Source: a virus
Reading direction: 5' to 3' (one strand)
IMG/VR virus record: IMGVR_UViG_3300045988_068405
Coordinates: 1-42,414 of that record
Length of the DNA: 42,414 nucleotides
The notes under the pieces were generated by a model that saw nothing but the letters and a program-made list of their open reading frames with translations, ran no database searches and was not told the origin of the DNA. The translations under genes were made by a program, and so were the position numbers. Positions 1 through 42,414 of this stretch are shown one piece after another; within the stretch, counting starts at the first letter, position 1; each line of letters begins with the position of its first letter.

Positions 1-119
1 CGAGGGGCAGACAGAAAGGATAAAGGTACTCATTTGTGAATATCCCACATCAGAGAAAGGTGTAAAAGATGTGCGAATCCTTTACAGCCCTAACTATAAG
101 GGCGATGAATAAAAAAAGC
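1..119. repeat. Terminal direct repeat, copy 1 (identical to 42296-42414)
   Basis: Compared base by base: 1-119 equals 42296-42414 (119/119). Unique genome length is 42,295 bp. Confidence 0.95.
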
Positions 120-154
120 AAGGACTTTTTTGAGTCCCTGCTTTCTTTTTTTTA
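118..154. terminator. Bidirectional intrinsic terminator after repressor 1
   Basis: Stem 118-126/133-141 (9 bp, one A.C mismatch), loop tttttg. It is flanked by an A-run (111-117) and a T-run (142-154). It lies immediately 3' of the minus-strand gene ending at 152. Confidence 0.7.
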
Positions 155-547
155 CTTTTCTTTTTTGCTTATCGCAGCATTGAGCTTCCTGATCATGTCC
201 AACACGGCTTGCATTTGGGTTTCATCCAGCTGCAAAAGATACTTGTTAAGCTCTATCAGAAAGTTATAAGTCTCTGGATCAGTTTCTTCTTTGTGAAAAA
301 GCTGTGTTGTGATAGCAGCTATTTCAGCTTGCTTTGTCATAGGAGCTTTCATTTCTCCTTCGCCAGTGCGTAGCCAAGCCTCGTTGATTTGAAATTCTCG
401 ACATATAGCAGAAATGATAGCATTTGAAGGTTTCCGTGAATTAGATTCATAATTAGTGATTGTATTACCTCGTACACCCAATTTTTCTCCGAATTCATTT
501 TGTGTAAGCCCCAGTGACTTTCTTACCTCTTTGATTCTTTCATTCAT
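152..547 (-). CDS. CI-like repressor, XRE-family HTH (repressor 1)
   Basis: 131 aa. N-terminal HTH 'LGLTQNEFGEKLGVRGNTITNYESNSRKPS' followed by 'EAWLRTGEGEM'. RBS AAGGAGG upstream. Transcribed divergently from the early operon. Confidence 0.85.
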   Translation of the reverse strand: MNERIKEVRKSLGLTQNEFGEKLGVRGNTITNYESNSRKPSNAIISAICREFQINEAWLRTGEGEMKAPMTKQAEIAAITTQLFHKEETDPETYNFLIELNKYLLQLDETQMQAVLDMIRKLNAAISKKEK

Positions 548-573
548 TAGTATGATACCTCCTTTCCGATTTT

Positions 574-602
574 AGAATATCACAAAAAACTCACATAGTC
601 AA
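574..602 (-). promoter_or_regulatory. Leftward promoter for repressor 1 (PRM-like)
   Basis: Minus strand reads TTGACT (597-602), a 17-nt spacer, then TATTCT (574-579). The -10 is preceded by TGTGA (TRTG-type -16 element). Confidence 0.6.
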
Positions 603-621
603 TATTTTTCTAAAAAACCTG

Positions 622-650
622 TTGACATTAAACTCACAATGTGATATATT
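622..650 (+). promoter_or_regulatory. Rightward early promoter (PR-like)
   Basis: TTGACA (622-627), 17-nt spacer, TATATT (645-650), preceded by TGTGA (extended -10). Located 46 nt upstream of the first early gene. Confidence 0.75.
634..644. promoter_or_regulatory. Candidate operator palindrome TCACAaTGTGA in the PR spacer
   Basis: Perfect 5-1-5 palindrome at 634-644 between -35 and -10. A second AACTCACA copy lies at 588-595, inside the leftward promoter spacer. Confidence 0.45.
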
Positions 651-695
651 ATAGTCACAGAGCGAGGAAAGCTCAACAGAAAGGAAGGAAGCAAA

Positions 696-1469
696 ATGGC
701 AATCGCAAATTACAAGAGCTTTATTACAAGATTAGGAAAAATGATCTGCAAGAACTTCACAGATAGTGAGTTCGTCAAAACAGAATTTGATGATGAATTT
801 AATTCTAACACAGCTTATTTTACTATCAACGGATATTCTGCATGGGCATGTATCTATGATGATGATGATGTCATTACCGTATATGTTGCTAGCACACACA
901 CAGTCGAAATCAAAATTGACGGTACGCAGAAAGATGCTATGGCAACAGCCGTTCGTAGAATCGAAAGCCTATTAGATGAAGCAGAAATTAAAAAAGCAGA
1001 GATAGATAAAAAGGCTGAGGAAGAAGTGAATGCAGATAAGCAGGACAAGCAGGAAGCAGAAGAGCCGCAACCTACACCAGAGGAAGCCGATAGAGAAGTA
1101 ACATATATCGACTTCAAGCCAGAGCAGGACTACGAGGAAGAAAGACCACCTCACGCAGCGTTTGAACAGTTGAGAAGAGACAGCATTGAACCCCCTAAGA
1201 TTTGGAGTTGCAAAGCACTTAAAGTGCAAGAAATCCTCCAGAAGATCTACGAGGGTAAGACAAAAACGCCAGGCGAACGGCTTGATGCTTACTACAATCA
1301 TTGTTATAACTTGATTCTTGCCTCCAGAATATTTTTGCCAGAGTGCATGTATCACTATCTGGAACGCAAACTATCAAATGAAATGGTAATCGCAGGAGTG
1401 TGTCCTGCAGTGATTGAAGAGGCTTTTGGATATAAGAAGACTCGCCGTAAATGGTATTGGAAACTATAA
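696..1469 (+). CDS. Hypothetical acidic early protein (first rightward gene; no HTH recognised)
   Basis: 257 aa ORF with RBS GAAAGGAAGGAAG. Central Glu/Asp/Lys-rich linker. No recognisable family. Confidence 0.7.
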   Translation: MAIANYKSFITRLGKMICKNFTDSEFVKTEFDDEFNSNTAYFTINGYSAWACIYDDDDVITVYVASTHTVEIKIDGTQKDAMATAVRRIESLLDEAEIKKAEIDKKAEEEVNADKQDKQEAEEPQPTPEEADREVTYIDFKPEQDYEEERPPHAAFEQLRRDSIEPPKIWSCKALKVQEILQKIYEGKTKTPGERLDAYYNHCYNLILASRIFLPECMYHYLERKLSNEMVIAGVCPAVIEEAFGYKKTRRKWYWKL

Positions 1470-1511
1470 CATCAACGCTGAGCTAACGGCAAGACGGGCA
1501 GAGGGGGCAAT

Positions 1512-1688
1512 ATGGTTGTAGTTAACGGACATGAAGCAGAACACCTCAGAGAGCTACCACAAGCAGATCAGGACAGCATAGCGCACAATGTGCTGAGTGA
1601 GCTGTATAGAATCTGGCTGAGAGAGCATGGGATGCGCCTTGAGAGTATCGAGGTGAGCAGAAAGAAGAAGGAGGATGTGGGTGCATAA
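1512..1688 (+). CDS. Hypothetical small protein (58 aa, below the ORF-track cutoff)
   Basis: ATG at 1512 preceded by GAGGGGG. Translated by hand as MVVVNGHEAEHLREL...KKKEDVGA. Fills an otherwise empty gap in the operon. Confidence 0.5.
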   Translation: MVVVNGHEAEHLRELPQADQDSIAHNVLSELYRIWLREHGMRLESIEVSRKKKEDVGA

Positions 1689-1890
1689 GTACGAGGTATG
1701 TTTTTACGTAGATTGGCAGTTGGTAGCAGGCTGCATTATTGAAACCTATGACAAAGATAGTGCAGAAAAGCTAGCAACTGCCAAATTGCAAGACGAAATC
1801 AAAGAAATAGAAGATGCGCTGAACGCAAAGGTTAACCGAACTTTTGTATCACAGTTACCAGATAATCAGCACAGAAAGGAAAGACAATGA
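1675..1890 (+). CDS. Hypothetical protein
   Basis: 71 aa ORF. AAGGAGG abuts the ATG at 1675, so the GTG at 1681 may be the true start. Stop overlaps the next start (ATGA). Confidence 0.55.
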   Translation: MWVHKYEVCFYVDWQLVAGCIIETYDKDSAEKLATAKLQDEIKEIEDALNAKVNRTFVSQLPDNQHRKERQ

Positions 1891-2321
1891 CAGACAAAGA
1901 GTTAAGATCAAAATTTGAGTGGATCATCAGAAACGAAGTATACCCAAACAGCGAGGCTATGCAAGATTATGTTATCAATTTGGACGACTATCTTATTGAG
2001 CTTTCGGGCGAGAGAATTACAAGCATTGAAAAACCAACGTGTTTAGGCGATGTGTACTACTTCGAGGAGTACATAGAAACCTTGAGAAAGTGCCTTAAAG
2101 GGGTATATAAGTATAGGGCATTTGTGGCTTACAAAGATACACCAGATAACTGTAAATTGGTTACAGTGGTGTACTACAGAGAAGGAAGTGAGCCAAAATG
2201 GATGCTCAAGCAACCGCAGAGGGTGTCCAAGCTCTGGAAGAGAGACATAAAGCGTATTATTGCAGGATATCAGGCAATGATCAAGCAGTATAAGAGAGCT
2301 TTAGGAGGGGCAGAGGAATGA
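1887..2321 (+). CDS. Hypothetical protein, paralog A of a tandem pair
   Basis: 144 aa. Collinear similarity to the next gene: 'MTDKELRSKFEWIIRNEVYP' against 'MTQKELRKKYMQIIKTEAYP', and the C-terminal 'IKRIIAGYQAMIKQYK' against 'IQRIIDGYKYLLMKYK'. Confidence 0.7.
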   Translation: MTDKELRSKFEWIIRNEVYPNSEAMQDYVINLDDYLIELSGERITSIEKPTCLGDVYYFEEYIETLRKCLKGVYKYRAFVAYKDTPDNCKLVTVVYYREGSEPKWMLKQPQRVSKLWKRDIKRIIAGYQAMIKQYKRALGGAEE

Positions 2322-2746
2322 CGCAGAAGGAGCTGAGAAAGAAGTACATGCAGATCATCAAGACCGAGGCATATCCTCACGATGCAAAAATGCAGAAGTA
2401 TTGCAAAGAAAGATGTGGCTACATTGTAGAGCTTACAGACGGTAAGTTTATTAGACTGTATAAACCAAGAAAGCATGTTCCGTATGATTTCGCTGAGATC
2501 ATTGACAAAATTACCAGATTAACGTTGTGCCTTGAAGGTTTCTTCGGGTGCAAGACATTTGTGGAGTATTCCGCATCATCAGACGATTGCGATCTGGTGC
2601 AAGAAGTTACATATTCTGGTGTAGAGTCAGAGTGGATGAAAGAAGAGGCAGCTAGAGGGCAGGACAGAAATAGCGAAGATATCCAGAGAATCATTGATGG
2701 CTATAAGTATCTACTGATGAAATATAAGGTTGGAGGTAAGAAATGA
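2318..2746 (+). CDS. Hypothetical protein, paralog B of a tandem pair
   Basis: 142 aa. ATGA overlap with paralog A. Same length and same motif order as paralog A. Confidence 0.7.
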   Translation: MTQKELRKKYMQIIKTEAYPHDAKMQKYCKERCGYIVELTDGKFIRLYKPRKHVPYDFAEIIDKITRLTLCLEGFFGCKTFVEYSASSDDCDLVQEVTYSGVESEWMKEEAARGQDRNSEDIQRIIDGYKYLLMKYKVGGKK

Positions 2747-3039
2747 AAGTAACAGATATTATCCATAAGATTTCCAATATAGTTTGTAGAATGCCTGACA
2801 CTCTTTTCCCGACTAGTGTAGCTACAGCTTGGAATGTTGGCGAGATCAATGCATTATGTTCTTTGCTATACGAATATGCAGGAGTTGGAACAGGAGCAAA
2901 TTATACTATTGATGAATCCCTTCATGTCTGCATAATTCGCGAGATCACAATAGGAAGCCACACAATCTATCATGATAAGGCACTTGATCAGGTGGAAATT
3001 GATGCAGCACTTGAAGAATATGAATACCTTGAAATTTAA
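2743..3039 (+). CDS. Hypothetical protein
   Basis: 98 aa ORF, translationally coupled (ATGA overlap) to the upstream gene. Confidence 0.6.
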   Translation: MKVTDIIHKISNIVCRMPDTLFPTSVATAWNVGEINALCSLLYEYAGVGTGANYTIDESLHVCIIREITIGSHTIYHDKALDQVEIDAALEEYEYLEI

Positions 3040-3049
3040 CTAAATTACA

Positions 3050-3102
3050 GCTCCGCACGGATTACCCTTCGGGTAATGCAGGTTCGACTCCTGCGCGGAG
3101 TG
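3050..3102 (+). ncRNA. tRNA-like element lacking D-arm and variable loop (non-canonical)
   Basis: Acceptor stem 3050-3056/3095-3101 (7 bp, one G.U). 4-nt linker. 5-bp stem plus 7-nt loop CCTTCGG at 3061-3077. T-arm 3078-3094 with loop TTCGACT (matches the conserved T-loop T54-T55-C56-R57-A58). Discriminator G. No encoded CCA. Confidence 0.45.
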
Positions 3103-3155
3103 ATCAGGTTTGCGCGAACCTTGTAACTATTGGAATGCACAAGAAAGGAGTATAC

Positions 3156-4759
3156 ATGTTAGAGTACATAACCGAAGAGGTTGGAAGAATTAGAACTGAA
3201 AAAATCAATTTTATACCGTATTTTTACGCTGCTGACATTTGCAGAATCCTCGGAAAAGGCACATGGACAGGTACATATGCGCAGAGATATGCAGGAAAAG
3301 AACATATCAAGCAGATTAAGAATGGCTTGAAGAAAGCAAATCTAGTTGACCTTGACGGAGTAATGAATTTGTGCAAGAAAGCACAGGCAAAGACTAGCAA
3401 CTTACTTATGGGGATAGCAAATAGAATCCACTACGATGTCACGTATTTAGAGGATTCGTCCAGCGGAACAATTTATCTTCCCCTTTTTAAGGATAAACAG
3501 CAGGACTATGAAAACGATGCAGGAGATTTTAAGGTTTTCTATCACCCGATTTTTGGAAAAATCAGAGCAACATTGGTTAACGAGAATATGTATTTCTACT
3601 CAACAGATATCTGCAGGGCATTAGGCTTTAAACGATACGGAAGCGTATATACTAACCGCTATGCAGGAGAAGAAAACTTGAAGCAGATTGTCAGCGAGTC
3701 AATGAGAGGCACACGCTGCATCAATGTTATAAGCATTGCAGGAGTACGCAATCTGTGCCAGCGTAGCAAGCTATCTCCAGATACTATATCAGATTTCTCA
3801 AACTGGCTGCATAACGCTACAAAGCAGGAAAAAGAGCCAGAAAAGCCACAGGCAGAGGAAAAACCAGTAGAAGAGAAGCCACTTGAAATTGAAGTCAATG
3901 AGCATTTGGATAATACAAGCATTCCGCTTGCCAAAGCTAATAGCTATACCGTCAAAGAACCTATTTTGATGGAAGAAGTACAGCAGGAACTAGAAGAGCA
4001 TGAAGAAATCAAGGAGGAAGAAACGATGGAATCAAACGCAATGAAGATTTTTAATAATCCAGAATTTGGAGATATCAGAACAGAGGTTATCAACGGTGAG
4101 CCGTGGTTTTGCCTGAGCGATGTATGTAAGGCATTGGAGCTTGAGCAGGTAAGTAGAGTAAAAACAAGACTTAATTTGAATGGGGTTACTACTAGTAAGG
4201 TCATCGACAGCATGGGTAGAAATCAGGAGCAACATTCGTCAACGAAGCCAACCTCTACAAGACCATCTTCCAGAGCCGCAAGGAAAGTGCAGAACGCTTT
4301 ACAGACTGGGTAACGTCCGAGGTACTTCCATCAATCCGTAAGACTGGCAGCTATCAGACCCCACCACTTACGACAGCAGAACAGATACAGCTAATTGCGA
4401 AGGGGTGTGTAGAGCTTGAGCAGCAGGTTGCCACCCTTGGGGCAGAGGTAACGGAACTGAAAACGGATATGCCGCTGTATGGATGTGAGATTGACGAGGT
4501 ACAGCAGCACGTAAAGCGCAAGGGTGTGCAGTGTTTAGGTGGCAAGGACAGCGAAGCATACGCAGATGGAAGCATCAGAAGTCAGGTGTACAAGGATATC
4601 TACAGCCAGTTAAAAAGAGAGTATGGCTGTGTAAGTACCTACAAGAGTATCAAGCGTAAGTATATTGCAGATGTACATGATTTTATTGACTGCTATCAGC
4701 TCCCGACAGTACTTGAGGAGCAGATCACGGCAGCTAACGCACAGCAGAGATTGTTTTAA
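3156..4759 (+). pseudogene. Antirepressor-type protein with three BRO-N-like repeats plus an ORF6C-like C-terminus, interrupted by a 1-nt frameshift near 4230
   Basis: Frame 3 (3156..4313) carries the BRO-N hallmarks 'FGDIRTEVINGEPWFCLSDVCKALEL...GRNQEQ'. The expected continuation 'TFVNEANLYKTIFQSRKESAERFTDWVTSEVLPSIRKTGSY' and the C-terminal domain (listed ORF 4469..4759) lie in frame 2, which opens at 4220. One extra A in 'gcaacatt' (4229-4236) would restore a single 534-aa ORF. RBS AAAGGAG precedes the ATG at 3156. Confidence 0.75.
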
Positions 4760-4769
4760 GGAGGACAAA

Positions 4770-4946
4770 ATGATGTTAAACGAAATTAAAGAGTATTTCA
4801 GCGACAAGCAGCGTGAGGCACTGCCACTTATCATCACCGAGGCGGCAACCCTGCCGAGTAACTACAGAACATTCTTGCTTGGTTATACCTCAGGCATGGC
4901 AGATGCGGCAAGACTTGAAGTAATGGCGAAGAGGGAAGCAAAATGA
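4770..4946 (+). CDS. Hypothetical protein (58 aa)
   Basis: Internal ATG of listed ORF 4665..4946, preceded by AAGGAGG (4758-4764). The region upstream of it overlaps the antirepressor 3' end. Confidence 0.6.
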   Translation: MMLNEIKEYFSDKQREALPLIITEAATLPSNYRTFLLGYTSGMADAARLEVMAKREAK

Positions 4947-5164
4947 AGGTGATTTGGCAGCCCACATTAGAAGCAGAAAAGCTTGTAAGTAATGCAGAGA
5001 GAGCATTACAGTGTCAGCTTTCAAGAGGGTTCAAAGCGCGACTTGAGAAGGAAGCGAAGCGTGAAAAAATTCTTGATGCAATTGCTAAGGGCATCTCAGA
5101 CCTGATTCTTGGCGGTGTTATCTTTGGCAGCTTGGCAATAGCATTATACTTTGGCTCAAAATAA
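4943..5164 (+). CDS. Hypothetical protein with C-terminal transmembrane helix
   Basis: 73 aa. ATGA coupling to the upstream gene. C-terminal 'LILGGVIFGSLAIALYFG'. Confidence 0.6.
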   Translation: MKVIWQPTLEAEKLVSNAERALQCQLSRGFKARLEKEAKREKILDAIAKGISDLILGGVIFGSLAIALYFGSK

Positions 5165-5176
5165 GGAGGATAAAAA

Positions 5177-5479
5177 ATGAGTAGTGTTACAGGATATGTT
5201 TTTGAAGGAATAGATGGCAAGATGCATTTTAGCCTTGATGTCGCAGACCCAAAGCTAATTGCAAAGCTTCGCGTATATCTTATTGATGCTGTTAGCTTTG
5301 CGATGAAGCATTCAGATTACGAACAAGCAGAAGCATATTTGCATGATGCAAATCACCTTCACAACTTGATATCAGAGGCAGTAAGAAAGGGTGAAGAGAA
5401 AGCAGAAGCAGAAGCGGAGGCAGAAGAGAAAGCAGAAGCAGAAGCGGAGGTAGAAGAGGGAAGCGAGGTAGAAGAATAA
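5177..5479 (+). CDS. Hypothetical acidic protein with (EKAEAEAEAE) repeat tail
   Basis: 100 aa with RBS AAGGAGG. The C-terminus is encoded by a 30-nt tandem repeat. Confidence 0.6.
   Translation: MSSVTGYVFEGIDGKMHFSLDVADPKLIAKLRVYLIDAVSFAMKHSDYEQAEAYLHDANHLHNLISEAVRKGEEKAEAEAEAEEKAEAEAEVEEGSEVEE
5394..5460 (+). repeat. 30-nt tandem repeat (about 2.2 copies) inside the CDS
   Basis: 5394-5423 and 5424-5453 differ at one base (29/30), followed by a partial third copy. Encodes EKAEAEAEAE. Confidence 0.9.
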
Positions 5480-5970
5480 TGGCATTTTCACTGTATGAAA
5501 TCAATTCGCAGATTGAGCAGGCATGGGGCGCAGCAGTAGACCCAGACACAGGAGAGATCATCAACGAGGAGGCAATGCAGGCATTTAGCGAGCTGTCAAT
5601 GGCTCGTGATGAGAAGATTGAAAACATTGCTCTTGCATACAAGAACACTTGCGCAGAGGTAGAGGCTTTGAAGGCTGAAAAGCTTGCATTGCAGAAACGT
5701 CAGGCAACCGCAGAGAGAAAGGCTGAGTGGTTGAAGCAGTATCTTTCCCAGTATATGGAGAACGGTGAGAAGTACAAGAGCGCAAAGGTTACGATTGGTT
5801 GGAGAAAGTCAGAGAGTGTGCAGGTTGAGGATACGTTTTTACTGCCAGATGAGTATTTGATTTTTACAGTAGCCCCAGACAAAAACGCAATCAAGAAAGC
5901 CTTGAAGGCAGGAGATAAGCTGATTGGCGGAGCAACACTCGTTACCACAAATAATATTCAGATCAAGTAA
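5479..5970 (+). CDS. Siphovirus Gp157-like protein (recombination-module associated)
   Basis: 163 aa. 'YEINSQIEQAW...DPDTGEI', a coiled-coil middle and 'KVTIGWRKSESVQV' resemble the Gp157 family (recollection). Sits upstream of the annealase and SSB. Confidence 0.55.
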   Translation: MAFSLYEINSQIEQAWGAAVDPDTGEIINEEAMQAFSELSMARDEKIENIALAYKNTCAEVEALKAEKLALQKRQATAERKAEWLKQYLSQYMENGEKYKSAKVTIGWRKSESVQVEDTFLLPDEYLIFTVAPDKNAIKKALKAGDKLIGGATLVTTNNIQIK

Positions 5971-5983
5971 GAAAGGCAAACGA

Positions 5984-6535
5984 ATGGAATATAAAATTTT
6001 AATTGATTTTTTAAATAATTTTGATGACTTTCAAGATTTCTTTGTAAAAATTGAATCTTTGCGTGTGTCAGCAAAAAGCATTGAGGACTTAGAATTATTA
6101 AAAAAGGTAGCTGATGTGTTTAAACTTAAATTTAATCCTAATGCAATCACATATTTGAAAGACTCAATTGATTTAGAAATTGTATGTTTTCATAGAAGAG
6201 ACACAAGAACATTTATAGAAAAGGCTATGCAGATGCAAATTATAGAGAACTTCAACTTATTTTTCCCAAAATATACATTCATCGAATGTGAAAAAGTGCT
6301 AGAAGGAATAGGTAGAATTGATATATATGCATTGTATGAAGGCAGGAGCGTAATAATAGAGCTAAAGGCAGGCGCAAAAAGCCCTAATTCTCAGCTCATT
6401 TCATATGGTTCAAGGTTTGAAAACCCTATTTTAATAGGAGTAACAGAGAAAAAGATTCCTGTAAATAAAAGAATTGATGGAATTTTATATTTTACTTTTG
6501 AAGAATTAAAAAGGAGAACTATAAGTAATGAATAA
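5984..6535 (+). CDS. PD-(D/E)xK (NucS/DUF91-type) nuclease-like protein, AT-rich insert
   Basis: 183 aa starting at the internal ATG 5984. Motif 'GRIDIYALYEGRSVIIELKAGAKSPNSQLISY' fits D...ExK...Q..Y. Markedly AT-rich relative to its neighbours. Confidence 0.55.
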   Translation: MEYKILIDFLNNFDDFQDFFVKIESLRVSAKSIEDLELLKKVADVFKLKFNPNAITYLKDSIDLEIVCFHRRDTRTFIEKAMQMQIIENFNLFFPKYTFIECEKVLEGIGRIDIYALYEGRSVIIELKAGAKSPNSQLISYGSRFENPILIGVTEKKIPVNKRIDGILYFTFEELKRRTISNE

Positions 6536-6785
6536 GCGGCAGAGAAAGAAGCAGTTCAAGAAGCTTCACAATATGAACCCGAAGCAGTACTTCCTTGAGA
6601 AAGCAATGCCAGAAATCATAAAAATTGTAGTAGATGTAGCTACTGCTATGGTTAGAGTATTGTGCAAGCATAACGGTACTCTTTGGGAGATTGCCAGAGT
6701 ACGGATGGCAAATGCTAACCTGCTGAAAAATCTCACAGAGCAGCGAAAGCAAGGGAAGAGAAAGAAAGGAAAATGGAGCAGATGA
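6528..6785 (+). CDS. Hypothetical basic protein
   Basis: 85 aa. Lys/Arg-rich at both termini. Overlaps its neighbours by a few nt (operon coupling). Confidence 0.5.
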   Translation: MNKRQRKKQFKKLHNMNPKQYFLEKAMPEIIKIVVDVATAMVRVLCKHNGTLWEIARVRMANANLLKNLTEQRKQGKRKKGKWSR

Positions 6786-7519
6786 AATTTAGAGCATTGA
6801 CAGCGGATGATGTGGAAGTGCGCATCGCAACCGTAAAGAAAAGTGGTGTATCACTCCTGCTGTATAAAGATGCAAGAGTAGATCAGAATATCTTAGATGA
6901 TACCGTAGGAGCTGATAACTGGCAGAAGAAATACGAGATCATCGGAGGCAACCTCTTTTGCAGCGTAGGCATTCGAGTGCTGCACGAAGATTCACAGGAG
7001 AGAGAGTGGATTTGGAAGCAGGATGTCGGTGTGGAGAGCTACACCGAGAAGGAAAAGGGACAAGCTTCGGACGCTTTCAAGAGAGCGTGTTTCTGTTGGA
7101 GCATTGGAAGAGAGCTGTATACAGCGCCATTTATTTGGATTCCTGCCGATAAGTGTAAGATTGAGCAAGTCGCAGGCGATTACCAGAGGTATACCTGCTA
7201 TGAGCGATTCCGCGTAAAGAGTATGCAGGTTGAGGGCGGCAAGATAACCGCCCTGGCAATCACTAACGAGCGTGGGATCGAAGTATTTCAAATGGGAATG
7301 AAGAGGGTAGAACAGAAGGTAGAGCAGAAGGAGCTTAAACCTATGCTTGTATCTGCCGATGAAATTAAGATCATAAGGGCAGAGTTAGCTAGAACAGGAT
7401 TGCCTGAGGACACCATTTGCACAGCGTATCATATCGCAAAATTAGAAGAAATGACACTGGGGCAGTTCCAAAACTGTAAGAAGAGATTAATTGCGACTAA
7501 GACTAAGGAGGAAAAATAA
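6773..7519 (+). CDS. Rad52/Sak-like single-strand annealing protein
   Basis: 248 aa. 'EKEKGQASDAFKRACFCWSIGRELY' matches the Rad52-type SSAP signature (K..aSDa.KRa...wGIGreLY). Adjacent to ssb. Confidence 0.7.
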   Translation: MEQMKFRALTADDVEVRIATVKKSGVSLLLYKDARVDQNILDDTVGADNWQKKYEIIGGNLFCSVGIRVLHEDSQEREWIWKQDVGVESYTEKEKGQASDAFKRACFCWSIGRELYTAPFIWIPADKCKIEQVAGDYQRYTCYERFRVKSMQVEGGKITALAITNERGIEVFQMGMKRVEQKVEQKELKPMLVSADEIKIIRAELARTGLPEDTICTAYHIAKLEEMTLGQFQNCKKRLIATKTKEEK

Positions 7520-7755
7520 TGGCAAAGTTGACACCATTGAAAGCAATCCGCGCCAAGTGTATGGATTGCACAGCAGGGCAGTTTATCGAGATCCGCCTTT
7601 GCACTTGTACAGAATGCCCTCTGTACGAGTACAGAATGGGAAAACGTCCTAAGGGTGAGGAAAGTATCACTGAGGAAGTTGAAACCGAGAATAGCGCAGA
7701 TAGCGCGGCACTTATTGGCACAGATGAAGAATTTGAGGAGGATGGAAATGAATAA
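7519..7755 (+). CDS. Small Cys-rich (zinc-finger-like) protein
   Basis: 78 aa. 'CMDCTAGQFIEIRLCTCTECPLY' followed by an acidic tail. Confidence 0.55.
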   Translation: MAKLTPLKAIRAKCMDCTAGQFIEIRLCTCTECPLYEYRMGKRPKGEESITEEVETENSADSAALIGTDEEFEEDGNE

Positions 7756-8209
7756 AGTTATTTTGATGGGAAGATTGACACGTGATCCAGAAGTCAGATA
7801 CACGAATCAGGGTACACGACAGATGGCAGTTGCCAGATACACTCTGGCAGTAGATCGCAGAGCATCAAGCCAGGTAAAGCAGGGAGATCAGACAGCAGAT
7901 TTTTTAAACTGTGTAGCTTTTGACAAGTCAGCAGAGTTTTGCGAGAAGTATATGCATCAGGGAATGAAGATGCTTGTAACAGGACACTTGCAGACAGGCA
8001 GCTACACCAATAGAGAGGGACAGAAGGTGTACACCACTGATGTGGTAATCGAATCGCAGGAATTTTGCGAGAAGAGAAGCGAGGGCGAGTCATACGTACC
8101 TCATCCTGCTATGGCAGAGGTGCAGAAGAATACACCACCAAGTCAGCACAAGGGCGGATGGATGAATATTCCTGATGGCGTAGAAGATGAAGGTTTGCCG
8201 TTTAATTGA
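7748..8209 (+). CDS. ssb: Single-stranded DNA-binding protein
   Basis: 'MNKVILMGRLTRDPEVRYT' OB-fold N-terminus and acidic C-terminal tip 'DEGLPFN'. RBS GAGGAGG lies 7 nt upstream of ATG 7748. The listed ORF start at 7655 is upstream read-through. Confidence 0.9.
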   Translation: MNKVILMGRLTRDPEVRYTNQGTRQMAVARYTLAVDRRASSQVKQGDQTADFLNCVAFDKSAEFCEKYMHQGMKMLVTGHLQTGSYTNREGQKVYTTDVVIESQEFCEKRSEGESYVPHPAMAEVQKNTPPSQHKGGWMNIPDGVEDEGLPFN

Positions 8210-8224
8210 TAGGGGGTCAAAACA

Positions 8225-8458
8225 ATGCTTTTAATGGATTTGAAGAGAAGTACAGCCTACAACGTAGATTCTTTTGCAGCCATCTACTACAGAGAAAAAT
8301 GTATATATATTGGCAACAACTATGGAAAGCGGATTGTAGCGGAGTATGATGATGAAAAAACTTGTGCAAAAGCATTTTACAAAATCGTTACGCAGATGAG
8401 CACGAAAGGAGTAAGGTTAGTTTTTGCACCAACGCAGATTGAGGTTGAACAGTGGTAG
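8225..8458 (+). CDS. Hypothetical protein
   Basis: 77 aa ORF in the operon; RBS-like GGGGG upstream. Confidence 0.5.
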   Translation: MLLMDLKRSTAYNVDSFAAIYYREKCIYIGNNYGKRIVAEYDDEKTCAKAFYKIVTQMSTKGVRLVFAPTQIEVEQW

Positions 8459-8985
8459 TTTCTGGAAAGTTTGATAGCATGAGCCTATCACTAGATGGCA
8501 AGCTAAAAATCACCTTTTCTGTATCCGAGAAAGAAAAAGCTCTGCGAGAGGTGGAAGAAATAAAAGACGTAGAAAAGCTTGATATTACCGCAAAAAAGCA
8601 CCGTAGCAAGCGAAGCTTGGATGCCAACGCATACTTTTGGGTGCTGTGCGATAAGATGGCGAAACGTCTAGGCTCAGACAAGTGGACAATCTACCTCTTG
8701 CAGCTCTCAAAGTATGGAGTTTTTGCAGACCTGAGAGCAACCGCCCAGGCACTGGATATCTTGAAAGAAAAGTTCCGATACACTGAGATTTTGAGCGCGG
8801 ATGATGATAGCTATATAGTGCGATGCTACTTTGGTTCATCCACCTACAACACCAAAGAAATGAGTGATTTGATACATGGCACAGTATCGGACGCAGAGTC
8901 ATTGGGCATTGATACCATCACACCCGAAGAATTAGAGAGGATGCTTGCTATCTGGAAGGGCAGCAACAACATGAAAGATTATTGA
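8452..8985 (+). CDS. NinB/Orf-like recombination protein
   Basis: 177 aa with a GTG start (alternative ATG at 8479). 'KRSLDANAYFWVLCDKMAKRLG' and 'GSSTYNTKEMSDLI...LGIDT' parallel lambda NinB 'RSLDQNRKLWACLGDV' and 'GQSTSRMRVGEFAELL'. Confidence 0.6.
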   Translation: MVVSGKFDSMSLSLDGKLKITFSVSEKEKALREVEEIKDVEKLDITAKKHRSKRSLDANAYFWVLCDKMAKRLGSDKWTIYLLQLSKYGVFADLRATAQALDILKEKFRYTEILSADDDSYIVRCYFGSSTYNTKEMSDLIHGTVSDAESLGIDTITPEELERMLAIWKGSNNMKDY

Positions 8986-9106
8986 TAACGTTTAACCCCC
9001 TCGTAGATGCCTTTTAAAGCAATTTGAGGTTTTGGGTGATAACTTATAGCCTAAAGCACATCAAAAAGCTAAAAGGCATTGCAGAGGGGCAAGAAAGGAG
9101 CAAAGA

Positions 9107-9289
9107 ATGAAGATTATTAAGTATGGCAACCGTAAGTTAAAGACGAAGCGTTTCACATGCCAGTATTGCGAAAGTATTTTTGATGCAGAGCCGAGTGAGT
9201 ACAAAACGACTTTTGCAAAGAATACTAAATACAATACCGTAACCTGCCCTTGCTGTGGCTTGCAGGTGATGCAGGCAGAGGAGGAATAA
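9107..9289 (+). CDS. Small zinc-ribbon protein
   Basis: 60 aa with two CxxC pairs (CQYC ... CPCC). RBS AAAGGAG. Confidence 0.6.
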   Translation: MKIIKYGNRKLKTKRFTCQYCESIFDAEPSEYKTTFAKNTKYNTVTCPCCGLQVMQAEEE

Positions 9290-9293
9290 ACGG

Positions 9294-10283
9294 ATGGCAA
9301 AAAGATATTATTGGCTGAAATTGCCAGAAGATTTTTTTAGACAGAAAGCCATTAAAAAGCTGAGAAGAATTGCAGGAGGAGATACCTACACAGTAATCTA
9401 TCTTAAAATGCTTTTGCTGGCACTCAAGCAGGAAGGAAAGCTTTTCTTTGAGGGAGTGGAAGATGATTTCTGTGATGAGCTTGCGCTTGATCTGGACGAA
9501 GAGCCAGACAACGTAAAAATAACAATTCAGTTTCTAATTGCACAGGGATTGATGCAGGAATGTGCAGATAATGAGTATATTTTGCCAGAATGCACGAATC
9601 TGACAGGCTCAGAAGACCCCAGTGCAGCACGTGTAAGAGCTTATAGAAGCAGAAAAGCGTTACAATGTAACGCGGATGTAACGGAGTGTAACGTGGCTGT
9701 AACAAGCTGTAACACAGAGAAAGAGATAGAGAAAGAGATAGAGACAGATACAGAGAAGAGTAAAGAGAAAAAGAAAAATACAGAGGATAGAGGAGAGGTA
9801 AAGACAGAAGGAACTATTTCTGACGAAATAGTTTGTCAGACGCAAAGCGTCTCACTTGATGTAAAAGAGGTAGCAGAGGCTTGGAATGATTTGCAGGGCT
9901 TGGGAATCAAGCCAGTAAGCAAGATGAGTGCATCCAGTACCAGATACAAAGCCTTATCAGCAAGAATCAGAGAACACGGAAAAGATAAAGTGTTAGAAGC
10001 TATCGAAAATATCAAGGCGAGTAACTTTTTGCAGGGCATGAACGATAAAGGATGGGTAATCACTTTTGATTGGTTTGTGAAACCTAATAATTTTGTAAAG
10101 GTTTTGGATGGAAATTACAGTAACCGAGTGACGAGAGAACAGGAAAAGAAAGGTGATGACAGATATGATGGAATCAAGTCTTGGGCAATCAAAAACGGGC
10201 TTAACACCGGAGAAGGAAGCGTGGTTGGCGATAACAACAATTCTGAAAACAGCGTATCCGACAAAGGGTTTTTTGGATTCTGA
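9294..10283 (+). CDS. Phage replisome organizer (Phage_rep_org_N-like)
   Basis: 329 aa. N-terminus 'YYWLKLPEDFFRQKAIKKLRRIAGGDTYTVIYLKMLL' is typical of replisome organizers. Contains the TGTAAC iteron array. Confidence 0.75.
   Translation: MAKRYYWLKLPEDFFRQKAIKKLRRIAGGDTYTVIYLKMLLLALKQEGKLFFEGVEDDFCDELALDLDEEPDNVKITIQFLIAQGLMQECADNEYILPECTNLTGSEDPSAARVRAYRSRKALQCNADVTECNVAVTSCNTEKEIEKEIETDTEKSKEKKKNTEDRGEVKTEGTISDEIVCQTQSVSLDVKEVAEAWNDLQGLGIKPVSKMSASSTRYKALSARIREHGKDKVLEAIENIKASNFLQGMNDKGWVITFDWFVKPNNFVKVLDGNYSNRVTREQEKKGDDRYDGIKSWAIKNGLNTGEGSVVGDNNNSENSVSDKGFFGF
9657..9713. repeat. Iteron array: five direct TGTAAC repeats at helical spacing plus one inverted copy (candidate ori)
   Basis: TGTAAC at 9666, 9677, 9687, 9698 and 9708 (spacings 11, 10, 11, 10). 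9657-9673 is the perfect palindrome GCGTTACAaTGTAACGC. A purine-rich tract of about 100 nt follows (9714-9812), with GAGAAAGAGATA repeated twice. Confidence 0.8.
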
Positions 10284-10845
10284 TGCAGCGGTTGAGCTGT
10301 GGTATAAGATGCTGCAAGATATCCCGATGCAGAAGGTGCAGAACGCAGCTGCACGATACATCATGGAAGAACACTTCCCACCTACAATTGCAGATATCCG
10401 CAAGCGGTGTGCAGAGGATAATGCAGCGCAACTCCCAGACTGGGAGCAGGGTTGGGCTGAGTGGCTGACAGCGATGCACAAGTATGGATATATGCGCGAG
10501 GACGAGGCTATTGAGAGCTTGAGCCCGATTACAAAAGAGGTTGTAAAGTGTCTGGGTTGGAAAAATCTCTGCCATAGCCAGAACTTAGAGGGTGATAGAA
10601 TCGCCTTTAGAGAGGTACATGGTAGATATGTACAACAAGCAAGAGAGAATTTACAGCTACCAGAGCAGCTAAAAGTGAACCATTATCAGATACCAACGTA
10701 TGCTGAGGAGCGATTGCAGATTGAGGCAATCCAGAACGGCATGAGGTATATCGGAACGGATCAGAGAACAGAAGGGTATGCAGAAGTGGCTGCAAGCCGT
10801 ATCCGAGAAAGGATTGAAGGAGGTGTAAACAGTGGAAGATATTAG
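10156..10845 (+). CDS. Helicase loader, SPP1 G39P-like
   Basis: About 229 aa. 'ILKTAYPTKGFLDSDAAVELWYKMLQDIPMQKVQNAAARYIMEEHFPPTIADIRK' fits the G39P loader family pattern. Start is ambiguous (GTG 10153, ATG 10156, 10165 or 10168). Overlaps the organizer gene by about 128 nt. Confidence 0.65.
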   Translation: MTDMMESSLGQSKTGLTPEKEAWLAITTILKTAYPTKGFLDSDAAVELWYKMLQDIPMQKVQNAAARYIMEEHFPPTIADIRKRCAEDNAAQLPDWEQGWAEWLTAMHKYGYMREDEAIESLSPITKEVVKCLGWKNLCHSQNLEGDRIAFREVHGRYVQQARENLQLPEQLKVNHYQIPTYAEERLQIEAIQNGMRYIGTDQRTEGYAEVAASRIRERIEGGVNSGRY

Positions 10846-11098
10846 AGCTAAGGCGGAAGAGTGGAACGCAAGCACAACAAAGAAAGTACCGTATGAGTTT
10901 GTAGAGTTCTGCGAAGGCAAGAGAAGTGTTGAGACGAGTGGAAAATATTGTACATGGAAACAGTGCTCTTATATAAGCTTGGAATCTGTGAATACAGCTT
11001 GTGGAAATGAAATTGCATTCATAAACGCTAGAGGGCTAGAAAAATATAAATTCTGCCCGTATTGTGGTAAAAAAATTAAGTTGAATAAGGAGGATTAA
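10832..11098 (+). CDS. Hypothetical zinc-ribbon protein
   Basis: 88 aa with a GTG start; 'CGNE...FCPYCGKKI'. Confidence 0.5.
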   Translation: MEDIRAKAEEWNASTTKKVPYEFVEFCEGKRSVETSGKYCTWKQCSYISLESVNTACGNEIAFINARGLEKYKFCPYCGKKIKLNKED

Positions 11099-11233
11099 AT
11101 GATTAGCTATTTAGTTACAGCATACTTAGTTGTTTGCGGAATTGCTACAGGAGATGCCTTAACTTTGGTTGCAGCAGGTGTATTTGCTGTAGCAGGAGCT
11201 ATTGCATGTGCAGATTTTAAAGAAAAGAAATAA
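11099..11233 (+). CDS. Small two-helix membrane protein (44 aa, not in ORF track)
   Basis: ATG immediately follows the upstream TAA. Hand translation: MISYLVTAYLVVCGIATGDALTLVAAGVFAVAGAIACADFKEKK. Confidence 0.5.
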   Translation: MISYLVTAYLVVCGIATGDALTLVAAGVFAVAGAIACADFKEKK

Positions 11234-11247
11234 GGAGGAATGGGAAA

Positions 11248-11595
11248 ATGGCTGAACAAATTAAATTTGAGATGGATTCCGATGAGGCATTTGACATTTT
11301 GAAGGATATCGGAGAGGCAGAAAACGAGTTGGGAAAGCAGTGTTGGAAAGATGGATTAAAAGCACAAGCGATTGAGTATTTTAAACATGAGGCTACATGC
11401 GAAATTGCGATTAAAGCAATCGAAAAAACAATTCCAATGAAACCAACTAGAATTAAAAAGGGGAATTATATATCAGATATCTATAGATGCGAATGCTGCA
11501 AACAGTTCATCGCAGGCATTCCAATGGCGACAAAATATTGCGATAACTGCGGGCAGAGACTTTACTGGGAGGAGAAAGAGGATGCGACTGATTGA
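11248..11595 (+). CDS. Hypothetical zinc-ribbon protein
   Basis: 115 aa with RBS AAGGAGG; 'CECCKQF...YCDNCGQRL'. Confidence 0.6.
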   Translation: MAEQIKFEMDSDEAFDILKDIGEAENELGKQCWKDGLKAQAIEYFKHEATCEIAIKAIEKTIPMKPTRIKKGNYISDIYRCECCKQFIAGIPMATKYCDNCGQRLYWEEKEDATD

Positions 11596-12013
11596 TGCGG
11601 ATGCACTGAAAGAAAGAGTCGGCAAAATTTGTGACAAGGCCGAGGAAGAATATGAACATACGAGCCTTACCAGACTGACATGGATATTTCAGGGTTTGAA
11701 GAATGCACTATTTACAGAAATTGATAACGAACCCACAGCACAGACATGGGTGACATGTGAAGAGAAATTGCCAGAAATGAAAGTAACTTGTGATGATTCA
11801 CTTTTTAAGGTGTATCGCTCAGAACCGGTTGTAGTGCAGACAAAGCGAGGAGAAATATTCTTGGCGGTATGCAAGAAAACAGAATGCAAAGATAATAGAC
11901 GATGGGATAGCGTTGACTGGTACACATCTGGAACTGGTGGCAGAAAGATGAAAGTAATGAGTAAGGTTGTGGCGTGGATGCCACAACCAGAACCGTGGAA
12001 ACCAAATTTTTAA
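11582..12013 (+). CDS. Hypothetical protein (DUF551-like C-terminus)
   Basis: 143 aa; 'MRLIDADAL' N-terminus and 'WVTCEEKLPE' motif. Confidence 0.5.
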   Translation: MRLIDADALKERVGKICDKAEEEYEHTSLTRLTWIFQGLKNALFTEIDNEPTAQTWVTCEEKLPEMKVTCDDSLFKVYRSEPVVVQTKRGEIFLAVCKKTECKDNRRWDSVDWYTSGTGGRKMKVMSKVVAWMPQPEPWKPNF

Positions 12014-12031
12014 TTTAGAGGCTAAGAAAAA

Positions 12032-12340
12032 ATGAAAAGTATAATGCAGACAAAAAAAGAGTGCTATGTCTGCCGAGAACTGGTAGGGGCAGAAATGTCC
12101 CTGCCAGACACAGGGCTTGAAATGCACCATATCTTTGGAGGGACGGCAAACAGAAAGCTATCCGAGAAGTATGGCTTAAAGGTTTGGCTGTGCCATAGCC
12201 ACCACAACGAGCCGCCCTGCGGTGTACATTTTTGTAAAGAAGCAGCGGAAAAGCTGCATGAAGAAGGACAAAAGGCATTTGAAAGAAAATATCCCAATGA
12301 AGATTTTAAAGCGATTTTTGGGAAGAATTACAGGAGGTAA
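12032..12340 (+). CDS. HNH/His-Me-finger-like zinc protein (NinG/Rap-like, putative)
   Basis: 102 aa; 'CYVC...LEMHHIFGGTANRKLSEKYGLKVWLCHSHHN...GVH'. Confidence 0.45.
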   Translation: MKSIMQTKKECYVCRELVGAEMSLPDTGLEMHHIFGGTANRKLSEKYGLKVWLCHSHHNEPPCGVHFCKEAAEKLHEEGQKAFERKYPNEDFKAIFGKNYRR

Positions 12341-12343
12341 GAA

Positions 12344-13312
12344 ATGGCAGAAAGAGAGTGGAATCCAAAAATTGGAGACAAAGTATACTGTGTATGTGAG
12401 TACTACACAAGCGATTACACGATGAGATATAAGGGACTGGAAGGTTTTAGAAATTACGGACTTGAGGTAGTGGAGAGTATTGTAAAATCTCCGTACAAGT
12501 GGAAAAGTGGTGGGCTAGGCTGCGTATCTGTGTGCTTACACAGAGAGGTGGGCGACAATGCCAATAACTTATTCTATTGGAAAAAGAGCGATCTAGGCGC
12601 AAGATTATTTGCTACACGCGAGGAAGCTGCGGCTGTAGCAGATGCCAGAGCACACAGCATGGACTTGGGACTGTGGGGGAAGAAGTACGAGAACCGCCCC
12701 ATGTACAAGAACTGGTTACACTGGGAAAAACCAGAAATGCGGAAAAATGTAGCAGAAGCCACAAAATCTCCAGAAAATGGAGCAAAGACCAGAGAGCGCA
12801 CAAAGAGAAAATCAAAGCAGGTATTTAAACGCAAGGCAGAGCTACCAGAAGAAATCTATACACAGTGGAGAGATGGAAAGCTTACAACCGCAGAAGGGGC
12901 AAAGATAATCGGGGTAGCAGCAGTAACTTTTGAAAAGTACGCATACGAGCAGATAAAAGCCAGAGGAGAAAAGCACACAGGATATTCCAGAAACAGAAAG
13001 AAACTTGAAATTGAAAATTTTGAAGAAAATTATCAGAAATGGAGAGATGGCAAGTTAAGCGGAGTAGATGCTGCTGAGAGATGTAAGGTATCACAGGCAA
13101 CATTTACAAAATATGCAAATGAGCAGCTTAAAGCCAGAGGAGAAAGTAAAAAAAGCTCTCCACATTGCCCTCTTCCAGATAATTTTTATGAAATTTTCGC
13201 AAAAGTGGATAGCGGAAGAATCCCGATAGCAGAAGGTGCAAGGCAGTGCAATATGCCGTATCGCAGATTTTTATATCAGGTGGAACGGGTACGGAAGGAA
13301 AAGAAAAACTGA
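12344..13312 (+). CDS. Hypothetical protein with three tandem HTH-like repeats
   Basis: 322 aa. Repeats are 'YTQWRDGKLTTAEGAKIIGVAAVTFEKYAYEQIKARGE', 'YQKWRDGKLSGVDAAERCKVSQATFTKYANEQLKARGE' and 'FAKVDSGRIPIAEGARQCNMPYRRFLYQVERVRKE'. Confidence 0.65.
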   Translation: MAEREWNPKIGDKVYCVCEYYTSDYTMRYKGLEGFRNYGLEVVESIVKSPYKWKSGGLGCVSVCLHREVGDNANNLFYWKKSDLGARLFATREEAAAVADARAHSMDLGLWGKKYENRPMYKNWLHWEKPEMRKNVAEATKSPENGAKTRERTKRKSKQVFKRKAELPEEIYTQWRDGKLTTAEGAKIIGVAAVTFEKYAYEQIKARGEKHTGYSRNRKKLEIENFEENYQKWRDGKLSGVDAAERCKVSQATFTKYANEQLKARGESKKSSPHCPLPDNFYEIFAKVDSGRIPIAEGARQCNMPYRRFLYQVERVRKEKKN

Positions 13313-13325
13313 AGGAGGATTAAAC

Positions 13326-13418
13326 ATGGAAATTGCAGTATTTTTAGCAGGAGTATTTACAGGAATCATTGTAACTATCGTTTTTGCATTGTGTGCAGCA
13401 GGTGGTGATGATGATTGA
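13326..13418 (+). CDS. 30-aa single-pass membrane peptide
   Basis: Internal ATG of listed ORF 13236..13418 with GAAGGAGG 7 nt upstream. Sequence MEIAVFLAGVFTGIIVTIVFALCAAGGDDD. Confidence 0.5.
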   Translation: MEIAVFLAGVFTGIIVTIVFALCAAGGDDD

Positions 13419-13714
13419 ACAAAGCGAGGTACACTAATTGGTGGTACAATGTAGTCTTGAGTTTGATCAAGGAGTGCGCGAGGGGGCGGCACAGCTCCCC
13501 ACAGCTCCAGAACATCGAGAAAGCGATGGAAAAGGCGGTGAAGGCAACAGCCGTATATGATAACTGGGAATACAGAAATAAAGCAATCTATTTAATATTT
13601 TATAAAGGATATAGCACTCTAAAGGTTGCAAACGAGTTACATTTTTCTGAGGTAACGATTAAAAGGTGGAAAAGTGAGTTCGTAAATAAAGTCGGATATT
13701 TTGCAGGATTTTAA
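13415..13714 (+). CDS. Late-gene regulator candidate, sigma-70 region-4-like HTH (RinA/ArpU/DUF1492-like)
   Basis: 99 aa with a TTG start. 'IYLIFYKGYSTLKVANELHFSEVTIKRWKSEFVNKV'. It is the last gene before the packaging module. Confidence 0.55.
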   Translation: MNKARYTNWWYNVVLSLIKECARGRHSSPQLQNIEKAMEKAVKATAVYDNWEYRNKAIYLIFYKGYSTLKVANELHFSEVTIKRWKSEFVNKVGYFAGF

Positions 13715-13717
13715 TTG

Positions 13718-13753
13718 GATTGATACAACAACAATCAAAATTAGTTCTACAAT
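13718..13753 (+). promoter_or_regulatory. Late-element copy 1: GATTGATACAACAACAATCAAAA plus -10-like TACAAT
   Basis: The 23-nt motif (13718-13740) contains the inverted repeat GATTG-N9-CAATC. TACAAT sits 7 nt downstream (13748-13753). No -35 hexamer is present. The motif matches 19460-19482 at 22/23 positions. Confidence 0.55.
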
Positions 13754-13876
13754 ATGGGAGTACGGAGAAAGCTGTTGACGACTCTATACACCTCCTATAA
13801 GCCACAGGCGGTAAAAGTGGCTGAGTTGATACACTCCCCCAGTGCAATTCTGGTTCGCCACACCCTCAGGGTGCAT

Positions 13877-13902
13877 AGCCGTCTGGAAAGGCGGCTTTTC
13901 TT
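13877..13902 (+). terminator. Intrinsic terminator in the leader upstream of the late operon
   Basis: Stem 13877-13883/13890-13896 (7 bp including one G.U), 6-nt loop, then TTTTCTT. Located 20 nt before the ATG at 13922. Confidence 0.6.
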
Positions 13903-13921
13903 GTATTAGAAAGGAGAAGGA

Positions 13922-15094
13922 ATGGAAATCAAGGATTTAAAAATCACGGATTTGAAACCATATGAAAAGAATCCAAGAATGAATGATAATGCAGTGCCGT
14001 ATGTGGCAAATAGCATCAAGGAATTTGGCTTTAAAGTTCCAATTATCATCGACAAGAAAAATGTGATTGTAGCAGGGCACACTAGATACAAGGCAGCACA
14101 ACAGCTTGGGCTAGAGACAGTCCCATGCATTATTGCAGATGATCTTACTCCAAAGCAGATTAAGGCATTTCGGTTGGCAGATAACAAAACGGCTGAAAAG
14201 GCAGAGTGGGAGACTGAATTTCTGAGTGATGAATTAAAAGAACTTCTTGATGTAGATATGGGAGCTTTCGGCTTTGAAGATGTATTAGATGATCTTGAAG
14301 AAGAACTTGAAGCACAAGAAGATGATTATGAAATGGAGCTTCCAGAAGATCCAAGGGCAAAAACAGGACAGATATGGCAGTTAGGAAAGCATCGACTGAT
14401 GTGTGGAGACAGTACGAAAAAAACAGACGTTTTGCAACTGGTGGGGGGGTGCAAAATGGATATTCTGATAACCGATCCACCGTACAATGTATCGTATGAA
14501 GGGAAAACAAAAGACAATCTTAAAATCCAGAATGATAATTTAAATAGCGAGGATTTTAGAACATTTTTAAGGGATGCATTCAAAAATGCAGACGATGTAA
14601 TGCGTGAGGGGGCTGCTTTTTATATTTGGTATGCATCTAGCGAAGCAATTAACTTTGAATCCGCATGCAATGACGCAGGATGGAAAATTAGGCAAAACCT
14701 TATATGGGAGAAGAACACATTCGTTTTGGGGAGACAGGATTACCAATGGAATCATGAGCCGTGCTTATATGGTTGGAAAGATGGTGCAGCGCATACATGG
14801 ATGAGTGACAGAAAACAAACGACAATTTTAAAATTTAATCGACCTATAAGAAATGACATTCATCCAACGATGAAACCAATTCCATTGTTTGACTATCAAA
14901 TCAAAAATAGTACAAGATCAGGTGACAAAGTGCTTGATCTATTTGGGGGAAGCGGAACAACGATAATGGCATGTGAGCAAAATGGGCGGACTGCATACGT
15001 GATGGAGTATGATCCTAAATATGCGGACGCGATAATAGATAGGTGGCAGACCTATACAGGAGAAAAAGCAGTATTGCTAGAAAGTGAGGGCTAA
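13922..15094 (+). CDS. ParB-like nuclease domain fused to a DNA methyltransferase (beta-class N6A/N4C)
   Basis: 390 aa. ParB-N motif 'IIDKKNVIVAGHTRYKAAQQLG'. Methyltransferase motif IV 'ITDPPYN' lies before motif I 'VLDLFGGSGTT'. Confidence 0.85.
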   Translation: MEIKDLKITDLKPYEKNPRMNDNAVPYVANSIKEFGFKVPIIIDKKNVIVAGHTRYKAAQQLGLETVPCIIADDLTPKQIKAFRLADNKTAEKAEWETEFLSDELKELLDVDMGAFGFEDVLDDLEEELEAQEDDYEMELPEDPRAKTGQIWQLGKHRLMCGDSTKKTDVLQLVGGCKMDILITDPPYNVSYEGKTKDNLKIQNDNLNSEDFRTFLRDAFKNADDVMREGAAFYIWYASSEAINFESACNDAGWKIRQNLIWEKNTFVLGRQDYQWNHEPCLYGWKDGAAHTWMSDRKQTTILKFNRPIRNDIHPTMKPIPLFDYQIKNSTRSGDKVLDLFGGSGTTIMACEQNGRTAYVMEYDPKYADAIIDRWQTYTGEKAVLLESEG

Positions 15095-15095
15095 A

Positions 15096-15464
15096 ATGGC
15101 ACGACCAGTAAAACAGATTGATAGAAAGACTTTTGAAGGCTTGTGTGGACTACTCTGCACCAAAAAAGAAATATGCGCAGTGCTTGATGTAACAGATAAA
15201 ACATTAGACAATTGGTGCAAAAGGACATATAACTTGCCGTATATGGAAGTGTATCAGCAGAAAAGCTCAAACGGGAAGATCAGGCTGAGACGATATCAGC
15301 TACAGTTGGCAGAAAAAAGCGCAGCTATGGCAATTTGGCTTGGCAAGCAGTGGCTTGGACAGACTGATAAAGCAGTTGTGCAGGTGCAGGAACTAGAAAA
15401 AGATCCATTGTCACTTGCGCTTGAAGCACTTGAAAAGGATGATGATGCAAGTAGCGAAATTTAG
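15096..15464 (+). CDS. Terminase small subunit (putative)
   Basis: 122 aa from ATG 15096. HTH-like 'TKKEICAVLDVTDKTLDNWCK'. Immediately upstream of, and overlapping, terL. Confidence 0.55.
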   Translation: MARPVKQIDRKTFEGLCGLLCTKKEICAVLDVTDKTLDNWCKRTYNLPYMEVYQQKSSNGKIRLRRYQLQLAEKSAAMAIWLGKQWLGQTDKAVVQVQELEKDPLSLALEALEKDDDASSEI

Positions 15465-16716
15465 CAAAAAGCAGTTACAGGTTTTGGCATTTCCAAACAG
15501 CAGCTACGATGCGCTCATCTGTGATGGATCAGTGCGAAGCGGAAAGACTTCTGTAATGTCGGTGGCTTTCGTTCTCTGGGCGATGCGAGGATTCAACAAA
15601 CAAAATTTCGGTATCTGTTCCAAGACTGATAAAACGTGTCTGAGAAATGTCATTCGACCGCTTATGGCAATGGCTTACATGCAGACACACTTTTCCATGC
15701 AGCTGCATATAGCATCGGGTGATCTGGTTATCAGTGACGGAAAGCATACCAACACTTTTTACATTTATGGCGGCAAAGACGAGGCATCATATCAAAAGAT
15801 ACAGGGTGTTACTTTAGCAGGTGTATTTCTGGATGAGGTGGCATTAATGCCGAGATCATTTGTCGAACAGGCATTAGCACGTTGTTCAGTGAGTGGGCGA
15901 AAGTATTGGTTTAATTGCAACCCAGCAGGCCAAATGCACTGGTTTTATCAAAATTGGATATTAAAAGCCAAAGAGCATAACGCACTGCGATTGCATTTCT
16001 TGATGGACGACAACCCAGGTCTGTCTGAGGAGATCAAGAAAGGCTATGAGTCAACGTTTTCTGGCATTTTCTACGATCTCTACATTCTTGGCTTGTGGGT
16101 AACTGCCGAAGGTCTTGTATATGATATGTTTTCGGACGCTAATATTCTGGACGAAGAACCAGAAACCATAGGAGACTACTTTGTTTCATCCGACTTCGGC
16201 ATTCAGAATGCAACAACTTTTCTTTTGTGGCGCAGAATCGCAGGCACAGACGATTGGTTATGCCTCAGCGAGTATTATTACAGTGGACGAGAAGAACGCA
16301 AACAGAAGACTGTTGCGGAGCTTGTAGACGGACTCGTGCAGATGCTTGTAGAAAGGAACGCAGACCCAAAGCAAGTTATCATCGACCCTTCCGCAGCTGC
16401 ATTGAAAGTCGAAATAAGAAAGCGTGGCTTACATGCAAAGGATGCCGACAACGATGTGATAAACGGTATCGCTGATGTATCAAACCTTTTAGAGCGCAAG
16501 AGGCTTAAATTTATGCGCAGGTGCAAAAATACAATACAGGAGTTTGGTGTGTACGCTTGGAACGCAAAAGCCTTAGAGCGTGGAGAAGAAAAACCAGAGA
16601 AGGAAACCGACCACTGCATGGACGCTGTTAGATACTTCGCAAGAACAAAGAGAATTGCAGTTAAAACGCAAGCTGCATTAGATACCAAAATGCGGCAGGG
16701 AAATTATATGCTATAA
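15439..16716 (+). CDS. terL: Terminase large subunit
   Basis: Walker A 'CDGSVRSGKT', Walker B 'GVFLDEVA', and nuclease-domain 'DHCMDAVRY'. Start is one of the ATGs at 15439, 15442 or 15445. Confidence 0.9.
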   Translation: MMMQVAKFSKKQLQVLAFPNSSYDALICDGSVRSGKTSVMSVAFVLWAMRGFNKQNFGICSKTDKTCLRNVIRPLMAMAYMQTHFSMQLHIASGDLVISDGKHTNTFYIYGGKDEASYQKIQGVTLAGVFLDEVALMPRSFVEQALARCSVSGRKYWFNCNPAGQMHWFYQNWILKAKEHNALRLHFLMDDNPGLSEEIKKGYESTFSGIFYDLYILGLWVTAEGLVYDMFSDANILDEEPETIGDYFVSSDFGIQNATTFLLWRRIAGTDDWLCLSEYYYSGREERKQKTVAELVDGLVQMLVERNADPKQVIIDPSAAALKVEIRKRGLHAKDADNDVINGIADVSNLLERKRLKFMRRCKNTIQEFGVYAWNAKALERGEEKPEKETDHCMDAVRYFARTKRIAVKTQAALDTKMRQGNYML

Positions 16717-16726
16717 GGAGATTAGA

Positions 16727-18112
16727 TTGAAAACATATCAAGATTTAGTAAACGTTCCAGATGAGGGCAAGGGCGATTTCTGCGTAGAAGCTGTGGCAGA
16801 ATTTAGAGGGACGAAAGAGTATGCAGAAGCCAAAGACGGTGAGCGGTACTACAACAAGCACAACACAACAATAGAGCAATTCCAGAAGTTTTTATATACG
16901 GTAAGTGGTAAGCGAGTAAAAGATATTTTCTCAGCAAATTACAAGCTCAAAACACTCTTTTTCCGTAGATTGTGCCAACAGCAAGTGCAGTATGTACTAG
17001 GAAACGGCTTGAAGTTGGAGAAGCCAGAGAACAAAGAAAAGCTTGGGAAAGATTTTGATTTTAAGTTACAGCTTGCAGCGAAAAGAGCTATGGCAGGTGG
17101 TAGAGCGTTTGGCTTTTGGAACTTAGACCATCTGGAAGTATTCGGGTACGCTGATACACCATCGCAGCCAGGATTCTGCCCTCTGTACGATGAAGAGACT
17201 TCACAGTTGATGGCAGGAATTAGATATTGGTATCGCCAAATTGGTTTAGACGTTGTCTTCCACTGTACGCTGTATGAGCCAGACGGTTATACCGATTACA
17301 TTCAGACCAACAACGACCCAGTGAGGACGAAGGATGGAAAACATGGCTATATCAAGACAATCAAACGCACGGCTGTAGGAGTAGATGAGGAAATTGAAAG
17401 CAACTACTCAGGGTTGCCGATCATCCCACTATATGCCAACGACTCACATGAGAGCGAATTGGTAGGCATCAAAGAGAGCATAGATTGCTACGATTATATC
17501 AAGAGTGGGCTTGCAAATGATATTGATGATACCGCAGGATTCTACTGGGTACTAAAAAACGAGGGAGGTATGGACGATCCAGACCTTGCAAAATTCATCC
17601 AGCGCATGAAGTCCGTAAGGGCGTCAGCAGTTGAGGATGGAACAGAAGTAGAAGCACATACACTAGAGGTTCCAACAGAAGCAAGAAATACCATGTTGGA
17701 AATCCTCAGACGTGATATATACGAGGACTTCCAAACTCTGGACGTATCCACGCTCTCAGCGGCTGCAAAGACTACGCAAGAGATTCAAGCGGCTTATCAG
17801 TCACAGGATAACAAGTGTGCGGATTTTGAGTATTACATATTGGATTTTGTTCAAAGCATTCTTGAACTTGCAGGAATCAGTGACAACCCAACACTTACTT
17901 GGAACAGAGTTGTAAACCAAAACGAGCAAACAAACATGGTATTATCAGCCGCAAACTACCTTTCCGATGAATGCGTGATTCAGCATCTGCCATTCCTCAC
18001 ACCAGAAGAGGCAATGGCAGAAATTGAAAAACGGCAGGATGAAGAAATTAAAAGATTTTCAGCAGACGATGAAGAGGAAGAGGAAGAACAGGAAGGGACT
18101 GATACTAAGTGA
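16727..18112 (+). CDS. Portal protein (SPP1 gp6-like)
   Basis: 461 aa with a TTG start. Follows terL and precedes the MuF-like gene. Acidic C-terminal tail. Confidence 0.8.
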   Translation: MKTYQDLVNVPDEGKGDFCVEAVAEFRGTKEYAEAKDGERYYNKHNTTIEQFQKFLYTVSGKRVKDIFSANYKLKTLFFRRLCQQQVQYVLGNGLKLEKPENKEKLGKDFDFKLQLAAKRAMAGGRAFGFWNLDHLEVFGYADTPSQPGFCPLYDEETSQLMAGIRYWYRQIGLDVVFHCTLYEPDGYTDYIQTNNDPVRTKDGKHGYIKTIKRTAVGVDEEIESNYSGLPIIPLYANDSHESELVGIKESIDCYDYIKSGLANDIDDTAGFYWVLKNEGGMDDPDLAKFIQRMKSVRASAVEDGTEVEAHTLEVPTEARNTMLEILRRDIYEDFQTLDVSTLSAAAKTTQEIQAAYQSQDNKCADFEYYILDFVQSILELAGISDNPTLTWNRVVNQNEQTNMVLSAANYLSDECVIQHLPFLTPEEAMAEIEKRQDEEIKRFSADDEEEEEEQEGTDTK

Positions 18113-19035
18113 GTAGTTACTCCGACAAATACACAGAAAAAAGGCTGAGAGAGGTAGAAAAGCGGCTACAACAGGTATATCAGGAAGCACACAAAGAGCT
18201 GAAAGAAAAGGCTACGGAGTACTTTAAGACGTTCCAATCACGCTACCTGAAAGAGTATAACGCATACATGGAAGGGAAATATACAGATGCAGAGTTCTTC
18301 CAGTGGGTCAGCAATCAGGTAGCACGAGGGGCAAGGTGGGAAGCTCTGAGAGATCAGATGGCAAGGCGACTTACTGATGCAAACAAACTGGCGGCTGACT
18401 ATATCAATAACGTTACCCCTGAGGTGTTCCGCGAAAACTACAACTACTCAGCCTATGAGATTGAGAAGGGAAGCGGCATAAGCTTTGATCTTCTGGATGA
18501 GGACACAATCAGGAGGCTGTCTGAGGGTGAGATTGAGCTGTTACCACCTGCAAGAGTAGATATCCCAAAGGATGAGCGATGGAATCGCCAAAAGGTGCAG
18601 AATGCAGTGCTGCAAGGTATCTTACAAGGGGATGCGGTGGGCGATTTAGCAAAACGGCTGGAAAACGTAACCAACATGAACCGCAGCGCAGCTATCAGAA
18701 CTGCAAGGACGATGATAACAGGCGCACAGAATGGTGGGCGGCAAGAAAGCTATAACCGTGCCTCTGCCATAGGGATTGAAATACAGAAAGAATGGATGTC
18801 GGCAAACGATAACCGAGTGAGAAATTCACACAGGCAATTAAACGGAGTAAGGGTGAGGTATGATGAACCATTCCCAAACGGCTGTATGTACCCTGCTGAC
18901 CCTAAAGGCAAGCCGTGCGAGGTATACAACTGCCGCTGTACTATGGTAGCAATCACAATACACGCAGATCAGACGAGAAGAAACGATCACAGCGTAAAAA
19001 GTTATAAAGAATGGAGACAGAGACATGGGAAGTAG
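18109..19035 (+). CDS. Head morphogenesis protein (Mu F / SPP1 gp7 family)
   Basis: 308 aa; 'NRVRNSHRQLNG...DEPF...EVYNCRCT' is the family signature. Confidence 0.8.
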   Translation: MSSYSDKYTEKRLREVEKRLQQVYQEAHKELKEKATEYFKTFQSRYLKEYNAYMEGKYTDAEFFQWVSNQVARGARWEALRDQMARRLTDANKLAADYINNVTPEVFRENYNYSAYEIEKGSGISFDLLDEDTIRRLSEGEIELLPPARVDIPKDERWNRQKVQNAVLQGILQGDAVGDLAKRLENVTNMNRSAAIRTARTMITGAQNGGRQESYNRASAIGIEIQKEWMSANDNRVRNSHRQLNGVRVRYDEPFPNGCMYPADPKGKPCEVYNCRCTMVAITIHADQTRRNDHSVKSYKEWRQRHGK

Positions 19036-19426
19036 CATAAGAATTGAAATTGATAATACTGATGCTGTTATCCGTGCCAGTCGCGATCAGATCAAAAAAG
19101 CACTAGAGGAGTGTGGACTGACAACGGAACGATATGCCAAGGAGAAATGTCCAGTAGACACTGGAAACCTACGCAATAGCATCACGCACCAGATGGACGG
19201 AGATAACAAGGTACTGATAGGTTCTAATGTAGAATATGCACCGTATGTTGAGTTAGGCACTGGAAAGTATGCTGACGGGGGTAGAAAAACCTCGTGGGTA
19301 TACGAGGATAGCAAGGGCAACTGGCACATGACGAATGGACAGAAAGCGCGACCATATCTAAAACCTGCGCTTGCAAATCATACAGATGAGTATGCGAAGA
19401 TCATACGAGAGAATTTGGAGAGCTGA
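19025..19426 (+). CDS. HK97 gp10-family protein
   Basis: 133 aa; 'KCPVDTGNLRNSITHQ...IGSNVEYAPYVELGT'. Confidence 0.7.
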   Translation: MGSSIRIEIDNTDAVIRASRDQIKKALEECGLTTERYAKEKCPVDTGNLRNSITHQMDGDNKVLIGSNVEYAPYVELGTGKYADGGRKTSWVYEDSKGNWHMTNGQKARPYLKPALANHTDEYAKIIRENLES

Positions 19427-19441
19427 GAAGCTCTCCTTTTT
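19417..19441 (+). terminator. Intrinsic terminator inside the morphogenesis region
   Basis: Perfect 8-bp stem GGAGAGCT/AGCTCTCC (19417-19424/19429-19436), loop GAGA, then TTTTT. Overlaps the stop codon of the gp10-like gene. Confidence 0.7.
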
Positions 19442-19459
19442 ACTTGAAATAGTTTTTTT

Positions 19460-19495
19460 GATTGATACAACAGCAATCAAAAAGTGGAATATGCT
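19460..19495 (+). promoter_or_regulatory. Late-element copy 2: GATTGATACAACAGCAATCAAAA plus -10-like TATGCT
   Basis: 22/23 identical to 13718-13740. Here the inverted repeat extends to TTTGATTG/CAATCAAA. A TAnnnT hexamer sits at the same offset (19490-19495). Located 75 nt upstream of the scaffold gene. Confidence 0.55.
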
Positions 19496-19569
19496 TATGA
19501 TAGCTGCACAGCATAGCAGATACGGCTATAGGGCAAGCAAGCCCACCAAAGCAAAGGAGATATAGCAAA

Positions 19570-20157
19570 ATGGCATTAAAAAAATCAGATTTTAGAGAGA
19601 TCATTAAAAACCAAAACGCAACCGATGAGGAGAAAATTTCTGAGATCCTTGAGCTAGCACACGCTGAGGTAGACGCGATCAAGACCGAGCGTGACACCTT
19701 AAAGACTCAGCTTGCCGAAGCTCAGAAGGGCAACAGCGACAAGGAAAACGAGTGGAAAACCAAGTATGAGTCCGAGCATGATGCTTTTGAAAAGTATAAG
19801 AGCGATCAGGCACAGGCGGCAGAGCTTACAGCGAAAGAAAACGCTTACAAGCAGTTGCTTACTGATGCAGGAGTTTCCAATAAGTTGGTTGATCTGGTAG
19901 TAAGGGCGAGCACAAAGCAGATTTCCGATATCAAGCTCAAAGATGGCAAGATTGAAGGAGCTGACGAGCTTACGAAGTCCATCAAGACAGAATACAAAGA
20001 TTACATCGTGGATACGCAGAAGAAGGGGGCAAACCTTCCGAACCCACCGAAAAACGATGAGTCGAGCAGTTTTGAAAAGATGAGTCTTGGGGAAAAGATG
20101 GAGTATGCAAATGAGCACCCAGACGCACCAGAAGTTAAGACATGGCTCTCTAAGTAA
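19570..20157 (+). CDS. Scaffolding protein (GP20-like)
   Basis: 195 aa, acidic, with coiled-coil character. Directly upstream of the major capsid gene. Confidence 0.65.
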   Translation: MALKKSDFREIIKNQNATDEEKISEILELAHAEVDAIKTERDTLKTQLAEAQKGNSDKENEWKTKYESEHDAFEKYKSDQAQAAELTAKENAYKQLLTDAGVSNKLVDLVVRASTKQISDIKLKDGKIEGADELTKSIKTEYKDYIVDTQKKGANLPNPPKNDESSSFEKMSLGEKMEYANEHPDAPEVKTWLSK

Positions 20158-20168
20158 AGGAGTAATAC

Positions 20169-21191
20169 ATGGCAGTATTTGATAACAAACACTTTAATAG
20201 TGAGGTATTTGGAAAATACCTCGAAACCGTACCGAGAATTAAGCAGAACGCTTTTTTAAGAGCAGGTATTTTTAACGTTAGAGACGAGCTTAAAACATTA
20301 CTTGCAGATCAGACAGGCGGCAACTACGTTGTATTGCCCATGGTTGGCTTAATTGGCGGTGATGCTCAAAACTACGATGGCAAAACTACGATTACACCTA
20401 ATAGTATTGATAGCTATATGCAGGGTATTGTAGCTTATGGTAGAGCTAATTCGTGGGGAGAGAAGGACTTTACTAGAGATATCACGGGACATGATTTTAT
20501 GGTAGATATTGCAAAGCAGGTATCTGGCTACTGGGATGATAACCTACAGCTTAATATCTTAGCTGTCCTTGAAGGTATTTTTGGCATGACAGAAACGGAC
20601 GATGCCAAGTTTGTTGAAGCACACACACTTGACATCACTGAGGCAGGTGAAAAGACTGTGGGTGTAACCACACTTAATAATGCTATCCAGAAAGCAGCAG
20701 GTGCAAACAAGAATATTTTTTCGCTTGTGATTGCGCATTCTCAGGTAGCTACTAATCTTGAGAACTTGCAGGTATTACAGTACGGCAAGGGTGTAGATGC
20801 AAACGGAGTTGAAAAAGATCTGACACTTGCTACATGGAACGGCAGAACCGTACTAATTGATGATGATGCTCCGTTTGACTCTGATACAGGCGCATACACA
20901 ACTTATATTTTAGGGCGAGGTGCATTTGATTATTGCGATATTGGCGCAGCAGTGCCAAATGAAACAACTCGTGACCCGTTTAAGTACGGTGGACAGGATT
21001 TTTTGATCTCCCGTCAGCGCAAGGCAATTGCTCCGAGAGGAATCACTTATAAACAGCCTACAACCCAAACTTCTCCAATGCCAGCTGATTTCAAAACAGC
21101 TTCGAACTGGACACTCGTTGAAAACGCAGAAAAAACTCAGAAGATTGATCACAAGGCAATTCCGATTGCTTGTATCAAGTCTTTAGGCTAA
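20169..21191 (+). CDS. Major capsid protein
   Basis: 340 aa with RBS AAGGAG. Position after the scaffold gene and typical size. Confidence 0.75.
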   Translation: MAVFDNKHFNSEVFGKYLETVPRIKQNAFLRAGIFNVRDELKTLLADQTGGNYVVLPMVGLIGGDAQNYDGKTTITPNSIDSYMQGIVAYGRANSWGEKDFTRDITGHDFMVDIAKQVSGYWDDNLQLNILAVLEGIFGMTETDDAKFVEAHTLDITEAGEKTVGVTTLNNAIQKAAGANKNIFSLVIAHSQVATNLENLQVLQYGKGVDANGVEKDLTLATWNGRTVLIDDDAPFDSDTGAYTTYILGRGAFDYCDIGAAVPNETTRDPFKYGGQDFLISRQRKAIAPRGITYKQPTTQTSPMPADFKTASNWTLVENAEKTQKIDHKAIPIACIKSLG

Positions 21192-21205
21192 GGAGGGACA
21201 GGTTA

Positions 21206-21637
21206 ATGCTGTATCTGGTATTAAAACACCTTCGCAATTTTTTTGTGGTTGATCACAGAGAAAATACATACACCATCAAGGGAAACGAGATCACTTGCGT
21301 AGGTAGTGATGGGGTACAGCATTCTATCGACTTCCTACAGCAAGGACAATACTTTCTGGTAGAGGGGTCAGTATTTAACGATGGTGTATATCAATTCCCT
21401 TGTGAGCGTGTAAATGAGACGTTCACGGGGGCGATATCAGCCCTAGCAATCCCACAAGAGGTTGTTGAGCTGAGCCGTGATATTGCAGCATGGCAAGAAA
21501 AGTACGGTGATCCTACACCGTATATGTCAGAATCTTTTGGCGGTTACAGCTACACCAAAGCTACGCAAGGGAATACCGGTACTGCAACGTGGCAGGAAGC
21601 TTTTAGAAGTCGCCTAAACACATGGAGGAAGATATGA
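21206..21637 (+). CDS. Head-tail connector/adaptor protein (putative)
   Basis: 143 aa from ATG 21206 (RBS AAGGAGGG). 'LVLKHLRNFF' N-terminus and 'FGGYSYTK...WQEAFRSRLNTWRK'. First gene after the capsid gene. Confidence 0.5.
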   Translation: MLYLVLKHLRNFFVVDHRENTYTIKGNEITCVGSDGVQHSIDFLQQGQYFLVEGSVFNDGVYQFPCERVNETFTGAISALAIPQEVVELSRDIAAWQEKYGDPTPYMSESFGGYSYTKATQGNTGTATWQEAFRSRLNTWRKI

Positions 21638-21984
21638 AACTTGTAGAAAATATGATGGAAGATTGCAGGCTGATTGAGAAAAAGCGTGTGCCAGATGGCG
21701 CAGGAGGCTTTCAGACTACATGGGTAGAAGGGGCAGGCTTTCAGGCGGCTATTAGCCGTGATACATCCCTAGATGCTCGTGTCGCTGAGAAATCAGGGGT
21801 AACAAGCGTTTTTACAATTACGACTCATAGATCATGTCAGCTTGCATATCATGACGTTTTCAAGCGGCTTTCGGACGGCAAGACCTTCCGCGTAACCTCT
21901 GATGCAGGAGACAAGGTATCACCGCAGGTATCGGGATTAGATATAGCGCAGGTGACAGCAGAAAAATGGGAGTTAACGACATGA
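21634..21984 (+). CDS. Head closure / head-tail adaptor (SPP1 gp16-like, putative)
   Basis: 116 aa with ATGA coupling; 'RVPDGAGGFQTTWVEGAGFQAAI'. Confidence 0.55.
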   Translation: MKLVENMMEDCRLIEKKRVPDGAGGFQTTWVEGAGFQAAISRDTSLDARVAEKSGVTSVFTITTHRSCQLAYHDVFKRLSDGKTFRVTSDAGDKVSPQVSGLDIAQVTAEKWELTT

Positions 21985-22337
21985 TGGATCAGGTAAACGT
22001 AATGGGTTGCAATTACAAAATCATCAGAGTAAGCCGCGACCAATATAAGACATGTGAGGGCACTGATGGATGGTGCGATTTCTTTGGAAAGAAAATTTAC
22101 TATGTAGACCCTGAGACAGATCCCGACAACGATCCAATTGCAACATCGCCAGAGGAACTAGTAAAGCAGGTTTTAAGGCACGAGATTGTTCATGCTTTCC
22201 TCGCAGAGTCAGGGCTTGCTTTTAGCTCACACAGCATTGTCGGTGCATGGGCGATGAATGAAGAAATGGTGGACTGGATTGCATGGAACGGTGACAAACT
22301 GCATAAGGCATGGAAGGAGACAGGATTAGTTGAGTAA
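21981..22337 (+). CDS. Small HExxH metallopeptidase-motif protein
   Basis: 118 aa with ATGA coupling; 'VLRHEIVHAFLAESG' carries an HExxH motif, and a Cys-containing N-terminal half precedes it. Confidence 0.55.
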   Translation: MMDQVNVMGCNYKIIRVSRDQYKTCEGTDGWCDFFGKKIYYVDPETDPDNDPIATSPEELVKQVLRHEIVHAFLAESGLAFSSHSIVGAWAMNEEMVDWIAWNGDKLHKAWKETGLVE

Positions 22338-22695
22338 AGATAAGGCACTACAGGCATGGTTTACGGCTTTTGGCATGACGGCTTATCCTTCCACATCTGT
22401 TCCCGACGACACAGTTTTCCCGTGGCTGACCTATGAGTATATCACAGGCAGCTTCGGGGATTCGGACGTGGCTATAGTAGTCAATATGTGGTTTTGGACG
22501 GAATCGGAGTCAATCCCCAACCAAAAAGCCGAGGAATTTAGAAAATATATCTTAGAACATGATTTGATTGAGTGTGACGAGGGCTTGATCTGGGTAAAAA
22601 CTGGTGTTCCGTGGTGTCAGTCCCTCACGGACGAGACATCACCGACAGTAAAACGCAGATACATGAACGTCACACTCGAATATTTAACGAGGTAA
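22330..22695 (+). CDS. Tail completion/terminator-like protein (putative)
   Basis: 121 aa with a TTG start. Position immediately before the major tail protein. Confidence 0.4.
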   Translation: MSKDKALQAWFTAFGMTAYPSTSVPDDTVFPWLTYEYITGSFGDSDVAIVVNMWFWTESESIPNQKAEEFRKYILEHDLIECDEGLIWVKTGVPWCQSLTDETSPTVKRRYMNVTLEYLTR

Positions 22696-22700
22696 TCAAA

Positions 22701-23267
22701 ATGGGAAAAGCAGCAACAAAATTGCCAGATAAAGTATTTGAGCATATCCAAATGAATGCAGGCATTTTAATGTCTGAGTTTGACCCTCAGACGTGGACAA
22801 TTACTGCAACAAATATTATCGGTGCAACTTCTGGCGGCATCAACTTCTCCGATACTCCATCTTTTACGGATTATGGCGAAGATATTGATAACTGCCCGAA
22901 GAACACCAAGGAGCTGAAAGAGCTTGATAGCCGAGAAATCAAGGTATCAGGCACTTACGTAGCAGTAACAGCAGAACAGATTAAGAATCTTGCGGCAGCA
23001 GCAGACATTGACACATCAAAGGCAACGATCACCCCTCGTACAACACTTACAGATGCAGATTTTGCAGATATCTGGTTTGTGGGTGATTACGGCAAGGGCG
23101 GATTTATCGCGATCAACATTAAGAATGCACTTTCAACGGGCGGTTTTAACTTGCAGACCACCGACAAGGCAAAGGGTACTTTTACCTTTGAGTATACCGC
23201 ACACTATAGCCTTGAGAATCCAGACGAAGTGCCATACAAAGTATACGTTAAGGCAGGTGGCGAGTGA
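22701..23267 (+). CDS. Major tail protein
   Basis: 188 aa from ATG 22701 (RBS GAGG). Precedes the chaperone pair and the tape measure gene. Confidence 0.7.
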   Translation: MGKAATKLPDKVFEHIQMNAGILMSEFDPQTWTITATNIIGATSGGINFSDTPSFTDYGEDIDNCPKNTKELKELDSREIKVSGTYVAVTAEQIKNLAAAADIDTSKATITPRTTLTDADFADIWFVGDYGKGGFIAINIKNALSTGGFNLQTTDKAKGTFTFEYTAHYSLENPDEVPYKVYVKAGGE

Positions 23268-23602
23268 TGAAATTATCAGATATCAAAGGCGATCAGGTAC
23301 TTGATGTACTTGCAGAAGTAATTGTTCCAGTAACCAATATTGCAATGGATGAAGCAGCAGCGGCAATTTTTAAAAAGGCAGAGCTTCCAGAGGGCGAAAG
23401 CAGAACTACTTTTGCATTGAAACGCATTCAGAAAAATATTCCTGCGCTCATCAAGGGGCATAAGGACGATTTAATTAAAATCATGGCTATTATCTCACAG
23501 CAGACCGAGGACGAGTACAAGCAGGGGTTGAGCATGGCATCGTTTATTCACGATCTTGCTGACCTAATGTCAGACGAGGAATTCGTAAAGCTTTTTACCT
23601 GA
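23264..23602 (+). CDS. Tail assembly chaperone (gpG-like)
   Basis: 112 aa, acidic. Lies between the major tail protein and tape measure genes. The T-run CTTTTTA (23591-23597) sits just before the stop. Confidence 0.7.
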   Translation: MMKLSDIKGDQVLDVLAEVIVPVTNIAMDEAAAAIFKKAELPEGESRTTFALKRIQKNIPALIKGHKDDLIKIMAIISQQTEDEYKQGLSMASFIHDLADLMSDEEFVKLFT

Positions 23603-23907
23603 GCGCAGACGAGGAGACGCGGAGAGTGCTTTACCTCTGCATAGGAGATTACAGAGGGCGAACACTAGCAGGTTTTTTCGCATATGTGCAAGGCAGACAT
23701 GCACAGTACGTAGAAAACTTGCTTTATCGCGTTTATGTGACGGATGCGCTGCAAAAAATCTGTGAAAACACTGCTAACTTTGCAGGCGGGCACATCATGA
23801 AGCAACGATATTATGATGCGGCATATGGAAAGCCGAAAAAAGAAGAAGATGCAGAAGAGATCATAACAAAAATTATTAAAGCGGCAGGACTGGAGGTGAG
23901 GCTGTGA
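23563..23907 (+). CDS. Tail assembly chaperone extension (gpT-like), reached by -1 frameshift
   Basis: The -1 frame is open from 23563 and contains the listed ORF 23626..23907. It overlaps the last 40 nt of the gpG-like gene. Confidence 0.6.
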   Translation, partial: PNVRRGIRKAFYLSADEETRRVLYLCIGDYRGRTLAGFFAYVQGRHAQYVENLLYRVYVTDALQKICENTANFAGGHIMKQRYYDAAYGKPKKEEDAEEIITKIIKAAGLEVRL

Positions 23908-26900
23908 ATATACTTGAACTTGTTGCAGGGATATCTGTTGATTCGTCAGGCATGGAAGATGACTTAGAATCTCTTGCTACACGTGCTGTAGCGAAGGGCA
24001 AGTTAATAGCAGATGCTATAGGCACAGTAGCCACTAAAGGCTTTGATCTACTGAAAGGTGCTATATCATCATCAGTAGAGACTGGAAAGTCATTTGATAC
24101 AGCTATCTCACAGGTTGCAGCGACAACAGGTCAGACAGTAGACCAGATTGGTGATTTAAAGGCTGCGGCTGAGGAAATGGGAGCGACCACAAAATTCACA
24201 GCCACCGAAGCTGCCGAAGGTATCAATATACTTGCAATGGCAGGTATGTCTGCAAGCGATATCCTTACCGAAGATGCCAACGGAGCTACCCTTTTAAGCA
24301 CAACGCTTGATCTTGCTTCAGCTGGCGCAATGTCCATGGAATCTTCTGCCACATACCTTACATCATCGCTGAAAGGCTTTAGTAAAGAGGGCAAGTCCGC
24401 GGCATACTATGCAGATTTGATGGCTAAGGGTGCTACCCTTGCAAATACTGATGTAAGCGCATTAGGCGAGGCATTATCTGGTGTCTCTGCCAATGCCTCA
24501 GCTTACGGGCAAGCTTCGGACTCTGTAACGCTGTCTCTGTTGAAGCTGGCAGAAGCTAATGTTACTGGCTCAAATGCAACGACTGCACTTAACTCTGCAA
24601 TGTCCGAGGTTTACACACCTACAGATCAGGCTAAAAAGGCTTTGGATAGCTTGGGGGTATCTGCATATAACGCGGATGGAACTGCACGTGATTTTAACGA
24701 TGTGGTAGATAATCTCACAGGGGCATTATCTGGCATGTCAGATCAGCAGAAGAACGCAACCCTTAATACTATCTTTGGTGTGCAAGGTTTGGACGCTTAT
24801 AACAAGATGGCGGCTGTATCTGCTGAGAAAACCAATAGCTTCAAGGAGTCTCTGGCGGCAGCGAGTGGATCAGCAGCACAGCAGGCGCAGACACAGTTAG
24901 ATAACCTCGAAGGTTCGATGACTCTTCTTGATTCTGCAATGGACGGCTTAAAGTTAGCCTTTTACAATTTGTTTTCTGGTAAATTAAAGGCTGCCATTGA
25001 TCTTATTTCAGAGTCGGTATCAATCCTGACTAATGGACTATCAAGTGGTGGACTTCTTGGCATGGTTAAGTCGGTTGGAAAGGTTGCAGATAATGCCTTT
25101 TCAAAATGGCTATCTAAACTAAGTGGCATAACAAAATTACCGCTTGTATCGTGGTTCGACCAGTTAAAAAAGACTGGTTCAGCCGCTTTCTCAGGTGTGG
25201 GGGATGCAGTAAAAACGCTTTTCTCTGCATTTGATCCATTGATTCAAGCCGTGAAAGACTTCCTCGGCATCACGGAGGATTCATCTTCGGCGATGGAGAA
25301 AGTACAAGGTAAGATGTCAGCGGCTAAGGCTATAGTAGATGGCTTAAAACAGGCAATCACGATAGCAGGGCAAGTATTTACTGGCTTTATTTCTGGCCCA
25401 GTGAATTTGATGGCACAGGCTTTTGCAGGGAAGATGCTCGTATCTTTTAAGCTCTTTGAGACGGCTTTTAATACGCTTGTATCTTTTATCAGCTCACTGC
25501 CTATCATGGATTGGATTGAGAAAATCCAAAGTTCCTTCTCTGGTGCACTTGAGTCCATTTCTACGGAATTTTCTCCACTGCTAGATGCAGTACTTAACTT
25601 TTCCGACTATTTGGTTGGATTAGTTACAGGCTTCTCGGATGCAGGAGAACAAAGTGGGGCTTTTGGCATTGCATTATCAGCTCTCAACCTTATCGTTGAT
25701 GGTATCGCCTCTGCTATCCAGATAGCAGGAGACGTTGTCTCTGGTGTGTTATCATTCCTGACTCAAGCTATCAATCAAATTGTAATAGATGCGCAGACAG
25801 ACGGCACACTGATTAACGATATCATAACAGGCGTTCAAGCGGTGGTATCTACAGCATTTACTATTATTTCGGATATCTGGAATAATACGTTACTTCCAGT
25901 TTTTTCTGGTATCTATTCTTGGCTTTCTGAAAATCTTCAACCAGCTTTCTCAGAGGTTTTCACCTTTGCACAGGATATTGTTAGTACGGTGTTTACAGTA
26001 ATTCAAGGGTACTGGAATGACATTTTAGCACCAGTATTCTCTGCGATTCTGACGGCACTACAAGATAATGTCGGGCCACTTTTTGAAACGACTTTCACAA
26101 AAGCGCAGGAGCTTGTAAGTACGGCATTTCAAGGCATACAGGACACTTGGGAGAATCATCTAAAACCGTGTTGGGAAGCTATCAAGACGTTTGCAGAAGA
26201 GGTGCTTTTACCGTGTTTTAGTGCGATTGGTTCGTTCCTTGAAAATAATTTGCAACCAGTTTTCGACTCGGTTTTTACATTTATTTCAGATTCAGTTATC
26301 GCTGCATTCGATACTGTAAAGTGGGAATATGACAATATTTTGAAACCGCTTTTTGACGGAATGCTTGATTTTATCCAGAATATCTTTTCGGGAAAATGGA
26401 GCGAGGCTTGGAATGGAGTTATCAATACTTTTAGGACAGTATTTGGTAATATCATCGAAGCAGCCAAGACACCTATCAATGCAGTAATTGATTTAATCAA
26501 TAATGCAATAGGCTTCATCGAGTCTGCATTGAACGCTATCGTAGGCGCTATGAATAGTATTTCCGTAACGGTTCCAGACTGGGTGCCAGGTATTGGCGGT
26601 AGAAATTTTGGAATCAATATCCCATCAGTAGGGTTCGGAAGGGTGAGCAGACTTGAGGAAGGTGGCATACTCCGTAAGGGGCAGAAAGGCTACTTGGAAG
26701 GTGCAGGAGATGAGGCAGTCGTACCACTTGAAAAATCAGAAGGTTGGCTGAATGCCCTTGCTAAGAAGATCAACGGAAATGGAAAGAACCGCCCACCAAT
26801 CACTATCAATATTAACGGCTATAACAAAGACAAGCAGGAGCTTGCGGACGCTGTAGCCGAGGAGGTATCAAAACGTATGGCAGACGATTATGACAGAGAT

Positions 26901-26918
26901 AGGAGGGTATTTGCATGA
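23904..26918 (+). CDS. Tape measure protein
   Basis: 1004 aa with a GTG start. 'MGATTKFTATEAAEGINILAMAGMSASD' resembles the TP901-type core. Long helical, Ala/Ser-rich body. Confidence 0.9.
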   Translation: MNILELVAGISVDSSGMEDDLESLATRAVAKGKLIADAIGTVATKGFDLLKGAISSSVETGKSFDTAISQVAATTGQTVDQIGDLKAAAEEMGATTKFTATEAAEGINILAMAGMSASDILTEDANGATLLSTTLDLASAGAMSMESSATYLTSSLKGFSKEGKSAAYYADLMAKGATLANTDVSALGEALSGVSANASAYGQASDSVTLSLLKLAEANVTGSNATTALNSAMSEVYTPTDQAKKALDSLGVSAYNADGTARDFNDVVDNLTGALSGMSDQQKNATLNTIFGVQGLDAYNKMAAVSAEKTNSFKESLAAASGSAAQQAQTQLDNLEGSMTLLDSAMDGLKLAFYNLFSGKLKAAIDLISESVSILTNGLSSGGLLGMVKSVGKVADNAFSKWLSKLSGITKLPLVSWFDQLKKTGSAAFSGVGDAVKTLFSAFDPLIQAVKDFLGITEDSSSAMEKVQGKMSAAKAIVDGLKQAITIAGQVFTGFISGPVNLMAQAFAGKMLVSFKLFETAFNTLVSFISSLPIMDWIEKIQSSFSGALESISTEFSPLLDAVLNFSDYLVGLVTGFSDAGEQSGAFGIALSALNLIVDGIASAIQIAGDVVSGVLSFLTQAINQIVIDAQTDGTLINDIITGVQAVVSTAFTIISDIWNNTLLPVFSGIYSWLSENLQPAFSEVFTFAQDIVSTVFTVIQGYWNDILAPVFSAILTALQDNVGPLFETTFTKAQELVSTAFQGIQDTWENHLKPCWEAIKTFAEEVLLPCFSAIGSFLENNLQPVFDSVFTFISDSVIAAFDTVKWEYDNILKPLFDGMLDFIQNIFSGKWSEAWNGVINTFRTVFGNIIEAAKTPINAVIDLINNAIGFIESALNAIVGAMNSISVTVPDWVPGIGGRNFGINIPSVGFGRVSRLEEGGILRKGQKGYLEGAGDEAVVPLEKSEGWLNALAKKINGNGKNRPPITININGYNKDKQELADAVAEEVSKRMADDYDRDRRVFA

Positions 26919-27622
26919 TGCACTACTTGATATACAATGGCGAGTCATCTGCCGACTACGATCTTTTAGTGGGAGCGCAAAACACCTTTAACGCTCCCAA
27001 AAGGAGCGTAACAAAGTATACGATACCTGGCAGGAACGGAGATTTAATCAAAGATAACGGATGCTTTGAAAATGCCTCCGTAGCCTACACTATAGTGTGT
27101 AAAAATCGGTTTGAGAGCCTTGCGGACTCGATCAGCGCATGGCTCAAAAGCCCTACAAGCTATTGCAGGCTAGAGGATAGTCACCATCCAGAGTACTACA
27201 GGATGGGACTTGTGACGGATGCTATTACCTACACAACAGGAGCACTCAATCACAGCGCAAAAGCCACAGTGACTTTTGATTGTAAGCCCCAGAAATGGCT
27301 TACAGATGGAGAGAGGGTAGAAAAATTTACTTCGGCAGGTATAATTTTCAATCCTACAAAGTTCACTTCGAAACCACTTATAAAAGTATATGGGAATGGA
27401 CAATCTACCCTAAAAATTGGCGATTATTCGATGAGTTTAAACTTGCAGGCTTATGTAACGATCGACTCTGAGTTGATGGACTGCACCAGAGGAAATATGA
27501 ACATGAACAGTTATGTGGTGCTTGATTCTGGCTTCCCAGAACTTAAATCTGGGATGAATTTAATTACTTTTACTGGTGGAATAAAATCAATAGAGATTAC
27601 TGGGAGGTGGTGGACAATTTGA
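26915..27622 (+). CDS. Distal tail protein (Dit)
   Basis: 235 aa. Position after the tape measure gene, with ATGA coupling. Confidence 0.7.
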   Translation: MMHYLIYNGESSADYDLLVGAQNTFNAPKRSVTKYTIPGRNGDLIKDNGCFENASVAYTIVCKNRFESLADSISAWLKSPTSYCRLEDSHHPEYYRMGLVTDAITYTTGALNHSAKATVTFDCKPQKWLTDGERVEKFTSAGIIFNPTKFTSKPLIKVYGNGQSTLKIGDYSMSLNLQAYVTIDSELMDCTRGNMNMNSYVVLDSGFPELKSGMNLITFTGGIKSIEITGRWWTI

Positions 27623-29760
27623 TACCGATTTTATATTCAGCGACCGAAAAGCTTTTTAAAACACAGGGCTTGGGAGCTTTGGTGGATATGATTAGCTGCA
27701 AAGTCACCGAAGAAAGAAACGGCTCATATGAGTTGACGATGACTTACCCTTTGAACGGTCAGCATTTTAAGGATTTGGAATTATCAAGAATTATCAAAGC
27801 CGTACCGTCCTACAAAACCGATCCAGAACCGTTTCGCATTTACGCTATCAGCAAGCCTTTAAACGGTATTGTAAAGATAAATGCGGAGCATATCTCATAT
27901 CAGCTATCACATATACCAGTAACACCCTTTGAAGCATCTAACGTAGTGGAGGCGATGGATAACCTTAAAAAGTACTCAGCAGAGGATAACCCTTTTTCTT
28001 TCTGGACTAGCAAAGAAACGCAAGCAAAAATGGCTTTTACAGTTCCGACCTCTTGCCGTGCTCTGCTTGGTGGTGTAGAGGGGAGCATTTTGGATACCTA
28101 CAAGGGCGAGTATGAGTTTACTGGATACACCGTAAAGCTACACCAAAACCGAGGATCAAATAAAGGTGTAACAATTCGCTATGGCAAGAACCTCACCGAT
28201 CTAAAACAAGAGGAAAGTATTGCGAACACAATCACAGGTATCTGTCCGTACTGGAAAAGCGAGGAAACAAACGAAGTTGTAACACTTCCAGAAGTATCAC
28301 TATATAGCAAGTATGCAAATAACTTCCCATACAAGCGGACTACGGTGCATGATTTTTCAGCAAGCTTTGAGGAAAAGCCGACAGTCGCGCAGCTTAGAGC
28401 TAAAGCAGAAAGCTACATTACGCAGAGCGGTGTAGGCGTGCCGGATGTATCTCTTACAGTATCTTTTGTAGTACTGTCGCAGTTTGAGGAGTACAAAGAT
28501 ATAGCTGCATTAGAGTCTGTCAACCTCTGTGATACAGTAAACGTTATTTTTGAAAATTTGGGTATCAACACAACTGCAAAAGTTGTAAAAACCGTGTATG
28601 ATGTGCTACTTGATAAATACGATAGTATCACGGTTGGAAGTACTCAAAACAGCCTCACCAAGAAGCTCACAGAGATTGACGAGAACACGCAAGAGGAAAT
28701 CAACAAGGAAACCTCTGCCAGAAAAAGAGCGATTACAGAGCTTGTAAAGAAGGTAGAGCAGGGCAGCGGTTTGTATGTAACTGATAAAGGAATTGGTGGG
28801 GCACATGATTGGTTTTTGCATGATAAGCCAGTCCTTGAAGAATCTCAGACCATCATTCGTATCAATGATGGTGGCATAATTTTTTCTATTGATGGTGGCG
28901 AGACTTACAACGGCTTAGATTGGAGCGGTACAGCAATCTTGCAAAAAATCTACACTGTGGGCATCAACGCAGCGTATATAGATACTGGACAGCTAAAGGT
29001 TGTAGATAACACTGGAAAGACTCTTTTTTGTGCCGATATGGACTCAGGCGAAGTAACTATAAACTCTGGCTTGCTTAAAGTTGGTGCAGGATATATTAAC
29101 ACTAACGGACGTTTTAAAATTGGCTCTATGTATTCGCAGGGTGGAGCGTATAACAAAGATACAGGGATATACGAGCGGCAAGATGTGTGTTTTGATAAGG
29201 CGATATTTATCAATTATGGAATTGAGCTTTACGGCAATAACGACTCAGCTGAGGGTATTGCATACTGTGATTTCCATTCTGGCTCAGACGTAACGACAGG
29301 TGATAGCTTGTATGATTACACTGGACGTTTGCAAAACTATCTTGCGCCTACTGGGACAAGTGAGTTTACGTTTTCTGGAAAGAAAAAGATTAATGATACA
29401 GAGGCAGGAACTTGTACAGTTGCAGTAAATGGAACTATCGTACACTCATCTGATAAAAGGCTAAAGGATAACATCAAAGATATATCTTGTGATACCGCCA
29501 CAGACTGGATAATGGCTTTAAACCCAGTGACGTATACTTACAAGGCTGATAGTGAGCTTAAAGTGCATCATGGACTTGTATATCAAGAGGTGCAAAAAAC
29601 CGCAAAAGAATTATCTATGGATAATCTGGCATTGCTACAAGAGTTTAGAGGTGCTGATAAAGTAGTTTACGGTGCTATTGGCTATGAAGAGCTGATAGCC
29701 GATCTCATAAAAGTGGTACAAAATCACGAAAAAATTTTGAGAGGAGAACAAAATGATTAA
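27607..29760 (+). CDS. Tail-associated protein (Tal, Prophage_tail-like N-terminus) with C-terminal intramolecular-chaperone (S74-like) domain
   Basis: 717 aa with a GTG start. The N-terminus 'ILYSATEKLFKTQGLGAL...EERNGSYELTMTYP' is Tal-like. The C-terminus 'HSSDKRLKDNIKDI...LNPVTYTYK' is the autoprocessing chaperone signature. Confidence 0.75.
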   Translation: MVDNLIPILYSATEKLFKTQGLGALVDMISCKVTEERNGSYELTMTYPLNGQHFKDLELSRIIKAVPSYKTDPEPFRIYAISKPLNGIVKINAEHISYQLSHIPVTPFEASNVVEAMDNLKKYSAEDNPFSFWTSKETQAKMAFTVPTSCRALLGGVEGSILDTYKGEYEFTGYTVKLHQNRGSNKGVTIRYGKNLTDLKQEESIANTITGICPYWKSEETNEVVTLPEVSLYSKYANNFPYKRTTVHDFSASFEEKPTVAQLRAKAESYITQSGVGVPDVSLTVSFVVLSQFEEYKDIAALESVNLCDTVNVIFENLGINTTAKVVKTVYDVLLDKYDSITVGSTQNSLTKKLTEIDENTQEEINKETSARKRAITELVKKVEQGSGLYVTDKGIGGAHDWFLHDKPVLEESQTIIRINDGGIIFSIDGGETYNGLDWSGTAILQKIYTVGINAAYIDTGQLKVVDNTGKTLFCADMDSGEVTINSGLLKVGAGYINTNGRFKIGSMYSQGGAYNKDTGIYERQDVCFDKAIFINYGIELYGNNDSAEGIAYCDFHSGSDVTTGDSLYDYTGRLQNYLAPTGTSEFTFSGKKKINDTEAGTCTVAVNGTIVHSSDKRLKDNIKDISCDTATDWIMALNPVTYTYKADSELKVHHGLVYQEVQKTAKELSMDNLALLQEFRGADKVVYGAIGYEELIADLIKVVQNHEKILRGEQND

Positions 29761-31816
29761 AGCAATTTATGAGCTGGACATGACCCCAAGGAGAGCCCTC
29801 CCAATCATCATCAATGTATCACAATATGATGATATAGGAAGAACACTTGTTTTTAACTTATTTACATCCTCTGGCAAGTGGACTGCTCCCACCTCTGCGG
29901 CTGTAACTTTTGAGGGTGGTAAGCCTGATGGCAAGTTTTTTTCGTATAACTGCGCATACTCCAACGGCACTGTAACTGTGACTATACAGCAGCAGATGAC
30001 GGCTGTAGCAGGCAAGGTAAGATGTAAGGTCAAGGTAAAATCTGGCGACAAGGTAGTGGAGTCTGCCCCTATCATCATGGTTGTAGATGCTGCCGCAGTA
30101 CCAGACGGCTCTGACATGTCCAAGAGTGACATTAACGATGCTATCGCCAATGCCACTCAGAAAATCGTTGATCAGGTTAAGGATACTATCCCATCCGACT
30201 ATGCACAGCTAAGTACAGATATTAATTCACTAAAGCAAGATAAAGTTGATAAACCTTCTGCCACTGACGATGGCAAAATACCAAGAGCAAAGGAAGGAGG
30301 GGTAGAGTGGGTGGAGGTAGGGCAACCGACAGACGAACAGACAAATAGCGCAGTATCAAGTTGGTTGAATGAACATCCAGAAGCAACAACTACTGTGTCG
30401 GATGGTAGTATCAATGAAGAGAAATTTACAAATGCATTAAGAAAAAAGAAGGCAAATTATTATATATCGGTTGAAAGGATGAAAGAAGATACATCCTTGA
30501 TAATAGATACTGTATGTGTTACTTTAGGTTATTACGAGCTAAATGATGGCGGTAGGTCTACTTATAAAGTTCGTAAAAAGATTGCTACTGATATTGATGA
30601 TGGCGGGTCTATCATTTTTTTAAATAATAAGCTTGTCGCAGAATTGATTGTTGAAAATGAAACGGTGAATGTAAAACAATTTGGTGCACGTGGCAATGGT
30701 ATTAATGACGATTATAATTATTTTAGAAATGCGATAGTTTTCTCTAAAGGAAACGGATTTGAAATTAAAATTCCAGTTGGAACTTTTATTATATCAAAAC
30801 AATTAAATTTAAAATCCGTTGTTGGTTTAAAAATTATTGGCATGAATGACTCATCAGAAAGATATGCGACTAAAATTATTTATGGTGGAACTAATTCTTG
30901 TTTAAATTTAGATGGGTGTAAAAATATCAGTATCTGTAATTTTCATTTAGAAGCAAAAAATGGAACTGGTATTTCTTTAACTGGTGATAGAAGTCTTAAT
31001 TGTCATTTTTCTGATATTTATATTTCTAATATGATTTATGGTATATATATTACTGCCACAACTGGATATATTTATTTCGATAGAGTTAGAATGAATGTAT
31101 CAGAAAATACAATTAATGGCACTTTTATAGACTGCAATAATGAAATTTATACCAATTATGTTTATTTTAGAGAGTGCGCAGTGGATGCATTATCTATATC
31201 TGATAAAACTAGGACTCTTGTATATCTTGGAAATTGCTACTATATTTATTTTAGCCATTGTGATATTTGTAATGGTCATATTGCTATTGCTTTTGATAAA
31301 AACGTTGATTATATTTTTATAAATGATACAACATTGTATAATATGGACATTGGGCTGCTGACATTAAAAAGTGTAACACACATTCCATATATACATGCTA
31401 CCAATACATTATTAAAGTGTAAGACTGGATTAGATGAAGAAGATGGTTTGGGTGGACATTATTCGTTTAGTTCATGCTCTTGGAATTGTACAGTTAATAA
31501 TATAGGAAGTATAAAACGACCGGCTAAAGCATCATCTTGTTATTTTACAAATCGTTTGGAAAACTTAAAAAACAAGATTTATGAAACATGCGAAGCAATG
31601 AACAACAAATATTACTTGAGCGTAAAAGCAAATTCTACTGAAAGTAAAGAAATTTATGTTGTAGGAGATTATATGACTGATAACTATATTGCTATTTCAC
31701 CAGACTCCGAACTTTTAATAAAATCTCAGACTTACAATACTACTAACAAAAAGATAGAATTAACAGTTACAAATAACACAAATTATGATAGGGGAGCATA
31801 TTTCTTTATTTGTTAA
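29753..31816 (+). CDS. Receptor-binding protein: BppU-like N-terminus plus pectate-lyase-type beta-helix (putative depolymerase)
   Basis: 687 aa. The N-terminus 'LPIIINVSQYDDIGRTLVFNLF' is BppU-like. 'VNVKQFGARGNGINDDYNYFRNAI' is the classic start of a Pectate_lyase_3 beta-helix. The 3' two-thirds are AT-rich. Confidence 0.7.
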   Translation: MIKAIYELDMTPRRALPIIINVSQYDDIGRTLVFNLFTSSGKWTAPTSAAVTFEGGKPDGKFFSYNCAYSNGTVTVTIQQQMTAVAGKVRCKVKVKSGDKVVESAPIIMVVDAAAVPDGSDMSKSDINDAIANATQKIVDQVKDTIPSDYAQLSTDINSLKQDKVDKPSATDDGKIPRAKEGGVEWVEVGQPTDEQTNSAVSSWLNEHPEATTTVSDGSINEEKFTNALRKKKANYYISVERMKEDTSLIIDTVCVTLGYYELNDGGRSTYKVRKKIATDIDDGGSIIFLNNKLVAELIVENETVNVKQFGARGNGINDDYNYFRNAIVFSKGNGFEIKIPVGTFIISKQLNLKSVVGLKIIGMNDSSERYATKIIYGGTNSCLNLDGCKNISICNFHLEAKNGTGISLTGDRSLNCHFSDIYISNMIYGIYITATTGYIYFDRVRMNVSENTINGTFIDCNNEIYTNYVYFRECAVDALSISDKTRTLVYLGNCYYIYFSHCDICNGHIAIAFDKNVDYIFINDTTLYNMDIGLLTLKSVTHIPYIHATNTLLKCKTGLDEEDGLGGHYSFSSCSWNCTVNNIGSIKRPAKASSCYFTNRLENLKNKIYETCEAMNNKYYLSVKANSTESKEIYVVGDYMTDNYIAISPDSELLIKSQTYNTTNKKIELTVTNNTNYDRGAYFFIC

Positions 31817-31833
31817 GGAGGAGGCGATAACTA

Positions 31834-32010
31834 ATGGCATTACAACAGGATTGGATTATTTCCTTAAAAGGATTTTGTGCCGATAGTGTCGCTGTACACA
31901 GTATAGTTAACTTTAGTAGTGGCAGGAGGAAGAACTTGAAAAGATACCGCTTTATTGCGTTGGCACGTGCCGAACCGCATACGAAAGAAATTAAAAAAGA
32001 CTCAAAATAA
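31834..32010 (+). CDS. Hypothetical small basic protein (58 aa, not in ORF track)
   Basis: ATG 31834 follows GGAGGAGG. Hand translation MALQQDWIISLKGF...KEIKKDSK. Preferred over the antisense listed ORF 31806..32174. Confidence 0.45.
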   Translation: MALQQDWIISLKGFCADSVAVHSIVNFSSGRRKNLKRYRFIALARAEPHTKEIKKDSK

Positions 32011-32022
32011 GGAGAAAATGGC

Positions 32023-32289
32023 ATGGCACTTTTGGAAACCCTGATACCTGCATGTATATCAGCAGGAGTTACCTTGCTTGTGTGCCTTATCAATAACCAT
32101 GGACAGCAGGAACGCACACGGGCACTTATGGAATATAAGTTAGATGAGCTTGCAAAGAGAGTTGATAAGCACAATTCGGTGATCGAGCGGACTTATAATC
32201 TCGAAAAGGATATGGCGGTTGTGATGGAAAAAATCGGTGTAGCAAATCATCGTATCAAAGATTTGGAACAGGAGGAAAAAGAGGAATGA
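32023..32289 (+). CDS. Membrane-anchored coiled-coil protein (XhlA-like lysis accessory, putative)
   Basis: 88 aa with an N-terminal TM 'LIPACISAGVTLLVCLI' followed by a coiled coil. Directly upstream of the holin. Confidence 0.5.
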   Translation: MALLETLIPACISAGVTLLVCLINNHGQQERTRALMEYKLDELAKRVDKHNSVIERTYNLEKDMAVVMEKIGVANHRIKDLEQEEKEE

Positions 32290-32471
32290 AGAAGTGGTTA
32301 AAAACTGTAGGTATTAGATGCGTAAAAACCATGGCGCAGGCAGCAATTGGAGTCATTGGCTCTTCTGCCATGCTTGCAGAAGTAGATTGGAAGGTATGCC
32401 TATCAACCGTTGTGTTGGCAGGTATCACTTGTATCTTGATGAACATTTCACAGATCAAGGAGGAAGAATAA
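32286..32471 (+). CDS. Holin
   Basis: 61 aa with two TM segments ('AQAAIGVIGSSAML' and 'VCLSTVVLAGITCILM') and a charged C-terminus. ATGA coupling. Lies upstream of the endolysin. Confidence 0.65.
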   Translation: MKKWLKTVGIRCVKTMAQAAIGVIGSSAMLAEVDWKVCLSTVVLAGITCILMNISQIKEEE

Positions 32472-32472
32472 T

Positions 32473-32796
32473 ATGAAAGCAATGTTATCACAACCAATGG
32501 CAGGAAAGAGTGAAGAAGAAATCAAGACTACCAGAGAAAAGGCAATCGCAGTCTTGAAAGAAAAAGGCTATGAAATTATCAATACGCTTTTCACTGATGA
32601 GTGGTACAGCAATGATTCCATGAAAGAGCGTGGAGTAGTACAGATTCCCCTCTGCTTCCTTGCAAAGTCACTGGAAAATATGAGTCTCTGCCATGCAGCG
32701 TATTTCTGCAAGGGATGGGAAAAGGCTAGAGGATGCCGTATTGAACATGATGCAGCAGTGGCTTATGGATTAACAATCATCTACGAGGAGGACTAG
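32473..32796 (+). CDS. DUF4406 / nucleoside 2-deoxyribosyltransferase-like protein
   Basis: 107 aa; 'LSQPMAGKSEEE' N-terminus and 'AAYFCKGWEKARGCRIEHDAAVAYGLTI' match the DUF4406 pattern (recollection). Confidence 0.5.
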   Translation: MKAMLSQPMAGKSEEEIKTTREKAIAVLKEKGYEIINTLFTDEWYSNDSMKERGVVQIPLCFLAKSLENMSLCHAAYFCKGWEKARGCRIEHDAAVAYGLTIIYEED

Positions 32797-32799
32797 TTA

Positions 32800-33771
32800 A
32801 TGGTACGTGTAGGTAGTGCAAGAATTGACGAGAACGGCAAGCTGATTGGCGGGCAGGCAGGAGATCAGACAGGGCAGGAAGTAGCTGTAGAAGCATGGTA
32901 TCGCCATGATAAGGGGTGGGTAGTCATCCGTGCTAAAGATGCAGCAGTGCGTGAGCGCATTGCACAGTGCATAGAAGCAGCGTGCGCAAATAATAATATC
33001 GGCTATGATCAGTCTACGTCTTGGGATTTATACGATACGGCTAAGCAGTACGGATGGGATTGTAGCAAGGTTAACACCCCAGTGGAGACAGACTGTAGCA
33101 GCCTTGTACGTGTATGTGTGGCATATGCTTTGCAGCGCGACATCCCGTGGTTTTCTACTGCCAACGAAGTTGAGGTGCTTGATTCTACAGATGAATTTGA
33201 GGTCATCCGTGAGCCAAAATGTACAGAGTCCTCAGCATATCAGATGCGTGGAGATATCCTGTGCACAACTGTACAGGGGCATACTGTGGTTGTGCTTGAT
33301 AATGGTGAAAAGGTGGAGTGCGAGATTATCTCAGCTGGCAACACTACCCTCTGCGGTACTGGCATAGGTACAGCAGTATCAAAGCAGGCTATGCATGTAC
33401 GAGATGGAGAGAGTACCTCTGCCACCTCGTATACCGTGATCTTAGCAGGGGTAGCCGTGGAAGTGTTGGCACTTACTGCATCAGGGTGGTATAAGATTGT
33501 GTGGCCAGGCGCATCGTGTGGCTACGCATATACTAAGGCAGGAGAAGCGTATTATAGCTATACTGGTAAGATATCAGGATTCGCAGTGGGCGATACAGTA
33601 AGCTTTGTAGGCGGTAAGCAGTACATCTCAGCCAATGCATCTACACCAGTACCTGCACAGCCTTGCAAGGCACAGGTAACAAGGATATATGAGAGTGGCA
33701 AGCACAAGTATCATGTAGTTGGAGATAACGTCTACGGATGGGTAGATGAGACAGACCTGCGGAAAGGATAA
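32800..33771 (+). CDS. Endolysin (putative Cys-peptidase/amidase N-domain plus two SH3b-like repeats)
   Basis: 323 aa; 'ARIDENGKLIGGQAGDQTGQE...NNNIGYDQ...ETDCSSLV'. C-terminal 'GWYKIVWPG' and 'VYGWVDETDL' are SH3-like motifs. Position after the holin. Confidence 0.65.
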   Translation: MVRVGSARIDENGKLIGGQAGDQTGQEVAVEAWYRHDKGWVVIRAKDAAVRERIAQCIEAACANNNIGYDQSTSWDLYDTAKQYGWDCSKVNTPVETDCSSLVRVCVAYALQRDIPWFSTANEVEVLDSTDEFEVIREPKCTESSAYQMRGDILCTTVQGHTVVVLDNGEKVECEIISAGNTTLCGTGIGTAVSKQAMHVRDGESTSATSYTVILAGVAVEVLALTASGWYKIVWPGASCGYAYTKAGEAYYSYTGKISGFAVGDTVSFVGGKQYISANASTPVPAQPCKAQVTRIYESGKHKYHVVGDNVYGWVDETDLRKG

Positions 33772-33774
33772 CTG

Positions 33775-33915
33775 ATGGATGCACAAAAAATGCTTTTGCG
33801 TGATGCAATTGATACGGCAATCCGCACTGAGCGGCAGCTGATCCGCTGTCGCCTTGCGCTAGTAGTCTCAGCTCTTGCTAATGCTGCCCTGGTTGCTTAT
33901 ATAGTAGTGAGGTAG
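33775..33915 (+). CDS. Small protein with C-terminal TM helix (46 aa, not in ORF track)
   Basis: Hand translation MDAQKMLLRDAIDTAIRTERQLIRCRLALVVSALANAALVAYIVVR. The ATG is 4 nt after the endolysin stop. Confidence 0.35.
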   Translation: MDAQKMLLRDAIDTAIRTERQLIRCRLALVVSALANAALVAYIVVR

Positions 33916-33920
33916 CATAT

Positions 33921-34178
33921 ATGGATAGAGGGCTTGTTAAGATATTTTGGGGATGCGGTGACAATGGTATAATTGAGTATGCCCTGATGAGGGCACGACT
34001 GAATCGGAAGGAGAAAGAGGCAGTAACTTATCTTTTGGATGAGTGTATGTCTCAAGAAGAAGCAGCGGAAAAGATGTGTGTAAGTACACGGAGATTTCAA
34101 GAGTACTGGTACTCGGCATCTGATAAGCTGCTGTCCCTTCCGTGGCTTGCAGCTTATGCAGAAGAGTTGAAAAAATAG
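33921..34178 (+). CDS. Sigma-70 region-4-only / LuxR-type HTH protein
   Basis: 85 aa; 'LNRKEKEAVTYLLDECMSQEEAAEKMCVSTRRFQEYW'. Followed by a terminator. Confidence 0.55.
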   Translation: MDRGLVKIFWGCGDNGIIEYALMRARLNRKEKEAVTYLLDECMSQEEAAEKMCVSTRRFQEYWYSASDKLLSLPWLAAYAEELKK

Positions 34179-34182
34179 CACG

Positions 34183-34205
34183 GGTGGGGAAATTCCCCAC
34201 CTTTT
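34183..34205 (+). terminator. Intrinsic terminator
   Basis: Stem GGTGGGG/CCCCACC (34183-34189/34195-34201), loop AAATT, then TTTTG. Confidence 0.7.
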
Positions 34206-34208
34206 GCG

Positions 34209-34237
34209 TTGACGTAATAAAAAATTAGTGGTATTGT
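34209..34237 (+). promoter_or_regulatory. Promoter of the secreted-protein moron
   Basis: TTGACG (34209-34214), 17-nt spacer, TATTGT (34232-34237), preceded by TGg (extended -10). Confidence 0.6.
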
Positions 34238-34270
34238 AGAAGGGCAGAAAAGAAAATGGAGGGACACACA

Positions 34271-34840
34271 ATGAGAAAATCTTTGTACGCATTAACCATG
34301 GCACTTGCACTTGCAGTATCTACAGCCCCAGTAATGGCAGAAGAAACAAGCACAGAAGAAGGAGCTGAGATTGCAGCAGACGAGAACACAGTAGAAGGTA
34401 TCGAGGCAATGATTCAAAAGCTTGAAAAGCAGATTGCGGAATTGAAGCAGAAGTTAAAAGAGCTTCGAGGAGAGAATGCAATTCAGGAGGGCGATATCGT
34501 ATATCAGGACGATATGGTAATCATTACCTACAACGGAATATCTGACGAGTATGGGCGGTATGATATTATGCTTACTGCCGAGAATCTTACCGATAAAAAA
34601 ATTCGTGTGCAGACATCTGATACATCAATCAATGGCTATATGACATACCAGATGTTTTCAGTTGGGCTCGAAGCCAACAAAAAATCGAAGGGAACGCTTA
34701 CCATTGATGATAGCGTAGAAATTGAAAATATTGAAGATTTGCAGAATGTGGAGACAAAGATCCAGATATTGGATGATACTACATATGAAGAGCTTCTTCT
34801 GACTGACCCAATTACTATCAATTTCAACATTGAAAAATAA
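34271..34840 (+). CDS. Secreted protein (signal peptide; DUF4352-like beta domain, putative)
   Basis: 189 aa from ATG 34271 (RBS GGAGGG). Signal peptide 'MRKSLYALTMALALAVSTAPVMA-EE', then a coiled-coil linker and a beta-rich C-terminal domain. Confidence 0.65.
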   Translation: MRKSLYALTMALALAVSTAPVMAEETSTEEGAEIAADENTVEGIEAMIQKLEKQIAELKQKLKELRGENAIQEGDIVYQDDMVIITYNGISDEYGRYDIMLTAENLTDKKIRVQTSDTSINGYMTYQMFSVGLEANKKSKGTLTIDDSVEIENIEDLQNVETKIQILDDTTYEELLLTDPITINFNIEK

Positions 34841-34849
34841 AAAAATGAG

Positions 34850-34881
34850 AGAGCTTGCCAGAAACGGCAGGCTCTTTTTTT
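34850..34881 (+). terminator. Strong intrinsic terminator
   Basis: 10-bp stem 34850-34859/34866-34875 (one G.U), loop AGAAAC, T7 run. Confidence 0.8.
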
Positions 34882-34928
34882 ATGCGTAAAATCATCGTGC
34901 CTGCATCGTGTCTTTTCTCCTCTGCATG

Positions 34929-34937
34929 TGTGATAAT
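34929..34937 (+). promoter_or_regulatory. Extended -10 promoter of the seven-gene cluster
   Basis: TGtGATAAT (34929-34937) within aTGTGTGATAAT. The -35 (TGTCTT) is weak. Located 23 nt upstream of ATG 34960. Confidence 0.5.
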
Positions 34938-34959
34938 ACAGCCATGGAGGGAAGAACGC

Positions 34960-35343
34960 ATGTATAAAAGATATAATCCAAACCCAGTTGCAGCAAGAGT
35001 AGGAGATTGCACCGTCAGGGCATTATGCAAGGCTCTTGATCAGGACTGGGACAAGACCTACTTACAGCTTTGCGTGCAGGGCTTGCTGATGGCTGATATG
35101 CCGTCTGCAAATGCCGTGTGGGGCGCATACCTGCATGACAAAGGTTTTAGGCGAGGTATAGTCTCTGAAGCTTGCCCTATCTGCTATAACGTTGCATCAT
35201 TCGCGGCAGAACATCCACAAGGGGTGTATGTATTGGCACTGGGAAGCCATGTTGTAACTGTGGTTGATGGTGATTATTTTGATACATGGGATTCAGGGCA
35301 GGAAATCCCCCTCTATTTCTGGGAAAGGAGTGACGAAGCATGA
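34960..35343 (+). CDS. Papain-like cysteine-peptidase-fold protein (putative; Cys/His/Asp candidates)
   Basis: 127 aa from ATG 34960 (RBS GGAGGGAAG). 'RVGDCTVRALCKAL' and 'LALGSHVVTVVDGDYFDTWDSG'. Confidence 0.5.
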   Translation: MYKRYNPNPVAARVGDCTVRALCKALDQDWDKTYLQLCVQGLLMADMPSANAVWGAYLHDKGFRRGIVSEACPICYNVASFAAEHPQGVYVLALGSHVVTVVDGDYFDTWDSGQEIPLYFWERSDEA

Positions 35344-35819
35344 ACGGATATAACCCTTACTATGGATATCAACCTTATAGCCCACCAGTCCCAGATCAGC
35401 TAGCGCAACTGCGGTACAATCAGGGGATGCAGCAAGGAATGCAGCAGGGCTTTCAAGGGTTCGGGCAGCAAAGCAATGATGAGCGTATCTGGGTGCAGGG
35501 CAAGAATGCGGCAGAAGCTTATCTAGTGGCGGCAAATGGCTTTGTAAGACTTTGGGACAGCAACGGACAAGTTTTTTACGAGAAACGAGCTGATGCATCA
35601 GGGCGACCGTGCATGGAAACCTACGAGTACAAACGACTGGGCGCAGAGCTGCCTAAAACGGGAGCAGAAAGCAAGAGTAGTGTAAATGATTACTCAAAAG
35701 AGATTGATAGCTTGAAGGTGCGGCTAGCAGCACTAGAAAAACGTTTAAACGATGGAGGTAGAGCAAATGCAAATGTTTCAGAATCCAATGCAAATGATTC
35801 AGCAGTTTCAGAAATTTAA
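35340..35819 (+). CDS. Gln/Tyr/Gly-rich N-terminus protein, unknown function
   Basis: 159 aa with ATGA coupling. 'NPYYGYQPYSPPVPDQLAQLRYNQGMQQGMQQGFQGFGQQ', then 'IWVQGKNAAEAYLVAANGFVRLWDSNGQVFYEK'. Confidence 0.65.
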   Translation: MNGYNPYYGYQPYSPPVPDQLAQLRYNQGMQQGMQQGFQGFGQQSNDERIWVQGKNAAEAYLVAANGFVRLWDSNGQVFYEKRADASGRPCMETYEYKRLGAELPKTGAESKSSVNDYSKEIDSLKVRLAALEKRLNDGGRANANVSESNANDSAVSEI

Positions 35820-35952
35820 ACAGCAGTTTACAGGCGATCCAAAGGCAGAGGTGCAGAAGCTCCTCACCTCTGGCAAGATCAATCAGCAGCAACTCAATCA
35901 GTTGCAAGCAATGGCACAGCAGTTCCAAGGGCTGCTGAATGGCGGTAAGTAA
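35767..35952 (+). CDS. Gln-rich small protein (61 aa)
   Basis: ATG 35767 lies 7 nt after GGAGGT. Sequence 'MQMFQNPMQMIQQFQKFKQQFTGDPKAEVQKLL...'. Overlaps the upstream gene by 53 nt in another frame. Confidence 0.55.
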   Translation: MQMFQNPMQMIQQFQKFKQQFTGDPKAEVQKLLTSGKINQQQLNQLQAMAQQFQGLLNGGK

Positions 35953-36001
35953 ATCACGCTAAAAGCGTTGATTATATATCTCATTGAAAGGAGAAAAAAA
36001 C

Positions 36002-36859
36002 ATGAGTTTAACAAGCGAAAGTATGACTCCTGCCGATATCGCAGCAGTAACAGGCAACTGCAGTGGTAATGGTATGTGGGGCGATGGTGGCGCATGGTGG
36101 ATTATCATCCTCTTCCTGTTCGCATTTTGCGGATGGGGCGGCAATGGATGGGGAAACAACGGAGGCGCAGCAGGTGCAGCAGATAACTACGTGCTTGCAA
36201 GCGATTTCGCAACCTTGCAGCGACAGATTGATAGCTCTACAGCATCGCTAGAGCGCAAATCCGATGCGATCAACAGCGGCTTATGTGATGGATTCTATGC
36301 CCAGAACACTACCGCGTTGACTGGATTCTCAAACGTAAACCAGAACCTTTGTAATGGCTTTGCACAGGCTGAGTTATCCAGAGCCAACGGGCAGATGAAT
36401 CTTATGCAGCAGATGAACGCAAACAATATCACAGCTATGCAGAATGCAAACGCTTTGCAGTCTCAGCTTGCACAGTGCTGCTGTGATAACCGAGAGGCTA
36501 TCTCTGGTGTGAATTACAACATGGCGACGAATACCAATGCGGTACAGCATAGTGTAGAGAATGGCTTCTGCCAGACGAACTACAACAACGCTTCCAATAC
36601 ACGTGATATCATCGACAACCAGAACAGCAACGCAAGAGCGATCCTCGATGCACTGAATGCGCAGCAGATTGCGGCAAAAGATGCGAAGATTGCAGAGCAG
36701 AGTCAGCAGATTTTTGGCTTGCAGCTTGCAGCATCTCAGCAGGCACAGAATAACTATTTGGTACAGACTCTTAAACCTGCGCCTGTTCCAAGCTTCCCTG
36801 CTGGACAGCTCTATGGCTACATGAACGGCTGCTGCAATCCGTGCAATGGCTGTTCCTGA
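36002..36859 (+). CDS. Membrane-anchored Gln/Asn-rich, Cys-cluster protein
   Basis: 285 aa from ATG 36002 (RBS AAAGGAG). TM 'AWWIIILFLFAFCGWG', a Gly/Asn/Trp stretch, 'LAQCCCDNREAISGVNYN', and a C-terminal 'GCCNPCNGCS'. Confidence 0.7.
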   Translation: MSLTSESMTPADIAAVTGNCSGNGMWGDGGAWWIIILFLFAFCGWGGNGWGNNGGAAGAADNYVLASDFATLQRQIDSSTASLERKSDAINSGLCDGFYAQNTTALTGFSNVNQNLCNGFAQAELSRANGQMNLMQQMNANNITAMQNANALQSQLAQCCCDNREAISGVNYNMATNTNAVQHSVENGFCQTNYNNASNTRDIIDNQNSNARAILDALNAQQIAAKDAKIAEQSQQIFGLQLAASQQAQNNYLVQTLKPAPVPSFPAGQLYGYMNGCCNPCNGCS

Positions 36860-36874
36860 TAGGGGGTGGCGAGT

Positions 36875-37285
36875 ATGGCAGAGTATACATTAACCACACC
36901 TACAGCCGTCCCTCTGGGCGGTGCAGTGCCATATACCAACACAATTATCAAGGGTTGCTGTAACATCAAGCACAGGGCAGGTTCAGGGCAGGTGACTGTC
37001 AAGGGCGGCACTTGCTGCAACCCTGCAAAGTACCTCGTGTACTTCCATGCCAACGTAACAGGAGTTGCAGGAGCAATTCAGCTTGCGCTGTTTCTGGATG
37101 GTGAGAGGCTGCCAGAAACTTTAATGTCTGTTGTTCCTGTGGCTACTACTGACGTTTGGTCAGTCGATGCAGAGACGGAATTTTGCGTAGACTGCTGCTG
37201 TGGCACAGTCTCAGCAAGAGTAGTAGGGGGTGCGACTGTTACGGTTAATACAGCAGAAATAATTGTGAAAAAGGAGGTGGCATAA
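36875..37285 (+). CDS. Cys-rich beta-protein, BclA-C-terminal/C1q(TNF)-like (putative)
   Basis: 136 aa. 'GCCNIKH', 'GTCCNPAKYLVYFHANVTG', 'IQLALFLDGERLP', 'CVDCCCG' and 'TVNTAEIIVKK' follow the pattern of BclA C-terminal jelly-roll domains (recollection). Confidence 0.55.
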   Translation: MAEYTLTTPTAVPLGGAVPYTNTIIKGCCNIKHRAGSGQVTVKGGTCCNPAKYLVYFHANVTGVAGAIQLALFLDGERLPETLMSVVPVATTDVWSVDAETEFCVDCCCGTVSARVVGGATVTVNTAEIIVKKEVA

Positions 37286-37680
37286 TGGGAACAATGGAAG
37301 ATTTGAAGCGCATGATTTGCACAGAGCTTGAAGAAATCGCACAGAAGGGCGAAATGTCAGCAGGCGATCTTGACACGGTGTATAAGCTGATTGTATCGAA
37401 AGAAAAGCTTCTGCGCATTGACGAGCTTGAAGAAAAGCTTGGCTATAGCGAGGACGGCAGAAAATGGAGATACAGCAGAGACGGAGAGCCAGATGGCGGC
37501 AGCAGCTATGGACGGCATTATGTGAGGGCACACTACAGCAGAGACGGCAGAGGACGCTACAGCATGGATGAGGGACGCACGATGCTTGCAGATCAGATCA
37601 GAGATATGATTGATAACAGTGATCTGAGCCAGAACCAGAAAGGCGCACTCAGAAAGGCAATGGAAGCTTTGCAGGAATGA
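37285..37680 (+). CDS. Hypothetical protein with YSRDG repeats
   Basis: 131 aa with TAATG coupling. 'WRYSRDGEPDGGSSYGRHYVRAHYSRDGRGRYSMDEG' is flanked by helical ends. Confidence 0.65.
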   Translation: MGTMEDLKRMICTELEEIAQKGEMSAGDLDTVYKLIVSKEKLLRIDELEEKLGYSEDGRKWRYSRDGEPDGGSSYGRHYVRAHYSRDGRGRYSMDEGRTMLADQIRDMIDNSDLSQNQKGALRKAMEALQE

Positions 37681-37701
37681 TGATGGAAAGGGGGTAGAGC
37701 G

Positions 37702-38025
37702 ATGCTTGATATGGACGAGATCAGAAGCGAGATTACACGGCTTGAGAACGAAAAAACAACTTACTCATCAGTGGAAAAGCTTGCTATGCTCTACATAGTA
37801 CAAGAGCGCAACTCCCCTACACCAGAACCAGAGCCAATTGAGATACAGCAAATGCCAAGATATGCGTATGCAGCAGCACCAACTGCCCCTAAATCTGATT
37901 TTTTAGAGGCGGTTGGAAAAGTACCGATAGAAAAAGCCTTAGATGTACTGGATGAACATATGGAAGCAATAAAGCTGCTATATCCTAAGGAGTACAAGGC
38001 TGTGATCAACAAAATACTGACATAA
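37702..38025 (+). CDS. Hypothetical protein (helical ends, Pro-rich linker)
   Basis: 107 aa with RBS AAAGGGGG. Last gene before the terminator. Confidence 0.65.
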   Translation: MLDMDEIRSEITRLENEKTTYSSVEKLAMLYIVQERNSPTPEPEPIEIQQMPRYAYAAAPTAPKSDFLEAVGKVPIEKALDVLDEHMEAIKLLYPKEYKAVINKILT

Positions 38026-38030
38026 AAAGA

Positions 38031-38061
38031 AGAGGGGAGCTGCGTGCCCTCCTCTTTTTTT
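38031..38061 (+). terminator. Intrinsic terminator closing the seven-gene cluster
   Basis: Stem 38031-38040/38046-38055 (one G.U, one mismatch), loop TGCGT, T7 run. Confidence 0.75.
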
Positions 38062-38072
38062 AATTTTTCTTA

Positions 38073-38101
38073 TTGACTTTTAGCTTATTTAGAGATAATA
38101 T
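38073..38101 (+). promoter_or_regulatory. Promoter of an ORF-less transcription unit
   Basis: TTGACT (38073-38078), 17-nt spacer, TAATAT (38096-38101). Confidence 0.55.
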
Positions 38102-38107
38102 GGAGTT

Positions 38108-38219
38108 GAGATAGAAATCTCATTCATGCTTGCAAAGGCATGTGGATTGAAAAAAAACTGAAGACAATAAGTCTAAAGAGAAAGCGGTGGAAATTCCACC
38201 GCCTTTTCTTTGTTTTTTA
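38108..38219 (+). ncRNA. Candidate small RNA (about 105-110 nt)
   Basis: Lies between the predicted promoter and the 38184-38219 terminator. Internal hairpins TGAGAT-AGAA-ATCTCA and CATGC-N8-GCATG. The longest ATG ORF is 11 codons, with no RBS. Confidence 0.4.
38184..38219. terminator. Bidirectional intrinsic terminator
   Basis: Stem GCGGTGG/CCACCGC (38184-38190/38196-38202), loop AAATT. CTTTTCTTTGTTTTTT follows on the + strand and TTTCTCTTT on the - strand. It also ends the minus-strand operon (stop at 38222). Confidence 0.8.
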
Positions 38220-38221
38220 CC

Positions 38222-38794
38222 TTAATCCCAAATGTGCGATCTGCAAGCCTCATCCCATTCTTCCTCCATTTCACGGAGTACAAGGGCAGGTTCTTCACCG
38301 TTGATGATTCTTTCCTTTGCTTTCCTTCCTGCGGATGCCTTTTCAAAATTTGCAGCGTATGCCCAAGCATCAGCCTTGATGTAAGCGGCGGCACGTGGGT
38401 ATTTTTCCGACATAGCCTTTAAATCATAGTTCGGTTTTGATCTAACCCCTAATCCGCCTACATCATCAAATGACTTTTCAAATTCTTTGTGCCAGCTTGC
38501 GAGATCAGCTCTGGCAGCTTTCAATTCCTTGAGTCCTTCGATTGCATCAATTTTTGCCTGTCGCTCCTCTGCGGCTTTGATTTCTGTGTTGCGGCGGTCA
38601 ACCAGATAATTGTATATTTCTGGTTGACGTGCTCTGATAATTTCCATAGCATTGTCGCCCTTGAGCTTTCTGGTTTCCAGAGCATAGATTGCGCCTGTTA
38701 GTACCTCTTTTCCATTCTTGTATTCAGTTTTCAACCCGATATCATATCGCTTAATTAGTGCTGCGATAGATGCGTTCTGTGCGTCAAATTTCAT
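38222..38794 (-). CDS. Hypothetical protein (190 aa), last gene of the minus-strand accessory operon
   Basis: Start at the internal Met 'MKFDAQNAS' with AAAGGAGGAAT upstream. Helical and charged. Ends '...EEWDEACRSHIWD'. Confidence 0.65.
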   Translation of the reverse strand: MKFDAQNASIAALIKRYDIGLKTEYKNGKEVLTGAIYALETRKLKGDNAMEIIRARQPEIYNYLVDRRNTEIKAAEERQAKIDAIEGLKELKAARADLASWHKEFEKSFDDVGGLGVRSKPNYDLKAMSEKYPRAAAYIKADAWAYAANFEKASAGRKAKERIINGEEPALVLREMEEEWDEACRSHIWD

Positions 38795-39023
38795 TTTGTG
38801 ATTCCTCCTTTTTGATTTTCTCAAGCCCGTACAGCTCATATAAATATTCACTGACTTTTGCATGTTCTTTTTGTGGCTTATAGTAGCGCACTGGTATCAA
38901 ATCTTTTTCAGTGATCTTCCGAGTTCCCCCATACATGCTAAACATTTTAAATGAGCCGTCTTCCAATTCTACGATGTAGTGGCGCGGCAGGAGTGGGGTT
39001 TCATATAATTGCTTTACTTTCAT
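38784..39023 (-). CDS. Hypothetical protein (79 aa)
   Basis: RBS AAGGAAGGAG upstream. Overlaps the downstream start by 11 nt. Confidence 0.6.
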   Translation of the reverse strand: MKVKQLYETPLLPRHYIVELEDGSFKMFSMYGGTRKITEKDLIPVRYYKPQKEHAKVSEYLYELYGLEKIKKEESQNEI

Positions 39024-39046
39024 TTCTTTACTCCTTCCTTTTACAG

Positions 39047-39283
39047 TTAGCTTTCACTCAGCAATTTTTCAATTTCAGCTAAGCGTTTCAGCAACTTTTC
39101 TTTTTCCATTTCAAGTGTCTGAAAATCTTCTTTTACCATTCGTTCCAGTGCCAATCTAAAATAAATTGGGCACTTATTTACTCCCAGTTCCCAGTTCTGG
39201 AGTGTGCGCTTGGGGATTGAGTATAAATCCCCAAACTTTTGTTGGTTTAATCCAGTCAGCTCTCGAAGCTCCTTAACTTCCAT
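39047..39283 (-). CDS. XRE-family HTH regulator with coiled-coil tail
   Basis: 78 aa; 'LRELTGLNQQKFGDLYSIPKRTLQNWELG'. Confidence 0.75.
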   Translation of the reverse strand: MEVKELRELTGLNQQKFGDLYSIPKRTLQNWELGVNKCPIYFRLALERMVKEDFQTLEMEKEKLLKRLAEIEKLLSES

Positions 39284-39289
39284 CTTGTT

Positions 39290-39625
39290 TTAGTTCCTTT
39301 CCTTTTTCTGCCGCCAATTGTAAATTATCTTTGCGTTCTTGGAATAATGTTGACCATACTCAGGTCTTTCTCTTGGAAGATATGCACGGACACTTGATAA
39401 GCTTAACTTTACTGCCTTGGAAATATCTTCAACCCCCACCCCTTGACTATACAATTCAAGAATTTTTGCATGTGCTGCATTTAATACATATCCATGAGTG
39501 GCTAGACACTTGGTTATTTTGTGATGAGAACAACCAGTTTGAATTGAAATAGGCTTAACTGCTCCATACTGCTTCCACAAATCAATTATAGCTTTGTCTG
39601 TCTTGCTGATTTGATCATCCATCAT
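39290..39625 (-). CDS. HTH-containing protein (111 aa)
   Basis: 'VEDISKAVKLSLSSVRAYL' is a sigma-r4/resolvase-type HTH. A second helical unit reads 'SIQTGCSHHKITKCLATHG'. ATGA coupling to the upstream gene. Confidence 0.6.
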   Translation of the reverse strand: MMDDQISKTDKAIIDLWKQYGAVKPISIQTGCSHHKITKCLATHGYVLNAAHAKILELYSQGVGVEDISKAVKLSLSSVRAYLPRERPEYGQHYSKNAKIIYNWRQKKERN

Positions 39626-39852
39626 TGTTCCTCTCTACACTCGGCACTATAGATAAGTTCCATATCTTTTCCCGCTTCGATATAGGAGTTGTAATCTGTC
39701 AGCTCACAATATGTTATTTCACCACTTACAGCATTAAACCATGCCTCCACATAGCCGTTATATGTTGCTTTCTTTGCCATTGCTCTTGCATGTGCTGCAA
39801 TTCTGCCTTTGTCTGTCGTACTAAGCACGAATCTATTATTTTCTCTCTTCAT
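39622..39852 (-). CDS. Hypothetical protein (76 aa), first gene of the accessory operon
   Basis: AAGG of the RBS lies 9 nt upstream of the ATG. No recognisable family. Confidence 0.6.
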   Translation of the reverse strand: MKRENNRFVLSTTDKGRIAAHARAMAKKATYNGYVEAWFNAVSGEITYCELTDYNSYIEAGKDMELIYSAECREEQ

Positions 39853-39901
39853 TTTCCTTTACCTTACTACCTTTGGTAGCTCCTTTCTTTGTTATGACTA
39901 T

Positions 39902-39930
39902 AATATAGCACCGATTCGGTACTTTGTAAA
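39902..39930 (-). promoter_or_regulatory. Promoter of the minus-strand accessory operon
   Basis: Minus strand reads TTTACA (39925-39930), a 17-nt spacer, TGc and TATATT (39902-39907). Confidence 0.65.
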
Positions 39931-39954
39931 GTATATATTTGCACTAAATCGGTG
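39909..39954. promoter_or_regulatory. Operator-like repeats around that promoter
   Basis: Perfect palindrome ACCGAtTCGGT (39910-39920) inside the -35/-10 spacer. An extra half-site AATCGGTG (39947-39954) is the reverse complement of CACCGATT (39909-39916). Confidence 0.5.
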
Positions 39955-39980
39955 TTTTTATTGATATTATTTAACTTTTT

Positions 39981-40022
39981 GCTATTATGTTACTATTACA
40001 TCTGGCAAGGTGACATAATAGC
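39981..40022. repeat. 42-bp imperfect inverted repeat next to the integrase gene (attP candidate)
   Basis: GCTATTATGTTAC (39981-39993), 16-nt spacer, GTGACATAATAGC (40010-40022). Arms match at 12/13. No T-run on either side, so it is not a typical terminator. Located 19 nt from the integrase stop. Confidence 0.45.
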
Positions 40023-40040
40023 AACAGAAAGGATAAAAAA

Positions 40041-41411
40041 TTATATAAAAAACACCTTAGACACCTTCTTGCCATCAATCTCAATGCGCCTGATGGTACG
40101 ATGCCAGAAATCACGCTTTCCATCCTTGGATAATTGCCAGTACATTTCTTCCCAATCGTCAGGCAGCTGCTTGATTGGGCTGAGTGGGACTCTCTGGCTT
40201 TCAAGCTCTGCCATATCTGCCTTGAGCTGTGACGTCTTTTCTACATACTCAGCACGCCCCATATCTCCATCAAGGTATACGTCTTTCAGCCGTTGGAGCT
40301 TGCCCTTGATGCGGCTGATTTCCTTTTCTGCATCCTTAGCCTTTTCTTGGCTTTGTGCAATACTTGCCTCGTAGTCCGTGATCAACTCGGACATATGCTC
40401 GATTAAGTAATCTTCCAGTTTGTGTTCCATCACAAAGGCAGGCTTCTCACAAATGTCCTTTCTCCTAACCTTTGTGCAGCATTGGTAGTACCCTCTCTCA
40501 ATTGTCTCCCCATTTGCCCTGATGTGCTTGGATAGCTTCGAACACATCCGCGCTCCACAACTGGCGCAGAAGATCACCCCTGTAAAGATATATACTCTAT
40601 CATCTTTTGGCGTGCGTGGATAGTGGACTCTAGCTTGCTCTATGATCTTGTGTTGCTCTGGTGTGATGTATGCAGGCACATCAACCCCGTAGTACGTGCC
40701 GTAGTACGGCTCTTTGTCTAGGATGAAATGAGCGGTTTTGCGTGACATGCGCAGACCTAACTTCCGTGCAGCGTCCATGGCTGCTACTGGGCTGTAAGTG
40801 TCAAGGTAGGTATTAAAAAACGCTTGCATAGCATCCTTAGTGGCAGGATCATAGTCAATGGTACTGGAGGATGTCCTTATGTACCCTAGCGGCATCCTGC
40901 CTGCTATGATGTGCCCATGCTCCCTTTTGTACTCCAGTACAGCTTTGATACGTTCTGACGTGCGGTCGGACTCTGCCTGAGCCACCGACAGCATGATATT
41001 TACTTTAAAAACTCCTGCCGAAGTCTCCGTTTCGTAATCCTCCCAAATCGCCCTCCATGGCACTTTTGCACCATCTAACACCTGCTGTACTGCATAGTAG
41101 TCGGCAACAGAGCGAAACCATCTGTCTAACTTTGTAAAAAGAATAATATCAATTTTATGCTTTTTGCAATCTTCTAGCAATTGCAATAATGCAGGACGTG
41201 ATTTGTATTTCTTTCTCGCACTGATTCCTGCATCGTTGTAGATACCTGCGATTGAAAAACCGCGTTCCTGGCAATAGTTCTTTAATGCGTCTAACTGGTT
41301 ATCCACTGATAATCCGTGTTCCTTCTGTTCTGCGGTTGATACGCGTACGTATATAGCCGCCCTTTTCTGCCCTTCCTTATCTAACCTTTTCTGTTCTTCC
41401 TTTTCTGCCAT
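40041..41411 (-). CDS. int: Large serine recombinase (integrase)
   Basis: 456 aa from Met 'MAEKEEQ' (RBS AAGGAAGG). Resolvase catalytic domain 'AAIYVRVSTAEQKEHGLSVDNQ', recombinase domain, zinc ribbon 'CASCGARM...YYQC', and a coiled-coil C-terminus. Confidence 0.9.
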   Translation of the reverse strand: MAEKEEQKRLDKEGQKRAAIYVRVSTAEQKEHGLSVDNQLDALKNYCQERGFSIAGIYNDAGISARKKYKSRPALLQLLEDCKKHKIDIILFTKLDRWFRSVADYYAVQQVLDGAKVPWRAIWEDYETETSAGVFKVNIMLSVAQAESDRTSERIKAVLEYKREHGHIIAGRMPLGYIRTSSSTIDYDPATKDAMQAFFNTYLDTYSPVAAMDAARKLGLRMSRKTAHFILDKEPYYGTYYGVDVPAYITPEQHKIIEQARVHYPRTPKDDRVYIFTGVIFCASCGARMCSKLSKHIRANGETIERGYYQCCTKVRRKDICEKPAFVMEHKLEDYLIEHMSELITDYEASIAQSQEKAKDAEKEISRIKGKLQRLKDVYLDGDMGRAEYVEKTSQLKADMAELESQRVPLSPIKQLPDDWEEMYWQLSKDGKRDFWHRTIRRIEIDGKKVSKVFFI

Positions 41412-41471
41412 TTCTGTCCTTCCTTGTGTTACGTTTACACCATTAGTCACATCAAAAGTGTTGAAAAAAGT

Positions 41472-41477
41472 ATTATA
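41472..41477 (-). promoter_or_regulatory. Possible -10 (TATAAT) for the integrase gene
   Basis: Minus strand reads cgaTATAATac, 60 nt upstream of the start. No good -35 was found. Confidence 0.3.
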
Positions 41478-41532
41478 TCGTTTTCCCCTTTGTGCTAACA
41501 TAGAAACATCTTTTTTTAAGGAGGTGCATTAT

Positions 41533-41664
41533 ATGGACAGAAAGGAGCTTATAAAAAAGATATCTGACCTGCTGCAAACCTTTGATCTTGTTACCCTGTT
41601 AGCCATTTACCGCACACTAAAACGTGTACAGAAAGGAGCTGTAAATGAAAAAGATGCTGATTAA
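41533..41664 (+). CDS. Small protein (43 aa), paralog 1; divergent from int (RDF or regulator candidate)
   Basis: ATG 41533 lies 7 nt after AAGGAGGTG. Sequence MDRKELIKKISDLLQTFDLVTLLAIYRTLKRVQKGAVNEKDAD. Confidence 0.55.
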   Translation: MDRKELIKKISDLLQTFDLVTLLAIYRTLKRVQKGAVNEKDAD

Positions 41665-41740
41665 GAAAATAACTGATATGTTGCAAACACAAAGTGAAGA
41701 TGTGCTACTGCTGATCTATGAAATTTTGCTTAGGATGTAA
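41645..41740 (+). CDS. Small protein (31 aa), paralog 2 (not in ORF track)
   Basis: Hand translation MKKMLIKKITDMLQTQSEDVLLLIYEILLRM. Shares 'LIKKI(S/T)D(L/M)LQT...LL.IY..L.R' with paralog 1. Overlaps paralog 1 by 20 nt and the repressor-2 3' end by 11 nt. Confidence 0.4.
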   Translation: MKKMLIKKITDMLQTQSEDVLLLIYEILLRM

Positions 41741-42119
41741 CTTGTTTGAGTGCTTTGAGATTATTTAGTATGTCCCCAAAGACCTCTGCTTGATCTTCCG
41801 AGAGCTGCAAAACATACTGTACAGCCTCGATTGAAACTTGATAACGCTTTGAGTCCGCATTGAGTTGACGGAGTTGGCTTGCGATATTGGAGATTTCTGC
41901 GCATGATGCAACCTGCATTTCGCCTTTTCCAGTCCGCAACCACTCCTCTCTGATGCTGAATCTCTCGCAGATCAGCGTGATACTCTGCGTGCTTGGCTTG
42001 CTTTTTCCACTGCACATGTTGGATACTGCCGACTCCGAAATTTGCAAAGTTCGTGCCAATCCTGCCTGTTTCATTCCCTTCATTTTCAGTATCTGCAAAA
42101 TTCTATCACCGATTTCCAT
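41730..42119 (-). CDS. CI-like repressor paralog, XRE-family HTH (repressor 2)
   Basis: 129 aa. HTH 'MKQAGLARTLQISESAVSNMCSGKSKPS', then 'EEWLRTGKGEM'. The C-terminal 'YVLQLSEDQAEVF' parallels repressor 1 'YLLQLDETQMQAV'. RBS GGGAGGTG. Confidence 0.85.
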   Translation of the reverse strand: MEIGDRILQILKMKGMKQAGLARTLQISESAVSNMCSGKSKPSTQSITLICERFSIREEWLRTGKGEMQVASCAEISNIASQLRQLNADSKRYQVSIEAVQYVLQLSEDQAEVFGDILNNLKALKQVTS

Positions 42120-42142
42120 TTTTTCACCTCCCTTCTCTTCTT

Positions 42143-42171
42143 ATTATATCACATTCCCTTTTGAAAGTAAA
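42143..42171 (-). promoter_or_regulatory. Promoter of repressor 2
   Basis: Minus strand reads TTTACT (42166-42171), a 17-nt spacer, and TGTGATATAAT with a perfect TATAAT at 42143-42148. Confidence 0.7.
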
Positions 42172-42205
42172 TAGACAACTTATATAGATTAAGGAAAAGA
42201 CTAAT

Positions 42206-42236
42206 AAAAAAAGGAAACCAGATTAACCTGATTTCC
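42206..42236 (-). terminator. Minus-strand intrinsic terminator between the two repressor genes
   Basis: Stem 42213-42221/42228-42236 (one mismatch), loop of 6 nt. The A7 run at 42206-42212 reads as T7 after the hairpin on the minus strand. Confidence 0.55.
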
Positions 42237-42272
42237 TAAATACGGAGAATTATTGAGTTCTTTTCACACAAA

Positions 42273-42302
42273 CCCCTCGTGCCGAAAGGTAAACACGAGG
42301 GG
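42273..42302. repeat. Perfect 9-bp inverted repeat CCCCTCGTG-N12-CACGAGGGG
   Basis: Read directly from the sequence. The terminal repeat begins inside its right arm (42296). Confidence 0.85.
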
Positions 42303-42414
42303 CAGACAGAAAGGATAAAGGTACTCATTTGTGAATATCCCACATCAGAGAAAGGTGTAAAAGATGTGCGAATCCTTTACAGCCCTAACTATAAGGGCGA
42401 TGAATAAAAAAAGC
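42296..42414. repeat. Terminal direct repeat, copy 2 (identical to 1-119)
   Basis: 119/119 identity with the window start. Confidence 0.95.
42334..42361 (-). promoter_or_regulatory. Candidate minus-strand promoter (also present as 39-66)
   Basis: Minus strand reads TTTACA (42356-42361), a 16-nt spacer, TGg and GATATT (42334-42339). Confidence 0.35.

What the first reader, a model, noticed from the sequence alone, without database searches (positions are those of the whole stretch)
3050..3102. 53-nt tRNA-like element without D-arm or variable loop, co-transcribed between early genes
The fold is a 7-bp acceptor stem (3050-3056/3095-3101), a 4-nt linker and a canonical-size 5-bp stem with 7-nt loop (3061-3077, loop CCTTCGG, centre TTC). 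A 5-bp T-stem follows directly, with loop TTCGACT reproducing the conserved tRNA T-loop residues, then a discriminator G. It cannot be a standard tRNA: there is no D-arm, the variable region is 0 nt, C replaces U33, and no CCA is encoded. The acceptor plus T-arm minihelix is, however, what RNase P, RNase Z and the CCA-adding enzyme recognise. Three readings are possible. It could be a processing signal that cuts the early polycistron just before the antirepressor gene. It could be a mimic or decoy for tRNA-directed host defences or enzymes. It could be a decayed phage tRNA. A further small hairpin (3106-3121) follows.
Basis: partly seen in the sequence, partly recalled or inferred. Interest (0 to 1): 0.65.

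Follow-up and report, generated by a model that had tools for sequence, protein, structure and literature searches.

The report
Truncated tRNA-like element in phage operon
A 53-base stretch between two early genes of a temperate phage really does fold like the top half of a tRNA, most likely a tRNA that lost two arms and may now act as an RNA cutting signal, but relatives give no evolutionary proof that the fold is needed.

Summary
Window 3050-3102 (+) folds into a 7-bp acceptor-like stem, a middle hairpin and a textbook T-arm (GCAGG-TTCGACT-CCTGC), followed by discriminator G and no CCA. The fold has z = -3.8, and a tRNA-top-half descriptor hits once in the window and never in 300 shuffles. 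ARAGORN and Rfam do not call it a tRNA.

The middle hairpin is not an anticodon arm. Its loop triplet varies freely among close relatives (TTC, TTT, TTA, GAA, GAT). It matches the long variable arm of class II tRNAs better, so a single deletion of the D and anticodon arms explains the architecture.

The element always follows a tiny orphan gene family (ORF98/103), not the antirepressor; in other phages the next gene is SSB. In about 42-kb phages like the window (clade A) the fold is intact. In larger phages (clade B) the homologous sequence has lost the G53:C61 pair, a hairpin base and acceptor pairs, and folds no better than shuffles. There are no compensatory changes in 17 variants.

Best reading: a tRNA-derived "t-element" that host RNase P and RNase Z would excise, cutting the early mRNA. 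Selection for this is unproven. The main rival is a hitchhiking relic. A tRNA-Ser-like decoy is a long shot.

The parts
3050..3056 (+). Acceptor-stem 5' strand (GCTCCGC).
   Evidence: Pairs with 3095-3101 in the minimum-free-energy fold. C4 and C5 change to U in relatives, which keeps G.U pairs.
3057..3060 (+). 4-nt linker ACGG, the proposed scar of a deletion that removed the D and anticodon arms.
   Evidence: Unpaired in the fold. Grafting a D arm plus an anticodon arm at this single point gives an ARAGORN class II tRNA.
3061..3077 (+). Middle hairpin ATTACCC-TTC-GGGTAAT, best read as a long variable arm rather than an anticodon arm.
   Evidence: 7-bp stem with a 3-nt loop. The stem is invariant in clade A while the loop is TTC, TTT, TTA, GAA or GAT. 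The covariance model matches the variable arm plus T-arm of a phage tRNA-Leu over model positions 12-45, E about 0.014.
3078..3094 (+). T-arm GCAGG-TTCGACT-CCTGC with a consensus T-loop.
   Evidence: BLAST finds the T-arms of annotated phage tRNAs. Matches the GGTTCRANYCC motif.
3095..3102 (+). Acceptor-stem 3' strand GCGGAGT plus discriminator G; no CCA is encoded.
   Evidence: G66 becomes A (a C7.A66 mismatch) in 12 of 17 variants. Homology to L055 stops within 1-2 nt after the discriminator.
3106..3121 (+). Downstream hairpin AGGTTT-GCGC-GAACCT, specific to clade A. It would be the 5'-proximal hairpin of the downstream mRNA if RNase Z cuts after 3102.
   Evidence: Present in the folds. An A-to-G variant keeps the pair as U.G. 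Replaced by a different hairpin in L055 and clade B.
3037..3049 (+). ORF98 stop codon plus a 10-nt spacer (TAA CTAAATTACA) that travels with the element.
   Evidence: The block GAAATTTAA-TTAAATTACA is shared by clades A and B. Within clade A the spacer is polymorphic, pi = 0.15.
2743..3039 (+). ORF98, an orphan gene that always lies immediately upstream of the element.
   Evidence: Only 12 clusters among 5.8 billion proteins. The element sits downstream in every contig inspected. No Pfam, PHROG or PDB match. The AlphaFold2 model has pLDDT 83.5 and no Foldseek hit.
2318..2746 (+). ORF142, which always precedes ORF98/103. The window also holds a paralog at 1887-2321.
   Evidence: Gene order is conserved in both clades. 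The family is small, with 26 representatives.
3135..4313 (+). Downstream gene in this window: the Bro-N part of a frameshifted antirepressor. The likely start is ATG 3156, behind the ribosome-binding site AAAGGAG.
   Evidence: Pfam Bro-N and PHROG anti-repressor matches. The frameshift is shown.

Best explanation
The element is a tRNA-derived minigene. It keeps the acceptor stem, T-arm and long variable arm of a class II-type tRNA, and its D arm and anticodon arm were removed by one internal deletion. It lies inside the early polycistronic transcript of the phage, right after ORF98.

Shown here: the fold, its non-random tRNA character, its fixed position after ORF98/103, its integrity in the roughly 42-kb temperate phages (clade A), and its decay in the larger clade B phages.

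Inferred: once transcribed, the acceptor/T-arm stack is recognised by the host tRNA-maturation enzymes.
- RNase P would cut between 3049 and 3050.
- RNase Z would cut after the discriminator at 3102. The lack of an encoded CCA suits an RNase Z substrate.
- The CCA-adding enzyme would then tail the released 53-nt RNA.

The net effect would be that of a plant-mitochondrial t-element. The ORF98 message is separated from the downstream message, which here encodes the antirepressor. That message would then begin 3 nt before a conserved hairpin (3106-3121) that could protect its new 5' end.

It is not established whether selection acts on the cut, on the released RNA, or on neither.
For: - Fold and statistics.
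- Canonical T-arm and the GGTTCRANYCC motif.
- Sense orientation inside an operon, with no terminator-like site and only two weak (9 of 12) promoter-like matches upstream.
- Stems are quiet and loops vary in clade A. Diversity (pi) is 0.014 at paired positions and 0.081 at unpaired positions. By my count from the and one search lists, only 2 of about 8 substitution events fall in the 38 paired positions.
- Mosaic flanks with an unchanged element. Two upstream gene types and at least three downstream contexts occur, and homology to L055 ends at the discriminator.
- Class II origin.
- The strand bias of G.U-compatible changes favours the + strand RNA.
- Established knowledge: acceptor/T-arm minihelices are substrates of RNase P, RNase Z and the CCA-adding enzyme. 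t-elements direct such cuts in plant mitochondria (PMC1920247).
Against: - No compensatory change occurs in any of the 19 pairs. Twelve of 17 variants carry a C7.A66 mismatch.
- In clade B the homologous sequence has G53.G61, a 1-nt deletion in the hairpin and extra acceptor mismatches, and it folds no better than shuffles (z from -0.2 to -1.6). Yet it keeps its place after ORF103.
- Between L001 and clade B the flanking genes are about 93% identical while the element is only about 73% identical. So the element is not the best-conserved part there.
- In clade A, synonymous sites of ORF98 are as invariant (pi = 0.011) as the stems. Recent common ancestry can therefore explain stem conservation.
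- The stem-versus-loop contrast rests largely on one hypervariable 3-nt loop, which may be a mutational hot spot.
- No expression or cleavage data exist.
Confidence: 0.42

Rival explanations
1. Non-functional relic. A phage tRNA gene, probably class II, lost its D and anticodon arms. It now hitchhikes with the ORF142-ORF98/103 cassette. It looks intact in clade A only because that lineage is young, and it is visibly decaying in clade B. Any RNase P/Z cleavage would be incidental.
For: - No covariation, and a frequent C7.A66 mismatch.
- Structural decay in clade B: the T-loop closing pair is lost, the hairpin has an indel, and z is about 0.
- The element diverges faster than the neighbouring coding genes between L001 and clade B.
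- ORF98 synonymous diversity is as low as stem diversity.
- The family has a very narrow distribution.
Against: - Eighteen of 19 pairs are intact across 11 clade A variants, while the loop has changed at least four times.
- The element stays unchanged while both flanks are swapped.
- The helix junctions are exact, with 0 nt on both sides of the T-stem, and the fold is very stable. A random deletion would not be expected to produce this.
- No parent tRNA was found. No GTDB representative genome shares the 23-nt T-arm plus acceptor 3' strand, and IMG/VR holds no full-length version.
Confidence: 0.3
2. tRNA mimic or decoy. After excision and CCA addition, the mini-RNA presents an acceptor end with G73, a T-arm and a long variable arm. 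These are the features read by anticodon-independent tRNA-Ser-directed proteins such as SerRS and MenT3/AbiEii-type nucleotidyltransferase toxins. The mini-RNA would titrate a host defence or enzyme during early infection.
For: - The retained parts are acceptor, G73, variable-arm-like hairpin and T-arm.
- MenT3 selects tRNA-Ser through its long variable loop (PMC11162799).
- The element sits in an early accessory region next to orphan genes. Clade B phages carry anti-defence-like genes nearby, with a faint Apyc1-like Pfam hit.
Against: - There is no direct evidence.
- The acceptor stem (G1.U72, C2-G71, U3-A70) does not resemble bacterial tRNA-Ser acceptor stems (my own knowledge, not tested here).
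- Without a D arm, the orientation of the variable arm that SerRS reads would differ.
- Clade B has lost the fold.
- The neighbouring proteins gave no functional clue.
Confidence: 0.1
3. DNA-level element. The conserved block is a recombination linker or hot spot, or an old tRNA-type attachment sequence, at a module boundary. Its value would lie in mediating exchange of flanking gene modules, not in any RNA.
For: - Mosaic breakpoints flank the element. Upstream types ORF98 and ORF103 switch at the stop codon, and downstream Ant and SSB modules switch right after the discriminator.
- Two haplotypes plus recombinants occur within clade A.
- The loop flip between TTC and GAA shows DNA-level hairpin dynamics.
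Against: - The phage integrase is a large serine recombinase about 4 kb away across the circular junction of the genome (40041-41501). From general knowledge, such integrases do not usually use tRNA sites.
- The window holds no second partial copy of the element.
- No host tRNA has this 3' end in 185,579 species genomes.
- A recombination linker does not need a consensus T-loop abutting a 7-bp acceptor stem.
Confidence: 0.1
4. Cis-acting antisense or regulatory RNA of the immI/C4 type. It would be processed by RNase P and would pair with the ribosome-binding site of the downstream antirepressor.
For: - In this window the element sits directly upstream of an antirepressor gene.
- The T-arm 3' strand ACUCCU is complementary to the AGGAGU ribosome-binding site at about 3147-3152 (by eye).
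Against: - Rfam gives no C4 hit, or any other hit, at E up to 10.
- The element also occurs upstream of SSB with a different ribosome-binding-site context.
- CUCC in a T-arm is generic to tRNAs.
- The complementary bases are locked inside a stable stem.
Confidence: 0.05

Closest known systems
Plant mitochondrial t-elements (Forner et al. 2007, PMC1920247)
   Same: Both are non-decoding tRNA-like modules embedded in mRNA precursors. Both were recognised by the GGTTCRANYCC T-arm motif with an acceptor-like stem. t-elements direct RNase P and RNase Z cuts that define mRNA ends, and the excised element can carry non-encoded C or CCA.
   Different: t-elements occur in organelles, and their termini were mapped experimentally. 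This element is in a phage of a (presumably Gram-positive) bacterium and has no transcript data. It also has a specific acceptor / variable-arm / T-arm three-way junction.
Class II tRNAs (Ser, Leu, Tyr) of bacteria and phages
   Same: A hairpin lies directly 5' of a consensus T-arm, as does the long variable arm of class II tRNAs. The acceptor stem has 7 bp. The discriminator is G73, as in tRNA-Ser. The covariance model cross-hits the variable arm plus T-arm of a phage tRNA-Leu.
   Different: The element has no D arm, no anticodon arm and no anticodon. ARAGORN and Rfam do not call it. Its acceptor-stem sequence is unlike known tRNA-Ser, tRNA-Leu or tRNA-Tyr.
mascRNA (MALAT1) and gammaherpesvirus MHV68 tRNA-like TMER units
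   Same: These are tRNA-like modules inside longer transcripts. RNase P and/or RNase Z cleavage of the module releases both the small RNA and the neighbouring RNA. In MHV68 the neighbour is a downstream hairpin, which echoes the 3106-3121 hairpin here.
   Different: They are eukaryotic systems with full cloverleaf-like folds and experimentally proven processing.
P1/P7 C4 antisense RNA of the immI operon
   Same: It is a small structured RNA co-transcribed upstream of an antirepressor gene and matured by RNase P (my own knowledge).
   Different: There is no Rfam match and no demonstrated complementarity to a target. The element is also not specifically linked to ant.
tRNA gene fragments at phage attP sites
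   Same: Both contain a tRNA T-arm plus acceptor 3' strand, with a homology break at the tRNA 3' end.
   Different: This element also has the matching acceptor 5' strand. It is far from the (serine) integrase, and no identical host tRNA exists in the databases searched.

Membership tests
Canonical (decoding) tRNA | Detected as a cloverleaf with a D arm by tRNA finders or the Rfam tRNA model. | tested here: not met
   ARAGORN finds 0 genes in bacterial and mitochondrial modes and returns only nonsense calls at an 80% threshold. Rfam gives no hit at E up to 10.
Canonical (decoding) tRNA | Anticodon loop with U33 and a conserved anticodon. | tested here: not met
   The loop triplet is TTC, TTT, TTA, GAA or GAT in near-identical relatives. 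The hairpin folds as 7 bp with a 3-nt loop.
Canonical (decoding) tRNA | Consensus T-arm abutting a 7-bp acceptor stem with a discriminator base. | tested here: met
   (one hit in the window, none in 300 shuffles).
t-element (tRNA-like mRNA processing signal) | GGTTCRANYCC motif within a tRNA-like fold embedded in an mRNA precursor. | tested here: met
   GGTTCGACTCC at 3081-3091. The element is on the sense strand between ORF98 and the next gene. The clade B copies (GGTTCGAYTGC) fail the motif.
t-element (tRNA-like mRNA processing signal) | Transcript termini coincide with the ends of the element; cleavage by RNase P and RNase Z. | not testable with these tools
   No transcriptome or enzymology data are available for this uncultured phage.
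Structured RNA under selection for its fold | Compensatory base-pair changes in homologues. | tested here: not met
   None of the 19 pairs changes on both sides. Three pairs show only G.U-compatible changes and four show disruptive changes. The clade B folds are not better than shuffles.
Class II tRNA derivative (long variable arm) | A stem-loop immediately 5' of the T-stem that is compatible with a class II cloverleaf. | tested here: met
   A single-block graft gives an ARAGORN class II tRNA with the hairpin as the variable arm. The covariance model hits the variable arm plus T-arm of phage Sham tRNA-Leu. BLAST hits reach into the variable arms of a phage tRNA-Tyr and of a class II tRNA that its record annotates as tRNA-Glu(gag) and ARAGORN calls tRNA-Leu(gag).
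tRNA-Ser mimic | G73 discriminator plus a long variable arm. | tested here: met
   G at 3102 and a 6-7-bp hairpin. The identity rules come from PMC9976931.
tRNA-Ser mimic | tRNA-Ser-type acceptor-stem determinants and D-arm-dependent orientation of the variable arm; serylation. | not tested
   The acceptor stem (G1.U72, C2-G71, U3-A70) differs from the bacterial tRNA-Ser stems I know. There is no D arm. Charging cannot be tested here.
P1/P7 C4 antisense RNA | Match to the Rfam C4 model and target complementarity in the ant leader. | tested here: not met
   No Rfam hit. The element also precedes SSB.
tmRNA tRNA-like domain | tmRNA detection and a G3.U70 alanine identity pair. | tested here: not met
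   ARAGORN tmRNA mode finds nothing. The 3:70 pair is U-A.
attP tRNA fragment | Identity to a host tRNA 3' end, adjacency to the integrase, and a second copy at a junction. | tested here: not met
   No hit in 185,579 species genomes. The serine integrase lies at 40041-41501. The window holds no second copy.

The most novel reading that the evidence does not exclude
The phage makes a minimal, anticodon-less class II tRNA (acceptor stem with G73, long variable arm, T-arm). It would be excised by RNase P and RNase Z and given a CCA tail. It would then act as a tRNA-Ser-like decoy or substrate for anticodon-independent tRNA-binding proteins, for example by soaking up MenT/AbiEii-type nucleotidyltransferase abortive-infection toxins, or by being serylated for a non-ribosomal purpose.
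Probability: 0.1. Interest if true: 0.8.

Novelty: new variant of a known kind. Interest (0 to 1): 0.42.

Why it matters
If the element is cleaved as predicted, it would be a bacterial-virus counterpart of tRNA punctuation and t-elements. A phage would be borrowing the host's tRNA-maturation enzymes to cut an early operon and set the stability of the downstream message.

If the released RNA itself is the product, it would be a natural minimal tRNA that keeps only the parts read by anticodon-independent enzymes. That bears on the growing list of tRNA-targeting phage defences and counter-defences.

As it stands, the finding is a well-documented but narrowly distributed tRNA-derived element with no evolutionary proof of function. 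It is also a useful caution: a perfect-looking tRNA-like fold can lack covariation and can decay in a sister lineage.

Tried and rejected
- **Standard tRNA or tmRNA.** ARAGORN in several modes and Rfam at E up to 10 found nothing.
- **Wider relatives by DNA pattern.** I ran exact, N-relaxed and purine/pyrimidine-degenerate patterns on IMG/VR and on metagenomes. Only close relatives turned up.
- **Cellular source tRNA or prophage host.** Two scans of the GTDB species genomes each gave 0 hits.
- **Full-length ancestor in IMG/VR.** The only hit was an unrelated tRNA 3' fragment at a contig end.
- **GenBank phages.** Only generic T-arm matches appeared.
- **Clues from neighbouring proteins.** Pfam, PHROGs, PDB sequence search, an AlphaFold2 model of ORF98 with Foldseek, and a 1.8-billion-protein search for ORF142 gave no function.
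- **attP idea.** Rejected: serine integrase, no repeat copy, no host match.
- **Other copies.** The covariance model found none in 205 kb of related sequence.
- **Outer helix 3045-3049 / 3122-3126.** The variants keep pairing only through transitions that could not have broken it, and one relative (L048) breaks it, so this is uninformative.
- **Ribosomal frameshift or readthrough signal at the ORF98 stop.** Considered by eye. There is no in-frame slippery site and the alternative frame stops at once.
- **Literature.** Searches found no described phage element of this type.

Full report
**1. The observation**

- GCTCCGC / GCGGAGT form a 7-bp acceptor-like stem, with G1.U72.
- ACGG is a linker.
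- ATTACCC-TTC-GGGTAAT is a hairpin.
- GCAGG-TTCGACT-CCTGC is a T-arm with the consensus T-loop.
- G is the discriminator, and ATC follows instead of CCA.
- A second hairpin lies at 3106-3121.

RNAfold returns this three-way junction as the minimum-free-energy and centroid structure: -26.6 kcal/mol, 82% of the ensemble, z = -3.78, and 0 of 200 shuffles fold as well.

The middle hairpin is 7 bp with a 3-nt loop, not 5 bp with a 7-nt loop.

A descriptor for a "tRNA top half" is a T-arm with GTTCRANNC, a 5-bp T-stem and an abutting 7-bp acceptor stem. It hits only this site in the window and nothing in 300 dinucleotide-preserving shuffles. I wrote the descriptor after seeing the element, so it leans towards it.

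ARAGORN does not call the element in bacterial, mitochondrial or tmRNA modes. Rfam shows nothing at the site up to E = 10.

**2. Context**

The window is a complete circular temperate siphovirus genome of about 42.3 kb, shown by a 119-nt terminal overlap. Its features are:
- a CI-like repressor at 152-547 (-)
- divergent promoters near 600-680
- an early operon on the + strand
- a large serine integrase at 40041-41501
- Sipho_Gp157, a Rad52-like protein, SSB, a replisome organiser, terminase and an SPP1-type portal

The element lies 10 nt after the stop codon of ORF98 (2743-3039). It lies 53 nt before the likely start (3156) of a Bro-N antirepressor gene. The consensus scan found no terminator-like site near the element, and only two weak (9 of 12) promoter-like matches within ORF98, at 2909-2936 and 2944-2973. 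The phage encodes nothing related to tRNA.

**3. Relatives**

DNA pattern scans of IMG/VR and of metagenomes found about 30 contigs with the element. I used exact, N-relaxed and purine/pyrimidine-degenerate patterns. All are close relatives, which I call clade A.

Within clade A the flanks are mosaic:
- There are two upstream gene types, ORF98 and a 103-aa homologue that is 29-31% identical.
- The downstream Ant alleles range from 48 to 91% identity, and one contig has a different gene start.
- The element itself is nearly unchanged throughout.

ORF98/103 is a tiny orphan family, with 12 clusters among 5.8 billion proteins. Following those proteins to their contigs revealed two further contexts:
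- L055/L056 carry a clade-A-like element followed by a different hairpin and SSB. Homology to the window stops within 1-2 nt of the discriminator.
- Clade B comprises 50-92-kb phages (L058-L070) with ORF143, ORF103, a diverged element and then SSB.

The element is therefore linked to ORF98/103, not to the antirepressor.

**4. Is the fold under selection?**

Seventeen distinct variants were aligned and the 19 pairs counted.
- No pair changes on both sides.
- Three pairs show only G.U-compatible single changes.
- Four pairs show disruptive changes: C7.A66 in 12 of 17 variants, 5:68 in 3, G53:C61 in 5, and 50:64 in 1.
- Clade B also has a 1-nt deletion in the hairpin.

Clade B sequences fold no better than shuffles (z from -0.2 to -1.6), and their T-arm no longer fits the consensus.

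Between L001 (clade A backbone, ORF103 type) and clade B, the genes ORF143 and ORF103 are about 93% identical. The element is only about 73% identical.

Within the ORF98-type subset of clade A, diversity (pi) breaks down as follows:

| Region | pi |
|---|---|
| Paired positions of the element | 0.014 |
| Unpaired positions of the element | 0.081 |
| 10-nt spacer | 0.15 |
| ORF98 third codon positions | 0.011 |

Stems are quieter than neighbouring non-coding bases. They are not quieter than nearby synonymous sites.

The G.U-compatible changes favour the + strand. The contrast between stem and loop rests mostly on one hypervariable triplet. The TTC and GAA forms of that triplet are reverse complements, that is, a loop flip inside a perfect inverted repeat.

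In summary, the element is conserved, it shows no covariation, and it has decayed in a sister clade.

**5. What the middle hairpin is**

The loop triplet (TTC, TTT, TTA, GAA, GAT) rules out an anticodon.

BLAST of the element against GenBank phages hits real tRNAs, and several matches extend from the T-arm back into the hairpin. These are class II tRNAs in which a long variable arm capped by TTCG sits directly 5' of an almost identical T-arm. Examples are Mycobacterium phage Rey tRNA-Tyr and Streptomyces phage Sham tRNA-Leu. The Sham record annotates this gene as tRNA-Glu(gag); ARAGORN calls it tRNA-Leu(gag).

The covariance model built from the element matches the Sham tRNA over model positions 12-45, which is the variable arm plus T-arm.

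I then ran a graft test.
- Inserting one block (D arm plus anticodon arm) into the ACGG linker makes ARAGORN call a class II tRNA, with the hairpin as its variable arm.
- Under the anticodon-arm reading, adding a D arm alone gives nothing. A variable loop must be added as well.

A single deletion from a class II-type tRNA is therefore the most economical origin.

No source tRNA was found. No representative genome of 185,579 species contains the 23-nt T-arm plus acceptor 3' strand. IMG/VR has no full-length version.

**6. Mechanism**

What is shown:
- a stable tRNA top-half fold on the sense strand of an early operon
- intact in clade A
- always placed after ORF98/103

What is inferred from established enzymology:
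- Acceptor/T-arm stacks are sufficient substrates for RNase P, RNase Z and the CCA-adding enzyme.
- RNase Z acts on precursors that lack an encoded CCA.
- The transcript should therefore be cut at 3049/3050 and after 3102, releasing a 53-nt RNA that would receive CCA.
- The downstream message would then begin 3 nt before the conserved 3106-3121 hairpin.

This is how plant mitochondrial t-elements work. They were identified with the same GGTTCRANYCC motif (PMC1920247).

I put this reading at about 0.42. The cut would probably happen even if the element were a relic, so "it is processed" is likelier than "it is selected for processing".

**7. Rivals**

- **Hitchhiking relic (0.30).** Supported by the lack of covariation, the decay in clade B, and stem diversity no lower than synonymous diversity.
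- **tRNA-Ser-like decoy or substrate (0.10).** The retained parts (acceptor, G73, long variable arm, T-arm) are what SerRS and MenT3-type toxins read (PMC9976931, PMC11162799). The acceptor sequence is unlike tRNA-Ser, the D arm is missing, and nothing direct supports this reading.
- **DNA-level recombination linker or old att site (0.10).** Mosaic breakpoints flank the element. However, the integrase is a distant serine recombinase, there is no second copy and there is no host match.
- **C4-like antisense regulator of ant (0.05).** There is no Rfam match and the element is not linked to ant.

**8. Novelty and score**

tRNA-like processing signals and truncated tRNA genes are known kinds. I found no description of an acceptor / variable-arm / T-arm mini-element inside a phage early operon. 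I class it as a new variant of a known kind.

The family is narrow and lacks evolutionary proof of function, so I score interest as moderate (0.42). The decoy reading would be far more interesting but is unlikely on present evidence.

Noticed in passing
window 4190-4270 (frameshift near 4226); ORFs 3135-4313 and 4469-4759: The antirepressor gene is split by a 1-nt deletion (GGAAG to GGAG) relative to L057, which has an intact 519-aa Bro-N + ORF6C protein. L033 also has an intact 403-aa version. This is either a real pseudogene or an assembly error.
   Followed up: partly
window 1-119 and 42296-42414: The two 119-nt ends are identical. This is a circular-assembly overlap, so the window is a complete genome of about 42,295 bp.
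   Followed up: no
window 3068-3070 and the same loop in L009, L046 and others: The loop variants TTC and GAA are reverse complements. This is a loop flip within a perfect 7-bp inverted repeat, and it points to hairpin-mediated inversion or template switching at the DNA level. The loop is the most variable spot in the region.
   Followed up: partly
L055 3822-3845; L058 about 10376-10400; L064, L065 and L067 equivalents: The hairpin that replaces 3106-3121 upstream of SSB (TTTCCA-TTT-TGGAAA) shows all four states at one pair: C-G, U.G, C.A and U-A. This is a true compensatory series. A second small hairpin nearby switches between ACGC..GCGT and ATGC..GCAT. These hairpins, unlike the tRNA-like element in the same phages, look to be under selection for structure.
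   Followed up: partly
window 1887-2321, 2318-2746 and 2743-3039: Two paralogous genes of about 143 aa, followed by ORF98, form a cassette found in two unrelated phage backbones. Both protein families are tiny (26 representatives and 12 clusters) and have no Pfam, PHROG or PDB match. The ORF98 AlphaFold2 model is confident (pLDDT 83.5) but has no Foldseek neighbour.
   Followed up: partly
L058 (85.8-kb contig) 2213-3244, 6608-7336 and 16669-19341: Clade B phages carry a reverse transcriptase (RVT_1), a protein with faint Apyc1/Lactamase_B_2 Pfam hits, and a DNA methylase interrupted by a Hint (intein) domain. L059 has a PAPS-reductase-family gene next to SSB.
   Followed up: no
window 641-657 and 39895-39911: A 17-nt inverted repeat, 94% complementary (GTGATATATTATAGTCA / TGACTATAATATAGCAC). 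One arm overlaps the early promoter region and the other lies next to the second HTH/lysogeny region. These may be shared operator sites.
   Followed up: no

What the first reader, a model, noticed from the sequence alone, without database searches (positions are those of the whole stretch)
34929..38061. Insulated seven-gene cluster of Gln/Asn-rich and Cys-cluster proteins: candidate novel surface or self-assembly system
The cluster lies between two strong terminators (34850-34881 and 38031-38061) and is driven by its own extended -10 promoter (aTGTGTGATAAT). It holds seven tightly packed genes, with ATGA and TAATG couplings and one 53-nt overlap.
1. A 127-aa papain-like candidate ('GDCTVRA', 'GSHVVTVVDGDYFDTWDSG').
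2. A 159-aa protein with a Tyr/Gln/Gly prion-like N-terminus.
3. A 61-aa Gln-rich protein.
4. A 285-aa membrane-anchored Gln/Asn-rich protein with 'QCCCD' and a C-terminal 'GCCNPCNGCS'.
5. A 136-aa beta-protein with 'GCCN', 'TCCNP' and 'DCCCG', whose pattern resembles BclA C-terminal/C1q-TNF-like jelly rolls of exosporium proteins.
6. A 131-aa protein with YSRDG repeats.
7. A 107-aa protein with helical ends and a Pro-rich linker.

The recurring CCN(P) motif in two proteins, the membrane anchor, the Q/N-rich low-complexity regions and the putative peptidase suggest a disulfide-crosslinked, self-assembling envelope or spore-surface structure. A processing and maturation pathway for one is also possible. 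None of the seven matches a standard virion, lysis, lysogeny or known defence function that I can recognise. Combined with the upstream sigma-r4-like gene, a role in modifying the host surface, or the spore coat or exosporium, is a testable hypothesis.
Basis: partly seen in the sequence, partly recalled or inferred. Interest (0 to 1): 0.78.

Follow-up and report, generated by a model that had tools for sequence, protein, structure and literature searches.

The report
Conserved mystery operon in gut phages
The seven genes are real and form a self-contained operon found in thousands of temperate phages of gut Clostridia; it probably builds a cysteine-rich, membrane-anchored protein assembly, and what that assembly does is unknown.

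Summary
All seven ORFs have ribosome-binding sites, the stated overlaps are correct, a stable terminator hairpin lies on each side, and an extended -10 promoter (TGTGATAAT) sits 22 nt before g1.

The cluster is a conserved unit. In 70 loci, a core g2-g3-g4 plus a small Cys-rich beta protein keeps one order at the lysis-to-integrase/att end of prophages of gut Clostridia. The g4 family has at least 7966 clusters, none annotated.

- **g5:** a stand-alone BclA-C/C1q/TNF jelly roll (pLDDT 92; TM 0.75-0.78 to F-BclA, BclA, BxpB and ExsFA).
- **g1:** has an invariant Cys17/His97/Asp108 but matches no family.
- **g4:** a membrane-spanning helix, long helices, a Pro-rich segment and a Cys/Gly tail, with six near-invariant cysteines.
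- **Export:** no other protein has an export signal.

The spore-surface reading is weakened. No sigmaE/K/G/F consensus was found in 60 upstream regions. The cassette is also intact in Vescimonas, a genus reported as non-spore-forming.

My best reading, at low confidence, is a prophage accessory operon that builds a membrane-anchored g4-g5 assembly, docked as ExsF docks BclA, with g1 as the maturation peptidase. Its role may be exclusion of other phages or envelope remodelling. Function is inferred, not shown.

The parts
33921..34178 (+). Small (85 aa) sigma-70 region-4 / GerE-LuxR type HTH protein, a likely regulator associated with the cassette. It has its own terminator at 34182-34202.
   Evidence: Pfam Sigma70_r4_2 E 0.018 and PHROG 1190 sigma factor 3.5e-4. 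It is homologous (hhalign 96%) to family F9, which hits Pfam GerE at 1.4e-6. One or the other family sits just upstream of the cassette in about 26 loci.
34847..34881 (+). Intrinsic terminator closing the upstream 194-aa gene and insulating the cassette.
   Evidence: 13-bp stem, -20.8 kcal/mol, z -5.6, followed by U7.
34877..34910 (+). Boundary motif TTTTTATGC / TGCGTA-N6-TCGTG with a direct repeat CATCGTG x2 (period 11). A possible operator or module junction.
   Evidence: Each pattern occurs once in the window. TTTTATGC occurs in 12 of 60 cassette-upstream regions against fewer than 1 expected. L001, L004 and L029 share TGCGTA-N6/7-TCGTG.
34929..34937 (+). Extended -10 promoter TGTGATAAT, 22 nt before the g1 start codon.
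   Evidence: Read directly. The same element sits 21-28 nt before the first cassette gene in 10 loci. Overall 15 of 60 regions carry it, against 6.2 +/- 2.4 in shuffles.
34960..35343 (+). g1, 127 aa. A candidate Cys-His-Asp hydrolase, probably a maturation peptidase.
   Evidence: Invariant N6, N8, D16, C17, R20, H97, D108 in 26 homologues. PHROG 3754 at 7e-28, function unknown. 1143 homologue clusters, none with a Pfam domain. In 7 loci its slot holds an HExxH metalloprotease-like gene instead.
35340..35819 (+). g2, 159 aa, a core component. It has a Y/P/Q-rich low-complexity N-terminus, a conserved domain of about 50 aa, and a C-terminal helix.
   Evidence: Present in 64 of 70 loci immediately before g3 and g4. 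Alignment A7. PHROG 21718. No Pfam or PDB relative.
35767..35952 (+). g3, 61 aa, a core component. Small Q-rich helical protein (34% Q+N).
   Evidence: Families F8 and F2 (hhalign E 8.6e-5) occupy this slot in 67 loci between them. PHROG 22984.
36002..36859 (+). g4, 285 aa, the hub of the cassette. It has an acidic N-tail with a double-glycine-like motif, a membrane-spanning helix (AWWIIILFLFAFCGW), a Gly/Asn linker, long helices, a Pro-rich segment and a Cys/Gly tail.
   Evidence: At least 7966 homologue clusters, no Pfam. In 64 homologues C95, C159-161, C277, C284 and GxCDGFY are 86-100% conserved. Architecture shown. The AF2 monomer model is unusable (pLDDT 46) but helical.
36875..37285 (+). 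g5, 136 aa. A stand-alone BclA-C / C1q / TNF-type jelly roll with CC/CCC clusters.
   Evidence: AF2 pLDDT 92.3. Foldseek against PDB: F-BclA CTD 9h38 at E 3e-10, BclA, BxpB, ExsFA, TM 0.75-0.78. BFVD: stand-alone gut-phage proteins, two named 'BclA protein'. 14 of 58 family members hit PF18573. 537 representative clusters; nearly all of the best 150 listed are 100-200 aa, mostly 125-160.
37285..37680 (+). g6, 131 aa. Helix, then an R/G/Y/S-rich disordered segment (YSRDG x2), then helix.
   Evidence: Family F10 in 19 loci, homologous to F6 (hhalign 96%) in 25 more. PHROG 28802.
37702..38025 (+). g7, 107 aa. Helical ends joined by a Pro-rich linker.
   Evidence: Family F11 follows g6 in 15 loci. 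No family hit.
38026..38061 (+). Intrinsic terminator closing the cassette.
   Evidence: -17.2 kcal/mol, z -3.2, followed by U7.

Best explanation
The cluster is an autonomous accessory operon, organised like a moron. A very large group of temperate phages of gut Clostridia carries it at the far end of the late/lysis region, next to the integrase or attachment site.

It encodes a multi-protein assembly centred on g4. g4 has one membrane-spanning helix near its N-terminus, a long helical stalk, a conserved Pro-rich segment and a Cys/Gly tail.

I infer the following steps:
- The g5 trimer is a stand-alone BclA-C/C1q-type head. In other phages an unrelated Cys-rich beta protein takes its place. 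It docks on the Pro-rich/Cys end of g4, much as the stand-alone ExsF trimer docks the Pro-rich leader of BclA and F-Anchor.
- The conserved cysteines lock the contact, either through a metal or through disulfides.
- The Q/N-rich g2 and g3, and the disordered g6 (with g7), act as scaffold or adaptor parts.
- g1 is a Cys-His-Asp peptidase that removes a double-glycine-like N-terminal leader from g4.

Only g4 has a membrane segment, and its flanking charges favour an N-out/C-in orientation. The assembly therefore most likely forms on the cytoplasmic face of the membrane of the lysogen or of the late-infected cell.

Its most plausible job is to alter the envelope to the phage's benefit, for example by excluding superinfecting phage.

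**Shown:** the genes, the operon signals, the conservation and position, the g5 fold, and the conserved residues.
**Inferred:** the contacts, the topology, the proteolysis and the biological role.
For: - **Operon signals:**. Extended -10 boxes are enriched and lie at a fixed distance in other loci.
- **Conserved order:** g2, then g3, then g4, then a beta protein, then g6-type genes, in 70 loci.
- **Position:** the cassette follows holin/lysin genes and precedes an integrase in 14 of 44 loci, or host genes.
- **Composition:** the cassette is 47.5-50% G+C against about 43% for the phage.
- **Variable neighbours:** extra genes are inserted between lysin and cassette in relatives.
- **g5 fold and family:**
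- **Docking precedent:** ExsF with a Pro-rich leader, and cleavage of BclA residues 1-19, in PMC12357932.
- **g4 anatomy, conserved Cys and Pro, charge pattern:**
- **g1 triad:**
- **Protease slot:** taken by an HExxH protein in 7 loci.
- **Leader link:** the g4 leader-like motif occurs in 26 of 36 loci with g1 against 3 of 28 without (Fisher 7.7e-7).
- **Cys in both slot families:** the g5 slot holds two unrelated Cys-rich families.
Against: - No protein-protein contact, topology, cleavage or expression timing was tested.
- The g4 model is unusable (pLDDT 46).
- g4 tail types do not co-vary with the type of beta protein.
- The leader/g1 association is not corrected for phylogeny, and 10 loci with g1 lack the motif.
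- g1 has no significant similarity to C39 or to any peptidase family.
- There is no match to known defence or exclusion proteins, and known exclusion systems are usually single small genes.
- A cassette this conserved and this fixed in position could instead be a core lytic-cycle function switched on late by the upstream HTH protein.
Confidence: 0.33

Rival explanations
1. Spore-surface module. The proteins are made in the mother cell of a sporulating lysogen and built into the coat or exosporium. g5 acts as an ExsF/BxpB-like anchor or BclA-like head, and the cysteines cross-link after release.
For: - The closest structural neighbours of g5 are exosporium proteins.
- CC motifs drive Ena and L-BclA coupling.
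- Lack of signal peptides fits assembly in the mother-cell cytoplasm.
- A GerE-type small HTH protein lies upstream.
- The Q/Y-rich and Cys-rich composition is coat-like.
- Hosts are Clostridia.
Against: - None of 60 upstream regions matches sigmaE/K/G/F consensus patterns (these patterns are Bacillus subtilis-derived, from memory), whereas sigmaA-type extended -10 boxes are enriched.
- An intact cassette sits in Vescimonas fastidiosa MM35. Vescimonas is described and predicted as non-spore-forming (PMC11334427).
- The cassette also occurs in Lachnospira.
- There are no Ena, exosporium-leader or GerQ model hits.
- The same fold is common in phage fibre tips.
Confidence: 0.12
2. Very late lytic-cycle function. 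The upstream HTH protein switches the operon on after the lysis genes. The operon then acts in egress or on the released particles, for example a membrane-anchored helper of lysis, a split fibre or decoration added to virions, or masking of receptors on cell debris.
For: - The cassette always lies directly downstream of holin/lysin genes, on the same strand.
- The HTH gene sits between lysis genes and cassette.
- All partners are cytoplasmic, as virion parts are.
- BclA-C-type heads occur on tail fibres and spikes, such as 9eul and 8ke9.
- The cassette is conserved while neighbouring genes vary.
Against: - Terminators and a separate promoter isolate it from the late operon.
- The phage already has TMP, Dit, Tal and a BppU_N-type receptor-binding protein, plus a complete holin/lysin set.
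- A strongly hydrophobic N-terminal membrane helix does not fit a fibre.
- No PHROG structural or lysis annotation.
- There is no lipoprotein partner for a spanin-like role.
- One contig with 97% identical Tal lacks the cassette. This is weak evidence, because the assembly may be chimeric.
Confidence: 0.17
3. Bacteriocin-like or signalling module. g4 is a precursor with a double-glycine leader, processed by a C39-like peptidase (g1). Its Gly/Trp-rich hydrophobic N-terminal part acts on membranes of competitors or of the producer.
For: - The g4 N-terminus fits the double-glycine leader pattern: V-4, I-7, D-8, M-12, then G-N.
- g1 has D16-C17 and H97, where ComA's C39 domain has C17 and H96 (PMC10630487).
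- Motif and g1 co-occur.
Against: - There is no ABC exporter or immunity gene in the cassette.
- g4 carries a further 220 conserved residues.
- hhalign of g1 against ComA PEP gives 0.7% probability.
- About half of the loci have no g1.
Confidence: 0.06
4. Intracellular metal- or redox-active cysteine assembly. The conserved CCC, CGC and Cx3Cx2C clusters bind Zn, Fe-S or Cu at the membrane and serve stress tolerance or sensing in the lysogen.
For: - Six near-invariant Cys in g4, and Cys clusters in both g5-slot families, including an N-terminal Cx3Cx2C in F5.
- The predicted location is cytoplasmic, where disulfides are unlikely.
Against: No metal-binding family hit. No enzyme partner. The Q-rich and disordered partners are left unexplained.
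Confidence: 0.06

Closest known systems
ExsF/BxpB with BclA or F-Anchor: exosporium anchoring in the Bacillus cereus group (PDB 7r5i, 8d02, 9h3d; PMC12357932)
   Same: g5 is a stand-alone TNF/C1q-type jelly roll of the same size and fold (TM 0.73-0.77). g4 offers a conserved Pro-rich peptide next to its end. A proteolytic step is plausible, since BclA residues 1-19 are cleaved.
   Different: - No sequence membership for g5 itself.
- No collagen repeats, no exosporium-leader model hit, and no ExsY/CotY partner.
- The partner is membrane-anchored and helical.
- The cassette is phage-borne, has a sigmaA-type promoter, and occurs in non-spore-formers.
BclA / F-BclA / L-BclA C-terminal C1q heads, and Ena CC-motif connectors
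   Same: The head fold is the same. CC motifs are the covalent coupling device in S-/L-Ena and L-BclA.
   Different: In g5 the head is not fused to a stalk. Its CC clusters lie inside the domain (residues 28-29, 46-47, 108-112), not in an N-terminal connector. No DUF3992 or DUF4183 protein is present.
Morons / lysogenic-conversion genes at the lysis-att end of prophages. This comparison rests on general knowledge, for example toxin genes of streptococcal and staphylococcal prophages, and lambda bor and lom.
   Same: Own promoter and terminator, deviating G+C, a position between lysis genes and int/att, and variable neighbours.
   Different: It has five to seven co-ordinated genes instead of one or two. 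It is far more conserved and widespread than typical morons. No toxin, exclusion or defence homology was found.
Peptidase C39 domains of bacteriocin/pheromone exporters (ComA, PCAT1)
   Same: Size is about 130 aa. D-C lies at 16-17 and His near 96-97. A candidate substrate with a double-glycine-like leader lies in the same operon.
   Different: No significant sequence or profile similarity. It is not fused to an ABC transporter. The cleavage motif would be G-N/G-R.
Rz-type i-spanins
   Same: An N-terminal membrane helix, long helices and conserved cysteines, encoded next to the lysis genes.
   Different: No o-spanin lipoprotein partner. Most hosts named in the record titles are Clostridia, which I take from general knowledge to be monoderm. 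g4 is twice as long. The charge pattern favours the opposite topology. It is a separate transcription unit.

Membership tests
BclA_C / C1q-TNF jelly-roll superfamily (g5) | Ten-stranded jelly-roll fold superposable on the BclA C-terminal domain | tested here: met
   AF2 pLDDT 92.3, pTM 0.85. Foldseek hits 9h38, 1wck, 2z5w, 8d02 and 7r5i at E 3e-10 to 1e-7, TM 0.73-0.78.
BclA_C / C1q-TNF jelly-roll superfamily (g5) | Match to Pfam PF18573 | tested here: inconclusive
   g5 itself has no hit. 14 of 58 relatives found by profile search hit PF18573, best 2.3e-10. The family profile hits 9h38_A at E 0.0043.
BclA proper (collagen-like exosporium glycoprotein) | N-terminal exosporium leader plus a collagen GXX stalk fused to the head | tested here: not met
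   g5 is 136 aa with no repeats. Of 537 representative relatives, nearly all of the best 150 listed are 100-200 aa, mostly 125-160, matched end to end, i.e. stand-alone. The longer ones are gene fusions with g1 or g2 parts.
ExsF/BxpB-type stand-alone exosporium anchor | Stand-alone TNF-like trimer that binds a Pro-rich leader peptide | not testable with these tools
   The stand-alone fold is met. Trimerisation and peptide docking need a multimer prediction or an experiment. g4 has a conserved Pro-rich segment.
ExsF/BxpB-type stand-alone exosporium anchor | Belongs to a sporulation programme (spore-forming host, mother-cell promoter) | tested here: not met
   None of 60 upstream regions matches sigmaE/K/G/F consensus patterns. 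The cassette is present in Vescimonas fastidiosa, a genus reported as non-spore-forming.
Ena endospore appendages | DUF3992 or DUF4183 subunit with an N-terminal connector or hook | tested here: not met
   No such Pfam hit for any of the seven proteins, for 58 g5 relatives, or for 18 F5 proteins.
Peptidase C39 (g1) | Catalytic Cys and His at conserved positions in a domain of about 130 aa | tested here: met
   C17, H97 and D108 are invariant in 26 homologues. ComA has C17 and H96.
Peptidase C39 (g1) | Significant sequence or profile similarity to the family | tested here: not met
   No Pfam hit in 26 members or 1143 homologue clusters. The profile search against PDB gave nothing at E<=10.
Peptidase C39 (g1) | Substrate with a double-glycine leader, and a cognate ABC exporter | tested here: inconclusive
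   The leader-like motif in g4 co-occurs with g1: 26 of 36 loci with g1 against 3 of 28 without. No ABC transporter in any locus.
Moron (autonomous accessory unit of a prophage) | Own promoter and terminator, deviating composition, and a location between late genes and int/att | tested here: met
   Promoter activity itself is not shown.
Moron (autonomous accessory unit of a prophage) | Dispensable for lytic growth and expressed in the lysogen | not testable with these tools
   The only hint is contig L094, with 97% identical Tal but no cassette. It may be an assembly chimera.
Known anti-phage defence systems | Match to a PADLOC-DB model | tested here: not met
   No hit below E 0.2 for any protein.
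Two-component spanin | An i-spanin plus an outer-membrane lipoprotein partner, in a diderm host | tested here: not met
   No lipobox gene in the cassette. Most hosts named in the record titles are Clostridia, which I take from general knowledge to be monoderm.

The most novel reading that the evidence does not exclude
Temperate phages of gut Clostridia carry a previously unrecognised protein machine: a split fibre. One polypeptide supplies the membrane anchor and helical stalk (g4). A separate polypeptide supplies a C1q/BclA-type head (g5). The two are locked by conserved cysteine clusters, matured by a dedicated peptidase, and embedded in Gln-rich and disordered partners. In effect this is exosporium-style architecture, redeployed by prophages on vegetative membranes of mostly non-model gut anaerobes. 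It would be one of the commonest accessory modules of the human gut virome and would define a new class of lysogenic-conversion or exclusion apparatus.
Probability: 0.2. Interest if true: 0.85.

Novelty: categorically new. Interest (0 to 1): 0.63.

Why it matters
The hub protein g4 has at least about 8000 sequence clusters in public gut metagenomes. One exact variant is indexed in 119 blocks of the assembly collection. Yet six of the seven proteins match no Pfam or NCBIfam model, either directly or through relatives. None matches a defence model, and no protein other than g5 has a relative among solved structures. No cultured phage carries the cassette, and I found no paper on it.

A conserved five-to-seven-gene unit at the lysogenic-conversion end of prophages of Lachnospiraceae, Oscillospiraceae and Ruminococcus is likely to affect how dominant gut commensals interact with phages or with their surroundings.

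A cultured lysogen exists (Vescimonas fastidiosa MM35), so the question can be tested directly.

The cassette would also extend the BclA-C/ExsF head family, and cysteine-cluster coupling, beyond spores.

Tried and rejected
**Library and sequence searches**
- Pfam, NCBIfam and PADLOC on all seven proteins gave nothing. PHROGs gave only families of unknown function.
- Single-sequence searches of PDB with g1, g4 and g5 gave only chance-level hits. The NheB/MakE hit for g4 (E 0.32) vanished with the family profile.
- Family-profile searches of PDB with g1, g2, g4 and F5 gave nothing.
- A search of cultured phages (INPHARED) found only uncultured gut records.
- Literature searches for DUF7841, for the PHROG identifiers, and for BclA with prophage found nothing relevant.
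- Rfam and tRNA scans of the window were empty.

**Structure**
- The AF2 model of g4 has pLDDT 46, so I did not use it for fold search.

**Specific hypotheses tested**
- Sporulation promoters: none found.
- C39 membership of g1 by hhalign: not significant.
- Homology between the two g5-slot families F4 and F5: none.
- Homology of g7 or g6 with DUF7841 proteins (F7): none.
- Co-variation of g4 tail type with F4 or F5: none visible.
- A programmed frameshift between g2 and g3: rejected, because the overlap is not conserved.
- A receptor-binding-protein role for g5: unlikely, because relatives carry a BppU_N-type baseplate protein.
- Longer g5 relatives as evidence for fused stalks or signal peptides: they turned out to be g1-g5 and g2-g5 fusion calls.

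Full report
**1. Observation**

The window is a tailed-phage genome of about 43% G+C. Plus-strand genes run from about 0.7 kb to 38 kb, followed by a minus-strand lysogeny block with a 486-aa serine recombinase.

Between 34.9 kb and 38.1 kb all seven ORFs of the finding are present. Each chosen start has a GGAGG-type ribosome-binding site. The ATGA and TAATG couplings and the 53-nt g2/g3 overlap are correct.

The flanking hairpins are strong. The first is 34847-34878, at -20.8 kcal/mol, z -5.6. The second is 38026-38060, at -17.2 kcal/mol, z -3.2. Each is followed by U7. TGTGATAAT lies 22 nt before g1.

Cys is enriched in g1, g4 and g5 (3.9-5.9% against 1.65% elsewhere). Q+N is enriched in g2, g3 and g4 (16-34% against 8.6%).

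**2. The cluster is a conserved unit**

PHROGs places six of the seven proteins in families of unknown function. Pfam, NCBIfam and PADLOC give nothing.

A contig with only 51-68% protein identity (L001) has the same seven genes in the same order, directly before a serine recombinase.

g4 has at least 7966 homologue clusters.

A scan of one genome per species found 69 loci. Most are in MAGs of Lachnospiraceae, Oscillospiraceae, Ruminococcus and other Clostridia, and many lie on 40-45 kb phage-sized contigs.

I clustered all ORFs of these loci. This gives one order throughout:
1. A g2-type protein (64 loci).
2. A g3-type protein (families F8 and F2, hhalign E 8.6e-5).
3. g4 (70 loci).
4. A beta protein of about 135 aa.
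5. Either g6+g7, or a g6-like F6 (hhalign 96%), or F7, which is a low-complexity region plus DUF7841.

g1 lies before g2 or after F6 in 37 loci. In seven loci without g1, an HExxH metalloprotease-like protein takes its place.

A small sigma-r4/GerE-type HTH gene precedes the cassette in about 26 loci. These are family F17, as in the window, or the homologous F9.

**3. Position in the phage**

Upstream lie holins, XhlA-like proteins and lysins of many types: ELLD, Amidase_2, Amidase_3, PGRP, M23 and glucosaminidase.

Downstream, the nearest large ORF is a tyrosine integrase in 9 loci and a serine recombinase in 5, out of 44. In other loci it is an ordinary host gene.

In the cultured Vescimonas fastidiosa MM35 the cassette is the last prophage block before a lactate permease, LDH, miaB and mutLS.

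Close relatives of the window phage insert an extra Zn-ribbon gene between the lysin and g1. The cassette is richer in G+C than the rest of the phage.

The cassette therefore occupies the classical lysogenic-conversion slot and is organised like a moron. Even so, it is more conserved than its neighbours.

**4. The proteins**

*g5.* The AlphaFold2 model is confident (pLDDT 92.3). It matches the C-terminal heads of F-BclA and BclA and the stand-alone exosporium proteins BxpB and ExsFA at TM 0.73-0.78. C1q, TNF and EDA follow, along with some phage fibre tips.

In BFVD the best matches are stand-alone proteins of 130-145 aa from uncultured gut phages. Two of them are named 'BclA protein'.

A profile search finds 537 representative relatives. 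Nearly all of the best 150 listed are 100-200 aa, mostly 125-160. Of 58 sampled, 14 hit Pfam BclA_C. The family profile hits 9h38 at E 0.0043.

In about 29 loci the same slot holds an unrelated family, F5. It has 10-12 Cys and an N-terminal Cx3Cx2C.

*g4.* Across 64 homologues the architecture is constant:
- an acidic N-tail of about 30 aa;
- a strongly hydrophobic helix flanked by Gly-rich runs;
- long helices;
- a Pro-rich P.P.PAY.V.NP segment;
- a CGC-type tail.

C95 (in GxCDGFY), C159-161, C277 and C284 are 86-98% conserved. The N-tail has a median of 0 K/R and 3 D/E. By the positive-inside rule this favours N-out/C-in. That is an inference, not a result.

The monomer model is unusable (pLDDT 46).

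*g1.* N6, N8, D16, C17, R20, H97 and D108 are invariant. The D-C pair and the Cys-His spacing recall the C39 domain of ComA, which has C17 and H96 (PMC10630487). However, no profile method links g1 to any family.

*g2, g3, g6 and g7.* None has a relative of known function.

**5. Links between parts**

The N-terminus of g4 in the window (M-12, D-8, I-7, V-4, then G-N) fits the pattern of double-glycine leaders. The motif D[IVL]A[AL]x[TS]G[NR] occurs in 26 of 36 loci that have g1, and in 3 of 28 that do not (Fisher 7.7e-7). This test is not corrected for relatedness.

The ExsF trimer binds the Pro-rich leader of F-Anchor and BclA in clefts between subunits. BclA loses residues 1-19 by proteolysis (PMC12357932). 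This is the closest worked example for how a stand-alone head like g5 could hold the Pro-rich end of g4.

CC motifs couple Ena subunits and L-BclA.

None of these contacts could be computed here.

**6. Against the spore reading**

Extended -10 boxes of the sigmaA type are enriched upstream of the cassette: 15 of 60 regions against 6.2 +/- 2.4 in shuffles. Ten of them lie 21-28 nt before the start codon.

Consensus patterns for sigmaE, K, G and F occur in none of the 60 regions. The patterns are Bacillus subtilis-derived (from memory), so this is suggestive only.

Vescimonas, which carries an intact cassette, is described and predicted as non-spore-forming.

**7. Verdict**

The unit is real, very widespread and unannotated.

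Its anatomy points to a membrane-anchored, cysteine-locked assembly with a C1q-type head and a maturation protease, expressed as an autonomous prophage operon.

The biological role is not established. Possibilities are exclusion of other phages, envelope remodelling, a very late lytic function, and a spore-surface role. I rank these in the explanations above and give the experiments that would separate them. A cultured lysogen is available for those experiments.

Noticed in passing
window 34256-34840: A 194-aa protein with a Sec-type signal peptide and a coiled coil forms its own terminator-bounded unit between the HTH gene and the cassette. Close relatives (L075, L076) add a 173-aa Zn-ribbon gene here. 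The gap between lysin and cassette therefore collects accessory genes.
   Followed up: partly
window 34877-34910: The motifs TTTTTATGC and TGCGTA-N6-TCGTG lie just after the upstream terminator, with a CATCGTG direct repeat (period 11). Each pattern occurs once in the window. TTTTATGC occurs in 12 of 60 cassette-upstream regions against fewer than 1 expected. This may be an operator for the small HTH protein or a module junction.
   Followed up: partly
L071 (Dulem virus 33, PP511792) 6175-6726: A minus-strand gene annotated 'endonuclease' is inserted between the g3-type and g4-type genes of an otherwise intact cassette.
   Followed up: no
L094 14889-18105 (IMG/VR contig of 120 kb): This relative has a 97% identical tail protein and an 80% identical lysin, but lacks the HTH gene, the 194-aa gene and g1-g7. 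The lysin is followed directly by a 717-aa terminase-like ORF. It is either a relative without the cassette or a chimeric assembly.
   Followed up: partly
L082, L085-L089, L096, L097 against the window: Among close relatives g2 falls to 64% identity and g1 to 87%, while g4-g7 stay at 81-99% (mostly 92-99%). The cassette is mosaic internally.
   Followed up: no
proteins P0243, P0213, P0273: Library proteins join a g1-type or g2-type N-terminus to a g5-type C-terminus. They look like deletion fusions within cassettes.
   Followed up: no
F5 family, e.g. L051 6539-6937 and L053 6650-7054: An unrelated protein of about 130 aa with 10-12 Cys replaces g5 in about 29 loci. Its N-terminus reads MACKPVCKLC (Cx3Cx2C). 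It has no Pfam, PHROG or PDB relative.
   Followed up: partly
window 30000-32000: G+C falls to 30-36% over the 687-aa gene that follows the tail-tip protein. Relatives have a BppU_N-type protein here. This is probably a recently exchanged receptor-binding gene.
   Followed up: no
L072 (GCA_963655905.1 contig, 60 kb): Here the cassette is followed by a resolvase and a Rep3-type replication gene, and lies near a 4052-aa helicase/methylase-type ORF. This suggests a phage-plasmid or another mobile element as carrier.
   Followed up: no

Follow-up and report, generated by a model that had tools for sequence, protein, structure and literature searches.

The window, a stretch of 42,414 nucleotides corresponding to a phage of gut Lachnospiraceae, carries on its minus strand a block of five tightly packed genes with a promoter and an intrinsic terminator. 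The features of this block and its outer boundary are as follows.

38183-38202, minus strand: intrinsic terminator, a GC-rich hairpin followed by a T-rich tail, which ends the operon
38222-38794, minus strand: g5, 190 aa, C terminus HIWD; candidate cargo
38784-39023, minus strand: g4, 79 aa; candidate cargo
39047-39283, minus strand: g3, 78 aa, XRE-type HTH; proposed autorepressor
39290-39625, minus strand: g2, 111 aa, HTH; candidate cargo-level DNA binder
39622-39852, minus strand: g1, 76 aa; candidate cargo
39902-39907, minus strand: −10 hexamer TATATT, directly preceded by TGc (extended −10)
39909-39921, no strand assigned: predicted operator O1, a 13-bp palindrome, CACCGAtTCGGTA on the plus strand
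39925-39930, minus strand: −35 hexamer TTTACA, invariant in all relatives
39942-39954, no strand assigned: predicted operator O2, an imperfect 13-bp palindrome, CACTAAaTCGGTG on the plus strand
39979-40024, no strand assigned: attP of the serine integrase, a 46-bp inverted repeat that separates the promoter from the integrase

From g1 to g5, the successive junctions are a 4-nt overlap, a 6-nt gap, a 23-nt gap and an 11-nt overlap. The tight coupling of the five reading frames, their sizes, and a terminator of their own all agree with a first-pass annotation of this DNA. For g5, a program-made list gives a 213-aa open reading frame beginning upstream of the 190-aa start; the 190-aa version is preceded by an AGGAGG ribosome-binding site and agrees with the homologue alignment. 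The cassette sits between the lysis genes and attP and opposes the late genes. It had been described as the only multi-gene block in this orientation, which is incorrect: the serine integrase (40041-41411; Resolvase and Zn_ribbon_recom domains in Pfam) and two XRE repressors (41730-42119 and 152-547, the latter across the circular junction) are encoded on the same strand. No DNA match to the locus was found in the phage collection.

The promoter, TTTACA-17-TATATT, spans 39930-39902 on the minus strand and is near consensus. A promoter-like match is weak evidence by itself, since 19 were found against 10.8 expected in shuffled sequences; this one is conserved in all relatives. O1 takes up the whole −35/−10 spacer, with the TG of the extended −10 element falling inside it, and the 11-nt palindrome ACCGATTCGGT at 39910-39920 occurs once in the window. 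Promoter and palindrome-filled spacer thus lie where they had been placed. The repeat upstream, previously taken for an extra half-site, does exist and proves to be the second, imperfect 13-bp operator, O2, centred 33 bp from O1. In 42 kb, O1 and O2 are the only sites within two mismatches of CACCGANTCGGTG. O2 is conserved in relatives, and a C-to-T change in L003-L006 is paired with the same change in an arm of O1. Both sites are of the type CACCGA-N-TCGGTG. Cassette and immunity region have no operator in common and share only a 10-mer resembling a ribosome-binding site.

A small HTH protein and a promoter palindrome are inherited together

g3 consists of an XRE-type HTH (residues 1-55) and a coiled-coil-like C-terminal tail. 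It matches HTH_3 in Pfam (E = 5e-4) and phrog_2104 in PHROGs, and a sequence search of the PDB returns XRE and HigA2 proteins as its nearest entries. Against the solved Aca1, Aca2 and AcrIIA1 chains, nothing similar was found at E ≤ 10. The basic g2 product (pI 9.6) has a resolvase/homeodomain-type HTH (HTH_23, E = 3e-4 in Pfam), its homologues are confined to this phage group, and a PDB sequence search gave no match. The presence of an HTH in both proteins, as first proposed, is borne out, albeit by weak family matches (3e-4 and 5e-4).

Across sister phages, the promoter, both operators and approximately the first 55 residues of g3 (1-55) stay constant while the cargo changes. L003 and L004 have lost g1. 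In L007 and L008, g1 and g2 are swapped for a very acidic 136-aa protein (pI 4.1, charge −20) and a 308-aa AP2-type DNA binder, the latter a zinc-ribbon/AP2-type protein in the place of g2. A 227-aa protein stands in for g4 and g5 in L122, and both are absent from L123 and L124. g3 is the sole gene retained in every cassette variant compared.

The same arrangement is found in three unrelated phages (L126, L127 and L162), where a TTGACA promoter holds a perfect palindrome in its spacer as in O1: ACACCGA-N-TCGGTGT in L126 and L127, and CACCGA-N-TCGGTG in L162. Their terminal HTH proteins are about 50% identical to g3, with the recognition region conserved; the HTH stretch RTLQNWELGVN is invariant in L126 and L127 and reads RTLQNWELGVS in L162, and all share the operator. 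The cargo of all three is unrelated to g1, g2, g4 or g5: L126 and L127 have proteins of 117 aa and 82 aa, and L162 has an 85-aa protein, a J-domain protein and a DUF3560 protein. A single copy of the operator pattern is present in each of 27 loci, which all belong to phages with a g3-type HTH, and none of 100 other loci contains it.

Because the promoter, the operators and the g3 HTH are constant while the cargo varies, we take g3 as the most likely autorepressor and regard g1, g2, g4 and g5 as most likely swappable cargo. The autorepressed-promoter layout recognised earlier gains support from this joint travel of HTH and operator, which points to repression through the palindrome. Autoregulation had been assigned to both HTH genes. 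However, only g3 is a likely repressor: an AP2-type binder takes the place of g2 in L007 with promoter and operator unchanged, and we therefore treat g2 as probable cargo. From these sequence patterns we infer that g3 binds O1 and O2 and represses the promoter.

The retention of g3 also bears on the suggestion that the operon is an addiction module resembling type II toxin-antitoxin systems, in which g3 would be the antitoxin and g4 (or g5) the toxin. HigA-2 antitoxins are among the nearest solved relatives of g3, toxin-antitoxin operons are autorepressed via promoter palindromes, and g3, g4 and g5 are tightly packed. Yet g3 is kept where g4 and g5 are absent or replaced (L122-L124), homologues of g4 and g5 occur elsewhere without a g3-like neighbour, and neither protein has a toxin family or fold in Pfam, NCBIfam, PADLOC or Foldseek against the PDB (E ≤ 0.001). 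This loss and exchange of g4 and g5, together with the lack of a g3 partner for their homologues, leaves the suggestion unsupported, and we consider it very improbable.

We give equally little credence to the idea that the block consists of ordinary core phage genes (replication or lysis-lysogeny regulators) whose place on the minus strand is incidental. Two HTH proteins do adjoin the lysogeny module; against this, gene content varies between near-identical phages, the canonical repressors lie elsewhere (41730-42119 and 152-547), and homology to ordinary replication or regulatory families is absent beyond generic HTH domains.

Putative cargo proteins belong to uncharacterised families

All five products are small and, by hydropathy, soluble, and family scans detect no enzyme domains. 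The Kyte-Doolittle maximum over a 19-residue window is at most 0.73 in each, and g1-g5 contain no membrane anchor, signal peptide or lipobox of the Sie/Ltp type. Their solubility leaves exclusion of the classical membrane type unsupported.

g1 and g4 have no family match in Pfam, PHROGs, NCBIfam or PADLOC. The g1 family is small, with 19 representatives of about 75 aa. g4 is a small beta-plus-helix protein (AlphaFold2 pLDDT 81.5) with only six homologue clusters, and its model finds nothing in the PDB with Foldseek at E ≤ 0.001. g5, by comparison, has 223 homologues at E ≤ 0.01. Together they make up a conserved, uncharacterised family in which a beta hairpin at the N terminus is combined with a helical bundle and the C-terminal H-x-W-D is near-invariant. 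The g5 model is confident (pLDDT 94.9); neither a profile sequence search nor Foldseek (E ≤ 0.001) finds a match in the PDB, and in BFVD the model finds only an uncharacterised relative. Scanned one by one against Pfam, 46 homologues of g5 revealed no common family. By tblastn, g5 is found in one unannotated phage record and in no plasmids, and GTDB representative genomes hold no close relative.

In other mobile elements, the g4 and g5 families occur singly in same-strand arrays of small genes, next to AcrVA2-like, weak ArdC-N, RadC, PAPS reductase, DUF3560, LPD29 and Bro/ANT genes; g4 homologues stand alone near the AcrVA2-like, RadC and PAPS-reductase genes. Some of these elements carry tyrosine integrases. 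g5 homologues also occur in long accessory arrays and in a 218-kb, apparently lytic phage. No linkage of g1-g4 to g5 or g4 homologues was found at distant loci. Our literature search returned no functional work on DUF3560. Association with such accessory arrays counts as weak evidence.

Searches of Pfam, PHROGs, NCBIfam, PADLOC and the PDB place none of g1-g5 in an Acr, Aca or anti-defence family already described. In PADLOC, only g2 is hit (E = 0.003 and 0.02), and g1, g3, g4 and g5 return nothing. The earlier statement that no component belongs to a nameable defence family accordingly holds across these databases, and the Foldseek search that had been proposed as a check agrees with it for the g4 and g5 models.

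The phage inserts into spo0A

The inverted repeat that bounds the operon from outside is the attP of a large serine integrase. Its 15-nt arms (39979-39993 and 40010-40024) are 93% complementary and flank a 16-nt centre, and the putative crossover dinucleotide (40001-40002; TC on the plus strand, GA on the minus strand) lies at the exact centre of symmetry. Relatives keep the arms but differ in the centre. We take Anthropogastromicrobium aceti as a host, with NZ_JAOQJH01 as host genome. Integrated relatives show insertion in the host spo0A gene: in L018, L019 and L022, phage homology ends at the centre of the repeat (the attL junction), and L034 and L050 provide empty attB sites. The attP core, which occurs in CT and GA types, follows a synonymous change of Ser codon in the host, where attB has two alleles. 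As a predicted result of insertion, Spo0A, the master regulator of sporulation, would lose its last 25 residues and end in INSGKVT. No attR junction pattern was found in genome, viral or metagenome contigs, and exact-protein matches to the repressor and integrase of the window come from free-phage contigs only, with no attR. Our literature search found no published description of phage integration into spo0A.

The cassette had been placed beside the integrase, which is true of the free phage only. With attP between them, operon and integrase come to lie at opposite ends of the prophage after integration.

This position raises the possibility of a regulatory or excision module that supplies a directionality factor for the integrase, an anti-repressor (as in P22 immI arc-ant) or a spo0A-linked modulator. 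The cassette immediately adjoins attP, encodes two DNA-binding proteins and belongs to a phage that inserts into spo0A; moreover, the directionality factors of serine integrases are small and are described as having no common fold (PMC11795197). We nonetheless regard such a module as improbable. Each of g1, g2, g4 and g5 is dispensable in some sister whose integrase and attP are of the same type, g4 and g5 have homologues in tyrosine-integrase elements or in a large phage whose fetched locus holds no lysogeny genes, O1 appears nowhere else in the genome, and the promoter contains no convincing Spo0A box. The narrower proposal of an effect on the Spo0A pathway in lysogens, exerted by a cassette that lies at the prophage edge beside the cut-off 3′ end of spo0A, is in our view a long shot.

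A 17-residue match between the N terminus of g1 and the deleted Spo0A tail (E = 0.27) was judged to be chance, and similarity of g1-g5 to Spo0A is otherwise negligible.

The site between lysis genes and attP is also a classic one for morons. A lysogenic-conversion or protection module would be expressed at a low level from the prophage, its soluble cargo either protecting the lysogen, by superinfection immunity or as a small-protein defence, or altering host physiology. The cassette's own promoter and terminator, its opposition to the late genes and its place at the prophage edge in lysogens are in keeping with such a role, and autorepression would yield steady low expression. Conversely, PADLOC gives no significant match, and the membrane or lipoprotein features of known exclusion proteins are absent. 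In L126 and L162, the cassettes adjoin not a prophage edge but a gene that resembles a terminase small subunit to the eye and has no Pfam match. Nor is prophage protection an obvious function for g5 homologues carried by a 218-kb, apparently lytic phage and by accessory arrays. We consider a conversion module unlikely, though the least so of the alternatives weighed here.

Discussion

On balance, we favour an acr-aca-type cassette of accessory genes that is self-contained and represses its own promoter, with anti-defence as a possible role of its cargo. The two parts of this reading differ in strength. The anatomy of the operon, the variation of its cargo and the co-inheritance of HTH and operator are direct observations, and negative autoregulation of the cassette is highly probable. 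An anti-defence role for the cargo is a tentative proposal, and we hold it at somewhat less than even chances.

In the proposed mechanism, host sigma-A RNA polymerase would use the extended −10 promoter and transcribe g1-g5 as far as the terminator at 38183-38202. The g3 product, which may dimerise via its C-terminal coiled-coil tail, would bind O1 in the −35/−10 spacer and mask the TG element. It would also bind the weaker O2, three helical turns upstream, and the promoter would be turned off. On entry of the DNA we would expect a burst of cargo expression, and in the lysogen steady expression at a low level. The interchangeable cargo (g1, g2, g4 and g5) would most likely interfere with host functions, with anti-defence as the leading candidate.

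Two features sit less easily with the accessory-cassette reading. g3 lies mid-operon, whereas the regulator of classical acr-aca operons is terminal, and g5, with 223 homologues whose terminal residues are near-invariant, is larger and better conserved than is usual for an inhibitor. The size and conservation of g5 could reflect a housekeeping role in mobile elements.

A bolder version, which we think possible but doubtful, is that the g3-type HTH and the CACCGA-N-TCGGTG operator form a previously undescribed Aca-like anchor in Lachnospiraceae phages, with cargo that represents new anti-defence or host-takeover families. The founding cargo would then comprise g1, g4, the g5 family, the 136-aa, 227-aa, 117-aa and 82-aa proteins, and DUF3560. 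If g3 is Aca-like, HTH and operator would give a searchable anchor for accessory and anti-defence genes in gut Lachnospiraceae phages, and seven or more cargo sets are already tied to them. We know of almost no such genes from these phages. The g5 family, with more than 200 homologues in gut mobile elements, is a good target for structural and functional work because it is widespread, has a confident model and has no known fold relative. Insertion into spo0A, and the tracking of a Ser codon by the attP core, bear on phage control of dormancy and transmission in spore-forming gut commensals.

The cassette shares much with the acr-aca operons, whether regulated by Aca1 or Aca2 or, in Listeria, by AcrIIA1, the latter loci lying near the lysin and the prophage end. 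These operons likewise have a strong promoter with an inverted repeat in its core and a second nearby, and an operon-encoded HTH regulator, small, unrelated and frequently exchanged cargo, and insertion against the flow of phage genes are found here too. Published Aca families have one inverted repeat within the core promoter and often another close by (PMC9410906). The first-pass comparison with acr-aca loci is upheld as far as this architecture goes (HTH, operator and swapped cargo). The cargo bears no likeness to known Acr families in Pfam or PHROGs, g3 has no detectable sequence similarity to the solved Aca and AcrIIA1 chains and is internal rather than last, and a second DNA binder, g2, belongs to the putative cargo.

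Phage morons and the secondary immunity region of P22 (arc-ant) are likewise autonomous promoter-to-terminator units in a late or att-proximal position, and arc-ant encodes a small repressor that acts on its own promoter, as we propose for g3. Here, by contrast, there is no Ant/Bro-type anti-repressor domain, g3 is an XRE HTH rather than a ribbon-helix-helix protein, and the cargo families are shared with unrelated mobile elements. HigBA and MqsRA toxin-antitoxin systems resemble the cassette in a small XRE-type HTH of HigA2/MqsA flavour and in palindrome-based autoregulation, but g3 has no cognate partner and its neighbours change freely without a toxin fold. The intervening prophage elements skin in sigK, SPbeta in spsM and yin in yabG (PMC5025042, PMC10747680) provide a similar context, a serine-integrase prophage inside a sporulation gene; this phage instead targets spo0A, which initiates sporulation, and not a late gene of the mother cell.

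Genome and lysogeny region

The window carries an exact 119-bp terminal direct repeat (1-119 = 42296-42414), which marks it as a circular assembly of ~42,295 bp; position 42414 directly precedes position 1 in relatives. The window is a circular temperate phage genome. The operon g1-g5 lies on the minus strand, downstream of the integrase, and the lysogeny region contains the following features.

152-547, minus strand: XRE repressor, a lysogeny gene
41730-42119, minus strand: second XRE repressor, a lysogeny gene
Minus strand: large serine integrase (Resolvase, E=2e-32, and Zn_ribbon_recom)
39979-40024: 46-bp attP inverted repeat, between the integrase stop codon and the operon promoter
11, 676, 1871, 40024, 41537, 41628 and 42306, plus strand: copies of ACAGAAAGGA

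The seven copies of this 10-mer (0.22 expected) are found on the plus strand only and are confined to the lysogeny/early region. Several resemble ribosome-binding sites, and the copy at 40024 adjoins attP with no ORF after it. The motif precedes each of two small paralogous ORFs of 43 and 31 aa (41533-41664 and 41645-41740, plus strand), which lie antisense between repressor and integrase and carry the motif K-x-L-I-K-K-I-x-D-x-L-Q-T. Downstream of the lysis genes, two odd ORFs (35984-37285, plus strand) differ in product: one specifies 291 aa, with a single hydrophobic segment and an abundance of Gly, Asn, Gln and Cys, and the other 139 aa, rich in Cys. A 120-kb viral contig (L007, IMGVR_UViG_3300045988_078977) holds a related phage in the free int-attP-operon arrangement and may represent a concatemer or a misassembled contig, not a prophage within host DNA.

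The operon and its control region

All five ORFs proposed by the first-pass annotation are present, with overlaps or gaps of at most 23 nt and good ribosome-binding sites. The promoter TTTACA-17-TGcTATATT, whose spacer contains a palindrome, is also present, as is the terminator hairpin (38183-38202). The genes, all on the minus strand, are:

39852-39622: g1, 76 aa, from a small family of about 75-aa proteins, none annotated
39625-39290: g2, 111 aa, pI 9.6, weak resolvase/homeodomain-type HTH, homologues confined to this phage group
39283-39047: g3, 78 aa, short XRE HTH, then a heptad-rich tail
39023-38784: g4, 79 aa, homologues in six clusters, model of moderate confidence (pLDDT 81.5)
38794-38222: g5, 190 aa, from a well-conserved family (at least 223 proteins) with a near-invariant C-terminal H-x-W-D

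None of the five matches a defence model, in agreement with the earlier statement that no component belongs to a nameable defence family, and none contains a hydrophobic segment. In a PDB sequence search, the closest solved relatives of g3 are generic XRE proteins and HigA-2 antitoxins; Aca1, Aca2 and AcrIIA1 are not among the nearest. The g4 model has no fold match in the PDB. The g5 model (pLDDT 94.9), a beta hairpin and helical bundle, likewise lacks a fold match there; g5 has no sequence match in the PDB either, and BFVD returned only an uncharacterised relative.

The palindrome in the spacer forms operator O1 (39909-39921), which contains the TG of the extended -10. The site previously described as an upstream half-site does exist, but is better read as a second, imperfect 13-bp operator, O2 (39942-39954), 33 bp from O1 centre to centre. 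Together, these are the only sites within two mismatches of CACCGANTCGGTG in 42 kb. A 5′ UTR hairpin, CTACC-AAA-GGTAG (39867-39879), lies just before the g1 ribosome-binding site and is largely kept in relatives.

The operator travels with a g3-type HTH across differing cargo

Close relatives share the promoter, the operators and g3 residues 1-55 and differ in all the rest. Two relatives (L003/L004, 5158-5505) lack g1 through a deletion between two SKTDK-coding stretches that fuses the g1 start to g2. In L007 and L008, g1 and g2 are replaced by a very acidic 136-aa protein (pI 4.1) and a zinc-ribbon/AP2-type DNA binder (L007 4165-5505), with the promoter unchanged in L007; the L008 contig ends before the promoter region. 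Another relative (L122, 3688-4371) keeps g1-g2-g3 and has a 227-aa gene in place of g4 and g5, and L123 and L124 carry nothing after g3 (L123 78-786).

Three unrelated phages carry an opposite-strand cassette (L126 2455-3653, L127 2468-3653, L162 1070-3159), flanked on one side by a putative terminase small subunit gene, read as such from its sequence and with no Pfam match, and on the other by a 135-aa gene. In all three, the spacer of a TTGACA promoter contains a perfect palindrome, CACCGA-N-TCGGTG, placed just as O1 is. Their cargo is unrelated to that of g1-g5: 117-aa and 82-aa proteins in L126/L127, and an 85-aa protein, a J-domain protein and DUF3560 in L162. The final gene encodes 122-124 aa, with an extra N-terminal domain and a terminal HTH about 50% identical to g3, in which RTLQNWELGVN is invariant in L126/L127 and reads RTLQNWELGVS in L162. 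Of the fetched loci, 27 contain the operator pattern, one copy each, and all of these come from phages that encode a g3-like HTH; the other 100 lack it.

Because recognition helix and operator are co-inherited across differing cargo, the strongest available evidence, g3 is most likely an operator-binding autorepressor. Of the two HTH genes first thought autoregulatory, g3 retains that putative role, but the same evidence places g2 with the cargo. A toxin-antitoxin pair, the alternative offered earlier, would fit poorly with these variants and is very improbable, since each gene other than g3 is dispensable in one or more sister phages, and no toxin fold was seen.

Elsewhere, single g5 homologues sit in long arrays of small unknown genes that share one strand: in an integrative element with DUF3560, DUF6900, a weak ArdC-N match, Bro/ANT proteins and a tyrosine integrase, in a 218-kb phage-like contig adjoining an LPD29/J-domain protein, and in an array with DUF5983 and DUF8359. 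Homologues of g4 lie near AcrVA2-like, RadC and PAPS-reductase genes. In these distant loci, g1-g4 are not linked to g5 homologues, nor g3 or g5 to g4 homologues. Such neighbourhoods are the usual places of mobile-element anti-defence and establishment genes. Together with the DNA-mimic-like charge of one alternative cargo protein, they may hint at a role of that kind for the cargo.

Integration into spo0A

Looking up contigs that encode exactly the g4 protein gave seven of free phage and three with an integrated prophage (L018, L019, L022). In the latter, host genes lie right against the operon promoter, and phage homology begins at the centre of the inverted repeat (about 9000-9030), which identifies the repeat as attP. 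Since attP separates int from the cassette, a lysogen holds the cassette, promoter and operators at one prophage edge and the integrase at the other. A module expressed from the prophage for protection or conversion is a possible but unlikely reading of the cassette.

At 99% identity, the host flank matches Anthropogastromicrobium aceti (Lachnospiraceae); in the genome of that species the site is empty and lies within a 274-aa gene. Its Response_reg and Spo0A_C domains (E=1e-44), and its neighbours spoIVB and a glycogen-synthase-like gene, identify this gene as spo0A, with attB at Ser247 (host locus L034, 2020-2844). Conservative serine recombination would leave, at the junction on the integrase side, a predicted Spo0A ending ...YTINSGKVT*, without its last 25 residues (GKPTNSEFVALIADKIRLELNLFKS). 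At the other junction, a spo0A 3′ remnant points away from the operon and lacks an in-frame start. Judged by eye rather than from an alignment, the missing tail appears to contain the equivalent of B. subtilis A257. Mutation of A257 abolishes sporulation-gene activation in B. subtilis, as summarised in PMC9195935. Junction patterns in genome, viral and metagenome contigs and exact repressor and integrase protein look-ups gave no direct sighting of attR.

In minus-strand notation, the attP core dinucleotide is CT in the related phages L017, L002-L005 and L007 and GA in the window, L001 and L006. These versions match two attB alleles with different synonymous Ser codons in spo0A, AGC in L034 (about 2758) versus TCC in host locus L050 (about 2761), which places the crossover dinucleotide at 40001-40002. 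The match suggests either that hosts escape and phages track them, or that targeting is strain-specific. In the searched literature, no paper was found on a phage integrating into spo0A, and both this integration and an attP core that tracks a host codon switch appear undescribed there. Neither belongs to the original finding, and they may be more surprising than it is.

A role for the cassette in excision, anti-repression or Spo0A-related control would suit this location, but is improbable: that same dispensability of every gene but g3 argues against it, and the cargo families also occur in elements without serine integrases.

Residues 2-18 of g1 (KRENNRFVLSTTDKGRI, 39807-39849) share 41% identity over 17 residues with Spo0A 251-267 (KPTNSEFVALIADKIRL), exactly the tail removed by integration. 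This match (E=0.27 in a one-sequence search) is only partly retained in the g1 family consensus and is probably due to chance. A promoter-like TTGATA-16-TGcTATTAT (39961-39988, plus strand), its -10 within an attP arm, points outward through attP and in a lysogen would drive transcription into the 3′ remnant of spo0A and the glycogen-synthase gene; it is doubtful because a 6-8-nt indel breaks the spacing in several relatives.

Model and comparison with acr-aca operons

In the proposed mechanism, sigma-A RNA polymerase would fire the promoter upon DNA entry or in the prophage, and g1-g5 would be made. Dimers of g3 would then bind at O1 and O2 and close the promoter, so that expression would peak briefly and then settle at a low steady level. 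The cargo proteins would have host targets. The stretch from the integrase gene to the operon promoter showed no terminator-like hairpin, so transcripts from int may additionally run on into the cassette in the circular phage, a route that the prophage would not allow.

At the DNA level, the layout matches acr-aca operons feature for feature (PMC9410906), as the first-pass annotation had proposed, but g3 showed no similarity at E<=10 to the solved Aca1, Aca2 and AcrIIA1 chains in the PDB. The cassette is classed as a putative analogue that would work like an acr-aca operon, not as a member of that class, which is defined by inhibition of a defence system and has a regulator from a named Aca family. 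It is best described as a known kind of system with uncharacterised cargo, including a predicted fold with no PDB relative.
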